In this document: piece after piece, positions 1 through 55,960 of the stretch | How positions within the stretch are numbered: the first letter of the stretch is position 1 | Layout of the letters: every line of letters begins with the position of its first letter | Assembly (NCBI GenBank): GCA_964255285.1 | Contig: CAXUUL010000030.1 | Location: forward strand, 1 to 55,960 | Source of the DNA: Ionaspis alba | Taxonomy: Eukaryota | DNA length: 55,960 bases | Direction of reading: 5' to 3' | Position numbers and translations under genes: made by a program | The notes under the pieces: model-generated | What the model saw: the letters and a program-made list of their open reading frames with translations, nothing else | Told to the model about the DNA's origin: nothing | Database searches by the model: none

Positions 1-939
1 CTCAACAATACTATCTGCCTTATTCGAACCGATATCACTACTCTCGGTGTCTCCGCGATCGTGAACGCAGCCAACAACTCTCTTCTCGGAGGCGGCGGCG
101 TAGATGGCGCTATTCATGCTCGCGCCGGCCACCGCCTACTCGAGGAATGCAGAACACTCAATGGCTGCGAGACTGGCTCTGCGAAAATAACGTCCGCATA
201 TAACCTACCTTGTGAGAGAGTCATTCATGCCGTCGGACCAGTGTACTGGCGGGCAAAGCGGGAACGGCCTGGGTTGGAGAAGGAATTACTTCGTGGCTGT
301 TACCGGAAGAGCTTGGATCTGGCGAGCGAGAACGGATGCAAGAGCATTGCTTTCAGTGCTCTGAGTACCGGAATTTATGGATATCCAAGTAAGGAGGCTG
401 CGGAGGTCGCGATTGGCCAGGTGAAGAGCTGGTTGGATGAGAAGGGTGAGGGAATGGGGGGCTTGGAGCAGGTGGTGTTTTGCAATTTTGAGGCAAAGGA
501 TGAGAAAGCTTACACCGAACTTTTGCCGTACGTAAACTTTCGATGGCTCGTAGGAGAGGTAACTGACAATTCGAAAAGCACATTCTTTCCGCCAACCGAC
601 AGAAATGAGTCGCCGAAAGCGCAAGGGAAGCAACAACATGAGGAGGGTTTAGTGAATGCAATGCCGGACCCTCCTACCTCGGAGCCGCTAGAAGAGGGAC
701 AACCTGGAGCTAAAAAGGTCAAAGTGGATTCCGAGAATGGAGAGGAAGAGTGGGAGACTCTTGAGAAGCCCCAAGGATCAGCACCCAATGGTCAGGAGTC
801 TGATAGCGAGTATGATGCAGTGAATGTCACGAAAGAAGAGACATATATGACGGAATCGGCAGAGGATCAGGGCAAGGTCTTACACACAGCTGAGGCTGGT
901 GGCGGTCTTCCTCCGAACGCTCTCTCGAAGGATTGGTAG
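1..939 (+). CDS. Macrodomain protein (MacroD-type ADP-ribose glycohydrolase), 5'-truncated by window edge
   Basis: Frame is open from base 1 ([39 protein letters not shown]). Macro motifs [20 protein letters not shown] and [10 protein letters not shown] are present. Likely 51-nt intron 528-578 (GTACGT..CTGAC..AAG). Acidic low-complexity C-tail. Confidence 0.9.
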
Positions 940-1148
940 TGGCTGCGGAGACAGCATCAGAATTTCTTAAAAGATACCCCCTGGTTGGTGTAGCATCATG
1001 ATCGAGGCGATTCTCTAGGTAGCCTGAATTCGGATTCGTGCATGTTACATACGTTGGTCTTGAACGATAAGGTAAGTGTACCAGAATGACTGAAATCCAA
1101 TCTTACACAGCCATATCACATACGTTGAGCACAGTCTTAATTCAAAAC

Positions 1149-2502
1149 TCATACTCCATTTCCCACTTTCTTCCCCAAAACCCTCTCGATCTCCTCACAA
1201 ACTTCCTCACTGACCTCCCTTGTCCCCGCGGTACCACCCAAATCCCGCGTCCTAATTCCACTCTCGCAAACATTCTCAATACACTCCAACAGCCCATCCG
1301 CCTCCTCCTCATGTCCTAGCCACCTCATCATCTCAACCGCACTCCAAAAAGTCCCCACTGGATTTGCCGTCCCTTTACCCACAAGATCGAACGCACTCCC
1401 ATGAATTGGCTCAAACATACTCGGACACTTCCTCGTGGGATCCAGATTACTCGTTGGCGCAATCCCAATACTCCCGGCCAGCGCTGCAGCCAAATCGCTT
1501 AAAATATCAGCATGCAGATTCGTCGCCACAATTGTATCCAGCGTCTCCGGTTCCAGCACCATCCGTGTCGTCATAGCGTCAACTAGCATCCTATCGACCT
1601 GCACATCTGGAAATTCCTTCGCAATTTCTTGAGCGACTTCATCCCACAGCACCAGTCCGTTCCGCTGTGCATTACTCTTTGTCACAACAGTAAGTTTCCT
1701 CCGTGGCCGCTTCTGCGCTGTTTCGAAAGCAAAGCGCATCAACCTCTCGATCCCGTGACGGCTGAAGATGGCGACTTCGGTGGCGACTTCCCAGGGTTGA
1801 CCGACGTGTGAGCGACCGCCTTGGCCGGCGTATTCGCCTTCGGTGTTTTCACGGATGATCACCCAGTCCAGGGCATTTGGAGCGAGGTTAGCAAGAGGAG
1901 ATGTGGTGCCACGTAGGACGCGGGTTGGCCGGACGTTGGCGTACTGTTGGAGGGACTGGCAGATGGCGAGGCGGAGACCCCAAAGGGAGATGTGATCGGG
2001 GACGTCTAGGTCAGGAGTTTTAGAATCTGTAGGGTAGGTCCATGAAGATACGATGAAAGTGTAGAAAAATTGTCTCAAAGGATTGCAAGTATATTATGAA
2101 CATGATGGCCAACATCAAAAAGCATACCTAAATTCGAGATTCATATGACAAAGAAGAAGGGGCACCCCAAGAGAAGCCGTAAGTCCTTCCAGCTTCTATC
2201 TTTGTGACCTTCTCGTACAGTTATAGAGTCCACGTACCTGGCGCACCCACAGATCCAAAAAAGATAGCATCATATTTCTTTAGGGACTCCACTCCTCCAT
2301 CGGGAATATACTTTCCATTCTTCTTATAGTAATCACTTCCCCAATCAAAATGATCGAAGTGAAGCTCAAATGTTCTCGAAACCACTGACAGCTTTTGGAG
2401 AACTTGAATACCGGCGCCGATGACTTCGGGCCCGATGCCATCACCTGGTATAGACGCGATATTGTAAATTTTCCTTTCCTCATGAAGAGCGCTTGGGGAC
2501 AT
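1149..2502 (-). CDS. Tartrate dehydrogenase/decarboxylase (isocitrate/isopropylmalate dehydrogenase family)
   Basis: Exon 1 2502-2238 (IASIPGDGIGPEV..YDAIFFGSVGAP), intron 2237-2006, exon 2 2005-1149 (DVPDHISLWGLRLAICQ, RENTEGEY, TKSNAQ, NLHADILSDLAA, FEPIHGSA). Confidence 0.88.
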
Positions 2503-3040
2503 GATGAGTTTTTGAGATGCGTACTGACGACTGTGAAATTCTAAGAAAATTCCCTGAATAGTCAATCATCAAATGAAGAAAACCGGATGGATATTTATTG
2601 TTAGGGTTAACCAACACTTCGTCATAGCTCGGGCTTGATTTGCCGATTCTCCGACCACCCTGATCTCCCCATCGTTCCCTAGTGCCTGCTAACGACCGGC
2701 TGGTTTAAACGAGAATTAGTGAGCAAAGTTGGCTGAGCTAGCCGCTAATTTGAAGTTCAGATTAGGGTCACTGCCGGTAGAAATTAGGGGCTGCGAATCG
2801 GAGGATCAGGGCGATTCGTGGGCTCGTGAAAACGAGTATCGATAAGCTTCGCGTGTTTACAATTGACTTTCCAGCAGCCAAGAGATGCTAGCAACCGTTC
2901 ACTTCCCGGTTTTATAGACGCGGGGAGGGTTCTTGCCGTGTACGACAATGCCAATTTTGATCAATTTCTTTCCTGCAGAGGAGAGACCTTTTGCGGAAGA
3001 GATCTGAGAGTACAGCCAGAGCCTTTCCCTAAACGCGACA

Positions 3041-5404
3041 ATGGTGTAAGTAATACAGAAGCTCCGGTGAAGGGGGTCTCGTGGACTGACAATCAATGTA
3101 GGCAATGGAAAAGACTCCTCGGCCTTGATGGAGATCGAGACAGCCACCATTTTCGCGAGCAGATGCGCCGCCGTAAGAGCCTTCGGGTGCATTTACAAAA
3201 GCCACAGCTAAGCTCGTCGTCCTGCAGTCTTGCCCACGTCCAATGGCGATAACATCGAGTCACCCTATCCTGCCGCCGAAGTGACCAAAGTGGCTCTCCG
3301 CCTCAAATACCAGATCGAGCAAGTGGTCCCTTGTGAGATGGAAGAGTTCAAGATCACGAAAGCCAATTCTCCTGTCATCACCCGCAAAGTGATACGGACA
3401 GCGCAAGAAGCTGGAGGGGAAGCATACAAGTCGTGCGTGGTCTACTGCTTGCTAGTCTGTAAGAGATGGTTCAAGCGGCAGGCGTCGTTGGAGTTGTGGG
3501 ATGCGGATCTGCATAACGTGCGGGCTGTAGCTTGCGAGGTTATGGCTAAGAGACTGTAAGGGCCTTCCAAGAACAGTTGAACGGTGCTTGATTAAGTGGT
3601 GATGTAGGATCGAGAATGAGGAGAGAGAGGACTATCTCATGCAGGAGACGCTGTTGAGACGGTACTCGATTATGATCAATGGGGAGGAGACAGAACCGGC
3701 GAACGTGATCGAGCGTATGTTGTACCCCTCAGATGATCCCCTGAGCGTTCGATTGACCAATCCCGATCTGTTCAGGCTCCGTTGATCTCCACGCCCTCCT
3801 CGTCATCGGTTCATCTGGCTATCAGAAGTGCATATCCTACCTCTGGCGCGGCTGGCTAGTCCAGGATGACATGGATCCCTCCAGCTTCATCGAGTTTAAG
3901 AAGAAAGCCAATGAAGAGTACTGGTCCCACTTCGATCCAGACCGCATGAGAGCGCCGATGTACCAGAATACGGTACAGATTTTCTTCAGCCTGCTGTATC
4001 TCGTTTTGTACACGGTTGCCATCAATACGATCAATTCTACTGGAGATCTGGACATCGTTGAGGGCATTTTGTACATTATGACCGCTGGGTTTATCTTCGA
4101 TGAGGTGGCGAAGTTCTGGAAAGGTATGTGTGTGATGCATTGGCATAATCTGAAGTCAAACTGATGCCTTTTTAGTTGGACGATATTATATTGGGTTCTG
4201 GAACGTATTCAATTGTAAGCTTTGAGCTCAAATTCTCGAGAGGTCGCAGCACTGACCGGTGGAAGCAACTCTCTACGCACTACTTACCGTCAGCTTCGTC
4301 ACTCGATTTATTGCTCTCAGTCACCCTACCGGCGACGAACAGCGACGCAAGTTCAATGAGTTTAGCTACAATTTCCTTGCTTTTAGCGCTCCGATGTTCT
4401 GGGCCCGTCTCCTTCTCTACCTCGACACCTTCCGCTTCTTCGGTGCTATGCTGGTGGTACTCAAGGTCATGATGAAAGAGTCTTTGATCTTCTTCGCGCT
4501 GCTGGTCGTGGTCTGTGTTGGTTTTCTCCAGGCGTTTATTGGGATGGACTCCGTGGACGACAACAATCCCGTCACACCGTTCATAATCCAGGCGATGGCA
4601 AATGCGGTTATGCAATCTCCAGATTTTGAGGGCTTCGATCAATTTGCTCCGCCTTTTGGCATTATCCTGTACTACATTTTTACCTTTGTGGTGATGGTCG
4701 GTATGTTGATCCTACATCCATGTCAAGCAGGCAACAGTCCTGAGACTTCTAGTGCTTTTGAATATACTTATTGCTCTGTTCAACTCTGCCTACGAGGACG
4801 TCACGTCAGCCTCGATTGATGAAGTAAGTAGCACAGCTTGAGAATTGATTGTGAGCTACCACTTTGCTGACAGTCCTACCAGTACATGGCCTTGTTCGCG
4901 ACCAAAACAATGCAATTTGTGCGAGCTCCAGATGAGAACGTTTTCATAGCACGTGAGCTACATACCATTTCCAAATTCGAATCCACAAGCTAAACAAGAC
5001 CAGCCTTCAACCTGATCGAGATCTTCTGCCTCATTCTTCCCTTTGAATGGTGGATGGAAAAGAAACGATACGAACGTATCAACAATTATGTCATGGGTAT
5101 CATCTATGCGCCGCTCCTCCTCATAACGGCATACATGGAAACCAGACAAGCGCACCTCATCGTCGAGAACAGGCGACGAGGTCAGAGTGACGATGACACT
5201 CTCGAAGAGTGGGAGCACACGTGGCCTCGTGGGCAGTCACTGGATTTCGAGGCAGATGGATGGACGAAGCGGGTGGAGAGCACAAAACCGAATGTTGAGA
5301 CTGATGCTGCTGTGCTGGAGATTAGAGAGCTGAAAGGGAAGATATCCGAGCTTGCGAAGTTGGTTCAAGCATTATCAGAGAGGTCGGTTGGGGAATCCAA
5401 ATAG
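3041..5404 (+). CDS. YVC1: Vacuolar TRP-family cation channel Yvc1/TRPY1, multi-exon
   Basis: Spliced frame MV|QWKRLLG.. uses introns 3046-3101, 3173-3227, 3556-3607 and further ones. It contains VALRLKYQIEQVVPC, SSGYQKCISYLWRGW, RMRAPMYQN, FFGAMLVVLKVMMKESLIFFALL, LLNILIALFNSAY and VRAPDENVFIAPFNLIE. Confidence 0.9.
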
Positions 5405-6342
5405 TTTGCATCATACCATTCTTGGAACTTCTCCTTCCTCATCATAGAACGCCGGAGCGAAATCTCTAGATTCTTCACCATTTCGTCGAAGCTGTTCTGA
5501 AAAGGCACAGAGTACTTCTCAATGCTCAACTGCCTGATGTACAAAACCAACTCATCCAGTCCCCTGATTTTTGCGAGAGCATCAACCCATACTCTTGTGT
5601 TAGCGTCCAGGTGGTACTCATTCTTGAGCATCGCCAAATGGTACGAAACCCGCGAGTCTAGCATGATCATGATACCCATGCTCTTCAAACGCAAGTGCTG
5701 TGCTATCGCTTCGATTGAGCTACCCAAATCAGGAATATGTAACTCATCAGCGGTCGAGTACAATTCCACGGTTAACCATACGTTGCAAATGCTAGCGATA
5801 GCCAGTGGTGTCCTGTCAGTCAGGAAGGGGATGACTGTTTCATGATTCGAGATATCGAAATTATTCTCGCCGTAGAATATTGGGACTGCTTCGGCTCGAA
5901 TCTGGTGGTTCACCAGAAGTATGTTAGGCGAAAAGTAATGATTTGGACGTAGGCTGCATAGTGAGAATCGCCTCATTTGATAGGTCGTCACCTCCCTCGT
6001 ACGGCGTGGTAGTAGCGGAAATATAGGAGGTCTGGTAAGATCGTACGTGCTTCGTCGGAGGGGTCGGGACTTCAATTGACTCCGCGCAACGAATTTATGA
6101 TGGGGCATGTTATCAATGCCAATATAAGTATCACGGCCTGCCAACAGAGCCAAGCGATAGATCATAATTCTGATCTCCACAGGCAGACTCATGAAAAGGA
6201 AGTGCGGTCTAGTCCTATTTGAGTCAATCAATAGTCACCCTGTAAGAAGTTGAATGATTTACTTGAAGAGGTTTCGGCGGGAGAGCTGGCGGCCACTTCG
6301 GGTCATCAGACAGTCGTCCGGTGCCTGTACGATATCGGACAT
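5365..6342 (-). CDS. Hypothetical protein with N-terminal F-box-like motif (2EXR/DUF7730-like)
   Basis: ATG 6342. A 48-nt intron 6262-6215 joins ..RRNLFK to TRPHFLFMSLPVEIRIMIYRLAL. Second typical motif: ILLVNHQIRAEAVPIFYGENNF. Confidence 0.7.
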
Positions 6343-7030
6343 GATGTGGATTACGTAGATGATACGACAGAAAACCGTTGATGCAGGTTGGTGAGTATGT
6401 GGTTCGTGTATTGAAATTCGACGGCTGAAGTGATCGCTAATATGTTTGTCGGAAGCCAAACTGATAGCCTGTACCAACGAGGCCGCTGGGAAGGCTCTGC
6501 CTGGTGATTTAGACTTTTCTCGCCGTCGACAGTGGTGAGAGAAAGTAGTGGAGGTTGAGGAAGTAAGTCAGGTCTCGGTATACCAAAAAAACCGTATCAC
6601 CAAGGGTTTTAAGTGACATAGCTGTCAGTACCAGTGAACGTATTGACAGGCTGTTTGCTCATCCTAGAAAGGGCGACTAATGAAAAATGGATCGGACTGA
6701 CACGGTAGCGAGAGTTTCTATGGATCAGTGTTTGATTGTCCTTCCCTTCACTGGAAGATTGATAGCTTTCTTCGCGGATGAGAATGTGTGTCTAACGACG
6801 AAGGAGGTAACCACGTCGCATACGCAAGAACGCGCTCATAAGTTCTCCTTGCCATACGGTCGCCGAAGAATGGACCTGAGCAGCAGGAATTCAGCATGCA
6901 GATCAAGCACACCTCCTGAACAGTCCCAAAATAAGGAGATTAAATATGGAAGGTCTTTTTCTATGTATTATCATGCATCAGGCAGCCGTTCGGAAACTCT
7001 ATATTACACGAATAGAAAATCATACAAACT

Positions 7031-10000
7031 CTATACCACAGGCGCCGATTCCAACTGCTTGATCTCAGCGGCCCTCCTTTCCTCCTCGGCTTTCAGCTGA
7101 TCCGGTCTTCGAATAGCAATATCCTTTGGTCTATAATCGCTGAAAGCCCACTTAAGCACCACCTCTATAACGTAGCATCCCACAAAATCCAAGACCATGA
7201 CGGCCGTCATGATGAACTTAAAGTCATCGGAGAACTTGACGAGTCGCAATTTTTCGTTGAGCTCTGGAATGAACTCTGTGGACGAGGAGAAGGCTACTCC
7301 GGAGACAAGAACTAGACCCCAGAACATGCCCTTGTTTTCACGGATGCCTTCGCGGAATGGCCGACCCTGGTAGTTGATCGCGAAAGTTGAAATTTGCTGA
7401 ATGAGCTGAAGGAGATAGATGGCACTATTGAGGAGTGAAGGCTCAAACTCGCCTTCAAGGTCGACGTCTTCTTTACGAGGTTCTGTCCTTTGAACATATC
7501 TGGAGATATAGATGAGGGTGGCGATGTGGATGGCGAATTGTCCAAGGATAGAACCGATAATGTAGAGGTTGAAAATCTTCGGTTGTGGACGCTCTTTTGA
7601 TAATCCCTCCACAGACTGCGAAAGACGTAAGTACGATTGCAGTTTGTGAGGAGGGGAAAGGGATGCTTTACCTTTGCTCTAGATATCGACAAAAAACAGA
7701 CACTCATGAGCATACCACTGATCGTCACTTGGCCGTCTCCAAATTTGATACCCTCGAGGTATAGCACACTAAGACTGTATGCGCTGATCAGACAATTCAA
7801 GGCCAAAATCTTGTACATTTGCACAGTAGCGACAAGTGTGCATCGTCCTTGACGGATGATATTCGGAATAGCAATGACGTTGGCCAGCTTGCTCGTAAAA
7901 GGAGCTGCCACGGAAGCATCTCCAAGTTTAATGGTAGGAGGCTCATTCTCATCCAATTCCTGTTCCATCATCGTGGATGTGAGCTTGTCGGCCAACCCAG
8001 CGGCAGCTTTCTGGGCATTTGCCTGCTTTTGTTGTGCTGGTGTAAGGTTGTTGTTTGCGTCTTGAAGTGCTTTAGCTCCTGGGGACGTGATCGTTGGGAT
8101 TCCATTACTCTTATCGACGGCGGCGGAGTTTGCAGCGACAGATCCGGCAGCACCCTTCTTCTCTGCTTCACGGATCATAGCCTTCTCGTAGTGCGGGTTG
8201 CTAATTCCGGGGGGGTAGAGATGAGCAATTTGGACTGGTACAGGCGGTGCAGGCTGGTTGAATCGTTTCATCAAAGATACCTGCTTCTCGTATATCTCTT
8301 TCATCTTCGTCGTCCTGAAGTGCTCTGCAATCTTGTTTAGATCATCTTGTGAGCCATTTAGTAGTGCCACTCCGATATGTGCCTGTTTTAAGGCTCCAAC
8401 ATCGTTCGTTCCGTCGCCGCACATCAGAGTAGTGTATCCGGCGTCTTTCAGGCCGAGAAGAATTTCTTCCTTCTGCTTCGGCGAGACCCGAGCATACACC
8501 CAGGTATACCGCAAGAGCTGCTTGAGGGCTTTCTCATGCTTGTACTTACCAAGTGCATATCCGGTAACACAGAGATCTTTGGTTTGAAGAATCTTGTCGT
8601 CGAGCGGTTCACTTGGTTTGACGGGAATGTTGATCTTGTCATCAATACTGCGCCAGACAAGCTTCTCACCGCTGTCGTCATGCTCAGGAGCATCAAGAAT
8701 CAAGACGTCACGGTCAACGATCTCGACTTGGCGGGCGACATGGACTGCCGTAAGAGGATTGTCTCCCGTAATCATGACGACACGGTGACTGCTCTCGTTG
8801 AGCATGCGTACGGCTTGTTTCGCGTCAGGCTTCAATGGGCATTGCAGGACGAGGAATCCGGCGAAAGTCAAGTGGGCTTCAACATCCTCCCTTTTGAGAT
8901 TGTTGATTCGGGTTTGGCCAAGCTCCGCGTCCGTGGAAAGATATCTATAGGCAAGAGCTAGCACTCGCCCTCCGTTCCGGGTGAAGTACTTGAATGTCTC
9001 TTCGTAATTGGGTGGGATTGTTGTCAACATATTCCGGATTGTCTCTGGAGCACCCTTGACCCCAATGAATGTACCTTTCGACTTTCGTGATGTCTGTCGA
9101 TCGGTAGTCACCACGGTCGCGACTGATGATTGTCGCTTGAGAGAAGACGAAAATTGGAACCGTCGTTTGATTTGCACCATGTCCCCAGCAGTCGAGCCGC
9201 CTTTGAGATTTGAGGTCACTTTGTTCGTGAGAATGTCGTTCCGACCAAGTGTCCATCCTAGAGAGGTCAGTGTAGCCTTCTCCATCGGATCACCGACGAT
9301 CTCTCCTTCATCCAATTTGACCAGAGCATGAGCAGTAGCGAGTACTAGAGTTGTCTGAAGACCGACATCAAGAACAGGGGTTAAACGGCTCTGTGCACCG
9401 TCTTTTTCGGTGACTTGGTGTGGATGTCCAAGAGATAACCCGGCAATACCGTCGACTACCAGATCTTCTCCTGTCAGAGTACCTGTCTTGTCAAAGCATG
9501 CGATGTCTACCCTACCAGCAAATGGTATCCGAAACGGCTCAGTGCAAAAGATGGCGTACCGGCTCAAAGCTGCGAGGCTAGTGTTTACGGCAAGACTGAG
9601 CTCCATTGGCAGTTCAGGAGGGACAACACTTGTAATGATGAGGATGCAATCCAGGAGAAGTTTTGATCTCTTACGATCCTTGCTGACACCCTCTTGCCAG
9701 ACATACCATGAGGCAGCAATCGCAAATATAAGAAGGAACAGGATGAAGAGCAGAGCCTCAGCATTGTTAGCGGACACCCTTTCTGTCGAATAGATCATGG
9801 TCCGGACAAGACTTCCTTGGCTTGTCTCGAAACCGGTCTTGATCACAATCGCCATCGCACCTTTATCGGGAGGCTGCTCAATACCCGAAGTGACAGCCGA
9901 TACAGTTTCGTAGCCATCCTCGTTCGCACTTCCATGAGTGATCTGTAGTACCTTGGTTCCGCCATATAAAAAGGCGTTCTTGTCCAGGCTTTCTGGCTCA

Positions 10001-11057
10001 ATACGATCATCCCCGGGACGAAGTTGAATGGAGTCTTTGAGAAGAGGAGTGCTTTCGCCAGACAACATTGCCTCATTCACAATTGCTGATCCTTCGACGA
10101 GTAGCATATCGCAAGCTACCCCGCTGTCCTCCTTTGTTCGGCCCACCGAGACTAGGTCTCCGGGTAAGAGCTTATCGCTGGTAATCTGTTCCCAACTTTG
10201 CTCTCGGTATACCCAAATCTCGTATGGTTTGATGCTCATGCCCCGGAACTCGTTGAGTGTCCTCTGTCTTTGCCAGACTACCGTACTCTCGAAAGCGACC
10301 AGCATGAAGAGGGTGAAAAGCGAGTAGTACCAGTACTCGTCCAAGAGCCAAAGGCCAACACAGAAGATTTGAAAAACGAAGAAGGGTGCCACTGCGTGCT
10401 CTTTGAAGAGTTCCGTAAAGGTGGGAACTGGTATATCGAAAGTATTGTCGCCATAGTGTTGCTGTAGCTTCTCTATTTCCGCTTTAGAAGTCAAACCATG
10501 TGATTGCTGGAATGTTCGAATGAGAGGCTTAGGTTCTGCGTCCAAAGAATATAGGAGGGGCGCAAAGCTGTTCTTCTCATAATCGTAAAGAAAGCGTCTC
10601 TTTTGGAAGAGGAACGAGATGTTGTTTTTCCTACCGTTCTGCGTCATATATCAGTTCCGTTCAGCCTCAGTACTGGCAGTTCTTAACGTACATTATCTCT
10701 TTCCAGCTTACAGATTTCGGCAGAACCAGCGTTCGTCACCGGTAAGACTTTGATGAGACTAGCGGTACGAACATCCCTAGCTTTACTGGTCGTAAAAACT
10801 GCATCGATGTTGACATTCCACTTCGTTGAAAGCCATGCCAGAGATTGGAGAGTGATTATCGAGCCCGCCCATACAAAGGTCCATTCTTGTCCTGCAATAT
10901 ATGTATTATATCGTTCCTCCGAGAGATAAAAGGCAAAGAAGACGGGCCATATGAACAAGAAGGGCCATGCATATGCGTGTGCGTAGAGCGGAAGAGGATT
11001 ATGTAGTGTTGCTGCTTGTATCTGAGAATTATCAACGAGAGGTGGCCTGTTGGACAT
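7031..11057 (-). CDS. SPF1: P5A-type ATPase Spf1/ATP13A1 (ER transmembrane helix translocase)
   Basis: Three exons (introns 10691-10639 and 7671-7616). Motifs SGES, PPELP (P5A), DKTGTLT, MITGDN, CGDGTNDVGALK and SVEGLSKERPQ. Confidence 0.96.
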
Positions 11058-11416
11058 GCAAGTCAGCTAAGAACTCAACCAGGAAGAGATCACATACATG
11101 ATTGCGGCACCAACGACACAGAATCTTCCCCAGTAGTAACAAGGAAATCTATGGGAAGCAAAGCCGTGGTGCACTCATATCTGCGTGTCGAGCAATCCGC
11201 ATGAATTATATTGTCTTGTCGACAAGAGATGATGAACGGAGACGCCTTGGCCCGCTGTCGCCGGAGCTGAGTGCCGAAGACAGCGCTTCTGCGCCACGAC
11301 TAAGTAGCGCCTAGCCGAATAAATGATCGTGTTCTCTCCAAGAATGTCCTTGGTGACTGTGAGAGTATAAGATCTGCTCGACGTAGTCTGTCTCCTCCTT
11401 CACTGTAAATTAACAC

Positions 11417-11548
11417 GACTCAGTCATGTGGCTTGACAAAACTTAGGGCTCGAGATTGCCAAGGCGCTACGGAGCTCTGCTTGACTCAACAACGCACCGA
11501 CGTATATCCGGTCTGTGACTGTTGACGGCGTCAAGTTATAGCGAGTCA
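11417..11548. promoter_or_regulatory. Cluster of Gcn4/CpcA (cross-pathway control) elements upstream of GLN4
   Basis: Perfect TGACTCA at 11482-11488, GAGTCA at 11543-11548 and GACTCA at 11417-11422, all within 180 bp of the ATG of an aminoacyl-tRNA synthetase. Confidence 0.5.
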
Positions 11549-11596
11549 ATTTGTATGACTTCTGCCGCAAACCTTGTATAAGTCGAGAAGGGAAAG

Positions 11597-13687
11597 ATGG
11601 AGAACGAGACCGAGCTACCTGAGCGGCCAAAAGAAGATAAAAAGGCCGCCAAGGAGAAGAAACAGCCAAAAGAGCCGAAGGAGCCCAAACCTGTGAAAGA
11701 GTCAAAAGCTCTCCCACCGAAGAAGGAGAAGCTTCCAAACGCGCCAGCCGTACCGGTGGATCCTGATAGTATTTTCAAGGAAGGCTTCTTGAAGAACGTA
11801 TACAATGAAAGACCAGCAAAGCATGTCATTACACGATTCCCGCCAGAGCCCAATGGCTACCTCCACATCGGTCATAGCAAAGCCATTGCCATTAATTTTG
11901 GCTTCGCGAAATATTATGGTGGTGACTGTTACCTGCGATTTGATGACACAAACCCGGAGAAAGAAGAGGAAAAATACTTCGTCGCCATTCAAGACATGAT
12001 TGAGTGGCTGGGCTTCACACCTTACAAGATTACTTACTCGAGCGATAACTTCGACAAATTATACGATTTGGCTGAGGAATTGGTTAAGCGAGATGGTGCC
12101 TACGTATGCCACTGCACAGGTAAGGGACTCTGGTGTGTAGAGAAGGAGACGAGCACATACTGAAATTGATGTCATAGACACCGAAGTCAAGAAGCAAAGA
12201 GGGGAAGGGAAAGGCCTGGAAAGATACAACTGTCCACACCGAAATCGTCCCATTGAAGAATCCTTGACGGAGTTTCGGGCAATGCGAGATGGTAAGTACA
12301 AACCGAGGGAGGCTGTTCTAAGAATGAAACAAGATATGCAAGATGGGAACCCCCAAATGTGGGACTTGACGGCATATCGAATACTTGAAGCAGAACATCA
12401 TCGATCAGGCGATAAATGGCGGATATACCCTACATACGACTTTACACACTGTCTCTGTGATAGCTTCGAGGACATCACGCATTCCCTATGTACAACAGAA
12501 TTCCAATTGTCACGGGTCTCGTATGAGTGGCTTTGTGATGCTGTTGGCGTATACAAGCCAATGCAAAGAGAGTCAGTACTCTCGGTCTCTTCTTTGCGGT
12601 CACACTGACGATCTGTCTCAGGTATGGCAGACTCAACGTTACAGGCACGGTGCTATCAAAACGGAAGATTGCCAAGCTAGTCGAGGAGAGGATGGTCAGA
12701 GGCTGGGACGATCCCCGACTCTATACCTTGGTTGCTCTTCGTAGGCGTGGTGTACCTCCAGGCGCAATTCTCTCCTTTGTGAACGAGCTCGGTGTCTCGA
12801 CCGCTCTCACCAATATTCAACTCGTCCGCTTCGAGCAGGTAGTCCGAAAATATCTCGAACAAACAGTACCTCGCCTGATGCTCATCCTCGACCCGATACC
12901 GGTTATCATAGATGATCTCCCAGATGACTATCTGGAAGAACTCGAGCTACCATTTTCACCAAAAGATCCAGCTATGGGAAGTCATACTGTGCCGTTCACC
13001 AAGAAGGTCTACATTGACCGGAGCGATTTCCGTGAGGTGGACAGCAAAGACTACTTCCGATTGGCACCGGGCAAAGCAGTCGGATTGCTGAAAGTGCCAT
13101 TCCCTGTCAAAGCGACGACCTTCAAAAAGGATGAATCAACAGGCTTAGTCACAGAAGTCCACGCCACTTATGAAAAGCCAGAGGAGGGAACAGCGTTCAA
13201 GAAGCCGAAAACTTACATCCAATGGGTTGCGGCGTCCGAGAAGCACAATTCCCCCATCAAGGCCGAGGTACGCGTCTTCAGCTCTCTATTCAAGTCTGAC
13301 AACCCAGATGCGGCAGAAGGCGGCTTCTTGGCGGATGTCAATCCAAAGAGCGAGGAAGTCTACCCGAATGCTGTGGTCGAGACTGGACTGATTGAAGTTC
13401 GGAAGCGCGCTCCCTGGCCTGCAGAGGCAGGTGAGAACGTCAAGTCTCCAACGGAAGGAAAGGATCCCGGAGCCGGCAGCACAGAAGACCTGAAGAGGGC
13501 GACCCAATCTGAGGCAGTCAGGCTTGCTGTGGAAAGTAAGACTCCGGAGCCGCACTACGAACCTGGGCTTGAGACTGTACGGTTTCAGGGTCTTCGGGTT
13601 GCTTACTTTGCTCTGGACAAGGACAGCGTAGATGGTAAGGTTGTGCTCAATCGGATTGTCAGCCTCAAGGAGGATGCGGGGAAGTAG
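11597..13687 (+). CDS. GLN4: Glutaminyl-tRNA synthetase
   Basis: [49 protein letters not shown] and WDDPRL. Introns 12120-12177 and 12572-12621. Confidence 0.96.
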
Positions 13688-14027
13688 AAGAATTCCACTG
13701 GGAGTTGCGTTTGTAGGAAAACGATGGCTTGTTCGCTTTTGCACTGATGCACTTAGGTGTGAGGAGTTTTTCAAGGGATTGACGAACCATGATGGAGAAT
13801 ACCCACTGTACCGTTACCATAGACTAAGCGGATAGGAATCACAATAGACGGTTCGGGTTTTGAGACCACAAATCAGAAGCTTCTTCCATTGTCATCAAAT
13901 CTCGTGTTTAGCATTCGTAATTTCCATTCCCGGCACTGTTTCGAGCAGATTCTGGTTCATAGAACGCCAGCCCGCTACATGCAAAGGACATCTGGAACAT
14001 TTCAAGCATAACCGTATGGCAGCCCTC

Positions 14028-15164
14028 TCACATCGTCTCCGCCACCACGCCCTCGTCACTTTCACTCAAACTCTCGTCCCCACTGACCTCCATATTCTCT
14101 CTCTCCCTCTTCTCCATCAACGCCTGCAGCTCAGCGTCATCGTTCTCGGTCACTGCCTTTGGCGCCATCTTCGTCACACAGCCACCACCATTTGCTCTTA
14201 TATTGCCTTCGATCTCCTTGATCGCACTCTCCAGCGTCGTAATGCCCGTATGCTTTTCCAGACACTGGGACGTGAGAACATAAAGGGGTGGTGAGACGAG
14301 TTTGACCTTGACTTGAGTCTCTGGCGTGTTGTGGGCTTCGGCAGCTCGTAGGGCATTCTTCACAGCGTCGATACCTTCGTACCCGAAACAGGTTACTTCG
14401 ACGTCGGCGCGGACTTTGGTCGGTTGCGGGGTGAGGCGCTTGGAGATGTAGGATTGGAGCTCGTTTTGGACCACAGGAGATGGGAAAGTGACTTCATTCC
14501 AGACGTCAGGATTTCTATCCAAAGTTAGTCAACGAATGTGGAGGGAGACTGCAGAAGTGTCCTTTAGGAAGGGTGAAGATGTCTTGGTGGGTAAACATAC
14601 GTAATCGACATCTTGAAGGCGTCGAGAGCGTTGCCATATTTTTTGTTTAGAGGCCAACCAATTGATGAGTAGAGGGTTTCCATTGGGGTCCGCGTCTTCT
14701 CGGCAACATGGCGCATGATAGAAGCCACCATTTTGCCCTTGTTGAATTTCTCTTCGCATTTAACGATATCTTCTGGTGACACCCGTCGTTTCGATAGATC
14801 GATATAACCTGATCAAGCCCACATTCAGCTTGCCATCCCTGATTCGGAGTCATCCGAGAACCACACCTTTCTCCTTGTCTACTCTCAGAACTACGACCAC
14901 TTCGTTCCTCCCAACCCGGATGAGCTTTTGTATACTTCGTATCCGTCTTCTGGACAGTTCTGAGAGAAGGATCATGCCATCGATATTGTCGTATTCTAGC
15001 AGTTTAACGTATGCGCCCATTTCGGCTATTTGCTTGACATTGACCTGGACGTAGATAACGTATCAGCTATTAATCTTTCTCTATAGACCAGCCTCACATA
15101 CCATCACAAAGGAGTCTATCTCCGGATACTTCTCCTCGTAGAAACGGCAATTGGTCAACGACAT
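14028..15164 (-). CDS. SUI2: Translation initiation factor eIF2 alpha subunit
   Basis: [58 protein letters not shown] (Ser51 site), YIDLSKRRV and [20 protein letters not shown]. Multi-exon. Confidence 0.97.
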
Positions 15165-15610
15165 CTTTCCTCGTAGCAAAGTCTTGTCTGTAGCCTTTAT
15201 TCTTTGTGGTGAAGCTCGAATTCTCTGGTGTGGCTTCAAAATGTAACACGGCTATGAGGGATTTTTGGCGATAGTAGGGATCAGGTAGGACGATCTGGAA
15301 TTCGTAAATGGTGATGGAAAGCCTGTGCATCATAGGCCCTTCCGGATATCGAAATATTTGTATAAAACGCTAAGCCTTACAGCACGCTACGGAATTCGTA
15401 GGTGGAAAGTAAATCTGCATTGCGGCACAGCAAAAAACGCACGCTGCCTGGAAAAAAAAAACCTGCTTTGCGACGCAGCTTTGGAGCAACAATACAACAT
15501 ATGAACACTTCAATCATCTAGATGGATCCGGCTTATTAAGAAGGGAAAAGCAGCTTGATTCCATAAGCAGAAGTAAATGTTCTGGTGTTATTTCACAACA
15601 TGAGATCGGA

Positions 15611-15710
15611 NNNNNNNNNNNNNNNNNNNNNNNNNNNNNNNNNNNNNNNNNNNNNNNNNNNNNNNNNNNNNNNNNNNNNNNNNNNNNNNNNNNNNNNNNN
15701 NNNNNNNNNN
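15611..15710. other. Assembly gap (100 N)
   Basis: Run of 100 N. Confidence 1.
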
Positions 15711-15723
15711 TACTGCTCTTTAT

Positions 15724-16878
15724 GTGGACGGTGGCAGCAATGCGTCTCGCACCATATCCAATTTAATGCTTAAAACATTCGCACTCCGTATGGCCGTCTT
15801 CATTGCGTATGGTCATCTCGGCTCTCTCCAGAATAAATCAGACCGGTCCTCTACTGCTCTACCAAGAATGCTTGTTTTGATGTTTCTACCTGGCGCAACG
15901 CTGGTTCAGCCTCTCTATGACCAACTACGTCTTTTTGGATTAGTCTCGGTAAGAGATCGAACCTCGCTGAGATACACTCTGATAGCCGCCGCGGGGCTAC
16001 ATCTGCCATGTCGACAGGCCTATGTGAATGGGCATCTGATGCCAAACAGGAATATCGCCCTCGGTGACATTCCTCTAGTAAAACTCAGACATGTACCGGC
16101 TTCTTGGACGTGGGATTCCGTAACGCTGAATGCTGGGCGCTGCCTAACAGTTCTTGTTGTATTGGCTCAGTCGATCGCTAGTCTGGTGTTGGTCGCCCGG
16201 AGACGACAAGTGGAAAGTGCAACTTTGTTGGTTGATTCTGTTAACGGCATATACGCTCTCGTCGCCATATGGAGTTCCTTGAATTCTCTCGTTTTGATGG
16301 TCGTTGGTGGGAAATGGGAGATTAGAGAAGACGATCAAGGCAACGTATTTATTCCAACCGACTCATCCATGTTCGCTGGGGAATCGTTTATAAAGATGAT
16401 CGTTGCTTTACTACTTTTGGGTTTCCTGCCGACAGCAGTACTACGTGGTCAGCGTTTGTTGGAGTTCCCTGTGGATGTGCCGAGAACTGCTTCTATCAGG
16501 ACGCAGGATTTTCAACCTCGACGGAGCGTGGTGCCTCCACCGCCGTTCGTCTGGCCTTTATGGAAAGCGGTGCCTTCTTGGCCGGCAGTCACAACAACCG
16601 TGCTTTTGTTCCTAGCGGTCCTAGCGGCAGAGATACGAGTATTGATGCGCACCTTGCCGCTACTCAAACGTAAGCGGAGTTGGGACAGTCTTGCTACCGT
16701 TACTGGAGAAGCTATGATAGCTCCGATTCTGTCGACAATAATCAGCTGCCAGCTCTTTTATTGGTATGCCAGTATCTACGAGCTGATTGTATTGTCGAAC
16801 GGGCAAGAGATTGATGTTTGGGGTTCGGATCAGTGGCGATGGAGTGACCCCTGGTCGGAAGCGTTATTTGTGTATTGA
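15724..16878 (+). CDS. Hypothetical multi-pass membrane protein; true start probably in or before the gap
   Basis: 384-codon uninterrupted ORF with about 6 hydrophobic segments, ending ..WRWSDPWSEALFVY. No family recognised. Confidence 0.6.
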   Translation: MDGGSNASRTISNLMLKTFALRMAVFIAYGHLGSLQNKSDRSSTALPRMLVLMFLPGATLVQPLYDQLRLFGLVSVRDRTSLRYTLIAAAGLHLPCRQAYVNGHLMPNRNIALGDIPLVKLRHVPASWTWDSVTLNAGRCLTVLVVLAQSIASLVLVARRRQVESATLLVDSVNGIYALVAIWSSLNSLVLMVVGGKWEIREDDQGNVFIPTDSSMFAGESFIKMIVALLLLGFLPTAVLRGQRLLEFPVDVPRTASIRTQDFQPRRSVVPPPPFVWPLWKAVPSWPAVTTTVLLFLAVLAAEIRVLMRTLPLLKRKRSWDSLATVTGEAMIAPILSTIISCQLFYWYASIYELIVLSNGQEIDVWGSDQWRWSDPWSEALFVY

Positions 16879-17181
16879 AACATTGAAACATTTTCCCGCA
16901 AGCATTTTTCGACTTCTTACAATTTCAATCAAGAATGGGTTGAAAATTCGTTGCACAGTGCCTCGACCACCTACTCCAGCTGACGCCACCATGAGTACAT
17001 CTACCTGCGAAAAAGACACGATGTGTGCCTTTGGTATCAACAAATAGCCGCAGCTCAGACAGAGCTGCCGAAACCGCAAAGTGCAAAAAGCGAAGCAATC
17101 CCAAGTCGTGAAATACACATCCAGAGAGATAGGTCCGTAGATATTACCCAATAGGAATAGAAAAGACATCCACTTCGTCCC

Positions 17182-18319
17182 TCACTTTCTCAACACTGCT
17201 TCGTAGATACTTGTCAATGCTCCAATACCAGCTCCAACAAAGATACCTTGCCGTCCACCTGGAATGGCCGTCTCGAGTTTCCAAATGCTGTCGATTTCAT
17301 GAAAGCCGAAGAATGTCATACCTTGCCCATAAACCAACCACGCCACAAGCGCTTTAGCGATGTTGTATGTTAACGGATCGAATTGTTGCGCCGACTGAAT
17401 GTGTTTCGAATTCTTGACTTGCCCATGCTTAGCTTTGAGACTCAAATTGAAGAAATAAGAGGCTGTTAGTGGTAACAGAACACTGGTCAGCAGCCATAAC
17501 GGAAACAAGACCCAGAACTCCGGTTTCAGTAGCGCGAACAAATCGGGCACCTTGGCCGGGATCTCCGGTGTGCGTAGTGTCTGGGAAGCGGGGATCATAG
17601 CCAGGTATTTCGTAGGCAGTATCGTCTGTCGCAGACCGTTTAGTTCCACGAGGAGGGCTAGAGTCTCGATCGCAGGCGTGCTACTCAACATATCGCGGAG
17701 ACGGTCGGTCTTTTCCGCAATACCAAGGGTGCTTAACTTGTCACTGATGTTGGAGCGCACTTTGGCGGTTTGTCGGTCTATCTGATTTGCGACAACGGCT
17801 GGTGAAGGGGGTAGTGGGACGCGTGCGGCGAGGTTCGAGATGGGAGTGCGCGTAGCAAGGGCACGTTCTGGCTCCGCTTCTGAACTCTCACTGCTGTTTC
17901 GACGCGTAAGCGGTGTATCCCTATCGTGCTCGGCCCCGCCCCCTCAACTTTGAGGGACGAGGCTGGTTTGACTAACGTCTGCTCCAGATCCTCTCTTGCC
18001 TTCGTGGTTCTTCTCGCCCGAGGAGTCTTTGTTTCTGTCGCCGGCGCTTCCTTCTTGACGGGTGAGGCGTTGATGCGCTTGTAGTATGGCTGAAGAGCAT
18101 TGTCTTTGGATAGCTTAGTTTGGTTGGCACGCATGTGCTCGTCGAGCGCAGTCTCGAGGTCAACTTTCTTGAGGTTGTCATAACTAGCAAGATGATAAGC
18201 ATCGCACGCGTGAGAAGTTCAAGGCGAGCATGTACGTACTCCTTCAAACCAACTTTCTCGGCAATCCCCAGAAGCTCGGTCTTTCGTTGGCCATGTAGCC
18301 ATGTTGCCGCGGCAGACAT
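17182..18319 (-). CDS. Conserved fungal membrane protein (N-terminal HeH-like motif, C-terminal TM helices; tentatively GTT3-like)
   Basis: MSAAATWLHGQRKTELLGIAEKVGLKE|YDNLKKVDLETALDEHMR.., an S/T/P-rich linker, FWVLFPLWLLTSVLLPLTASYFFNL, FDPLTYNIAKAL and GALTSIYEAVLRK. Two introns. Confidence 0.7.
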
Positions 18320-18381
18320 TGTATTGAAAGGCTGGATAAGTGTCGCCTTAGCTATGCGACCGCAACGAGTATATGTAAGAG

Positions 18382-18481
18382 NNNNNNNNNNNNNNNNNNN
18401 NNNNNNNNNNNNNNNNNNNNNNNNNNNNNNNNNNNNNNNNNNNNNNNNNNNNNNNNNNNNNNNNNNNNNNNNNNNNNNNNN
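18382..18481. other. Assembly gap (100 N)
   Basis: Run of 100 N. Confidence 1.
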
Positions 18482-18671
18482 CGGACAAATTATTCTGCCA
18501 GCTTCCGATGACATATCAAAAAATTGTTGACTGAAAGCGGTCAATCTCAAGTCGTCTTCACTAGCATCCACGCATTCGCAGTGTTTTCCTTGGGACAGAT
18601 TTCGCCACTGTCGCTATGGATTCTCTGTCTTCGTGACCCTAGAGAAGGAACCACAACCTCGAGGAAGGGCC

Positions 18672-20053
18672 ATGTCCCTTGCCTCTCGCCTTGTCAACCT
18701 ATTCATCCCAAGTCAAGCTCCACAGCTTGCACCATCGGATGGAAGTCCTGTCACGCAATTTGACCTTACACCACATCATGGAATCCAGCAATCACAATCC
18801 GTACCTAGAGGGCCTAGAAGGGAGGAATCTTCGCAGTTGTGGATTATGGAGGAGGAAGAGACGGAGGGGCGACCGCCTTATCTCCACGTGCGTTGGATCA
18901 ATTTATCCAGAGACTACCCGACTGGAAGGGTGAAAGGCTGACATTCACGTAGTCTATGATTGCGGGTGGTATTGGTGGAACAACTGGCGACCTCCTTATG
19001 CATTCTCTTGATACTGTCAAAACTCGCCAGCAAGGCGATCCTCATATTCCTCCTCGGTATACATCCATGTCCTCCACATACGCCACAATCTTTAGACAAG
19101 AAGGAATCCGGAGAGGTCTTTACAGCGGAGTGACGCCTGCCTTTCTCGGCTCGTTACCTGCCACCGTCATCTTCTTCGGTACCTATGAGTACAGTAAGCG
19201 ACACATGATAGATATGGGCGTTCCTTCTTCACTTGCATATCTTGCCGGAGGTTTGCTTCCAGTTTTCCCAAGGGAAAGCTCTTGACTGAAAGAATCAGGG
19301 TTCATTTCCGATTTCGCTGCTTCGTTCGTCTACGTCCCTTCTGAAGTCCTCAAAACCCGCCTCCAGCTGCAAGGCCGCTACAACAATCCTTTCTTCACAT
19401 CCGGATATAATTACCGCTCAACCGCCCATGCTGCGCGCACAATCATCCGCCAAGAAGGCATCTCAGCTCTCTTCCACGGCTACAAAGCCACCATCTTCCG
19501 TGACCTCCCCTTCTCCGCAATACAGTTCGCTTTCTACGAGCAGGAACAGCGCCTGGCGAAAGGTTGGGCGGGGAGCCGAGACATTGGGCTGGGATTGGAG
19601 ATTCTGACTGGAGCGACAGCAGGTGGCATGGCAGGTGTGCTGACGTGTCCGCTTGATGTCGTGAAGACGAGGATACAGACACAGCTCAATCACTCCGGAT
19701 CGACATCACCCATTTCCTCTCGAGTGACCAATCTACAGCAGCAAAAGCCCGCTCCTGCGCCGACAATTCCTTCTGCGAAAAGCGCGCAGCAAAGACGGAA
19801 TATCTCGACCTCCTCTCCCAGTACCTCGATTCGCAAACCGGGCTCCGTTATCCTGGACACTTCATCCGTGATTACTGGCTTGAAACTCCTGTACAAGACC
19901 GAAGGCTTCGCCGGTTGGTTTCGTGGTGTTGGTCCACGAGCCGTGTGGACGAGTGTGCAGAGCGGCACAATGTTGGTACTCTATCAGGCGCTGTTGAGGC
20001 AACTAGAATTGCATCCACTTATGGGACCGAGCGGGGGAGCGGGGATTGTATGA
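18672..20053 (+). CDS. MME1: Mitochondrial carrier family protein, Mme1-like (Mg2+ exporter, YMR166C type)
   Basis: Three carrier repeats: MHSLDTVKTRQQG, YVPSEVLKTRLQLQGRYNNPFF and TCPLDVVKTRIQTQ, with C-terminal GVGPRAVWTSVQSGTML. First intron 18888-18952, second near 19250-19298. Confidence 0.82.
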
Positions 20054-20458
20054 TACTTACTACGGGGCTGGTGTAGATGACCCGGTGCATTCTGAGGATC
20101 GCTCGCGGAGTTTGGTGATTGGCATTTCTGCGGGTATAGGTGTGCACTTTGACGCCTTTCTGCTCTGTATTTGGATTGGTCGGCCTTATTAGAGATCTGT
20201 GAGGACCACGACCATACATAATCTTTTGAGCCATGTCAATATTAAGCTTGTTCCTGACCTCTGAAATGCCCTACGTTATTTCAATGGTGCGCATCATCGT
20301 AGGATCCTTTTGAGTTTAGGTCTTGACGTTACGTATTCACAGTTTTTGACTAATCTCAACACACAGCGCGGCGTAGGTGAGCCACGATGCAACAACGACA
20401 AAGAAGAACCATCCCGAGTACGAGTACAAGCCGTCTTCGCGACCTAACTCTTCTTCAT

Positions 20459-22163
20459 CTACAGCATCATGTCCAGCGGATTCTCTACCACCTTTTTGAA
20501 CTCCCGTATCCATTCCCCACCCACAGCTCCATCCACAACCTTGTGATCGAAGCTGCCCGTCACCACAATCTGGTCATCCCACTCGACACCCGTCCCATCT
20601 TCTCCCTCGGCGGGTACAGCTACTTTTCTTGTCGTGCCAACAGCCAAGATACCAGCTTGCGGGGGATTGATAACAGCCGTGAAGCGCTCGACTGCAGCGT
20701 TCATACCCATATTGCTGATCGTGAAAGTTCCTCCCTGGTATTCCTCTGGCTTGAGCTTGCCATCCCGAGCCCGCTTTCCGAGATCCTTGACCTGTGCCGA
20801 TATGCTTTGCAGGCCCATCCCTTCCACGCCCTTGACGATTGGAGTCATAAGACCAACAGGTGTGGCGACAGCGACGCTGACATCCACCGTATTATGCTGG
20901 CGAATGACAGTCTGGCCACCTATTTCTCGCCAACTGGAGTTTACAGCAGGTACTTTCTTGCAGGCGACTCCACATGCCTTGATTAGGAAGTCGTTTACGG
21001 AGAGCTTGTACTTGCCGTCGGCAGAGGAGTTGAGTGCCTGGCGAAGCTTAAGCAATTTGGAGACGGAGAGAGTGGCCGAGACGAAGTAATGTGGGTTTTG
21101 GTTCATGGATTGCACGAGTCGATTGGCGATGGTCTTGCGCATGGAGCTGGCGGGAATGTCTTCGTAGGATGGACCTGCTGCTGCTGTGGCGCCGGAGACG
21201 GGGGCAGACGACGCAGCAGGCTTATACTTTTCGATGTCTTGCTTGGTGATGCGGCCATTAGGTCCGGTGCCTTTGATCTCCTTGATTGGGACACCTCTCT
21301 CAAGAGCCAATGCCTTTGCAAGCGGGCTTGCATTCGGTTCTCTGTCTAAGCTTGTTTGTAATTTCCCCCCTGTTGATTCGGACTCAGGCTCAGGTTCTTG
21401 AGACTTTGGAGCAGATTTCGATTCTGGTTTCCCTTTGGCGATTTCGGATGGTGAGGTCTCAGATCCTGAGTCTGGAGGCTCTGATGACTCTGAGGCTTCT
21501 TCCTTGGGTGCATCTTTAGGTGGTGCCTTCTCTTCTCCTGCATCTTCGAGGGTGAAGGATTCAAAGGCCGATACATCCCCGCCCTCTTCGATCATGACAG
21601 CTATTGGCTAGGGAGAAAGTCAGAACGAAGTAGGCAACAGAAAGATCCAATGGACTCACGTTCCCCACGGCCACATCTTTCTCTCCAGCCTCCTTGAGGA
21701 TTTTAGCTAATACGCCATCTTCTTGAAACTCGAAGTCCATTTGAGCCTTGTCCGTTTCGATCTCAACCAGAACATCACCAGGTGCGACGGTATCTCCAGC
21801 TTTTTTTTGCCATGTTCCAATGTTTCCAGCAGTCATCGTCGGTGAGAGGGCAGGCATGCTGACAACTGTGTGGGGCGGAAAAGCTGCACGGCATTAGTTG
21901 TGACAAGCAATTGCGTCTTGAGCGGGGGAAATCTACACTTCGAGGCATAGTATCTTGCCAGGGCAGGTAGGATGGGGACATATCTGAAGCAGACGAGTTG
22001 ATTAGTATTGCTTCTATGATATTCACGATGCTTAGTCGTATTAAAGCTATCTTTACCGAGTAGCATTGGGACTTCTGCAGGACCTCAAAAGCCCCTGGGA
22101 GCTATATGAAGCTCGAGAACATGTTCGTATCGATGCGCGGCTCAAAACTGCCGTGGCAGACAT
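20459..22163 (-). CDS. LAT1: Pyruvate dehydrogenase E2, dihydrolipoamide acetyltransferase
   Basis: Mitochondrial presequence, lipoyl domain ([26 protein letters not shown]), E3-binding [17 protein letters not shown] and catalytic SFDHKVVDG. Confidence 0.96.
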
Positions 22164-22579
22164 AACCGATGGCGCAAGTAGAGTTGGCAATTGAAAATAA
22201 GGAGTGACTACAAAAGACGTCGTGTGACAGTAAGCACACGACTATGAATAAAGAGCACACCGAAGGGAGTGGCAGAGGTAAGGTTGCGAAGCTGTTGAGA
22301 CCATTTTCTCTTGCTGAGCTCCTAGTTCCTCCGCTCCGCTTTCGCCAAGGCTTTTGACTTAGAGTTGCGGACGGAAAATCCCGGTGCCCGAGTGCCGATT
22401 CTTAGTCAATCTTTATTTCTGTGAGAGCTTGAGAAAGACATGTGTGAACTGCGGTGCTGAGCCGCGACTTGCAACATTACTTCCACGAAGCCTCATTTAC
22501 TTTAATAAACAATGGAGAGGCACTCGCTAGGACTCTTACGACCATGATATTACGCTAATTGATCCATACCGTCTTCACA

Positions 22580-25500
22580 ATGTATAGTAATGGTGTCCGG
22601 AGCAGCACTGAAGTACCATCTCGAAATCAGGCGGACGCAAAGGAAAGCGAAGACATTCCAGAGCCGACCCTTGCAGGCGATAAGGAGGAGTTCAAACATG
22701 GACAGGATTGGATGGAAATTAAGGTGGAAGATAGGAATCTGCCAAATGCAGACGAAGCAGAGGGATTGAATCAGCCTTCATCTGGCAGGATACCTCGGAA
22801 TGGGTTTTTCAGTCCACATGACGGGCCTCCCGAAAATGAAACTCCTACATCTACAAATTCGGTCGAAGAGGCACCTCCTCAGCCACTAGAGGAGGATGAC
22901 CCAGGGGAGGCCTCGTCAGCACCGCAAAGTCCAGAGCCTCAGGGCGGTCGATCACCTGCATCCACGAATGGTCCGGCTCCACCAAATCATGAACGTTCTG
23001 AGTCTTCTCTGAGTGTGGCTACGAATGGAACACGGAGATCTTCGACTATCAGCTCCATGGTGTTTGTGGTAACAGCTCTCGAGAATATCTCGGGCTCGAA
23101 GGAAGCGCGGAAGCGAAAAGGCTTGGGTGACTCAGTGCAGGCTGCATTATCAGCTATAAAGAGTGAGGCGTCGCCCAGTCCTGAGATTATATTTGAACCA
23201 CTTCGCCTTGCAACGGAAACTACCAGCATACCTTTGACAACTACGGCTCTCGACTGTATTGGGAAATTGATCACTTATTCCTACTTCTCCATACCAGCCG
23301 TTGTACCGACAGGTTCGAGCAGCTTGGAACAACCGCAAGTGCCATTGATAGAGAGAGCTATCGATACCATTTGCGACTGCTTCCAGGACGAGGCAACCCC
23401 GGCAGAAGTTCAGCTGCAGATAGTGAAGTCTCTTCTTGCGGCCGTGCTAAACGACAAGATCATCGTCCATGGAGCCGGGCTACTAAAAGCTGTCCGCCAG
23501 ATCTACAACATTTTCCTATTATCCAAGTCTGGTCCAAATCAGCAGGTGGCTCAAGGTACCTTGAGCCAGATGGTAGGCACGGTCTTCGAAAGGGTCAAGA
23601 ATCGGCTTGCGCTCAAGGAAGCGCGCCTCAACCTGACAAAAACTGCATCAGAAAGAGGAACCGCGAACGGTAGCCAAGTCGACCTGACTGGTAGCAATGG
23701 TGCCTCCGATGTCATTGAGAATGACACTGGTGTTGACCCCGAAGCGTCTTCCGAGGCAGCATCCATCCTTACAGCAGATCCGTCGGTAAGCAAGGATCCT
23801 GGAGAAAAATTGACTCTTCAAAGTTTCGAGAATGCCAAAAACTTCGATGATACCAGAATTGGTGACAACGCGCCTACGATGGTCACAAGGGCCACAACTA
23901 GTCCTACAACTCTGCGCACTTCCTCGGGCCGGCAGCCTGTACCTGTGCATACCAGCGACGAGCATTCTGACCCAGGTTTGAACGACGAGGAGGAAGAGGA
24001 TGAGATATATGTGAAAGATGCATTCCTAGTATTTCGGTCTATGTGCCGACTTAGCACCAAGATTTTGCCTCAAGAGCAGCTGAAAGATCTCAGATCCCAG
24101 AACATGCGGTCAAAGCTTATTTCTCTCGCTATTATTCGAACCCTTTTGAACAACAACATGGAAGTCTTTACATCACCGCTTGTCACAATCCGGAGTAGTG
24201 TCAACAACGAACCAACAAGCTTTGGACAAGCTATCAATCAATATTTACGATTAGCTGTCAGTCGAAATGGTGCTAGCTCTATCAGACAGGTTTTCGAAAC
24301 AAGTTGCGAGATATTCTGGCTCATGTTAAAGGATATGAGGGTTATGCTCAAGGTACCCAAAAATCGAGACTGCGCTATAAGTCGGACACTGATCACACAT
24401 TTCGCAGCGAGAGATTGAGGTTTTTCTCAAAGAGATATACTTAAGTATCCTTGAACGACGAAATGCACCAAATTTCCAGAAGCTGTATATCATGAAGATA
24501 CTGCGGCGACTCTCGAACGACCCTAAAGCTCTGGTCGAGATCTATCTAAATTACGACTGTGACCGATCGGCGCTTGACAACATGTTTCAGCGAACCATTG
24601 AGCATCTGTCTCGAATCTCGAGCACTTCAATAACTGTTTCTTTCCAACAGCAGCAATTATATCAGGACCAACATACCAAAGATGGAGACATGGACATTGA
24701 TTGGCATGATCATGGGAAATTGCCGCCTTCTTTGACTACAGACAGTCTTATAAACCCCGTAGTTCATGAGCCGGACTTGCCGGTGGACTTTCTGCTGAAG
24801 CAGCAATCTTTGGAATGCCTGGTTCGGACTCTACGTTCGCTCATCAATTGGTCACAGGAGACGCTGGCAGCGTCAGCTGCTAAAATGGAGAGTAGCGACA
24901 ACAAATCTTCATTCGAGGACAGCCGAGGTTCTCTAGATCCTGCGCGAGTGGCTAATTCGCCGAGACCCTCAGCATCCGATACTCCTGTTGGTCCGTCAAC
25001 GCCTATGCTGGAAGATGATCCTAGTCAGCTAGAGAAGGCAAAACAACGGAAAACGGCTCTGATCAATGGGATACGGCAGTTCAACTTCAAGGCCAAAAGG
25101 GGAATCAAAATGTTGATTGATGACGGGTTCATACAGAGCGAGAGCCCGGAAGATATTGCAGCATTTATCATTCAAAACGACCAACTCGACAAGGGCATGA
25201 TCGGAGAGTACCTAGGCGAAGGCGAACCACAAAACGTGGCGATTATGCATGCCTTCGTCGATAACATGGACTTCACCAGAAGGCGGTTTGTGGACTCGTT
25301 AAGACAATTCCTACAAAGCTTTCGTCTTCCCGGAGAAGCTCAGAAGATCGACCGTTTCATGCTCAAGTTTGCTGAGAGATATATTTCCGGTAACCCTAAT
25401 GCATTCGCAAATGCAGATACTGCCTATGTATTGGCCTACTCCGTTGTCATGCTCAATACCGATCAGCACAGTGCTAAGCTTAAGGGAGCTAGAATGACGA

Positions 25501-28500
25501 AAGAGGACTTTATCAAGAACAATCGAGGCATCAATGACAGTGGTGATTTACCAGAGGAGTATCTCGGAGGAATATTTGATGAAATTGCCCACAACGAGAT
25601 CGTTCTCAACACTGAGCGAGAACATGCTGCGGCCTTAGGTATTACGGTGCAGGGGAATACTGGAGGTATTGCGTCAAGGGCAGGCCAAGTGCTCTTTACG
25701 AGAGATCTGGAGAGAGAAGCTGCCCATCAGGCAGATCAGGAGATGTCAAGCAAGGCTGAGCAGCGTTTGCGCAATATGATCAAGTCACAGAAGAAGATGG
25801 CCATCAAATCCGGCATTCCCAAGTACATTCCTGCAACATCGTTCAAACACGTAGGTCCAATGTTCGAGGTTACCTGGATGTCATTCCTGTCAGGCTTTTC
25901 CGGGCAAATGCAAACGGCGCAGAACATCGAGACGATCAAGACGTGTATGGAAGGCATCAAACTTGCGATTCGAATTGCATGTCTCTTTGATCTGGAGACG
26001 CCACGTGTAGCCTTTGTGACAGCATTGGCAAACTTTACCAATCTTGGCAACTTGAGAGACATGGCGGCCAAGAATCTTGAGGCATTGAAAGTTCTCCTCG
26101 AGATTGCGCAAACAGAAGGCAACATGCTGAAGAGCTCATGGGGTGATGTATTGACGTGTATTAGTCAACTTGATCGTTTTCAGCTGATATCAGGTGGAGT
26201 CAATGAAGATGTGGTTCCAGATGTGCGGAAGGCTAGTATCTTACCTCCTCCGAGACCTTCAAGTAGCTCAGGTCGAAGGGGCCCTCCAGCAACAAGACGT
26301 GCGAGGCCGCCAATGAACACGACTGGATCTGTATACCAAATGGAAATTGCCCAGGAGAGTCGATCAGCTGATATGATCAAGAGTGTCGATCGAATATTCA
26401 CCAATACTGCAGAGCTCTCCGGAGATGCAATCATCTATTTTGTTCGCGCGTTGAGTGAGGTCAGTTGGCAGGAGATACAATCTTCCGGACAGAGTGATTC
26501 TCCTCGTACCTACAGCCTGCAGAAGCTGGTCGAGATCAGCTACTATAACATGACTCGTGTCAGATTTGAGTGGACGAACATATGGCAGGTTCTAGGCGAG
26601 CACTTCAACGAAGTAGGCTGTCATTCCAACACCAACGTAGTCTTCTTTGCACTCGATTCTTTGCGTCAACTCTCCATGCGCTTTATGGAGATCGAGGAAC
26701 TGCCAGGTTTCAAGTTCCAGAAGGACTTCCTCAAGCCTTTTGAGCACGTCATGGCAAATAGCTCCGCCGTCACGGTCAAGGATATGGTTCTTCGATGTTT
26801 GATACAAATGATCCAAGCAAGAGGCGACAACATTCGATCAGGTTGGAAGACTATGTTCGGTGTCTTTACTGTGGCTGCTCGGGAGCCATACGGTATGCGG
26901 TAATCTCATGTGAGGGACAAACTGTGATCGCTGACAGCATTGCAGAGGGACTTGTCAATCTTGCATTCGACCACGTCACACAAATTTACAACACCAGATT
27001 TGGAGTTGTGATATCTCAAGGTGCATTTGCTGACCTTGTCGTTTGTTTGACGGAATTCTCCAAGAATCTCAAGTTTCAGAAGAAATCACTACAAGCAATT
27101 GAAACATTGAAATCAACAGTCCCGCGAATGCTGAAGACCCCTGAGTGCCCTCTTTCTCATCGAAGCGATGGCCTGGGTGTCGGTGGTCCTCCTGAGAGTG
27201 CTACTCTTGCAAGAAATGCAAGTCGCCAAACGCAGGAAGAGCAGTATTGGTTTCCTGTTCTTTTTGCTTTCCATGATGTGCTCATGACGGGCGACGACCT
27301 AGAAGTCCGATCGCAGTAAGTTCAGAACTCTATTGAATAATGGAGTCGTTCGACTAATTTGTCAGGGCCCTAAACTACCTATTCGACACTCTGATTAGAT
27401 ACGGTGGAGACTTTCCCCCAGAATTCTGGGACATCCTCTGGCGACAGCTACTCTATCCGATCTTCATGGTCTTGAAATCTAAATCAGAAATGACAAAGGT
27501 TTTGAACCACGAAGATCTCTCTGTCTGGCTCTCGACCACCATGATTCAAGCTTTACGAAATATGATGACGCTTTTCACGCATTACTTCGAGTCTTTGGAA
27601 TGGATGTTGGACCGCTTCCTTGACCTCCTAGCCCTGTGTATCTGCCAGGAGAACGACACCATTGCAAGGATCGGAAGCAACTGCCTTCAAACCCTCATAC
27701 TGCAAAACGTGAACAAGTTTCAGCTAGAGCACTGGCACCAAATCGTATCAGCTTTCGTTGAACTCTTTGATCGCACCACAGCTTATCAGTTGTTTACCGC
27801 AGCCACGTCTTCATCCAGCACGTCCTACATCTCGGAAGATGGTGGCACTCGCAGAGTCTCCGGCGTCGAGTATGATCATCACGGTCTTGCCATAGCCGAC
27901 AATGAAGATGAAGAACGTCCTTCAAGCCCTCCAGCAAGTATAAGGGCAAATGGGATCAGGTCCCATACTGCAGATCCAGACCAACCAGGAGATACGAGCC
28001 CTCAGCGCAGCGTGTCGCCTCCACCAACTCAGCCTGCTTCTACATCCCCAGAACTCGAGGACTATCGCCCACAGTCAAGCCCACAGCAGCAACCTGTAGT
28101 CGTTACAACTGCCCGTCGTCGTTTCTTCAACAAGATCATCACACGTTGTGTTTTGCAACTTCTTATGATCGAAACAGTCAACGAGCTCTTCTCGAACAAT
28201 GATGTCTACACGCAAATACCGAGTCCGGAGCTACTTCGACTGATGGCATTGCTCAAGAAGAGCTATTCTTTTGCAAAGAAGTTCAATAACGACAAAGATC
28301 TTCGAATGCGGTTGTGGCGCGAAGGTTTTATGAAGCAGCCTCCGAATCTCTTGAAGCAGGAAAGTGGTAGCGCCGCCACGTATGTGAGTATTTTGGTGCG
28401 CATGTACTTCGACGAAGGCAAGGAGCGGAGGGAAAATCGAGCGGAGACTGAGGCTGCTTTGATACCGTGAGTCCAAACTATCTACCACCAAAGCCCCAAA

Positions 28501-28889
28501 GCTGACGTTCATTCAGACTCTGCGCCGACATTATCCGAGGCTATGTCATCCTCGACGAAGAGACACAGCAACGGAACATAGTGGCTTGGAGACCTGTTGT
28601 GGTTGACGTGATGGAAGGCTACACAAACTTTCCTACACACGACTTCGAAAAACACATTGAGACCTTCTACCCGCTAGCAGTCGAACTTCTGAATAGAGAT
28701 CTGGGGCTCGAGGTTCGTCTGGCGCTACAGGGGCTGCTACGAAGAATTGGGGAGATCCGGATGGGCATGGGTCCAATTCAAACACCAGGTCAGACGCCGG
28801 GTCAGACACCGCTTCAGACTCCGACGAGCCCTCGGAGTCTTTCCTCCGCATACTTTGGGCGACGTACCAGTCGAGGAACAAGCCGATAG
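22580..28889 (+). CDS. SEC7: ARF guanine-nucleotide exchange factor Sec7 (BIG/HypB)
   Basis: DCB/HUS region (ALDCIGKLI, YLNYDCD), Sec7 domain FRLPGEAQKIDR and HDS regions (YSLQKLVEISYYNM, QPPNLLKQES). Multiple introns; exact start uncertain. Confidence 0.95.
28779..28826 (+). repeat. Coding 12-bp tandem repeat x4 (QTPG QTPG QTPL QTPT) in Sec7 C-tail
   Basis: CAAACACCAGGT CAGACGCCGGGT CAGACACCGCTT CAGACTCCGACG. Confidence 0.75.
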
Positions 28890-29540
28890 CTTGCTCACAT
28901 TTTTTGTCCTGGGAGGATCTTGATCTGGTCGAATGCGTTTTAGCGAGGCAGGAAGTATTGCATCAACATGCTTGGAGTTTGCTTTTAGACCGCGACAGAT
29001 ATCGGCAAAATGGGCGGCGTGATTTGAAGTCGAGAGAAATGTACAGATACAGATATATGTACATTGTGTGGAAAATCGTTTGATCGTTTGGGCATTGTTG
29101 TGAGGGAAATCGTGAATCTGTACATATTAGGGCATTTGTCGCGCGTAGATTGATCGCGTGCCTCGGCAGGGGTAAATAGAATTCCTAGATTACAAGGTTG
29201 CAAGGTCTTGGTGTTTGGTGGGGTTTGGACCCTCTGTGCGTCATTGTTTAGAGCCGAAACCCCCATGCCTTGTTCTGAGCTTGCGCGTGAAACCGAGCAG
29301 GATCGCGACGCCAATTGAGCTTGGAATAGGACAGTGAGCCGAAACTTAAAGATCAAGGAACGATTTCGAAACGCCATTCATAGTATTCCCAATCTTCTCC
29401 CTCCAAGATTCAGCCTGGCTGTAGACGTGTGCCATGGTCTGATTCGTGAATTATTCGCACCAACTTGAACCCAAGCACTTGAAAGCTCTTCCAACTTCAA
29501 CAAAACAGAGTTTAGTCACTTTCCTAGGAGAAGTGCAATT

Positions 29541-32374
29541 ATGTCAGAAATTGAGAACCATGAGGACAATCGGTCATTCCAGGAGAAGCTGAGGCACCCG
29601 TTCCCAGAACTGCGTCAACAGCTCAAAGGTATAGCTCAACTGCAAGCTCCTGGGAAGGCGGACGACTAACTCACCCAAGGAACTCATCTGTACGATGCAA
29701 AGGTCAAAGCCATCCACTTCAAGCATAAAGTGGGCAAGTTCCACAACATCATCAATCCCAACCATCGACACGATGAGCAGCACGAAAAGGAAACCGACGA
29801 GAAGCGCACCCGTATCGCAAAAAGCCATCGTTTTGAATCTTTCGCTCCAGAGCGTGAGGGCAACAAGATCAAGTGGTATGTCGACGGGCAGGACTACTTC
29901 CACGCCGTGTCCGTAGCTCTGGAGAAGGCAAACGAGACGATCTACATTGCCGACTGGTGGTTGAGTCCGGAATTGTTCTTAAGAAGACCCCCGTACTACA
30001 ATCAGGAATGGAGGTTGGATCAGATCTTGAAGAGGAGAGCAGAGGCGGGAGTTAAGATCTATGTCATTGTGTACAAGGAGGTCTCAGCAGCCTTGACCTG
30101 CAACAGCGTGCACACAAAACATGCTTTGCAGGGTCTCTGCCCCGAGGGTAGTCCAGGTTATGGCAACATCCAGGTGATGAGACATCCGGATCACAACGTG
30201 TTTGAAAATGCTGGGGATATGACCTTCTACTGGGCGCATCACGAGAAATTCATCGTCATTGATTATGCCTTAGCCTTTATCGGGGGTCTTGATCTTTGCT
30301 TCGGCCGTTGGGACAGTCGACAACATCCTCTGGCAGATGTTCATCCTTCTGGTGTACAGAACGAGATGTTTCCTGGCCAAGATTTCAACAACAACAGAAT
30401 TATGGACTTCCAGACGGTGGACGATTGGAAATCAAATGAGCTGAGCAAAGCGGACTATGGCCGGATGCCGTGGCACGATGTGGCCATGGGAGTAATCGGC
30501 GACTGCGTCTACGACATAGCGGAGCATTTCATACTGAGGTGGAATTTCGTCAAGCGCGACAAGTACAAGCGGGACGAAAAGTTCAACTGGTTGATCCTCG
30601 AGGGCCGAGAGGGAGAGCATGAGGATATCATCAGTGTTCAGCGGCCGAAGCATCCTGTAGGAGACTATATCAAGCAACCTATCTCGCCACTTTCGACCAA
30701 ACCTTGGGCACACAGTGATCAGGGTACGGTACACGCCCAGATAGTGCGCAGTAGTGCCGATTGGAGCAGTGGGATCTTGACGGAGCAGTCGATTCAGAAT
30801 GCGTATTGCGAAGTTATCAGAAATGCGCAGCACTATGTCTATATCGAGAACCAGTTCTTCATTACAGCCACAGGCGAGGAGCAAGCGCCTATCCACAATA
30901 CTATTGGTGCCGCAATCGTCGATGCCTGTGTTCGTGCTGGGAAAGAGGGCAGAAAGTTCCGAGTCATCATACTCATTCCTGCCATTCCTGGGTTTGCCGG
31001 TGACCTGAGAGAGGACGCTGCTATGGGTACACGAGCTATCATGGACTATCAATTCAAGTCCATTCACAGAGGAAAGCATTCAATCAAAGAGCGGATCAGG
31101 GCAGAAGGCGTCAACCCAGACAACCATATTTTCGTCTTCAACCTCCGATCTTATGATCGTCTTAACAAGACCCCAGCTATGGTCAAGCAAGAAGAAAAGT
31201 CCGGTGTCAAATACCAAGACGTGCAGCGTGCCGAAGCCGAGGAGATTATGGGCGAAGGTGTGCACGGCGCCAGCGACCCAACAGAGAAGCACGACGACCG
31301 TGATGACGCTGGGGATGAAGAGAAAGAGAGGATGGTTGACCAGAAACGGAAATTTGAAGCTTCTCGTGGTGAAGCTGGCGTCAAAGACGGGAGAAAGAGC
31401 ACTACCGAATCGTCAATCTCACAGACGGCTATGCTTAATGGTGGCAAAGTCTCAGATCTGAAGTGGGAGGGGGATCCTGAGCAAGAGAAGGAGAATTTCG
31501 TGCAAGAAGAGTTGTATATCCACGGGAAAGTGCTGATCGTCGATGACAAGATAGTTATCTGTGGCTCATCAAATATCAACGACAGGGTAAACATTTTCAT
31601 CTCACCCTGTCCAATACTCTATATTGACATTGCCTCCAGTCCCAGTTAGGCTTCCACGACAGCGAACTCTCCATCGTAATGGAAGACTACAAGCAAATTG
31701 ACAGCACCATGGACGGTCAGCCCTACAAAGCCGGCCACCATGCCGCGACGCTCCGGCGAATGCTCTGGCGCGAGCATCTCGGATTGCTTCCTGCTCAGGG
31801 CCCTGATGATGACGAAAAAGACGCCAATGCTCAACCCCCCGATGTCTGTGCTAACGACGTTATGGAAGGGCCTGAGTATGAGTTCGTGGCGGATCCACTG
31901 AGCGACAAGGTGTGGGACATGTGGACTGGGCAGGCAACGATGAATACGGAGATGTATCGGCACTTGTTTCGCGCGGATCCGGATAACAACAGTAAGTTCC
32001 CCGTTCCCTGCTCAAGCGATGATGATCTGCATGCAAGCCCATCGCAATCTTTTCCTCACGCTAAAATATGCGGTGGTTGTTTCCTTACATGCCTTGCATC
32101 GCAATACATTAGACCCTAAGCATACATTACCGAGCCCTCCCTAATTAACGCGCCTGCAGTCAAAACCTTTGACGATTACCAGACCTTCTTGCCGAAGCAC
32201 GGCGTCAAGCAAGGGCATTTGTATGACCAGTATATGCCGGTTGCGGAGGTCAGGCAGAAGTTGGATAAGATTAGGGGGCATTTGGTGTGGATGCCGTTGG
32301 ATTTCTTGAGGGATGCGGAGATGGCGGAGAAGGGGATGCAGGTTAATGCTTATACGGAGAGTATTTATACGTGA
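29541..32374 (+). CDS. Phospholipase D lacking PX/PH domains (PldA-like)
   Basis: Two HKD motifs (HHEKFIVID and IHGKVLIVDD..GSSNINDRS), plus DWWLSPE, RMPWHD and YIENQFF. Introns 29629-29679, 31587-31639 and 31992-32159. Confidence 0.93.
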
Positions 32375-32378
32375 AGGA

Positions 32379-32478
32379 NNNNNNNNNNNNNNNNNNNNNN
32401 NNNNNNNNNNNNNNNNNNNNNNNNNNNNNNNNNNNNNNNNNNNNNNNNNNNNNNNNNNNNNNNNNNNNNNNNNNNNNN
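32379..32478. other. Assembly gap (100 N)
   Basis: Run of 100 N. Confidence 1.
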
Positions 32479-34797
32479 TCAGATAGGCTTGGTCGACTTT
32501 GTGGAAGTCGACGTTTGAGTTCACTGTCAAGTGTGGAAGACACCGCGCGGAATTCTCAGACATGTGATTTATTCTCCGAATGTCTCGGTAGTAGGCTCTT
32601 TTTGGTGAGTCTTAAATGTGTTACATTATTGGGAGATCGGAAAGCCTGGTACCCGGCCGCCCTGCGTGGTAATGATGGCTGATTCGAGGTTGTTGATGTT
32701 GTGTAACATGTACAATTCGCTTCCCAGTCGCCAGGGATGACCTGCATTAGAGTTGTGTGACTATCACTTTTTATGCAAAAATCATCGACTTCACACATTC
32801 TTTGGATATGGCGCCGTCATGATTGTAAGGTCTTAGCAGAAGCAGTAAAAGGTTCAATACTATATTAGCAATTGCAGATGCGGGTGTAAAGTCTCGTATC
32901 TGCTAGCATAATCCGATACTTCGATCGGTTCCAGCCTCTCTAAACCCGTTACCTTCTACATCCTTTGTTTGCGTGCTACTGTCTAGGCGCTCTGCATGTT
33001 TTGGTCATTGTTCAGGCGCCAGTCCCCTTCGAGGAGACTTTACAGAAGACGGATGCATGCAAACGCCGTGGTGGTCGCTGCGGAAGGTGCATTGCTTGGG
33101 ACACATTTCATGCCGAGAACCCCTGTACTGATGCCATGGCTGTCTGTGTTACTTTCATCGATGAGATGAAGCTCGCAACGCTCACAGCGTGTGCTGAACT
33201 CACGCGGGTGTTCGCATTATCCAGAGTGGGTGTTCTTGAGGCTGAAGATGATCTAAAACCGTGGCTCTCACTGCAGAGAGTTTATCTTGAAGATAAAAGC
33301 AGTATCTCACGAAGCAAGATGGAGCGGACAGAATAATGACGTACTCGGCTTGATGGGTGTTCAAAGGGCAGCCTCCACCGCTTCTGCTGCAAGACCTTGT
33401 TTCCACCATTTTTCTACCTGTACGACCTTACATGAGTATGAGACACAGCTGCGTTTTAGTGATTCGTACTAGCGATTTCGTTACTTCTGTCTATTGGCCT
33501 GTTGAACAGCCTCAACGCATGTTTTCTTCTTCTGCTATTCGCCCTGATTCATCGTTAGACTATGAACTGGGCGGCGATATTCTGCATTTGTGAGCTTTTA
33601 TTGATGGCCACAGCATCGTCCTTGTTTGCAAATCTTTTCTACATGAGACGTATCATCTATGTTGGCCTTGTCAGCTCTGTTCTTTGGTGGTGGAGAGGCT
33701 GTGGCGTTGTCCCAGTAGTTTCGTTGTCCCAGCGGATGCAGCGCGGACCAAAACTTGATAGTGCTGTCTATCCCATTGATCATAATACGCCTGGTTTCAT
33801 CTTCCGAGGAAACTCCGTAGAGTCGTGGTGGCTGGACTGAACGGTACTACTGCTCGAACTGAAGAAACTGTCACAAGTGCCGTACTTGCTGATGGTCTGC
33901 AGGGAATACTGAAAGAAGACTGGGGTTCGTTCTCTGATCTCAACCAAGTGTGCAATTCGTTCCGATAGTCTCCAGCCCGTATCGCTGGTCATTCTGTTTA
34001 GGCTCGCAAGCAGGCACAAACCTCTACCACGAAGATCTGCACCACATCTATCCGAGTCAGTACCACTTTGCATTAAGCAATATCAAGCCGTGCATCGGGA
34101 CGACCAAGACTGCTTCCGCCACGTCTCAGAGCCATGTCACGATGTTCGATCTCTCCTTGACATAGCGGTGAGAAATCAGCATAAGAGCAGCATTACTTCC
34201 CGAGAAGTTACCTTTCTTTTCACTACTTTCACAAATACCACTCACGCGATTCTTCACTCTAGCTCCGCCCAGCTCAAGTCTTCATTAAGTCTCTAGTATA
34301 CCCACCATCTTTTGCTTCGGCAAAGACTGTGAGAACCTTCCACCCCTGCAATAAGTTCCTCTACCTAAAAGCGCCCAACTTCCTATTTGCTCTACCGTTC
34401 ATTTTCCATGACTACCAAAAATCTCGTCACGCCTCTTGGACTAGCAGTTTTCTTTTCCTTCTTTCAAGTTTGCAAACATCATTCTGATCGGTGGCTAATG
34501 CTCTGCTTTCGATGAACGAACAGCCCTCGCAAACATGCCCCCTTGCCGCCACTCCTTCAAGGAAATCGAATCTCCGAACGCCGTTCTTACCTGGCGTTGC
34601 AGCTCCTGCACCTCTGGCCCATTCTTCAAGATCTGGGAATGTGCCTACTGCAAAATCAAGCGCTGTCGTGGATGCGTTGGGAAGGCTTAGACCCTGTCCT
34701 CGAGATGGAGGGGAGGAACGGGGATCAGTGGTAGAGACGGCACAACAAGTATTGGTATTGGTATAGATCTTTTCAAGTCGGAAGATTTTGGGCTGTA

Positions 34798-34897
34798 NNN
34801 NNNNNNNNNNNNNNNNNNNNNNNNNNNNNNNNNNNNNNNNNNNNNNNNNNNNNNNNNNNNNNNNNNNNNNNNNNNNNNNNNNNNNNNNNNNNNNNNN
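34798..34897. other. Assembly gap (100 N)
   Basis: Run of 100 N. Confidence 1.
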
Positions 34898-35416
34898 AGA
34901 GGAAGCCACCAAGTCTTCAGGATGACCAGAACGCACAGGGATTGATGTAACCATTACGACAGTCTTCCACCTCTAGATTCTTAGGAATGGGTAGTTTGAT
35001 GTGATGAGTCCTCTCGTTTAGCCTCAACAATCTATACTATCATTTTTCTGAAAACCCGTATCCACTACCATACTCGCCGGTTGATAATTATCATGGCACA
35101 GTTATTCTACTTCTCGTTACTTGCTTACGGTGGGACCTCCGACGTCGAGTGGTGTTGTGGCTCAGCTTGGCAGGGATGAGGCCGGCAAGCTTCCGGCCCA
35201 TGCCGCATACGTCATTGCGCCCCAAGCAAAGCTGTTAAAGAAACGCCCTCTCTCCTCTCTGGCCAGGTCGTGCTTATGTCCATCGTCGGAAATACAGGTA
35301 TGCCTCTTACAATCACGACTCAATCCTCTCTGGTACATTGATTTTGATATCTGCTTGATAGGACACTTCACGAACAAGGGTAGCTTCATCCCAGAAGTCG
35401 ATCATCCTCTTCCAAG

Positions 35417-36336
35417 ATGACTCCAAGTACGTTTTAGAACCCTTGATCAGGGAAGACGCTGCTAACGCTCATAGGGCCTTTATTTGCATTTGCATCCCTG
35501 ATTCTCATAGCAGGAGCCTGTCTTCTCATCTTCTTCGTCCTGCTTGCCGGTGCCACCAATAGCAATCCGGTCGACCAAATCTTCTTCCTCGAAGCTGACA
35601 CCTCCGGAATACCAAACGCACCCTCTGTGTCGCGCTGGACGTTCTGGAATATCTGCCCTGTGAGCGCTACAGGTCGCAATCTGTGTGGAGCAGTTCACCC
35701 GGCCTTTCCGCTTGATCCACCGAGCGACAGCAACTTTGGCACGACGACGGGCATCAACGATGCCTTCATTGGGTGTGTCAATTCGATCTATACACTAGCG
35801 GGAACACGACTAACAGCTAAGTAAAGGACGAACAAGTACTTTTACTTGACCCGCTTCATGTTCGCCTTTGCGCTGATCGCCCTCTTCTTCGCGGTTTCCG
35901 CGCTATTCCTCGGCTTGTTCGCTTTATGCAGTCGAATTGGTAGCTACCTGTCTAGCCTTACATGTTTCATTGCGCTGTTCTTCCAGACGATCACCGCGGC
36001 CTTGATGACGTGAGTTATCGTAATTGTCTCAGTTAGCTCAGTCTAATACTAACCTTTCCTGCTAGTGCCGCATATGTCATGGGACGAAACAACTTCATAG
36101 CTAGCAACAAAACGGCCACGCTTGGCAAATACTCCTTCGGCTTCATGTGGGCCGCCATGGCCTGCCTATTCCTGGCAACTGTAATGTTCTGCATTGCAGG
36201 TGTCACCTCGAAGAAAGATACAGCCTACAGCAGCAGGACGACCAAGCGATCGAGATTTGGACGGAAGAAGAGCACCCGATCTCGGGGCAGCTTCATTGAT
36301 AGCGAGAGTCAGAGGAGAGTCAAGGAGGAATATTGA
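35417..36336 (+). CDS. SUR7: SUR7/PalI-family tetraspan (eisosome/MCC) protein
   Basis: Spliced MTP|RPLFAFASLILIAGACLLIFFVLLAG..FFLEADTSGIPNAPSVSRWTFWNIC..PAFPLDPP..NFGTT..YFYLTRFMFAF..LGKYSFGFMWAA. Three introns. Confidence 0.88.
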
Positions 36337-36957
36337 TTGCGCAGTTGCCTATCAGCATGTATGAATGTATGATATGGATCGTATGTTTTATGGAGGCGGT
36401 GGCATCGATGCGGCCGAGATCTGAGCGTTTTGAGAGAGAATGTCAATATCTAATCTTTGTGCATAGTTATTGGATAGTAATGAGTTAATACTTAATGTCA
36501 CTCAACACATTCCTATTCCACAATGGCCAATTACTGTGAAGATCATATTTCTATTTCACGAGAAAGGCACAGCCTATTATGCTCATCACAATTGATGTCC
36601 TATTTCTTGCAAGTAGTAACATGGTAACCACTTCTTGTTTGCGTCTCCTCGGCGCCTAGTAATCCTTCGGCCATTAAGCGCAGGTCAGGAGATTTCCGCG
36701 GCGAGGCTAAAAATTCCTTAGTGTTCCCGACTTTTATCGATGGCGTTATCAGCGACCTTGCCCTAATCTCATTCGCCCCAGCAGTGACAAAGACCATGGC
36801 AAAATCATATACAGGGCCATATTCCTTTAACGGACGGCTGTGCTTATTCTCGTTGTTCTTCCCATATATTGTTCCTTGAGTCTTGCGGCATCAAGCGATC
36901 TCTGTACTCAACCGCATCCTAGACTGAATCCTAGGAATACTGGATCTTCCTCTCGGC

Positions 36958-38716
36958 ATGCCATTGTCTCTACTCACAGCCCATGATGCTACTGATCATG
37001 TCCATCTCATCGTTGGATCGAATCCTCTCGCCAACGCCAGATGTGCTAAGAGCATCGAGGTCGGAGCGAAGCCTATAGTTGTTGCGCCAGCTGATGCGCA
37101 AGTCCACTATGCTCTGCAGAAGAAGATCGATGACGGAAATGTCCAATGGGTGCAAAGGGCATTTGAAGATGCAGATCTCAAAACAATGGGGAGGGGAGAT
37201 GTTGAGAATGTTGTGGATGCCGTCTTTGTGACATTAGGTGGAAAACACCCTACAAGTACGAAATTTTGGGACTTTACTCTGCAACCTCAATTGACCACTA
37301 CATTCAGGTACACATATTTCCACCCTGTGCCGAAGACTACGCATTCCAGTCAACGTCACCGATGCTCCCAATCTATGCACATTCACCTTGCTGTCGACTC
37401 ATTCAGATGGACCTCTCCAGATAGGTATCACAACATCAGGCAAAGGGTGCAAGCTAGCCTCACGCATACGGCGGGATGTCGCTGCCTCGCTCCCACCAAA
37501 CTTCGGAGCAGCAATTGATCGGTTGGGTAGTATGCGCCGCAGAATATGGGAGGAAGATCATCGACAGCACGAGCTCGCGGATCCTGCGCCGGACAATTCG
37601 GACGACGAAAGTACAGGTCAGAAGTCGACGTTCAATCAATTGATCAGCGAGTCGGATCACAATGCTGCCAAGACTCGAAGAATACGGTGGCTTTCTCAGA
37701 TCTGCGAGTACTGGCCATTGAAAAGGTTGGCTGCTATCACGGACGCGGACATCGACACCGTTCTGAGATCCTATACAACCCCTGACTCGGGAATCTCGTC
37801 TTCGCTTTCACCGTTGTCCAATGGGTCGAAAGATACTTTCCAGTTGCCGTCAAAACCTCTCATCATCTTAGCCGGTTCCGGACCCGGCTCGCCCGATCTC
37901 CTAACTCTCGCCACCCACCGCGCCATTCAATCCGCCTCGATAATCCTTGCGGACAAGCTCGTCCCAGCACCTGTCCTCGACCTCATCCCTCGTCGTACAC
38001 CCATCCACATAGCTCGCAAATTCCCTGGTAACGCCGACGCCGCGCAACAAGAGCTGCTCGAACTTGGCCTCGAGGCACTGAAGAAAGGAATGACAGTCCT
38101 CAGATTGAAACAGGGTGATCCCTACATTTACGGACGGGGTGGAGAGGAGTACTCCTTTTTCCGAGAGCAAGGTTATACTCCAATGGTTCTACCTGGAATC
38201 ACAAGCTCGCTCTCAGCACCGTTGTTTGCCGCTATCCCACCAACACACAGGAGCGTCGCAGATCAAGTCCTCATCTGCACTGGTACAGGGAGAAAGGGAG
38301 CTGCGCCATCGCCACCACCATATGTCAAGACGCAAACGGTCGTCTTCCTGATGGCACTTCATCGCCTGTCGTCACTTATCGACTCCATTACGGGTTCCGG
38401 CCCTCTGGATGCATCCTCAGATTCTCTACCAAACCCCTCTCCGTGGCCGAAGAATACTCCCTGTGCAGTCATTGAAAGGGCGTCCTGTCCTGATCAGCGT
38501 GTCATCCGAAGTACACTGCAGCATGTCGTTGCGGCTGTTGAGGAAGAGGGAAGTCGGCCGCCAGGACTCCTGGTAGTTGGTTGGAGCTGCGAGGTCTTGA
38601 AGGAGACTGGGGGTGCCAAATGGCTTCTGGAGGAAGGTTTTGCTGGGTTTGCGGAATTAGTTGCAGAGCCGCAGAGCATGATGCAGATGATGGAGGACGT
38701 GAAGGTGGCTGTATGA
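36958..38716 (+). CDS. MET1: Uroporphyrinogen-III C-methyltransferase (siroheme biosynthesis, fungal Met1 type)
   Basis: SLLTAH..HLIVGSNPLA, then the tetrapyrrole methylase motifs LAGSGPGSPDLLT, LRLKQGDPYIYGRGGEE, LPGITSSL and VIERASCPDQR. One intron near 37256-37307. Confidence 0.92.
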
Positions 38717-38881
38717 ATCATTGAATGATTGTGTCATGAAAATGGCATCGTTGGAATATTCTGATATCGTTCACAAATTTCGAGAGTGTTTTTCTTGTAT
38801 ATACGTTTCTATCCGCAAAGAAGGTCCCGGTCTCCAAACGTCACCTTTCGCACTGCACCGGGGATATTCCGAGAGCATACT

Positions 38882-40123
38882 TTACAGATCTGACCGCTTT
38901 CTAGCCCTTTCTGTAACCACTCCTCTCAATCCCATCAACCCCAACCACACCGCCTCCTCAGTCCTAATCGTCCGACTCCCTTGCCCCGGACAAAGGTCGA
39001 CCCACCAATCAAACAGCTTCTCCGGCTCTTTGACGCCTATGCTTACTAATTCCTGATCCGCCTTCACCGCCACCTCCAGCCCCGCAACGCCTCCGAAAAC
39101 AACCAGCATATGTTCATACTCAGGTACAGCGGATTCATCAGCGGTAAGAGAGGAAAGCGGCCTCCCTCTTTCTGATGTCCCGACCGTGAAATCGTAACCA
39201 CCAGGGAAGGTGCACTCCGTCAAGACAGCCGAAAGTGAAGCGGCAGTCCGCACAGCATAACCCCAGTAGTATCCAGCCTCCTCGCGAGGAGCAGACGGCG
39301 CAACGGGGTCGGCCGTGAGGGACATGTGGGCAAGATCGGGAGGAGCGTTCGCGGTGGGGAATTTCAGCGTCACCCGTGTATAGGGCGGGATGTCTGCTGC
39401 AACCGAGACTGGCTGGGGGAGACCGACGTCCACGAGTGTAGCGGTAGTGGGATCATCGCTGGTAGATTTGCGCTTCTTTTGCTTTGAGATCTGGGCCGAG
39501 GGAGCGTGCTTTTCGAGCGTCACACCTTCTCGGTACTGACACCATTCGTGAGCTCGTAGGTGGTGCGGCATGTCGAGACTCGGCAATGTACCTGCAGTAC
39601 GGAGGTCTGGATGAAGTGGGAAGAGGTTCTTGCGGAGGTGGGGCGGGGTTTCGAGGTAGGCGAGGAGGTGGGAGAGGAAGTAATTTGGGTCGGAGTAGCC
39701 TGTGTATTCGGATGTGGTTGAGGCATGCTGCAGACATGATTGGTGAGATTGGTGGTTCCTGGGGGTGGAGGCTTGGCCATCGTCAAAGATAACGATTTCG
39801 TCGACGCAGAAGACGGCTAGGGCGCGGGCGATTTGGCCTGCTAGAGAGGTTTTGAGGTCGTGGGACTGAGCACTGAGAGAGTCTTGCGTCAGTCGGCAAA
39901 GAAGCAGCGGTAGACGAGTGGTTTACTTGGATATTATGCTGCCAGGTAGGGCAATGCTCAGGGTATATTTGCGTCCGCAGGAGGGAGAGAAAATAGCTGT
40001 CGGCTTGCTGGTGTCGACAGATATCTCGGCCGCAGATCCGGTTTCCCGCTTTCGTTTCTGTATGACTTAGCGCTACAGCTTTACTCGGGGTGGGCACCTT
40101 ACCTTCGTATTAGTTGGACCCAT
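38882..40123 (-). CDS. SPOUT-family RNA methyltransferase (SPOUT1/C9orf114, DUF171-like)
   Basis: Spliced MGPTNTK|KRKR..TLSIALPGSIISN|AQSHDLKTSLAGQIARALAVFCVDEIVIFDD..YLETPPHLRK..GYYWGY..GTSERG..PGQGSRTIRTEEA. Confidence 0.9.
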
Positions 40124-40329
40124 TGCAATTGCAACGGCATTGGACGGAGAAATTCCATTGGTGGGGTGGGTGGTGATTGAACCATTGGCAGAATACTGAA
40201 ATAGAGTCAAAAATAAGGTTTAGCTGCATAAACAGTGCAGTGTGGCTTTAGGGATCTATCACCTCGAACACTGGTCCACTAGTCAATCTCGAACTTTTGG
40301 ACCACTTATCTTGTAGACAACCGTACAAA

Positions 40330-40788
40330 ATGAGCTCAGGAAAAAAGCCATCGAAGCCCATCGCAAAGCCATATGTCTCTGACGGCCGAGTTCTTTCCGG
40401 GTGAGTAAGACGGTAATGAACCTATCATTTCCCTCTAACTTCCTACAACAGCCCGCCACTATCAGTCCGTTTCCGTGGCTTCGTCGACAGAGCTATCGTC
40501 TTTCTTGGTCTCTACATAACCACACTCTTCTCTGTAAGATCCAGAATCATTATGATAACAGGAGACTTGGCTGATCCGTCCAATAAGTTGGATGCATATG
40601 CCGCAGGTTTGGTGTCTGCCTACAATGTAAACAATCGGGTAAAGGACGGGACACGAACAGGCAAAGGGTTTTTTGGAGGAGGAGGATCTGGTGGAGGTGG
40701 GCCTGGACCTGGGAGTGGTCGTCCAGGTGGTAGGAAACTGGGTAAGGTGGACGATGTTCGGGGTGCAGAATGCAAGAGCTGTGGCTGA
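40330..40788 (+). CDS. Small single-TM glycine-rich protein, SelK/SelG-family-like with Cys C-terminus
   Basis: Exons 40330-40400, 40452-40533 and 40588-40788 give 117 aa: ..PYVSDGRVLSGPPLSVRFRGFVDRAIVFLGLYITTLFSLDAY..GGGGPGPGSGRPGGRKLGKVDDVRGAECKSCG*. Confidence 0.75.
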
Positions 40789-41217
40789 AAGGCAGGGGAA
40801 GAACATAGCAGGCGGGTGCTGGCTTTCAGAAGTGACTCTATATGTACCTTGGAGTTTACGGGGAAGGAGTACTGACTGGACCTTTGTGGATCTTCCGGGT
40901 GATCGTTAGACAAGGGATTCGAGGTCATTGTTTATTGAACCTCGACCGAGAATAAAAATGTGTTCTCTCGAAAATTCCTGATTATATCGCCCATATATGT
41001 GCAGGTTTCATGATAGCGATGAACGAAAAACAGTAGTTGAGTGTGGGCCCTAAGTAGTGGACTGCTCGAGGAACAAGACCCATTCTCGAGGGGAGAACAA
41101 GCTCTTCGAGATCAGATTCTGTTCATGTCTCGCCATCTGACCCACCATTCGTAACGTTTTTTAACGCATGGTCTTGTCATTGCATTACAATTTGACAGTA
41201 CCTTAACTTTGATAAGA

Positions 41218-42570
41218 ATGTCGGAGTCCAATGAGACCAATAGCAAAGGTGCAGGCTCTGAACAGATTGGTAATACTTCATGTATGCTTGCTGAACTCTT
41301 TGTATCTTGTTCCGTTCGGCGTTGTCGTTTCTCTTCCTCGTCATCTGGCTGGCGATGTTGTTGCAGTGCAGTCGAGACTCCCAAATAAGTTGATCAACTA
41401 GTTGTTACTCTTCCATTATTCATTCAGATATATTGATGCCTCTCATCCTGATTTTTCCCAGCAAATCCCGAGAATACCGAAGCTCTTCCCACGCAAGAAG
41501 AATGGCTAGGCCTGATCTCCCAAGCCCAACGAAGGCTTCCATCTACGGATCAAGTCTACAATGCTCCGGAGCCGGGGACGATTGAATTCGCTCAGTATAT
41601 TGACCACACGTTGCTGAAGCTGGACGCCACTAAGGAGCAGATTGATCAACTATGCGACGAAGCTAAGAAGTACCAATTCAAAGTATGCCGCTTTGCAAAC
41701 TGCTCCCGGAAAAAATGTGACACGCTTCTTGCTAAGATTCCGGAAAGTCCGTCTGCGTTCGTCTACCATGGGTCTCGCACGCCGTCTCCCTCCTTCACGA
41801 CAGCTCCGTCATCGTCGCTTGTGTCATAGGTTTTCATGAAGGTACGCATGCCACAGCGGAAAAGGTAGTGTAAGTCCTGCCTCTTTTTCTTGATGGCTCA
41901 TCGATTGTATCAGCTCAACAAAGAGTCATAGTGAAACACAGCAGGCCCTTCAAGCCGGCGCCTTGGAGCTAGACATGGTGCTCAACCATCCTCTGCTCGC
42001 CTCCAAAGCTTATCAATCCGTGCACGCCGACATTCTTGCCGTCCGAAATGCAGCACCGCCACCAACAGTGCTGAAAGTCATTCTCGAGACTTCGCAGCTA
42101 TCCAGGGAAGATATCATCGCAGGTTGCGTGATTGCAAAAGCTGCTGGTGCAGATTTCGTGAAGACGAGCACAGGGTTCTGTGGGGCAGGAGCGACTGCGG
42201 AGAATGTAGCGTTGATGAAGGCAGTTGTTGGAGATCAGATCGCAGTCAAGGCTAGCGGAGGAGTAAGGACAGCGGAGGACTGTGTGCGGATGATGGAGGC
42301 AGGGGCTGGAAGGATAGGGGCTAGTGCTGGTGTGGCGATTATGCGGGNNNNNNNNNNNNNNNNNNNNNNNNNNNNNNNNNNNNNNNNNNNNNNNNNNNNN
42401 NNNNNNNNNNNNNNNNNNNNNNNNNNNNNNNNNNNNNNNNNNNNNNNATGGAGGCAGGGGCTGGAAGGATAGGGGCTAGTGCTGGTGTGGCGATTATGCG
42501 GGAGGGGAAACAACAAAAGGTGAATGAGCACGACGACAAAGATAACAAGATCACCGAAAATGGATACTGA
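41218..42570 (+). CDS. deoC: Deoxyribose-phosphate aldolase (DERA), spans an assembly gap
   Basis: IDHTLLK, ACVIGFHEG, ELDMV, LKVILETS, FVKTSTGF, VKASGGVR and RIGAS. Probable first exon 41218-41269 with intron 41270-41461. Ends ..ENGY* at 42570 once the duplicated gap flank is collapsed. Confidence 0.92.
42293..42502. repeat. Identical 55-bp direct duplication flanking a 100-N gap (42348-42447); assembly overlap artefact
   Basis: 42293-42347 equals 42448-42502 (atggaggcaggggctggaagg...attatgcggg). Confidence 0.9.
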
Positions 42571-42876
42571 TCGTAAAACTGTGGAGAGTCTCAAACTGTG
42601 GCCTTGAGGACTAGAATGATAAAGGACTCCTTGTCATGAGTGATTTGCAATCACACAAGAAATTAGGTATTCTGTGATTCGTATTTTGACACCGAAGATT
42701 TTGAATCTTCCACCGCCATCTTGGTCTAAGGTAAGCAGCCAAACACCCAAGCAGTATGCAGAGCCATGATCTCTCCGAATGCTGCCGCTGTCATGAAATT
42801 GTCTAGACACCGATGCCATGCATTGTAAATTATGGACATTGCCCCAACGCCAGACAGAAATGTAGCTCGAGTAATA

Positions 42877-44165
42877 CTAAACCCCCAGCGATTCTGATAT
42901 TGTTCGGTCCTCCTTCGCAATCACGTTCTGCTTCTGGCTAGCACGTTTCTTAAGCACGTTCTCTATGAACGCTTCACCTGCTTTATACGAACTTCTGACC
43001 AAGGGCCCACTAGCACAGTAGAGGAAGCCCATATCAAGAGCTCTGTCCCGCCATAGGTCGAAGGTAGCTGGGGTGACGTATTCGTGTACTCTCATGTGTT
43101 GTTTGGTCGGACGCATGTATTGTCCAAATGTTACAACATCGACATCAATCTTTCGCAATGCTGTGACTTGATCAGTGACGATATAGCCAAACGACCGAGC
43201 TTTCAGATCGTACCTTTCAATGTTTCCCAGAGCTGCTCCTCAGTCTCGCCCAGTCCTAGCATTATACTCGTCTTTGTGATCAATCGTCCCTGACTAGCTT
43301 TCTTCGCCTTGTCTAGAACTCTCAAGCTCTGTCGGAACCCAGCTCTTCGATCTCGAACCATCGGCGTCAGCTCCTCAACAGTCTCAACATTGTGCGCATA
43401 GACGTCCAATCCGCTTTGAGCAACACGCTCGACCATGTCTAGATCTCCAGCATAATCTCCAGTCAGAGCTTCCACAAGCATACTCGGCGCTTTCTGTTTT
43501 ATCTTCATGATCGTTTCCGCGAAGTGTGAAGCCCCTCCATCCGCCAAATCATCCCTGTCCACAGAGGTCAGAACGACATAACCTAGTCCCCATCTCGAAA
43601 GTGCTTCTGCGGTATGTTCTGGCTCATGAGGATCGAGTGGTGGAGGAGCACGAGACGTCTTGACAGAGCAGAAACGGCATCCTCGAGTGCAGGTGTCCCC
43701 CATCAGCATGATTGTGGCTGTTGCTGCAGCTTTGTCGTTTCCGCCCCAACAATCCGAGATGTTGGGACACCGTGCCTCTTCGCACACCGTATGCAGATTC
43801 AATCCCCGCAAGTCCGACTTGATCTTTTTGTAATTGGAGTTGTCCGGTATGGGAGTTTTGAGCCAGTCAGGGAGGCGTGTGATCTCTTTCTTCTTGCCTG
43901 CGGGGCCAACCAGGACGGTACGGAGTTCGAGGGCTTCTGAGGATGGGAGCTGTGAGGACGGAGTGGGAACAAAGGAAGAAAATGAGGGCCCACTATTCAG
44001 ACGATCTTGGAATGTTGTACGAGGTCGAGTAGTTGTTTGGTCCGTTGCTGATGGTTCGGAGGCAGCGGTGGCGAGTGTTCGGGAGATTGGCGAGACGAGA
44101 CCGTGGAAGGTATGCCTAGGAGATAAAGCGGAAATATACCGCAGTCTAGGAGCTTTCGTAGCCAT
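42877..44165 (-). CDS. LIP5: Mitochondrial lipoyl synthase (radical SAM)
   Basis: [41 protein letters not shown] and [12 protein letters not shown]. Intron 43213-43161. Confidence 0.96.
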
Positions 44166-44568
44166 TGCGGAGACGAGTAAAATATACGTGGAGGAGGGCG
44201 CCTGGACTGGAGTGAAACTAATTCCTCGAGATCCAACAGTAATTCAAATATGACGCTTTATGCGGGTGCGACTATTAACGGCTTTGGGGCTAGATCAGAA
44301 ATGGAAAGGTCAGCTCAATTGCTTTGAACCCTATCTCTTCCGCGCCTCCAAAACGCGATCAAACCTTGAGCTGTGACGATTCAACCTCTTATCACGAAGA
44401 CGTTCGCTTTCTATAGGGACAGAGCAGTATGATATATACACAACAGCAGCTTTGACTACGGATTGCCATCTAGTGTTCCTTCGCCTCCCCAACCACCCCA
44501 ATTCGTCAGTCGTTTTGCTTCCTGGTACCACGAGAGTCAACTCATTAGGAAGATGGCTTCCATGCCAA

Positions 44569-45455
44569 TTAGAAAGGCAGATTCATTTCTTCGACACCCG
44601 GTTCTTGCTCATTGATCTTACTCCCACTCTCGTCAAGACAGCTTTTGATGAATCCCACAGCGGTCTCTACCCAGATCTTTTGACTAGGCACAAAATGCCC
44701 TCCCGGATGCGTTATTGTCCTCTCTTCTGATTTCTCACAAGACCCGATCAACAGCTTCCCTCTCTGTTCATCCAACACAGTATCTAGACTTCCCACAAAA
44801 TGTAGCACAGGTGTCTTGATCTTCGGTTCGTAGAAGCCAGAGTAAAGGTCGAAAGGGGCAGCAAATCCGGAATAGATAATTGCAAATTTCAAAGGCGGCT
44901 GTATGGGCTCTTGGTTTCGTTTTACAAAGCACGAGGGATAGAGGAACTTTCCACTCTCCTTGGCTCCTGCTGCTTCGAAGCTTTGGCGTCTCCCGGTTTC
45001 AAGCAGAGCGGCCACCATTGCTGCAATTGCCCCGCCTTGCGAAAAACCTATGGCACCATCAAAAGGGCCCTCAGCTTGGATAGTCTCCGCGACTCGTTGC
45101 AGCCCTCGATCAATGCCTTGGTACACTGGAGCTCCCTCTTTTCGCTGCCACCAACCGAAAGCTTCTGCCTCCTCCGGGTTGGCGCCATTGGACATCTCAG
45201 AAGCACTGGATCCAGGAACATCACCTGGTCGAAGGGCGATAGGTCCAGTAGGATAGTGTAGCGTAGAGCAAGGAAAGGCCTTCATGAGACTCTTCTCTAG
45301 CGCTCGGGTCTTTGCATGGAAAAGCGTGCCAGATTGAGTGTAGCCTGATAAATATTGTATCAATAAGATCTGCAGCGAAAATTTCTGTGGAATAGTATGG
45401 AATGATTACCATGAAGCATCAGAATCTTCAACCCTCTGGCCTTTTCCGCGGACAT
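44569..45455 (-). CDS. FSH1/OVCA2-family serine hydrolase
   Basis: LKILMLHG|YTQSG (intron 45409-45345), GPFDGAIGFSQGG, HFVGSLD and HPGGHFVP. Confidence 0.9.
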
Positions 45456-45920
45456 TTTTGGTATACCAGAGTTGATTAAAGGTGACAAATCGCCTCTGGA
45501 GTCTATCTACAATGAAAACCCAGATGGAAGAGTGAGCTGGCCGCCGAAGTAGTGTTACAGTCTATAGTCAACGCCAGACACTCTATTGAATTTACAAACT
45601 CCGAGGAGTTCGCGAGTTTTCAACATGATTTATTCTTATAGTGCAATTGTTGCTTGCTAGTGGAGTATGAGACTGACGAAGGGGTGGTAGAACGGCAATA
45701 TACGAGTACACGAGGATATATCGGTGGTTCTGAACAATGGCCACTGAGTAGACCATTTGATATGGTTGTCTGACCTTCTATTGTTACGGAATTTCTAGAA
45801 CAGCGGTAGAGCCGTTACCCATCAGACCCCCTGTCTAGCTTGCTTGCCGTTATGGGCAGGCTGCCGGACTCTCGTCGTCAGCTTTACGTGGTAGAGCTCA
45901 TCGGACAATGATAGAGCACC

Positions 45921-46734
45921 TCAGTGTGACAGCACAGTTTCCAACATTTCCATAAATGTCCCATCCCTTTCGTCTGATCCTTCCCTTACATATCCAGAAA
46001 ACCAGGTAGATTTTGGGGAAGGCTCGATCAGGTTATCGCCATACATTGCAGAGATGGGGATTGTCCGAACGCTGCGCTCTAAGTCAATAATTTCGCACAT
46101 TTCCCGAAGGTTAACATACTGTTTTGAATCCACTCCCCTCATGCGCAACATTGTAGCTGTGTCCCCTACAATTCTGTGGAAACTATCCTCAGACCAGTCC
46201 AGCTTGTCCCTATATTCCAGGTTTGTGAGCGAATCATCACACCTCGTTAAGCACAATATAGATAACCTACATCTTATTGACTACCACAGTGAGATCTTTG
46301 GCACGCCTTAACGCTCCCTTGTCGGCAGCAGCATCTTGGTTCCTTCCACCTTCCTCTAGAGCCTGCAGAGGGATACTTGCATCTATGATGTAGATAACAT
46401 AATCGGCATCACCACTCACTGTGGTTGTGTCAGCTCGCTGAAAGACACGAAGCTTGGCAAATGACCTTACTATTGAGCTTAACGGTACATTTCCTAGATT
46501 GAAAAGTGAGTGGCACGCGACTCTCGTTGAAATATTCCACGACCTTGTCATAAGCGGCAACACCATCTTTCTGCATTTTCTCCAACATTAACATATCGAC
46601 TCCTCCACACTGATCATGTATCAGCCCGTAAGACGAGAACTGGTACTGATCACGATTACTTTGTACATCAAATTGCCCACAAATGTCCTCTTCCCTGCAC
46701 CGTCAGGTCCAATAACTCTGACAATTTTTGACAT
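45921..46734 (-). CDS. Stand-alone, divergent eEF1A/HBS1-like G-domain protein (~200 aa; probable pseudo-GTPase)
   Basis: Exons 46734-46660, 46609-46471, 46418-46271, 46209-46120 and 46071-45921 splice into an open 603-nt frame: MSKIVRVIGPDGAGKRTFVGNLMYKCGGVD..LEKMQK..ADYVIYIIDAS..LTVVVNKMDKLDWSEDSFHRIV..VRTIPISAMYGDNLIEPSPKSTWFSGY..GTFMEMLE. This is colinear with eEF1A domain I. Confidence 0.78.
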
Positions 46735-46873
46735 TGTATGCAGCAAAGAGCCAAAAGATCGAAGAATCGATATATTATATGTATATTGCCGTAAGTCATA
46801 TATCAAATATCTATGTAGGCGTATTGGCCTACTGATAGTTACCAGCTATACGAAATTTTAGACGAGGAGGCCC

Positions 46874-46882
46874 GTCACGTGA
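46874..46882. promoter_or_regulatory. Palindromic E-box (GTCACGTGA) in shared divergent promoter
   Basis: TCACGTGA at 46875-46882, between the two divergent ATGs (46734 and 47173). Confidence 0.3.
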
Positions 46883-47172
46883 GTAGGGCGGTAATTGCGC
46901 GCTAAACCTCATCAAACCCCGGCCAGCGCAGAAGGCTGATTTGTGTAACCCCAGGTCCATATTTTGGGGCAAATGACGGGCTGTGTACTGGCCCCTCAGT
47001 TGTTCGACGGTTTTCATGTGGTCCATGGGCGCCTATGGGCACTCAGCATTACCCCTCAAGTCAACGTTCCTTTTGATCCAACTCTGCTTCCACATTGATT
47101 GTATTTGCCCAGTTATTTGGGATCGTACTGTTTAACACTATCCTTGGTCCATAAATTTAGACAACGCACCAC

Positions 47173-50100
47173 ATGAAAAAACTTAGCAAGATTTTCCGGA
47201 AACCTCCGAAACAACAAACGCATGAAGAACAATATGGACTGTTTCCACTCATGGATGTAGTATCTGACAGCACTACCAACAATAATTACGAGGTCGATAT
47301 TGTCGCCATTCATGGACTCAATGGCGGTGCTCGGAAGACATGGACACACAAGAATGGCACTTTCTGGCTGCAAGAACTCCTCCCACAATCTATGCCTGGC
47401 GCAAGGATTTTCTCCTATGGGTATCCTTCTGAAGTATTCAATCAATCTGTGGCCGAGATTCGGGATTATGCTAAGCACCTGTTGAGCTCCCTGATGAATG
47501 CGCGACAAAGCGATGTGAGTGTTCTATAATTGTCGCGTTTTAAGTCCTTCTCATATATTATTTACAAGTTAAGGAACAACCACGTCCGATCATCTATGTT
47601 TGCCATAGCCTCGGAGGTATTGTGTTCAAACAAGTGTGTACAAAGCCGCCTAGAATCTAGAATCTTGTTACAGGAAACTCATGGACACAATAGGCAATGG
47701 TTATTGCACACAATTCGTCTCGTCGATTTCCGGAGATTGAACTATGGAGCAAAGGAGTGATATTCCTAGGCACTCCCCACCGAGGGAGTAGTTCTGCAAA
47801 TTGGGGGAAGCTTCTTGGGGATATTGGCAATGCTGCTTTCTACGCCTCAGGTAGTAGTGCGTTGGTCGGCAAATTCAAGACACCGCTACTTCAGAATCTG
47901 AGTCAAAACTCGGCCGAATTGCGCACTATTGCGGATTCTTTCACGGAACGAGGCAGTACGTTCTATATCGTCACATTCTACGAGACTGTTGCCACTCCTC
48001 CATTCAACAATCCTGTATGTTGTTTTCTTATAAATAGAACATATTCGACCTCTCGTAACCCGCTTATCTGACAATGGCTATTATTGATCTATGGATTGTG
48101 CTAAATTATTGTTAGATTGTTGGCGAAGACTCGGCTGTGATAGGATTTGCTCATGAAGAGTCCCTTCCATTGTACCTCAATCACCGGCAACTGTGCCAAT
48201 TCAAGGACAAGGATGATAAGAACTATGAGCAGGTCTCTTCAGCACTTAAACGTACTGCCAGAGCGATCTTGAACAACATGAATCGGCCGGCGTCCAGTCA
48301 AAACAGCGATAGATGTACGTAATTATTATCGATATTAATAAACCTCGAAACTAAATGTGCAAATAGCATTTAATGAAGCGGAAAAAGCTTGTATCGCCCT
48401 ATTGAACACAACAGACCTTGCAGAATTTGAGGCTGGCCTCAGCCCCCAAGCAGACGGAACACTACAATGGATCCTTAACGATCAGCAGTACACGAGCTGG
48501 GTTTCAAGCACGGAAGCTCGGCTTTTATGGGTTACCGGCTATCCTGGCTGTGGAAAAACCATTCTGGCATCTTATATTGTCCGTCATCTTGCGGAACGTT
48601 CCCAACCTGGAGTTATTACATGCCGTTTCTTCTGTGACAACAAAAGGGAGAAACATAGAGATGTCTGTGCTTTGTTACGAAGCTTAATTTATCAGATCAC
48701 AGCATGCCGCAGGGGGATGCTTAAACTGGTCAGAAGAGCCTGTGATTCTCAAGGCTTTCAGCTGTTCAATAGATTTGAAGCCCTTTGGAACCTGTTCTTA
48801 CAGATAGTACGCGACAAGAGAATTGGTTCGATCAATATCATCATTGACGCCATCGATGAGTGTGATCAGAACACACAGTTCACGATCATCGAGCGCATAG
48901 TTGAACTACTCAACGTCTGCGCTTCAACATCAGTCAAAGTTTGCATAACCAGTCGGCCAGTTAGAACTGTAACAGCCGCAATCCAGGGGTCTCAATCGCA
49001 GATTCTTCAGCTCCAACTTGAAGATATGCACGACGTCATTGGTCATGATGTGAATTTGGTGATTCGTCAGCGTATGAAAGAGCTAGTTCGAAAAGGCATA
49101 TGCAAGCCTTCCACCAGTGCTCATGTTGAGCAGGTTTTGGTTAGCAAGGCAGACCGGACGTTCCTTTGGGTGCATTTGGTACTTCCGCTTTTCGAGGGAC
49201 GTCGACTTCTACCTGATTCTGACGTAGAACGTCTCGCAGCAGAATTGCCGCCAGACCTTGCATCTGTCTACGAGAAGCTCCTCTACTCAATCCCCCTCGG
49301 TGACCGCATTCTAGCCGGGAAGATGTTGCGAGTTTTAGTGTCAAGTGCAAGGCCGTTGAACGGCACAGAACTGGGCATTCTCTTGTTCATTACCCCTGAG
49401 ACCCGCTCCACATCCTCGTTTGTGAAGGAAGAAATGTATGATCTTGAGGCAGCACAAACACTTTTAGGGCCATTAATCCGAGTGTCGGAGTCTCGCATCA
49501 GTCTTATTCACCAGTCTTTGAAAGAGTACCTTATCGATCTTTCCCACGATCAAGGAAATCCACTGGCCAGTGTATTTGGGGTGGATGTGCAACGTGATAC
49601 GCTTCTGCTCGCGTCTGCCTGCATGCAATACTTAGGGCTTGATGAATTCGACGAGAGTATTTTCTTATTGCACGAGTCCAGCGACGAGCTTTCCGTGTCT
49701 TCCAAAGAGCTAGAGTCAAACGATGAAACCTCCGTCATTTCTTTGAACTTGGGCAATGAACACATATTCAAGGAAGACTTCGTGATTGAATCAGAAACGT
49801 GCATCGCTACGGCCATTCGTTACGGGCTTTTCGATTATGCTGCGTTACATTGGGCTTCCCACTTTGCTCAAAGCAATATCATGGCTTCATTAGAGCAGCA
49901 CAAAGCTGCTATTGCCCTTTCAAGCTTTGGATCCAATCGCCTAACCAATTGGCTCCGCTACTTTTGGAGCATGAGCGATATATGCGAGCCATACCCTTCT
50001 GTGTTTGGCCCAGTAATAGTTGCGTCATTCTTTGGTCAGACTAAAACACTTCAAATACTCTTGGAGGATGAGCAATCTCAAGAAACCGAGACTCTCGAAC

Positions 50101-51218
50101 ATGCATTGTATTGGGCGGCTCGAGAGGGGCACGAAATTTGCACTCAAGTTTTGTGTGAGCAGAAAGATATCGATTCGAATGTCTGCTTGGTCAACAATCG
50201 GTCACCTCTAGCTATTGCAGCACAGCATGGCCATTTGAAGAGTGTGCAGAAACTGATAGAGTTCGATGGCACCGATGTCAATGTACGAGGCTACCACGGC
50301 AGAACGCCGCTTTCGCTTGCCGCCGCCAGCGGAAACACAGATATTGTTTCCATCCTCCTTGCCCATAAAAGGATTATACCTGATCTTGCAGATCGGGACA
50401 ATGAAACCCCTCTTTTCTGGGCACTAGGCGCAAATTCTTTGTCGGTCATATCTCAGCTACTCGCTGATGATCGGGTGAGCCCCAATCATCTCGACAAACG
50501 AGGTAGGAACATTTTATCCTGGGCTGCAGAAGATGGTTTAGTTGATCAGGTCATCCTTCTCCTCAAACACAAGCGGGTGGACGTGGCGAATAAGGATCTG
50601 AAAGGCCGCACGCCATTATCCTATGCAGCTCAGCACGGTCACTTGGACATTGTGAAACTGCTTACACGGAGTAAACGTGCTAGTGTGTCAGAGAGGGACA
50701 TCAACGGCCGCAATATTCTGTCTTGGGCTGCCTGTCAGAAAAATGCAGCCGTGCTGAGCTATCTTCTCAAGCACGACAGTACAGGGGCAGATGTCAGTGA
50801 TGACGACGGCTGGACTCCGCTTGCGTGGGCACTGGACCCGCCTGGATATCCAGACAACTTCTCTACTCTTGTACACTCTGGACTAGTTGATGTCAACCGG
50901 AAAGACCGAGTTCACGGCCGTGCCCCTTTGTCATGGGCTGCAAGCTATGGACATCTGCACATTGTTGATATACTGATCAATGCTGAAGGGATAGACCTAG
51001 ATACGAGAGATAATAGTGGCAGGACACCACTCTCGCATGCTGCAGGCAATGGGAACCTCGGCGTTGTGAGCAGATTGATTGCCACCAAAAAGGTGGACAA
51101 AGATTTTCAGGACTACAATGGCCGCACGCCTTCAAAGTGGGCTAGTCTCGAGCATCATGACGCAGTGGTGAAAGAATTGTCGTCACAGTCAGTTGTGGAG
51201 ATTGTCAATAAAGCGTGA
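47173..51218 (+). CDS. Fungal NLR-like protein: SesB-like alpha/beta hydrolase - NACHT - ankyrin repeats (~1257 aa)
   Basis: Exons 47173-47514, 47574-47633, 47694-48014, 48116-48314 and 48367-51218. Hydrolase motifs DIVAIHGLNG, CHSLGG, IFLGTPHRGS and NHRQLCQF. NACHT Walker A GYPGCGKT and Walker B IIIDAIDEC, plus FLWV and IHQSLKEYL. About 11 ankyrin repeats (GRTPLSxAA). Confidence 0.92.
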
Positions 51219-51472
51219 ATTTGGATCAGCAGAGCAATGAGAGACCATAAGCTCACGATTTTGGCAAGCTGGATATGTTCTGCCAGTGGGCTATATTACG
51301 ACCGTGACCATCTTTGGCAATGGCACGGCAAGCTGGATTGTATACATCAACGGAAAAAATTTGCTGGATTACTCGTGAAGTATCTAGAGGTAGAAACTAA
51401 GCCGAATCCGGTGGCGAGGCTGTTGCAACTCAATTCCAGCTCGTCTTGTTTCTGGTCCGCCGACTTTACGCT

Positions 51473-53081
51473 TTAGCTAGCTTTCTTCGTAGCATCCCTC
51501 TCGTTGTAAGGATGCTTGATCGACAGACACCAAATATCTAGATAATCGCATATCGTCGTGATAACATCATGCTGGGGAGTTATTAGCAAATCTAATTTAT
51601 AAAGGTATGCTCCATCTCAATGCCTTACCACAAAACTTCCGTAGACTCCGATCGCTAATCCAAGACAAGCAAACATAAAACCGATCTGATAAGTCCCATC
51701 TCCCAATACACTCGGCCACAGGCCAAGTCTCAAGCCAATACTGTCTACTACTGCTAAGGCCAGAGGTGCCGTCAAGATGTTCCAATATGGGAATTTAGGA
51801 CTCTTGGTAAGATGGGCGATGATGATCTGACCCACAGAGTAGGCATTGACAAGGCCGACGAAGAAAACAAATGGGATGAGGTGGAAGTGAAGAATGACCG
51901 GTTGCAGATAGAGGTACGATGCGACCAAGCCCCAGGTGGCAAAGCATGGAACCAGTCCAAGAAGAGGATTCTTCTGGTCCTTGGTGTGCGAAGCCGAGGA
52001 TTTCATGGAAGAAATGACGTTCATGGCGCTTGAAGGAGTGCCATCAGCTTCAGCTCTCGATCAAAAACGATAAGACATACCTTTGAACCGTGTTCATAAC
52101 TAGCACGACACCGCCATATACCATGTACCACTCGTTGAAGTGCAGCTCATAGATGTAGTCTGGAATCAGGCCATGCTTTGCAATGCCGAAGGTCTGGAGC
52201 ATCGATTGTTGCCAGAAGCTACCACCGCCCTTGATGGCGGTGATGGCGTACACAATGCAGAGGGTCAAGATGCCTTCCACAGGACCAGAAACGAGCCCGA
52301 GAGTCAGGGTCTGGGTATAATATTCGTCCCAGGTCTGGGTGTAGAAGGTGAGGGTAGCTGCAAGTGACATCAGCATGCATATCTTTTCCAATATTGCGGA
52401 GATTACACACCTCCAAAAAGTGTCAGGACAGTGTTCCAGCTTTGGCCGAGGTTCATAGCTGCCGCGAACAGTAGCACCTCTAGCACGGTATTGCAAGCGT
52501 CAACTCCTAAATACCTAGTTCAGCAACTTTTCTCAAGCATTCGCTTTGATATGTCTACCATGGTCGAAAAGCTCCCCTAGAGGTCCACTCTGATGTGTTC
52601 TCCGTCTACAAGTCTCGTCAACAGCTTTTTTTTGTCACACAATGTTCCCTAGCAACATACGCTTGTGTGCCATCCACTGCGTCAAAAGTCTGGTATAGAA
52701 ATAGGCCGATAGACCAAGTCGCATAAACCCATCTTGGCATATCCTGGTCAAGGGTTGGATTGTACCATAACAGGGTGAGGAAGTTGAGGACGACGAAGCT
52801 AAAGCCGGACAGTGTGATCTAGAAGTAGTTCAGAGACTGTTGTAATGCCTAGGTAATCGTTGTACACGTACGGCATTGGGGCTAATCGACGCCTCGTTAG
52901 CATATCGGCCGGCAGGAGGGAGCTTCCGTGATTGCACTTACGCCATCCATATAGGAAAGCACTTGATGACCACATTGGTATAGAATGGTTTGAGGACATA
53001 TCTCGAGACAAGAGAGTGATCAACTCCAGCGTATTTGTAGGGATGAAGACCAGCCAGGTCCTTTTGCCGTATGTAAACCAT
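51473..53081 (-). CDS. EPT1: Choline/ethanolamine phosphotransferase (CDP-alcohol phosphotransferase), intron-rich
   Basis: MVYIRQ..YKYAGVDHSLVSRYVLKPFY..WMA|PNA|ITLSGF..YQTFDAVDG..RRTHQSGPLGELFDHGVDACN..QTWDEY..SGPVEG..ICDYLDIWCLSIKHP. Includes a 10-nt microexon at 52881-52872. EPT1 versus CPT1 not resolved. Confidence 0.9.
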
Positions 53082-54267
53082 GTTGATACCCAATACAGCC
53101 ACTCAGCAAATTTTGGCCAAGTGCGCAATGGATATCGAGTGAATGAGGAAGTTGTTGACAATCTTCAACCTTCGAACCGAGAGTAAATCAGGGTTCGCGT
53201 AAAGCAGCCAAGAATGACGTACCATTTAAGGGACGCGTTAGCTTGGCTCTTCGAGACACGCTTCATGTTCATCTCTGCTGGTATCAACAGAGCATGCTCT
53301 TCTCAAGTCGCTTGACCTAGTCCTACAGTATCTGTTCTGCCTCTTTTACCTAGGCAGCGATTGTGATCCTTGATATTTCTGGTCATCGTGTACCTTAATA
53401 AAAAGAAATATACTCGTCAAGCTAGAGGGGAATTGCTCAAAGAAATATGATCTTGATATGACATGATATAGTCGAATAAGACATCCATGTTCTCCCTATA
53501 CATTCGTTCTTTACAGATCTTTCCTTGTTTCGTCGGGGCGAAGGAACCTTGTCGTTGTACTCTACCTTGTTTGCCTCACGCCTCGGGATTTCATCCCTCG
53601 GAAATTATATAACACTGGACATTTGAGACAGGTTGAACGGTTCTGACGAGAAACATAGATGACATGGATTCAGCATTCAATTTGAACTCCTGCACGTTGT
53701 CTCATTTCATTGACACCAGTATTGCCCAATGAGCTCATTCATCTCGCACTCAATCGTCTTAAAGGCTGCGACAAGTGGATCGATGCTACAGAAGAGGACA
53801 AGCTTTATAAATAGCTACGCACGGTGCGCAGAAAATATCTGGATACTTTCCCTGCGAGGATGAGTCAAAATGAATAGCCAGATGGTCTTGCGGAAGAGCA
53901 TCGAGAGGTTGTGGTCTTGGGCTGGGCGACCGGAAGGGGTATGCCAGTGCATTGATGTGCAGATGAACTGAAAGTACTGGAATATAGCTATGAGACTGAC
54001 AATTTTCTGGTGATGGTAGAGCGAAGCCATATGATTGATGCTGCGAGTGAGCCTGTGTACGAAAGCTGGACTCGAGAGTTAGGAAGCCAAGGGACCTTTG
54101 CAAGGAGAAGAATTTCCAGTAGAACGGAATTACTGGAGATCAGGATAGCGAGGACCGTCTCCCGTCAAAGCTCTTTCAACAGGATCTAAAGCTACTCTCG
54201 TCTGCCAGCGGTCCTCAATTCATGTCATTACCACCATTGCTATTATTTCCTAGCGACGTGAAGATAA

Positions 54268-55721
54268 TCACACTCTACCTGCCTTGAACTCCTCCGACAT
54301 CTGTGCAAATGTACACCACTCCACGCCTTCATGGCTATTGATCCAATTGATAAGTCTATTATGGAATGAGGCGGAAGCGGCCAGGAGTTAGCCATCTCGC
54401 TCTTCAGAGAGAGCTTTGGTGTCTGGGCTCTGAACAAAACGAACAGATAGCTCTCACCTCTCGTGCATCATCAGCAAATGCGGTCTCCCGCTGACCTGTG
54501 GATGAATACTCATGGGAAAGATGAACGAGTCGTATGACTTATAGCAGTATGTGAACGAATCTTGCCATTGGCGTTCAATGTTGTATGGATCTACGTAACC
54601 TTGCTGTGTTGCAAAGGTGGTTTTCAGCACACCTGGGAATGATGAAGCAGAACAGGATGGAACAGACCCAAGGTTTGGAGGAAAGTGCTGGAAGAAAGTC
54701 AATGAAGAATTTCCGAGACTTACAGAGTCTGGCCTCAAGGGGTCGGGGTTGAAGGGTGGCCAGTCATCTAAGTTCCAAGAAGCTAAATGAATCAAAGTTT
54801 AAGCAGGATCTTGTGGTGAAATAGCCGCATAGACTGAGAGTCAAAAAGGCCCTACCTGGAATTTCAACCACAGAAGACTTTGCCGCAGCTTTCATTGGCA
54901 CCATCCAAGTCTCGGGGTCCTTGGAGTAGTCCGTGGTGACAACCCCTTCCGTTCCATATGGAGCATAGTACGGGTGGAAGTCATCATGCATGAGAGAGTG
55001 ATCTGCACGATACTAGTCTCCAAAGTTCACCTACTTTTGGAGGTGCTCACCATAGACGATTCCATGTTCCTCAAGCAGTGATATCTGGTCAGGGTGGTTC
55101 TTCCATGCCGGAGCCGTGAAGCCTTTCGGTTTCGTTCCTGTGAGTTCTGTGATCAAAGCGATCGTCTTGGTAAGGACTCTCGAGAGTTGAATCTTGGTAA
55201 GCTCGCTTGTATACCTAAGTGTCTGCCGTTGGCGAAGAACCGATAACAAGCAAGACCAAGAAAGAATGGTCCATACTCATGTGTATAGCCGTGTAGACCG
55301 CTTCCAACAAATTTAGCCAGAAGCCATAGAGCTCGTTGAGCACAACCGACATATCGTGTCCTGCATCCCTGATTGCCTTGACCTCCTCTGGAAAAGATTC
55401 GATCGTGTGTCCAGGAATGAACCTAGATAACAAAGGAATCAACATAGCCCTGTAAGCCTAACCGAGTAACCAACGTGCGAACCTTACCAAGAGCATTTGA
55501 TTTCCTTCTCATTCCATAGTCGCAGAAGTCGTTTAACCCCTACAGTTGCTCCAAACACACCTGTTGATACTCAGATAGTATTCACAAGAGTGGGATAGGA
55601 GGCGTGACTCGCCGCGAGAGACAGCTGTAAAATCTGGTGGACTGCCATTCGTCGTATTGATGTGGCCGCTCACCGCGTCAACGTCAATGCCGTAGCCTAC
55701 GAGGACTCGTCTGGTGGGCAT
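54268..55721 (-). CDS. CE4/NodB polysaccharide deacetylase, HpPgdA/PuuE-like subgroup
   Basis: Multi-exon: VLVGYGIDVDAVSG..SRG|VFGATVGVKRLL..W|FIPGHTIESFP..|GLHGYTHE|..PKGFTAPAW..Y|DHSLMHDDFHPYY..WNLDDWPP..IHPQVSGRPH..LINWINSHEGVEW. Confidence 0.88.
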
Positions 55722-55960
55722 CGCTGGGTAGAAGAATCAAGGAGTCGATAGCTGATCAAGTGTTGTTTTCGGTAGGGTAATCAGCTGCGGGAAATTTGGA
55801 TGACAGGATTTTGTCATCCCGTATCATCCCATCAAAATCTTCGGCTGGTGTCAGAGGTTCGGATAACACGGGCTGACAGGATCCTGTCATCCTATCAGGA
55901 TCCTTGGCTGATGTCAGGGCTACCCCGCGCCTCGACATCCATTTGATATCATCAGACAAT

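Follow-up and report, generated by a model that had tools for sequence, protein, structure and literature searches.

An eEF1A-like gene encoding the G domain alone lies head-to-head with a NACHT-ankyrin NLR gene in Ionaspis alba

The window (the whole stretch of DNA analysed, 55,960 nucleotides of Ionaspis alba contig CAXUUL010000030.1) was found to contain an eEF1A-like gene on the minus strand and an NLR gene on the plus strand in head-to-head orientation (Table 1). The preliminary description had placed their start codons at 46734 and 47173, and this arrangement was borne out, both genes being intact. It had also named housekeeping genes on either side of the pair. Lipoyl synthase (LIP5; Pfam LIAS_N and Radical_SAM) and an FSH1-type serine hydrolase were identified on one side by Pfam, and the gene on the other side, given as EPT1, proved to be CPT1/EPT1-like, with a match to cholinephosphotransferase 1 (8ul9, E 2.4e-8, PDB phmmer) and no Pfam match for its single exons. 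The region between the two start codons carries an allelic patch of nine SNPs at 46999-47080 among the contigs of this run. Between 44000 and 53500, a search for repeats of at least 20 bp found none.

Table 1. Coordinates of the genes, exons, domains and spacer at the locus
Feature	Position	Strand	Basis
FSH1-type serine hydrolase, main ORF	44569-45405	-	Pfam FSH1 2.3e-56
eEF1A-like G-domain-only gene, 200 aa	46734-45921	-	Gene model, PDB match, alignment, tree, HMM scores
Exons 1 to 5 of the eEF1A-like gene	46734-46660, 46609-46471, 46418-46271, 46209-46120, 46071-45921	-	
Divergent intergenic region, 438 bp	46735-47172	.	Between both ATGs
NLR gene, 1257 aa	47173-51218	+	Gene model, Pfam
Exons 1 to 5 of the NLR gene	47173-47514, 47574-47633, 47694-48014, 48116-48314, 48367-51218	+	
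Alpha/beta-hydrolase-like (SesB/DUF676-like) putative effector region, exons 1-4	47173-48314	+	Motifs by eye, Atlas
NACHT / NPHP3_N nucleotide-binding domain	48456-49013	+	Pfam, exon 5
Ankyrin repeats, Pfam best stretches, exon-5 residues 746-939	50604-51185	+	Pfam
CPT1/EPT1-like CDP-alcohol phosphotransferase, several exons, limits approximate	51617-53164	-	PDB phmmer

The NLR gene has an open frame with four introns, all GT-AG (59, 60, 101, and 52 nt), and its exons differ between the two haplotypes of the run by three SNPs, all synonymous. The nucleotide-binding domain was recognized as NPHP3_N (exon-5 residues 30-196, 5.7e-39) and as NACHT (residues 51-215, 1.1e-11), with a Walker A motif, GYPGCGKT, at residue 365 of the protein. 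Matches to Ank_2 (5e-64), Ank (7.9e-50), Ank_3, Ank_4, and Ank_5 mark the ankyrin region, and further repeats probably lie upstream of 50604; no tandem repeat was detected there at the DNA level, so these repeats do not resemble one another closely. The N-terminal region contains the hydrolase-like motifs HGLNG, CHSLGG, GTPHRG, GEDSA, and NHRQLCQF, picked out by eye. CHSLGG, at residue 124, resembles a nucleophile elbow in which the first Gly of GxSxG is replaced by Cys, and the Ser-Asp-His triad was likewise assigned by eye with reference to the motifs of SesB. Searched as split single exons, this region matched no sequence in Pfam or PDB, while its Atlas clusters were labelled "alpha/beta hydrolase" (0.95) and DUF676 (leads at 0.83-0.86). 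Thus, of the complete SesB-like hydrolase-NACHT-ankyrin NLR previously proposed, the gene proved intact, the NACHT and ankyrin parts were confirmed by Pfam, and the SesB-like label stands as a lead from motifs and Atlas. The tripartite order, with a putative hydrolase domain before the NACHT and ankyrin domains identified by Pfam, is the same as in fungal SesB-like or alpha/beta-hydrolase NLRs. SesB-like domains, at 13-14%, form one of the commonest N-terminal classes in ascomycete NLRs (PMC9815663). The predicted plus-strand product is an ordinary fungal NLR, in which nothing unusual was found.

The eEF1A-like gene runs from an ATG at 46734 to a TGA at 45923-45921, and its coding sequence of 603 nt is open throughout. 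It had been described as an intact spliced gene encoding an eEF1A G domain alone, which agrees with the gene model of five exons and four introns (50, 52, 61, and 48 nt, all GT-AG) and with a stop codon at the domain I border, two residues beyond where eEF1A residue 236 aligns. The piece encoded by exons 4 and 5 matches eEF1A2 residues 187-236 in PDB (E 1.9e-5), and the spliced protein aligns with residues 10-236 of canonical eEF1A at 27.8% identity (about 28-31% overall). Homology to domain I of canonical eEF1A (TEF1) is further indicated by a score of 80.5 bits on the canonical HMM. However, the protein differs from canonical eEF1A in consisting of domain I alone, in a P-loop (GPDGAGKRT) which has no Ser/Thr after the Lys and so departs from the G1 consensus GxxxxGK[S/T], and in the deletion of both switches. 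By alignment, the switch I deletion takes in the GKGSF loop together with ERERGITI, which holds the conserved Thr, and the switch II deletion removes DAPGHRDFIKNMITG and the catalytic His with it. Domains II and III, through which eEF1A binds aminoacyl-tRNA, are absent. With the switches, the P-loop Ser/Thr, and these two domains gone, the window protein would be unable to act as a translation GTPase. The guanine-recognition motifs of G4 and G5, NKxD (NKMD) and SAx (ISA), are present, the N, K, and D of NKxD being invariant across the alignment, and the stretches YKCGG(I/V)D, WSE..F, and IPISA..GDN..S..W are also retained.

A search with the 200-aa spliced protein, as the preliminary description had proposed, was made by HMMER comparison with 1.84 billion representatives and gave 12 matches at E<=0.001, short G-domain-only relatives among them, but no close orthologue. 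In a profile search, 419 of 3351 candidates reached E<=0.001 (at least 120 of them listed), and in at least 34 of the 129 proteins compared the family HMM score exceeded that of the canonical eEF1A HMM, about 22 of these having a clear margin and/or ending at the domain I border. On these comparisons the window gene is no isolated fragment and belongs, as a very divergent member, to a family of G-domain-only proteins of about 150-210 aa. Family members share a GxxGAGKAT P-loop, deletions of switch I and switch II (both segments being deleted in every member which covers the region), and a stop at the domain I border, as judged by alignment. The Mg2+-holding Ser/Thr of the P-loop is Ala in the family. 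Motif searches agree, in that GxxxxGK[ST] is absent at the P-loop site of those family proteins which carry the N-terminus and DxPGH (switch II) was found in none of the family, while NKxD and SAx are kept. Pfam GTP_EFTU was matched by 12 of 13 members. An AlphaFold model of one member (P0041, pLDDT 70) has the same predicted fold as canonical eEF1A, its top PDB fold matches being yeast and mammalian eEF1A (E about 1e-13, TMq 0.69-0.75). Ski7, Hbs1, and eRF3, which belong to the same translational GTPase superfamily, ranked lower in that search; these have reduced or lost GTPase function yet retain domains II and III and function at the ribosome, in contrast to the family, which consists of domain I alone. 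A C-terminal fragment, P0007, matches the GxxxxGK[ST] expression at another place.

Among the matches listed, the named members come from Pseudogymnoascus destructans (XP_024321952.1/ELR03274.1, GMDG_06022), Bisporella sp. PMI_857 (KAH8599519.1 and KAH8600559.1), Lepidopterella palustris (OCK76185.1), and a Circinaria calcarea MAG (KAL9121972.1), the remainder being on unnamed environmental contigs. The gene is duplicated in Bisporella, the two proteins lying on two scaffolds. The distribution across named records is patchy. It extends over several fungal classes, so the G-domain gene did not originate at this NLR as a fragment. The family is fast evolving, with a median pairwise identity of 50% and 37-44% identity to canonical eEF1A. 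No published description of such a family was found.

The assignment of the window protein to the family draws on several lines of evidence. Both deletions, the GAGK-type P-loop, and the stop at the domain I border are all present. In the tree, 15 family rows including the window protein separate from canonical eEF1A with support of 100/99. On the family HMM the window protein reaches 153 bits, against 80.5 bits on the canonical HMM, but canonical eEF1A G domains bracket this value with family HMM scores of 128-164 bits. An in-frame insertion at the site of its intron 4 was seen in P0010 and P0011, two ORF-called genomic fragments, which suggests that this intron is common to the window gene and the family. 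However, the window copy is far more divergent than the other members (28-46% identity to them) and has Arg where they have Ala after the P-loop Lys. It forms the longest branch of the tree, at 1.4 changes per site against a median of 0.14, and matches 27 of 48 family-conserved columns, fewer than canonical eEF1A (38 of 48); the placement therefore leans on indels held in common, and long-branch effects may have contributed to it.

Such divergence could also mean that constraint on this family copy has relaxed and that the window gene, functionless and heading to a pseudogene, lies beside the NLR by chance. The long terminal branch, the loss of nearly half of the conserved columns, and the change of GAGKAT to GAGKRT in the P-loop would all fit, as would the absence of a close orthologue from two very large protein collections and the lack of any Pfam match for its single exons. 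Against this, 200 codons remain open across five exons joined by four canonical introns, the NKMD, WSE..F, and IPISA..GDN..S..W stretches have all survived, and the stop stands at the usual position of the family, whereas a neutral sequence this divergent would be expected to have acquired stop codons or frameshifts or to have lost splice sites. The gene is also free of variants in the contigs of the run, whereas the adjoining intergenic region varies. Decay of this kind is considered unlikely.

The preliminary description had suggested that the eEF1A-like protein may serve as a decoy or guardee which the neighbouring NLR senses through its ankyrin domain, the two forming a functional pair. 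Under such a scheme, a parasite factor would modify or bind the eEF1A-like protein, upon which the NACHT domain would oligomerise and set off the hydrolase effector, and the 438-bp spacer would serve both genes as a bidirectional promoter. In broader form, the family would comprise domain I mimics engaged in conflicts with mycoviruses, bacteria, or other fungi, one fast-evolving copy of which has been recruited as the bait of the adjacent NLR, an extension which we likewise regard as improbable. The close head-to-head position between housekeeping genes is consistent with pairing, and fast evolution, few named species, the Bisporella duplication, and the extreme branch length of the window copy are compatible with an arms race. 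Linked NLR partners are known in fungi, as in het-S/NWD2 (PMC9815663). As in that system and in plant head-to-head pairs or guarded decoys, the NLR here adjoins a small possible partner gene, and a paralogue of a host protein would be a possible bait.

In het-S/NWD2 an amyloid motif is common to the NLR N-terminus and the partner C-terminus, according to PMC9815663, whereas no motif of this type was found between those ends of the window proteins; the best blastp match between the two proteins (E 0.93) lies elsewhere and points to no shared motif, and the window NLR carries a putative enzymatic effector of its own. Plant head-to-head pairs, unlike the window pair, consist of two NLRs. In Sordariales, head-to-head NLR pairs are a rarity, making up 13 of 225 two-NLR clusters (PMC12258605). 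Supplement files 1-13 of that paper contain no GTP_EFTU among the Sordariales NLR annotations, and no accession of the family occurs in the NLR-neighbour tables of PMC9815663 (files 1, 9, and 10 excepted), which cover only NLRs with short N-termini.

The choice of eEF1A as a target of known effectors and toxins had been offered as the basis for a decoy, and this part of the proposal did not hold for the targets cited. The GKGSF loop with Ser53, the target of Lgt, is deleted, and domain III, needed for the didemnin/ternatin pocket between domains I and III, is absent; other target sites are possible. A metagenome scan returned 80 loci, none of them family-like and all with generic EF homologues. 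The decoy or guardee reading draws on one locus. Furthermore, since the window contains about 20 pairs of neighbouring genes and roughly 7 of them are divergent (a rough reading from the strands of long ORFs, without gene models), head-to-head orientation of these two genes is not unusual. A guarded pair is accordingly judged unlikely, although the patchy occurrence, fast evolution, and duplication in one species give the family the flavour of conflict genes and keep the pairing as a candidate. The short divergent spacer could instead indicate that both genes are co-regulated from a bidirectional promoter, for example under stress, while serving unrelated pathways. A bacterial promoter scan, not suited to fungal promoters, found nothing, and co-regulation of this kind seems distinctly improbable.

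The explanation which we favour, and consider reasonably probable, is that two real and intact genes, each explicable separately, stand side by side, their head-to-head position being a single observation best read as neighbourhood rather than as evidence of coupling. The minus-strand gene would be a divergent member of a small Pezizomycotina family which derives from eEF1A, has kept the G domain alone, and is dead with respect to the nucleotide cycle. Its product most likely imitates eEF1A domain I without catalysis and would bind a ligand of that surface, perhaps a regulator from the host or a factor from a parasite. The NLR, judged by its own family, would sense a cue through the ankyrin repeats and oligomerise through NACHT, with the N-terminal hydrolase-like domain as effector.

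What is new here is the G-domain-only eEF1A-like family, which is apparently undescribed. To our knowledge, the ligands of fungal NLRs are almost all unknown. Should the adjacency prove recurrent, it would offer a rare and directly testable guard/decoy pair for fungal NLRs, and if the bait reading were true the locus would be the first case of a fungal NLR whose partner is a decoy of translation-factor origin; without recurrence, what remains is an unusual small gene next to an ordinary NLR. The patchy occurrence in named species, together with fast evolution and duplication, makes the family a candidate for involvement in conflict or regulation. Provided that it is real and functional, it would add a switch-less branch, made up of domain I only, to the translational GTPase superfamily, a pseudo-GTPase for which the only plausible activities would be those of binding.

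The preliminary description had proposed two intact head-to-head genes with 438 bp between their divergent start codons, and a spliced product of 200 aa for the one on the minus strand; both proposals were borne out by gene models on the two strands. The housekeeping flanks named there were also recovered, two by Pfam and one by a PDB match, and the remaining window is housekeeping in content (isocitrate/isopropylmalate dehydrogenase, P-type ATPase, GlnRS, Sec7, PLD and sirohaem synthase). One ORF surrounded by these housekeeping genes had weak matches (E ~1e-6) to 2EXR/DUF7730, a family specific to fungi and without known function. Neither direct nor inverted repeats of at least 20 bp were found in 44000–53500, and there is thus no sign of a mobile-element border. 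A bacterial promoter/terminator scan, of a type unsuited to fungi, gave no match in the spacer.

Features of the gene pair, its flanks and its variable sites (forward-strand coordinates)
Feature	Coordinates	Strand	Description
Small gene (eEF1A-like)	46734 (start) to 45921 (stop)	−	Model from sequence: 5 exons, 4 GT-AG introns of 48–61 nt, CDS of 603 nt
Intron 4 of small gene	46072–46119	−	48 nt
Predicted NLR gene	47173 (start) to 51218 (stop)	+	Model from sequence: 5 exons, 4 GT-AG introns of 52–101 nt, 1257 aa
Variable patch, divergent spacer	46969–47110		Two allelic variants, depths ~80 vs 43; 9 SNPs in 82 bp
Variable patch, NLR exon 3 end and intron 3 start	47945–48059		Two allelic variants, depths ~101 vs 39; 6 SNPs in 55 bp
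Differences in ankyrin region	50982–50987		3 close positions: A>T, E>D, one silent
ORF with 2EXR/DUF7730 matches	5365–6234	−	
Lipoyl synthase			Flank; Pfam
FSH1			Flank; Pfam
Cholinephosphotransferase-like gene			Flank; PDB match 8ul9, E 2.4e-8

The last exons of the small gene match residues 187–236 of eEF1A2 (PDB, E 1.9e-5), and the spliced window protein was aligned with residues 10–236 of canonical eEF1A at 27.8% identity. Taken exon by exon the gene gave no Pfam match, exon 3 had no meaningful match among PDB sequences, and in two word-indexed protein searches the last-exon ORF recovered itself alone at near lengths and nothing longer, with no orthologue. When 1.84 billion representatives were searched in full with HMMER, just 12 matches reached E<=0.001, and several of these are short proteins with the same end point as the window protein. 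With a profile built from the HMMER matches, 419 of 3351 candidate proteins passed E<=0.001; among the 120 listed, the majority are canonical eEF1A fragments, from which a distinct set differs. Of the 129 proteins scored, 34 were matched better by the family HMM than by a canonical eEF1A HMM, and in about 22 of these the HMM margin is clear and/or the protein stops at the border of domain I. Among the 12 HMMER matches, the long or repetitive proteins P0002, P0004, P0005 and P0008 were dropped as spurious, having nil or barely any match to the spliced protein.

In the alignment, the P-loop of the family reads GxxGAGKAT in place of the GHVDSGKST of eEF1A, so that the Ser/Thr after Lys is gone. 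The switch I stretch is deleted, including the GKGSF loop and ERERGITI, as is DAPGHRDFIKNMITG, which comprises switch II with the catalytic His. The motifs NKxD, WSE..F and IPIS(A/G)..GDN are retained, and the stop codon falls a few residues past LLEALD, at the end of domain I. Pfam GTP_EFTU was matched in 12 of 13 family members, and an AlphaFold model of the member P0041 (mean pLDDT 70) had yeast and mammalian eEF1A as its top PDB matches (E ~1e-13, TMq 0.69–0.75). In the Atlas, P0057 fell in generic GTP_EFTU clusters only. In a metagenome scan with the family alignment (patterns NK[ML]Dx[IHS]xWSE and IP[IV]S[AG][LRT]xGDN), a family query beat canonical eEF1A in none of the 80 matches listed, these loci being generic EF homologues at 24–41% identity. 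Literature listings and the opening parts of abstracts held no description of the family. The small gene is placed in a putative family of eEF1A-derived pseudo-GTPases which is apparently new.

Named members were found in Pseudogymnoascus destructans (GMDG_06022/XP_024321952.1), Bisporella sp. PMI_857 (KAH8599519.1 and KAH8600559.1), Lepidopterella palustris (OCK76185.1) and a Circinaria calcarea MAG (KAL9121972.1), which we take to represent three classes of Pezizomycotina. The two Bisporella proteins, P0057 and P0129, belong to one 90%-identity cluster and lie on separate scaffolds of 1.16 and 1.18 Mb, which points to recent duplication or a mobile context. Several full-length members are unbroken ORFs on ~1 kb JGI contigs; since the window gene has introns and other genomic members were seen just as exon-sized ORFs, we infer that these contigs are probably spliced transcripts. 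P0010 and P0011, both ORF-called genomic fragments, carry an in-frame insertion exactly at the site of intron 4 of the small gene, suggesting that this intron position is common to family members and that its length is divisible by three in several. Intron positions were also compared with canonical tef1 through ORF-called fragments, a comparison set aside as too noisy. P0012 (124 aa, from a 1344-bp ENA contig) contains two copies of an …EPSPKGNWFS.QIREK stretch that is closer to EPSPKSTWFSGYVRE of the window protein than those of other members are; its source may be a closer relative of the window copy, of which a fragment was duplicated.

The window protein has both switch deletions, the GAGK P-loop (as GPDGAGKRT) and the common end of the family in the alignment. 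In a maximum-likelihood tree 15 family rows, the window protein included, were separated from canonical eEF1A with support of 100/99, and it scored 153 bits with the family HMM vs 80.5 bits with the canonical one. However, canonical G domains themselves reach 128–164 bits with the family HMM, and the terminal branch of the window protein is the longest (1.4 vs a median of 0.14). It also keeps 27 of the 48 family-conserved columns where canonical eEF1A keeps 38, and shares 28–46% identity with members, whereas the median between members is 50%. From the sequence comparisons we conclude that it belongs to the family but evolves unusually fast. The open 200-codon frame, the intact introns and the core motifs argue that the small gene is presumably still under selection to be made.

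In the large last exon of the NLR gene, Pfam identified NPHP3_N (5.7e-39), NACHT (1.1e-11) and Ank_2 (5e-64). The N-terminal 300 residues are spread over four exons; the hydrolase-region exons gave no Pfam match when searched singly, and two of them had no meaningful match among PDB sequences. The N-terminus has a nucleophile-elbow-like CHSLGG, and in the Atlas the features of exon 1 led to 'alpha/beta hydrolase' clusters of ascomycetes (0.95) and, less strongly, to DUF676. On the basis of the NACHT and ankyrin matches, CHSLGG and the Atlas clusters, the gene was accepted as a predicted hydrolase-NACHT-ANK NLR. Of its previous designation as a SesB-like hydrolase-NACHT-ANK NLR, the NACHT and ankyrin parts stand on Pfam and the hydrolase on CHSLGG and the Atlas, while the SesB label for the N-terminus is an assumption drawn partly from motifs of that class. 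The ankyrin region has no tandem repeats at the DNA level. As an NLR it is of a known and ordinary kind; by analogy with its family, its repeats would sense, the NACHT domain would assemble and the hydrolase-like domain would act.

Variation was considered in the contigs of a single sequencing run of unrecorded kind, in which 0.98 of sampled words were present and from which the window itself may derive. With the contigs compared at 80% likeness, neither gene showed a second copy, a weak result as it concerns contigs only. Two allelic variants were seen at each of two patches, one in the spacer and one in the NLR gene, where the three exon SNPs are all synonymous; the remainder of the 8 kb compared had no such variant. 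Apart from these two short, highly diverged patches the haplotypes are identical, and either gene conversion or old polymorphism could account for the patches. The differences between run contig and window in the ankyrin region are either polymorphism or an assembly difference.

It had been proposed that the eEF1A-like protein is a decoy or guardee monitored by the ankyrin domain of the adjoining NLR. A role in conflict would be favoured by the fast evolution of the family and its patchy occurrence among named species, by the two copies in Bisporella and by the extreme length of the branch that leads to the window copy. However, the window protein has lost the Ser53 loop, the target of Lgt, and domain III, which the didemnin/ternatin pocket needs. 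It has no motif in common with the NLR (best E 0.93), the family occurs in other fungi as well, and on a rough reading ~7 of ~20 neighbour pairs in the window are divergent. In Sordariales, head-to-head NLR pairs are reported as rare in PMC12258605 (13 of 225 two-NLR clusters), and GTP_EFTU, PF00009 and elongation factor do not appear among the NLR annotations in its supplement files 1–13. Family accessions are absent from 11 supplement files of PMC9815663, and the passages of that article consulted mention neither elongation factors nor GTPases. The earlier statement that no description of such a pairing is known agrees with literature listings and abstract openings, in which no eEF1A-like partner of a fungal NLR was found. 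A functional pair, with the NLR monitoring the eEF1A-like protein, is improbable; the decoy or guard interpretation is still undecided and has no support at present.

The predicted window protein lacks the features that eEF1A needs for GTP cycling and aminoacyl-tRNA carriage; its fold and guanine-recognition motifs are preserved. Most likely it mimics domain I of eEF1A without catalysis and would bind some ligand of that surface.

Follow-up and report, generated by a model that had tools for sequence, protein, structure and literature searches.

eEF1A is among the most conserved and most abundant proteins of eukaryotes. Its domains II and III hold the aminoacyl-tRNA. Sensing of Mg2+ and the γ-phosphate, as well as hydrolysis, needs the Ser/Thr residue after the P-loop lysine, the G2 threonine, the G3 motif (DxxG), the switch II histidine and helix B. 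The repurposed relatives of eEF1A that were met in our searches (Hbs1, eRF3, Ski7 and GTPBP1/2) keep all three domains, whereas the family described here has domain I only. PseudoGTPases without switch regions, for example CENP-M, use a small G-domain fold as a static scaffold, with the G motifs lost. They descend from Ras-like small GTPases.

The window (the whole stretch of Ionaspis alba DNA that was analysed, 55,960 nt) carries on its minus strand, at 46734..45921, a gene with five exons and four GT..AG introns. Its product, descended from fungal eEF1A (Tef1), retains no more than a trimmed domain I. The gene belongs, as a divergent member, to a family of free-standing 'switchless' eEF1A G domains that is conserved in Pezizomycotina. 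The elements of the gene are listed here in the order of transcription.

46660..46734, minus strand: exon 1, 75 nt, residues 1-25, with the ATG at 46734-46732; tblastn of family proteins matches 46731-46657
46684..46710, minus strand: codons of the remodelled P-loop, residues 9-17, G-P-D-G-A-G-K-R-T
46610..46659, minus strand: intron 1, 50 nt, GTAATC..CAG, phase 0, between K25 and C26
46471..46609, minus strand: exon 2, 139 nt, with CGGVD, the retained switch I helices and the β2-β3 region
46419..46470, minus strand: intron 2, 52 nt, GTAAGG..CAG, CTGAC branch site, phase 1
46271..46418, minus strand: exon 3, 148 nt, with β4, the shortened helix C region, β5 and the N-K-M of G4
46210..46270, minus strand: intron 3, 61 nt, GTAGGT..TAG, phase 2, splitting the Met codon of NKMD
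46120..46209, minus strand: exon 4, 90 nt, with the D of NKMD, the W-S-E motif and helix 4
46072..46119, minus strand: intron 4, 48 nt, GTATGT..CAG, in frame and stop-free
45921..46071, minus strand: exon 5, 151 nt including the TGA at 45923-45921, with G5, the GDN..W hairpin and the last helix of domain I
46058-46044, minus strand: G5 motif P-I-S-A-M, inside exon 5

The spliced exons comprise 603 nt, that is 200 codons and the TGA, and have no internal stop codon. An earlier note on this DNA had read the same four introns and stop-free 200-residue product from the letters alone. Of 200,000 mononucleotide shuffles of the coding body, none left the frame open. A CTRAY-like branch site was seen by eye in all four introns. 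The open frame has its first Met at the ATG of exon 1, which lines up with the N-termini of the family, and exon 2 is matched by tblastn with the nearest relative of the window gene, P0056, at 46612-46481 (50% identity). The position of intron 3 is found again in the Xylographa and Hyaloscypha gene models.

The placement of intron 2 is less secure than that of the other three, and sequence does not settle its borders. The spliced product reaches 169.8 bits with a profile built from 14 family members, and two alternative in-frame GT..AG choices for this intron come within about 2 bits of it (167.6 and 167.7 bits). Intron 2 is located where the switch II deletion maps. If the tef1 gene of Pezizomycotina has an intron directly ahead of the D-A-P-G-H codons, a shift of the 3' splice site could have produced the switch II deletion, the position of which coincides exactly with intron 2. 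Intron 4 is read through in the raw open reading frame 45921..46280 and in the database protein P0001. Because this intron is in frame and stop-free, a 216-residue retained-intron form is possible, but it fits the family profile less well than the spliced form (159.6 vs 169.8 bits).

Origin as a processed (retroposed) tef1 pseudogene was considered and rejected, because the gene has four introns, two of them at positions that recur in other fungal classes, and an open frame. No poly(A) tract was noticed by eye 3' of the stop codon. The frames of the relatives are intact and carry the same deletions, and the argument of the earlier note against a decayed or processed pseudogene is supported.

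The window protein can be aligned along domain I of eEF1A (17 family rows against three eEF1A rows). The P-loop lysine, the YKCGG helix, NKMD and the PIS..GDN..W hairpin are kept. All of the motifs that had been picked out by eye (P-loop GPDGAGKRT, YKCGGVD, NKMD split by intron 3, WSE, PIS..GDN and the distal W) are found in this alignment. The G4 motif N-K-x-D and the G5 motif S-A/G-x are represented by Asn119, Lys120, Met121, Asp122, Ser158 and Ala159. The Gly and Lys residues of the P-loop are also present. The next residue, Ser/Thr in eEF1A, is Arg in the window protein; most relatives have Ala there, and P0054 has Asp. Motifs are degenerate in some members, with NNMD in P0051, NKLD in P0053 and NKME in P0055 at G4, and the second P-loop glycine is broken in P0051.

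The losses are equally regular. The G2/switch I threonine block (R-G-I-T-I) is a seven-residue gap throughout the family alignment, in the window protein as well as the 16 other rows. We follow PMC11790920 in equating switch I with yeast residues 36-75. The loss of switch I as a whole, as claimed in the earlier note, was too broad: its G2 end (the ERERGITI block, with the gap falling within exon 2) and a short loop are gone, but its helical two-thirds are retained. The deletion of G3 and switch II (DAPGHRDF) is as had been described. A gap of 12-15 residues in 17 of the 17 family rows takes away the D-x-x-G motif with the catalytic His, as well as the switch II helix (APGHRDF..NMIT block), and the window protein additionally lacks the Asp at the end of β3, preceding this gap. 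The switch II histidine and helix B are thus missing from the window protein, and helix C is shortened. It also has A-D-Y instead of A-D-C. The stop codon is located at the boundary of domains I and II, where the other family rows end as well (17/17 in total) and where the earlier note had placed it; a tblastn search of the whole window with domains II and III of eEF1A (229 residues) gave a best E value of 1.9.

Descent from eEF1A is supported by sequence, profile and predicted fold. The earlier note had proposed a GTP_EFTU profile search, a phylogeny and a structure prediction as checks, and had named a best match to an unrelated P-loop family as the result that would speak against its reading. 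The best profile and fold matches are to eEF1A, and none is to an unrelated P-loop family. The Pfam family GTP_EFTU (PF00009; gathering cut-off 26.5 bits) matches all 14 of the family relatives scanned, with a best E value of 1.2e-14 and a score of 37.3 bits for P0056. The family profile scores highest with yeast eEF1A (105.9 bits), followed by mammalian eEF1A (91 and 86 bits), archaeal EF1A (71-51 bits), eRF3 (52 bits) and Hbs1 (46 bits).

The evidence for the G-domain fold comes from predicted structures of two relatives, P0016 and P0056, and not of the window protein itself; both models superpose on e/aEF1A G domains. For P0016 (model pLDDT 73.8), the top Foldseek match is yeast eEF1A (E 2e-12, TMq 0.66). 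The P0056 model (pLDDT 83.4) gives a Z score of 15.3 to aEF1A over 173 residues. With phmmer against the PDB, exon 5 matches residues 187-236 of eEF1A2 (E 1.9e-5), and exon 2 alone and exon 3 alone have no matches at E ≤ 10; Pfam reports nothing significant for four single-exon translations. The ESM Atlas returned generic GTP_EFTU clusters only. A word-indexed homologue search with the 95-residue C-terminal piece, restricted to longer proteins, gave 24 candidates, none at E ≤ 0.01.

The proteins of the family have 137-210 residues and share the deletions and the end point of the window protein. As defined by these deletions, by this end point and by a length of about 180-210 residues, the family includes the window protein. 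Named members come from Leotiomycetes, Lecanoromycetes and Dothideomycetes, in the genera Bisporella, Cadophora, Leptodontidium, Oculimacula, Rhynchosporium, Hyaloscypha, Lachnellula, Pseudogymnoascus, Xylographa and Lepidopterella. They are annotated as 'Tr-type G domain-containing protein', 'P-loop containing NTP hydrolase', 'mutant elongation factor-1 alpha' or 'hypothetical protein'. A tree of 25 rows was built with eEF1A and archaeal-type EF1A as the only outgroups (no eRF3, HBS1 or EFL rows); in it the 15 family rows form one clade adjoining eEF1A with support of 100/99. The window gene pairs with P0056, also at 100/99, and the two make up the divergent 'YKCGG' branch.

The best BLAST partners of the window protein are P0056 (42% identity over 179 residues, 143 bits) and P0053 (37%, 119 bits), and eEF1A fragments reach 76-78 bits. 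Its identity is 26-35% to the named family members compared and 26-42% across the family proteins compared. HMMER searches of all protein libraries gave 12 matches at E ≤ 0.001, among them the raw open reading frame of the window itself (P0001). Four proteins, P0002, P0004, P0005 and P0008, were discarded as relatives, being repetitive proteins that scored by summed weak repeats. A metagenome scan with the family profile found 80 loci, all of them ordinary EF1A-type genes (25-40% identity) and none a family member. Full family open reading frames occur uninterrupted on contigs of about 1-1.4 kb, which may be spliced transcripts. No paper on the family was found by full-text search, the coverage of which excludes subscription journals and bioRxiv supplements.

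The gene looks repurposed rather than wrecked, because it belongs to a conserved protein family. The reading that we favour, and hold to be moderately probable, is that of an intact gene for a switchless eEF1A domain I, the product of which would be a non-cycling, static guanine-nucleotide binder serving as a fixed adaptor or competitor. With G2, G3/switch II and domains II and III lost, established knowledge of translational GTPases predicts that the protein is incapable of GTPase cycling and of tRNA delivery, in agreement with the earlier note, and also of the usual recharging by eEF1B. Guanine nucleotide is probably still bound, and would be held statically, without Mg-dependent hydrolysis. 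We infer static binding because the residues for the base and the α- and β-phosphates, namely the glycines and lysine of the P-loop, NKxD and S-A-x, are the most conserved, and because the P-loop has been remodelled in a direction common to the family (G-x-x-G-x-G-K-A/R-T). Since Arg (in most relatives Ala) follows the P-loop lysine in place of Ser/Thr, Mg-dependent binding is doubtful, and the nucleotide-binding scaffold suggested by the earlier note is likewise a proposal. A putative partner, one that normally recognises domain I of eEF1A, would be shown the eEF1A-specific surface that has been retained, namely the GDN..W hairpin and the YKCGG/helix A* region. The role would then be that of a fixed adaptor or competitor and not that of a switch.

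The conservation pattern bears on whether a nucleotide is bound at all. In an alignment of 14 members, six of the 17 invariant columns are the G, K and T of the P-loop, the N and D of G4 and the S of G5, and six more motif residues are at least 90% conserved. In the core subfamily, 54 columns are conserved at 90% or more; the window protein retains 32 of these and 32 of the 123 other columns, so that conserved columns are retained 2.3 times more often. However, true eEF1A rows match the core consensus at 31-38 of the same 54 columns, about as often as the window protein, and much of this conservation is therefore the inherited core of the fold.

It is possible, though we put it forward tentatively, that the same gene and family encode a nucleotide-free scaffold, in which the motifs brace the fold and the protein is a protein-protein interaction module in the manner of those pseudoGTPases that no longer bind nucleotide. 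The equal match of eEF1A to the conserved columns suggests conservation of the fold core and is consistent with this possibility. Every ligand of Mg2+ and of the γ-phosphate is lost, Ala, Arg or Asp follows the P-loop lysine in 17 of 17 rows, and the degenerate G4 motifs of some members point in the same direction. On the other hand, the six invariant columns fall within some 16 motif positions that touch the base and phosphates, and the change in the P-loop is shared and Gly-rich, which does not resemble drift.

With the family taken as real, the Ionaspis alba copy could itself be a recently disabled or drifting relic that has stayed open by chance, but this is unlikely. The copy is one of the most divergent members, lacking the β3 Asp and the Cys of A-D-C and having Arg in the P-loop, and the donor of intron 1 (GTAATC) is weak. 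Nevertheless, 200 codons are open over five exons, and GT..AG borders and branch sites are kept in all four introns. The YKCGG motif and the D-Y in place of D-C are common to the window protein and its sister P0056, and such odd residues are thus traits of the subfamily. The preferential retention of conserved columns also argues against a relic, as does the terminal branch, which is shorter for the window gene than for P0056 (0.61 vs 0.82).

The genomic surroundings of the locus were examined as well. The following two features lie next to the start codon of the gene.

46735..47172, no strand: intergenic region between the divergent start codons, 438 bp, GC 0.459
47173..51218, plus strand: NLR-like gene with NACHT/NPHP3_N and ankyrin repeats, divergent from the eEF1A-like gene

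An H-S-L-G-G motif was seen by eye in the N-terminal part of the NLR-like product. Pfam assigns no family to the opposite-strand and flanking open reading frames, Rfam has no matches, and no notable repeats were found at the locus.

The head-to-head arrangement with a NACHT-ankyrin gene across a short shared intergenic region brings to mind a decoy. The protein would mimic the surface of eEF1A domain I, and the divergent NLR would guard it and so sense toxins or effectors aimed at eEF1A. The eEF1A-specific surface elements are kept and all of the catalytic parts are gone, as such a decoy would allow. We regard it as very unlikely, however: the adjacency with an NLR-like gene was seen only once, both genes are placed among housekeeping genes, no amyloid-type or other motif common to the two products was noticed by eye, and no such decoy is described in the literature searched. 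If this were true, a fungus would have made a guard/decoy pair out of a core translation factor, with an immune or cell-death response as the outcome.

Membership in another P-loop family (such as GPN-loop or kinase-like NTPases) with a chance likeness to eEF1A has a negligible probability and is refuted by profile, fold and tree, which all point to eEF1A, even though the G-x-x-G-x-G-K-x-T pattern recalls nucleotide kinases, exon 1 alone has a weak match to ATP_bind_1 (E 0.23) and exons 2 and 3 alone lack PDB matches.

A stand-alone domain I has been kept for long in at least three classes of filamentous ascomycetes, with the switch elements cleanly gone and the base-binding motifs invariant. 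It is a natural 'minimal' eEF1A G domain, which offers a handle on roles of domain I outside translation, and the family is a test case for the passage from translational GTPase to pseudoGTPase. Annotation can be corrected too, as members are now labelled 'elongation factor 1-alpha' or have faulty gene models that skip or retain exons. As long as no function has been found, the practical importance is modest.

Domain I of eEF1A/Tef1 is the best sequence, profile and fold match to the family. The window protein has in common with it the YKCGG helix, NKMD followed by the fungal-type W-x-E, P-I-S, the GDN..W..G hairpin and the terminal L-E-A-L-D helix. It differs in being only about 29% identical and in having no G2 block, no G3/switch II and no domains II and III. 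Rice SPL33, described as an 'eEF1A-like' cell-death regulator (PMC5441852), is likewise assigned a role outside elongation, in cell death and defence; the likeness is one of description only.

Ski7, of the Hbs1/eRF3 branch, resembles the window family in being an EF1-family G domain with an impaired cycle that is used as a binding module, and its structure (4zke_A) gives a Z score of 12.5 with the predicted structure of P0056. Unlike the window family, Ski7 keeps domains II and III as well as the switch regions, and was crystallised with GTP according to the entry titles. The family does not come from that branch, as Ski7 is not listed among the matches of its profile, which gives Hbs1 and eRF3 46-52 bits, compared to 106 bits for eEF1A. 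In comparison with pseudoGTPases of the CENP-M type, the window family is derived from a translational GTPase and has kept both G4 and G5.

The gene model was built from a minus-strand reading of 45800-46900 together with a listing of GT/AG sites around every frame change. The exons of the window gene are:

46734-46660, minus strand, exon 1
46609-46471, minus strand, exon 2
46418-46271, minus strand, exon 3
46209-46120, minus strand, exon 4
46071-45921, minus strand, exon 5

The introns are 50, 52, 61 and 48 nt long (donors GTAATC, GTAAGG, GTAGGT and GTATGT), and all four have GT..AG borders. The spliced coding sequence of 603 nt comprises 200 codons and TGA, with zero internal stops, and thereby bears out the four introns of 48-61 nt and the stop-free 200-aa product of the earlier note. 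A CTRAY-like branch site, as judged by eye, is located about 10-25 nt upstream of the acceptor in all four introns, and in a shuffle test the coding body was open in 0 of 200,000 shuffles. The borders of intron 2 are less firm, as two other in-frame border pairs differ in score from the chosen pair by no more than about 2 bits. Intron 4 (46072-46119, minus strand) is 48 nt, in frame and stop-free, and as a result the raw ORF 45921..46280 runs through it. Its retention would place 16 extra residues between helix 4 and β6, and lowers the score against the profile of the family described below by about 10 bits (from 169.8 to 159.6).

The spliced product was compared with the N-terminal half of eEF1A by scripted alignment. 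Of the database protein P0003, only slices served as an eEF1A reference: in this 752-residue entry the eEF1A sequence restarts internally, repeating about residues 62-345, probably as an assembly or gene-model artefact. The window protein can be aligned along the entire domain I of eEF1A. It keeps the P-loop (as G-P-D-G-A-G-K-R-T), YKCGGVD, two of the switch I helices, β2 to β6, NKMD, W-S-E, P-I-S-A, the GDN..W hairpin and the final helix, so that the motifs named in the earlier note (GPDGAGKRT, YKCGGVD, NKMD, WSE, PIS..GDN and the distal W) are all present. The alignment gaps are a short loop (the G-K-G-S region), a seven-residue A-E-R-E-R-G-I block, an A-P-G-H-R-D-F-I-K-N-M-I-T block of about 13 residues and part of the helix C region. 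PMC11790920 gives limits for yeast eEF1A (domain I 1-239, P-loop 14-21, switch I 36-75, switch II 95-110). By these limits switch II is wholly absent and switch I is missing its G2 end and one loop only; the proposal that both switch regions are deleted holds for the former but is too strong for the latter. The C-terminus lies where eEF1A enters domain II, as had been claimed, and a tblastn search of the window with domains II and III (229 aa of eEF1A) found neither (best E 1.9). With the family proteins as queries, tblastn matches a single locus in the window, the window gene.

The piece spanning exon 4, intron 4 and exon 5 matches residues 187-236 of eEF1A2 in a PDB search (E 1.9e-5), and its best 11 rows are all eukaryotic or archaeal EF1A. 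Exon 2 alone and exon 3 alone have zero PDB matches, and Pfam on separate exons was uninformative, single exons being too short.

An all-library HMMER search with the C-terminal piece finds several short fungal-type fragments of similar look, and also the window's own raw ORF; four repetitive proteins in the same listing were discarded as false positives. Among these fragments, the 175-aa protein P0009 carries the same two deletions as the window protein. P0009 served as the first query for collecting the family, and a profile built from 11 such sequences as the second. In the profile search, the best 17 rows are all family members (161-297 bits, 137-210 aa), P0056 (the nearest relative of the window protein) is next at 125 bits, and ordinary EF1A fragments begin at about 120 bits. 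When aligned with three eEF1A rows, 17 of the 17 family rows have the G2-block gap, the switch II gap and an end at the domain boundary. The named members are from Bisporella sp. (two near-identical copies), Cadophora malorum, two Leptodontidium strains, Oculimacula yallundae, Rhynchosporium secalis, Hyaloscypha variabilis, Lachnellula arida, Pseudogymnoascus destructans, Xylographa soralifera (Lecanoromycetes) and Lepidopterella palustris (Dothideomycetes). The Bisporella sp. PMI_857 pair (P0045 and P0158), on different contigs of about 1.16-1.18 Mb, suggests that the gene was duplicated recently. For several unnamed members the ORF is complete and uninterrupted and lies on a contig of about 1-1.4 kb; such contigs would be spliced transcripts if the genes of these members share the introns.

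The best partner of the window protein is P0056 (unnamed, 196 aa), with 42% identity over 179 aa (143 bits), followed by the database protein P0053 (37%, 119 bits), the helotialean proteins (80-113 bits) and eEF1A fragments (76-78 bits). A maximum-likelihood tree was calculated from 25 rows (15 family, 5 eEF1A and 5 archaeal-type) and 197 of 272 columns, leaving aside the C-terminal-only fragments P0033 and P0043. A long branch (0.87, support 100/99) separates all 15 family rows from the rest, and the window gene pairs with P0056 (support 100/99). The earlier note had proposed a profile search and a phylogeny with other translational GTPases; the tree places the family in one clade apart from eEF1A, with eEF1A and archaeal-type outgroups only. 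In the PDB, the family profile ranks yeast eEF1A first (105.9 bits, E 1.3e-29), ahead of mammalian eEF1A (91 and 86 bits), archaeal EF1A (71-51), CysN (54), eRF3 (52) and Hbs1 (46). Taken with the fungal-type W that follows NKMD, this ranking points to descent from fungal tef1. Intron 2 (46419-46470, minus strand) is at the exact alignment position of the switch II deletion, and in tef1 of Pezizomycotina an intron directly precedes the D-A-P-G-H codons. The deletion could then have arisen through a shift of the splice site.

Structure prediction, also suggested earlier, was run on relatives and gives models that resemble e/aEF1A, and Pfam GTP_EFTU is matched by 14 of the 14 family members scanned. 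For P0016, a family member, the AlphaFold2 model (6-row alignment) has pLDDT 73.8 and pTM 0.76, with pLDDT above 60 in only two of five models, and its best Foldseek matches are yeast eEF1A chains (E 2e-12, TMq 0.66, 30% identity). The P0056 model (14-row alignment; pLDDT 83.4, pTM 0.81) matches aEF1A in a Foldseek-independent search with a Z score of 15.3 (rmsd 3.4, 173 residues), and eRF3, Hbs1l and Ski7 with Z scores of 14.2, 14.1 and 12.5. Neither model has a helix at the position of switch II helix B, and in both the β4-β5 stretch, which holds helix C in eEF1A, is short and modelled with low confidence. It seems that the entire face by which eEF1A domain I contacts domains II and III was lost together with those domains.

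The intact frame and splice signals argue that the gene is functional. In the 11-row core subfamily, 54 columns reach a conservation of at least 90%, and the window protein keeps 32 of these, versus 32 of the 123 remaining columns; P0056 keeps 33/54 versus 39/124. The terminal branch of the window gene (0.61) is not longer than that of P0056 (0.82), and several odd residues are common to both. On the other hand, true eEF1A rows match 31-38 of the 54 conserved columns, about as many as the window protein, and much of this signal is therefore the inherited fold core. Intron positions 3 and 4 recur in other gene models of the family, which argues for an old, DNA-level origin. The Xylographa model has an in-frame insert directly after N-K-M (the intron 3 position), one Hyaloscypha model ends with the exon 4 equivalent and the other omits precisely that segment, and the metagenome relative P0010 reads through in frame in a similar way, with an insert where intron 4 lies. 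Current annotations thus often mis-model the gene. The public models are inconsistent (P0015/P0157, P0055/P0160, P0058 and P0013): the two P. destructans models lack the first exon, the model of one Hyaloscypha strain skips the exon 4 equivalent and that of the other is truncated, the Lachnellula model is without its middle part, and the Xylographa model retains an intron.

All the Mg2+ and γ-phosphate ligands are gone (the Ser/Thr that follows the P-loop Lys, the Thr of G2, the Asp and Gly of G3, and the His of switch II), and the tRNA-binding domain is absent from the window protein. From what is established for EF-Tu and eEF1A, a protein so stripped cannot carry out normal GTP hydrolysis, conformational switching or aminoacyl-tRNA carriage. 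The residues for the base and the α/β phosphates are the most conserved of the family. Six of the 17 invariant columns in the 14-row alignment are the P-loop G, K and T, the G4 N and D, and the G5 S, and six further motif residues are at least 90% conserved. Moreover, the P-loop has changed in a shared direction, to G-x-x-G-x-G-K-A-T (Arg for A in the window gene). From this conservation and the shared change we read retained, static binding: a guanine nucleotide would still be held, probably independently of Mg, and the bound protein would show the YKCGG/helix A* region and the GDN..W hairpin, which are eEF1A-specific, to a partner that eEF1A domain I has. As the chief alternative, the protein could be a scaffold free of nucleotide, a reading favored by the G4 motifs that have degenerated in a few members (NNMD, NKLD, NKME) and by the residue that follows the P-loop Lys (Ala, Arg or Asp); the invariant base-binding positions favor the nucleotide-bound form.

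The NLR-like neighbor invites another reading, in which the window protein would be a decoy. The neighbors are:

47173-51218, plus strand, NLR-like gene with NPHP3_N/NACHT and a long ankyrin array (Pfam)
44572-45405, minus strand, FSH1 serine hydrolase gene, adjoining the window gene on its other side (Pfam)
43206-44243, minus strand, lipoyl synthase
38885-39922, minus strand, putative RNA methyltransferase, Methyltrn_RNA_3
37295-38713, plus strand, sirohaem synthase-like TP_methylase gene

The NLR-like gene (start near 47173) adjoins the window gene head to head, with start codons 438 bp apart, but this adjacency is a single observation at this locus alone. An H-S-L-G-G motif in its N-terminal exons (ORF 47544-47660) suggests an α/β-hydrolase-type effector domain; Pfam on the separate N-terminal pieces gave no match. 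Judged by the housekeeping neighbors, the region that holds both genes is ordinary and gene-dense. The window also contains five stretches of N, each exactly 100 long, which are scaffold gaps or masked sequence:

15611-15710, run of N
18382-18481, run of N
32379-32478, run of N
34798-34897, run of N
42348-42447, run of N, breaking an ORF at about 41.9-42.5 kb

The family's database entries are uncharacterised or misnamed, for example 'mutant elongation factor-1 alpha' for one Leptodontidium entry and 'translation elongation factor EF-1 alpha' for that of Pseudogymnoascus destructans. Several models carry the name 'elongation factor 1-alpha' and could mislead tef1-based analyses. The full-text literature searched (on eEF1A as a pseudoGTPase, on truncated paralogues, on eEF1A-like proteins together with NLRs, on four locus tags and on 'Tr-type G domain') contained no paper on this family. 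The finding is solid both as an observation and as a family. What is new relative to that literature is a domain I-only architecture with both catalytic switch elements excised, its invariant base-binding motifs, and its conservation over three classes of Pezizomycotina. Ski7 is an already-known case of a translational GTPase paralogue that has become a non-cycling module, as this family likewise appears to be.
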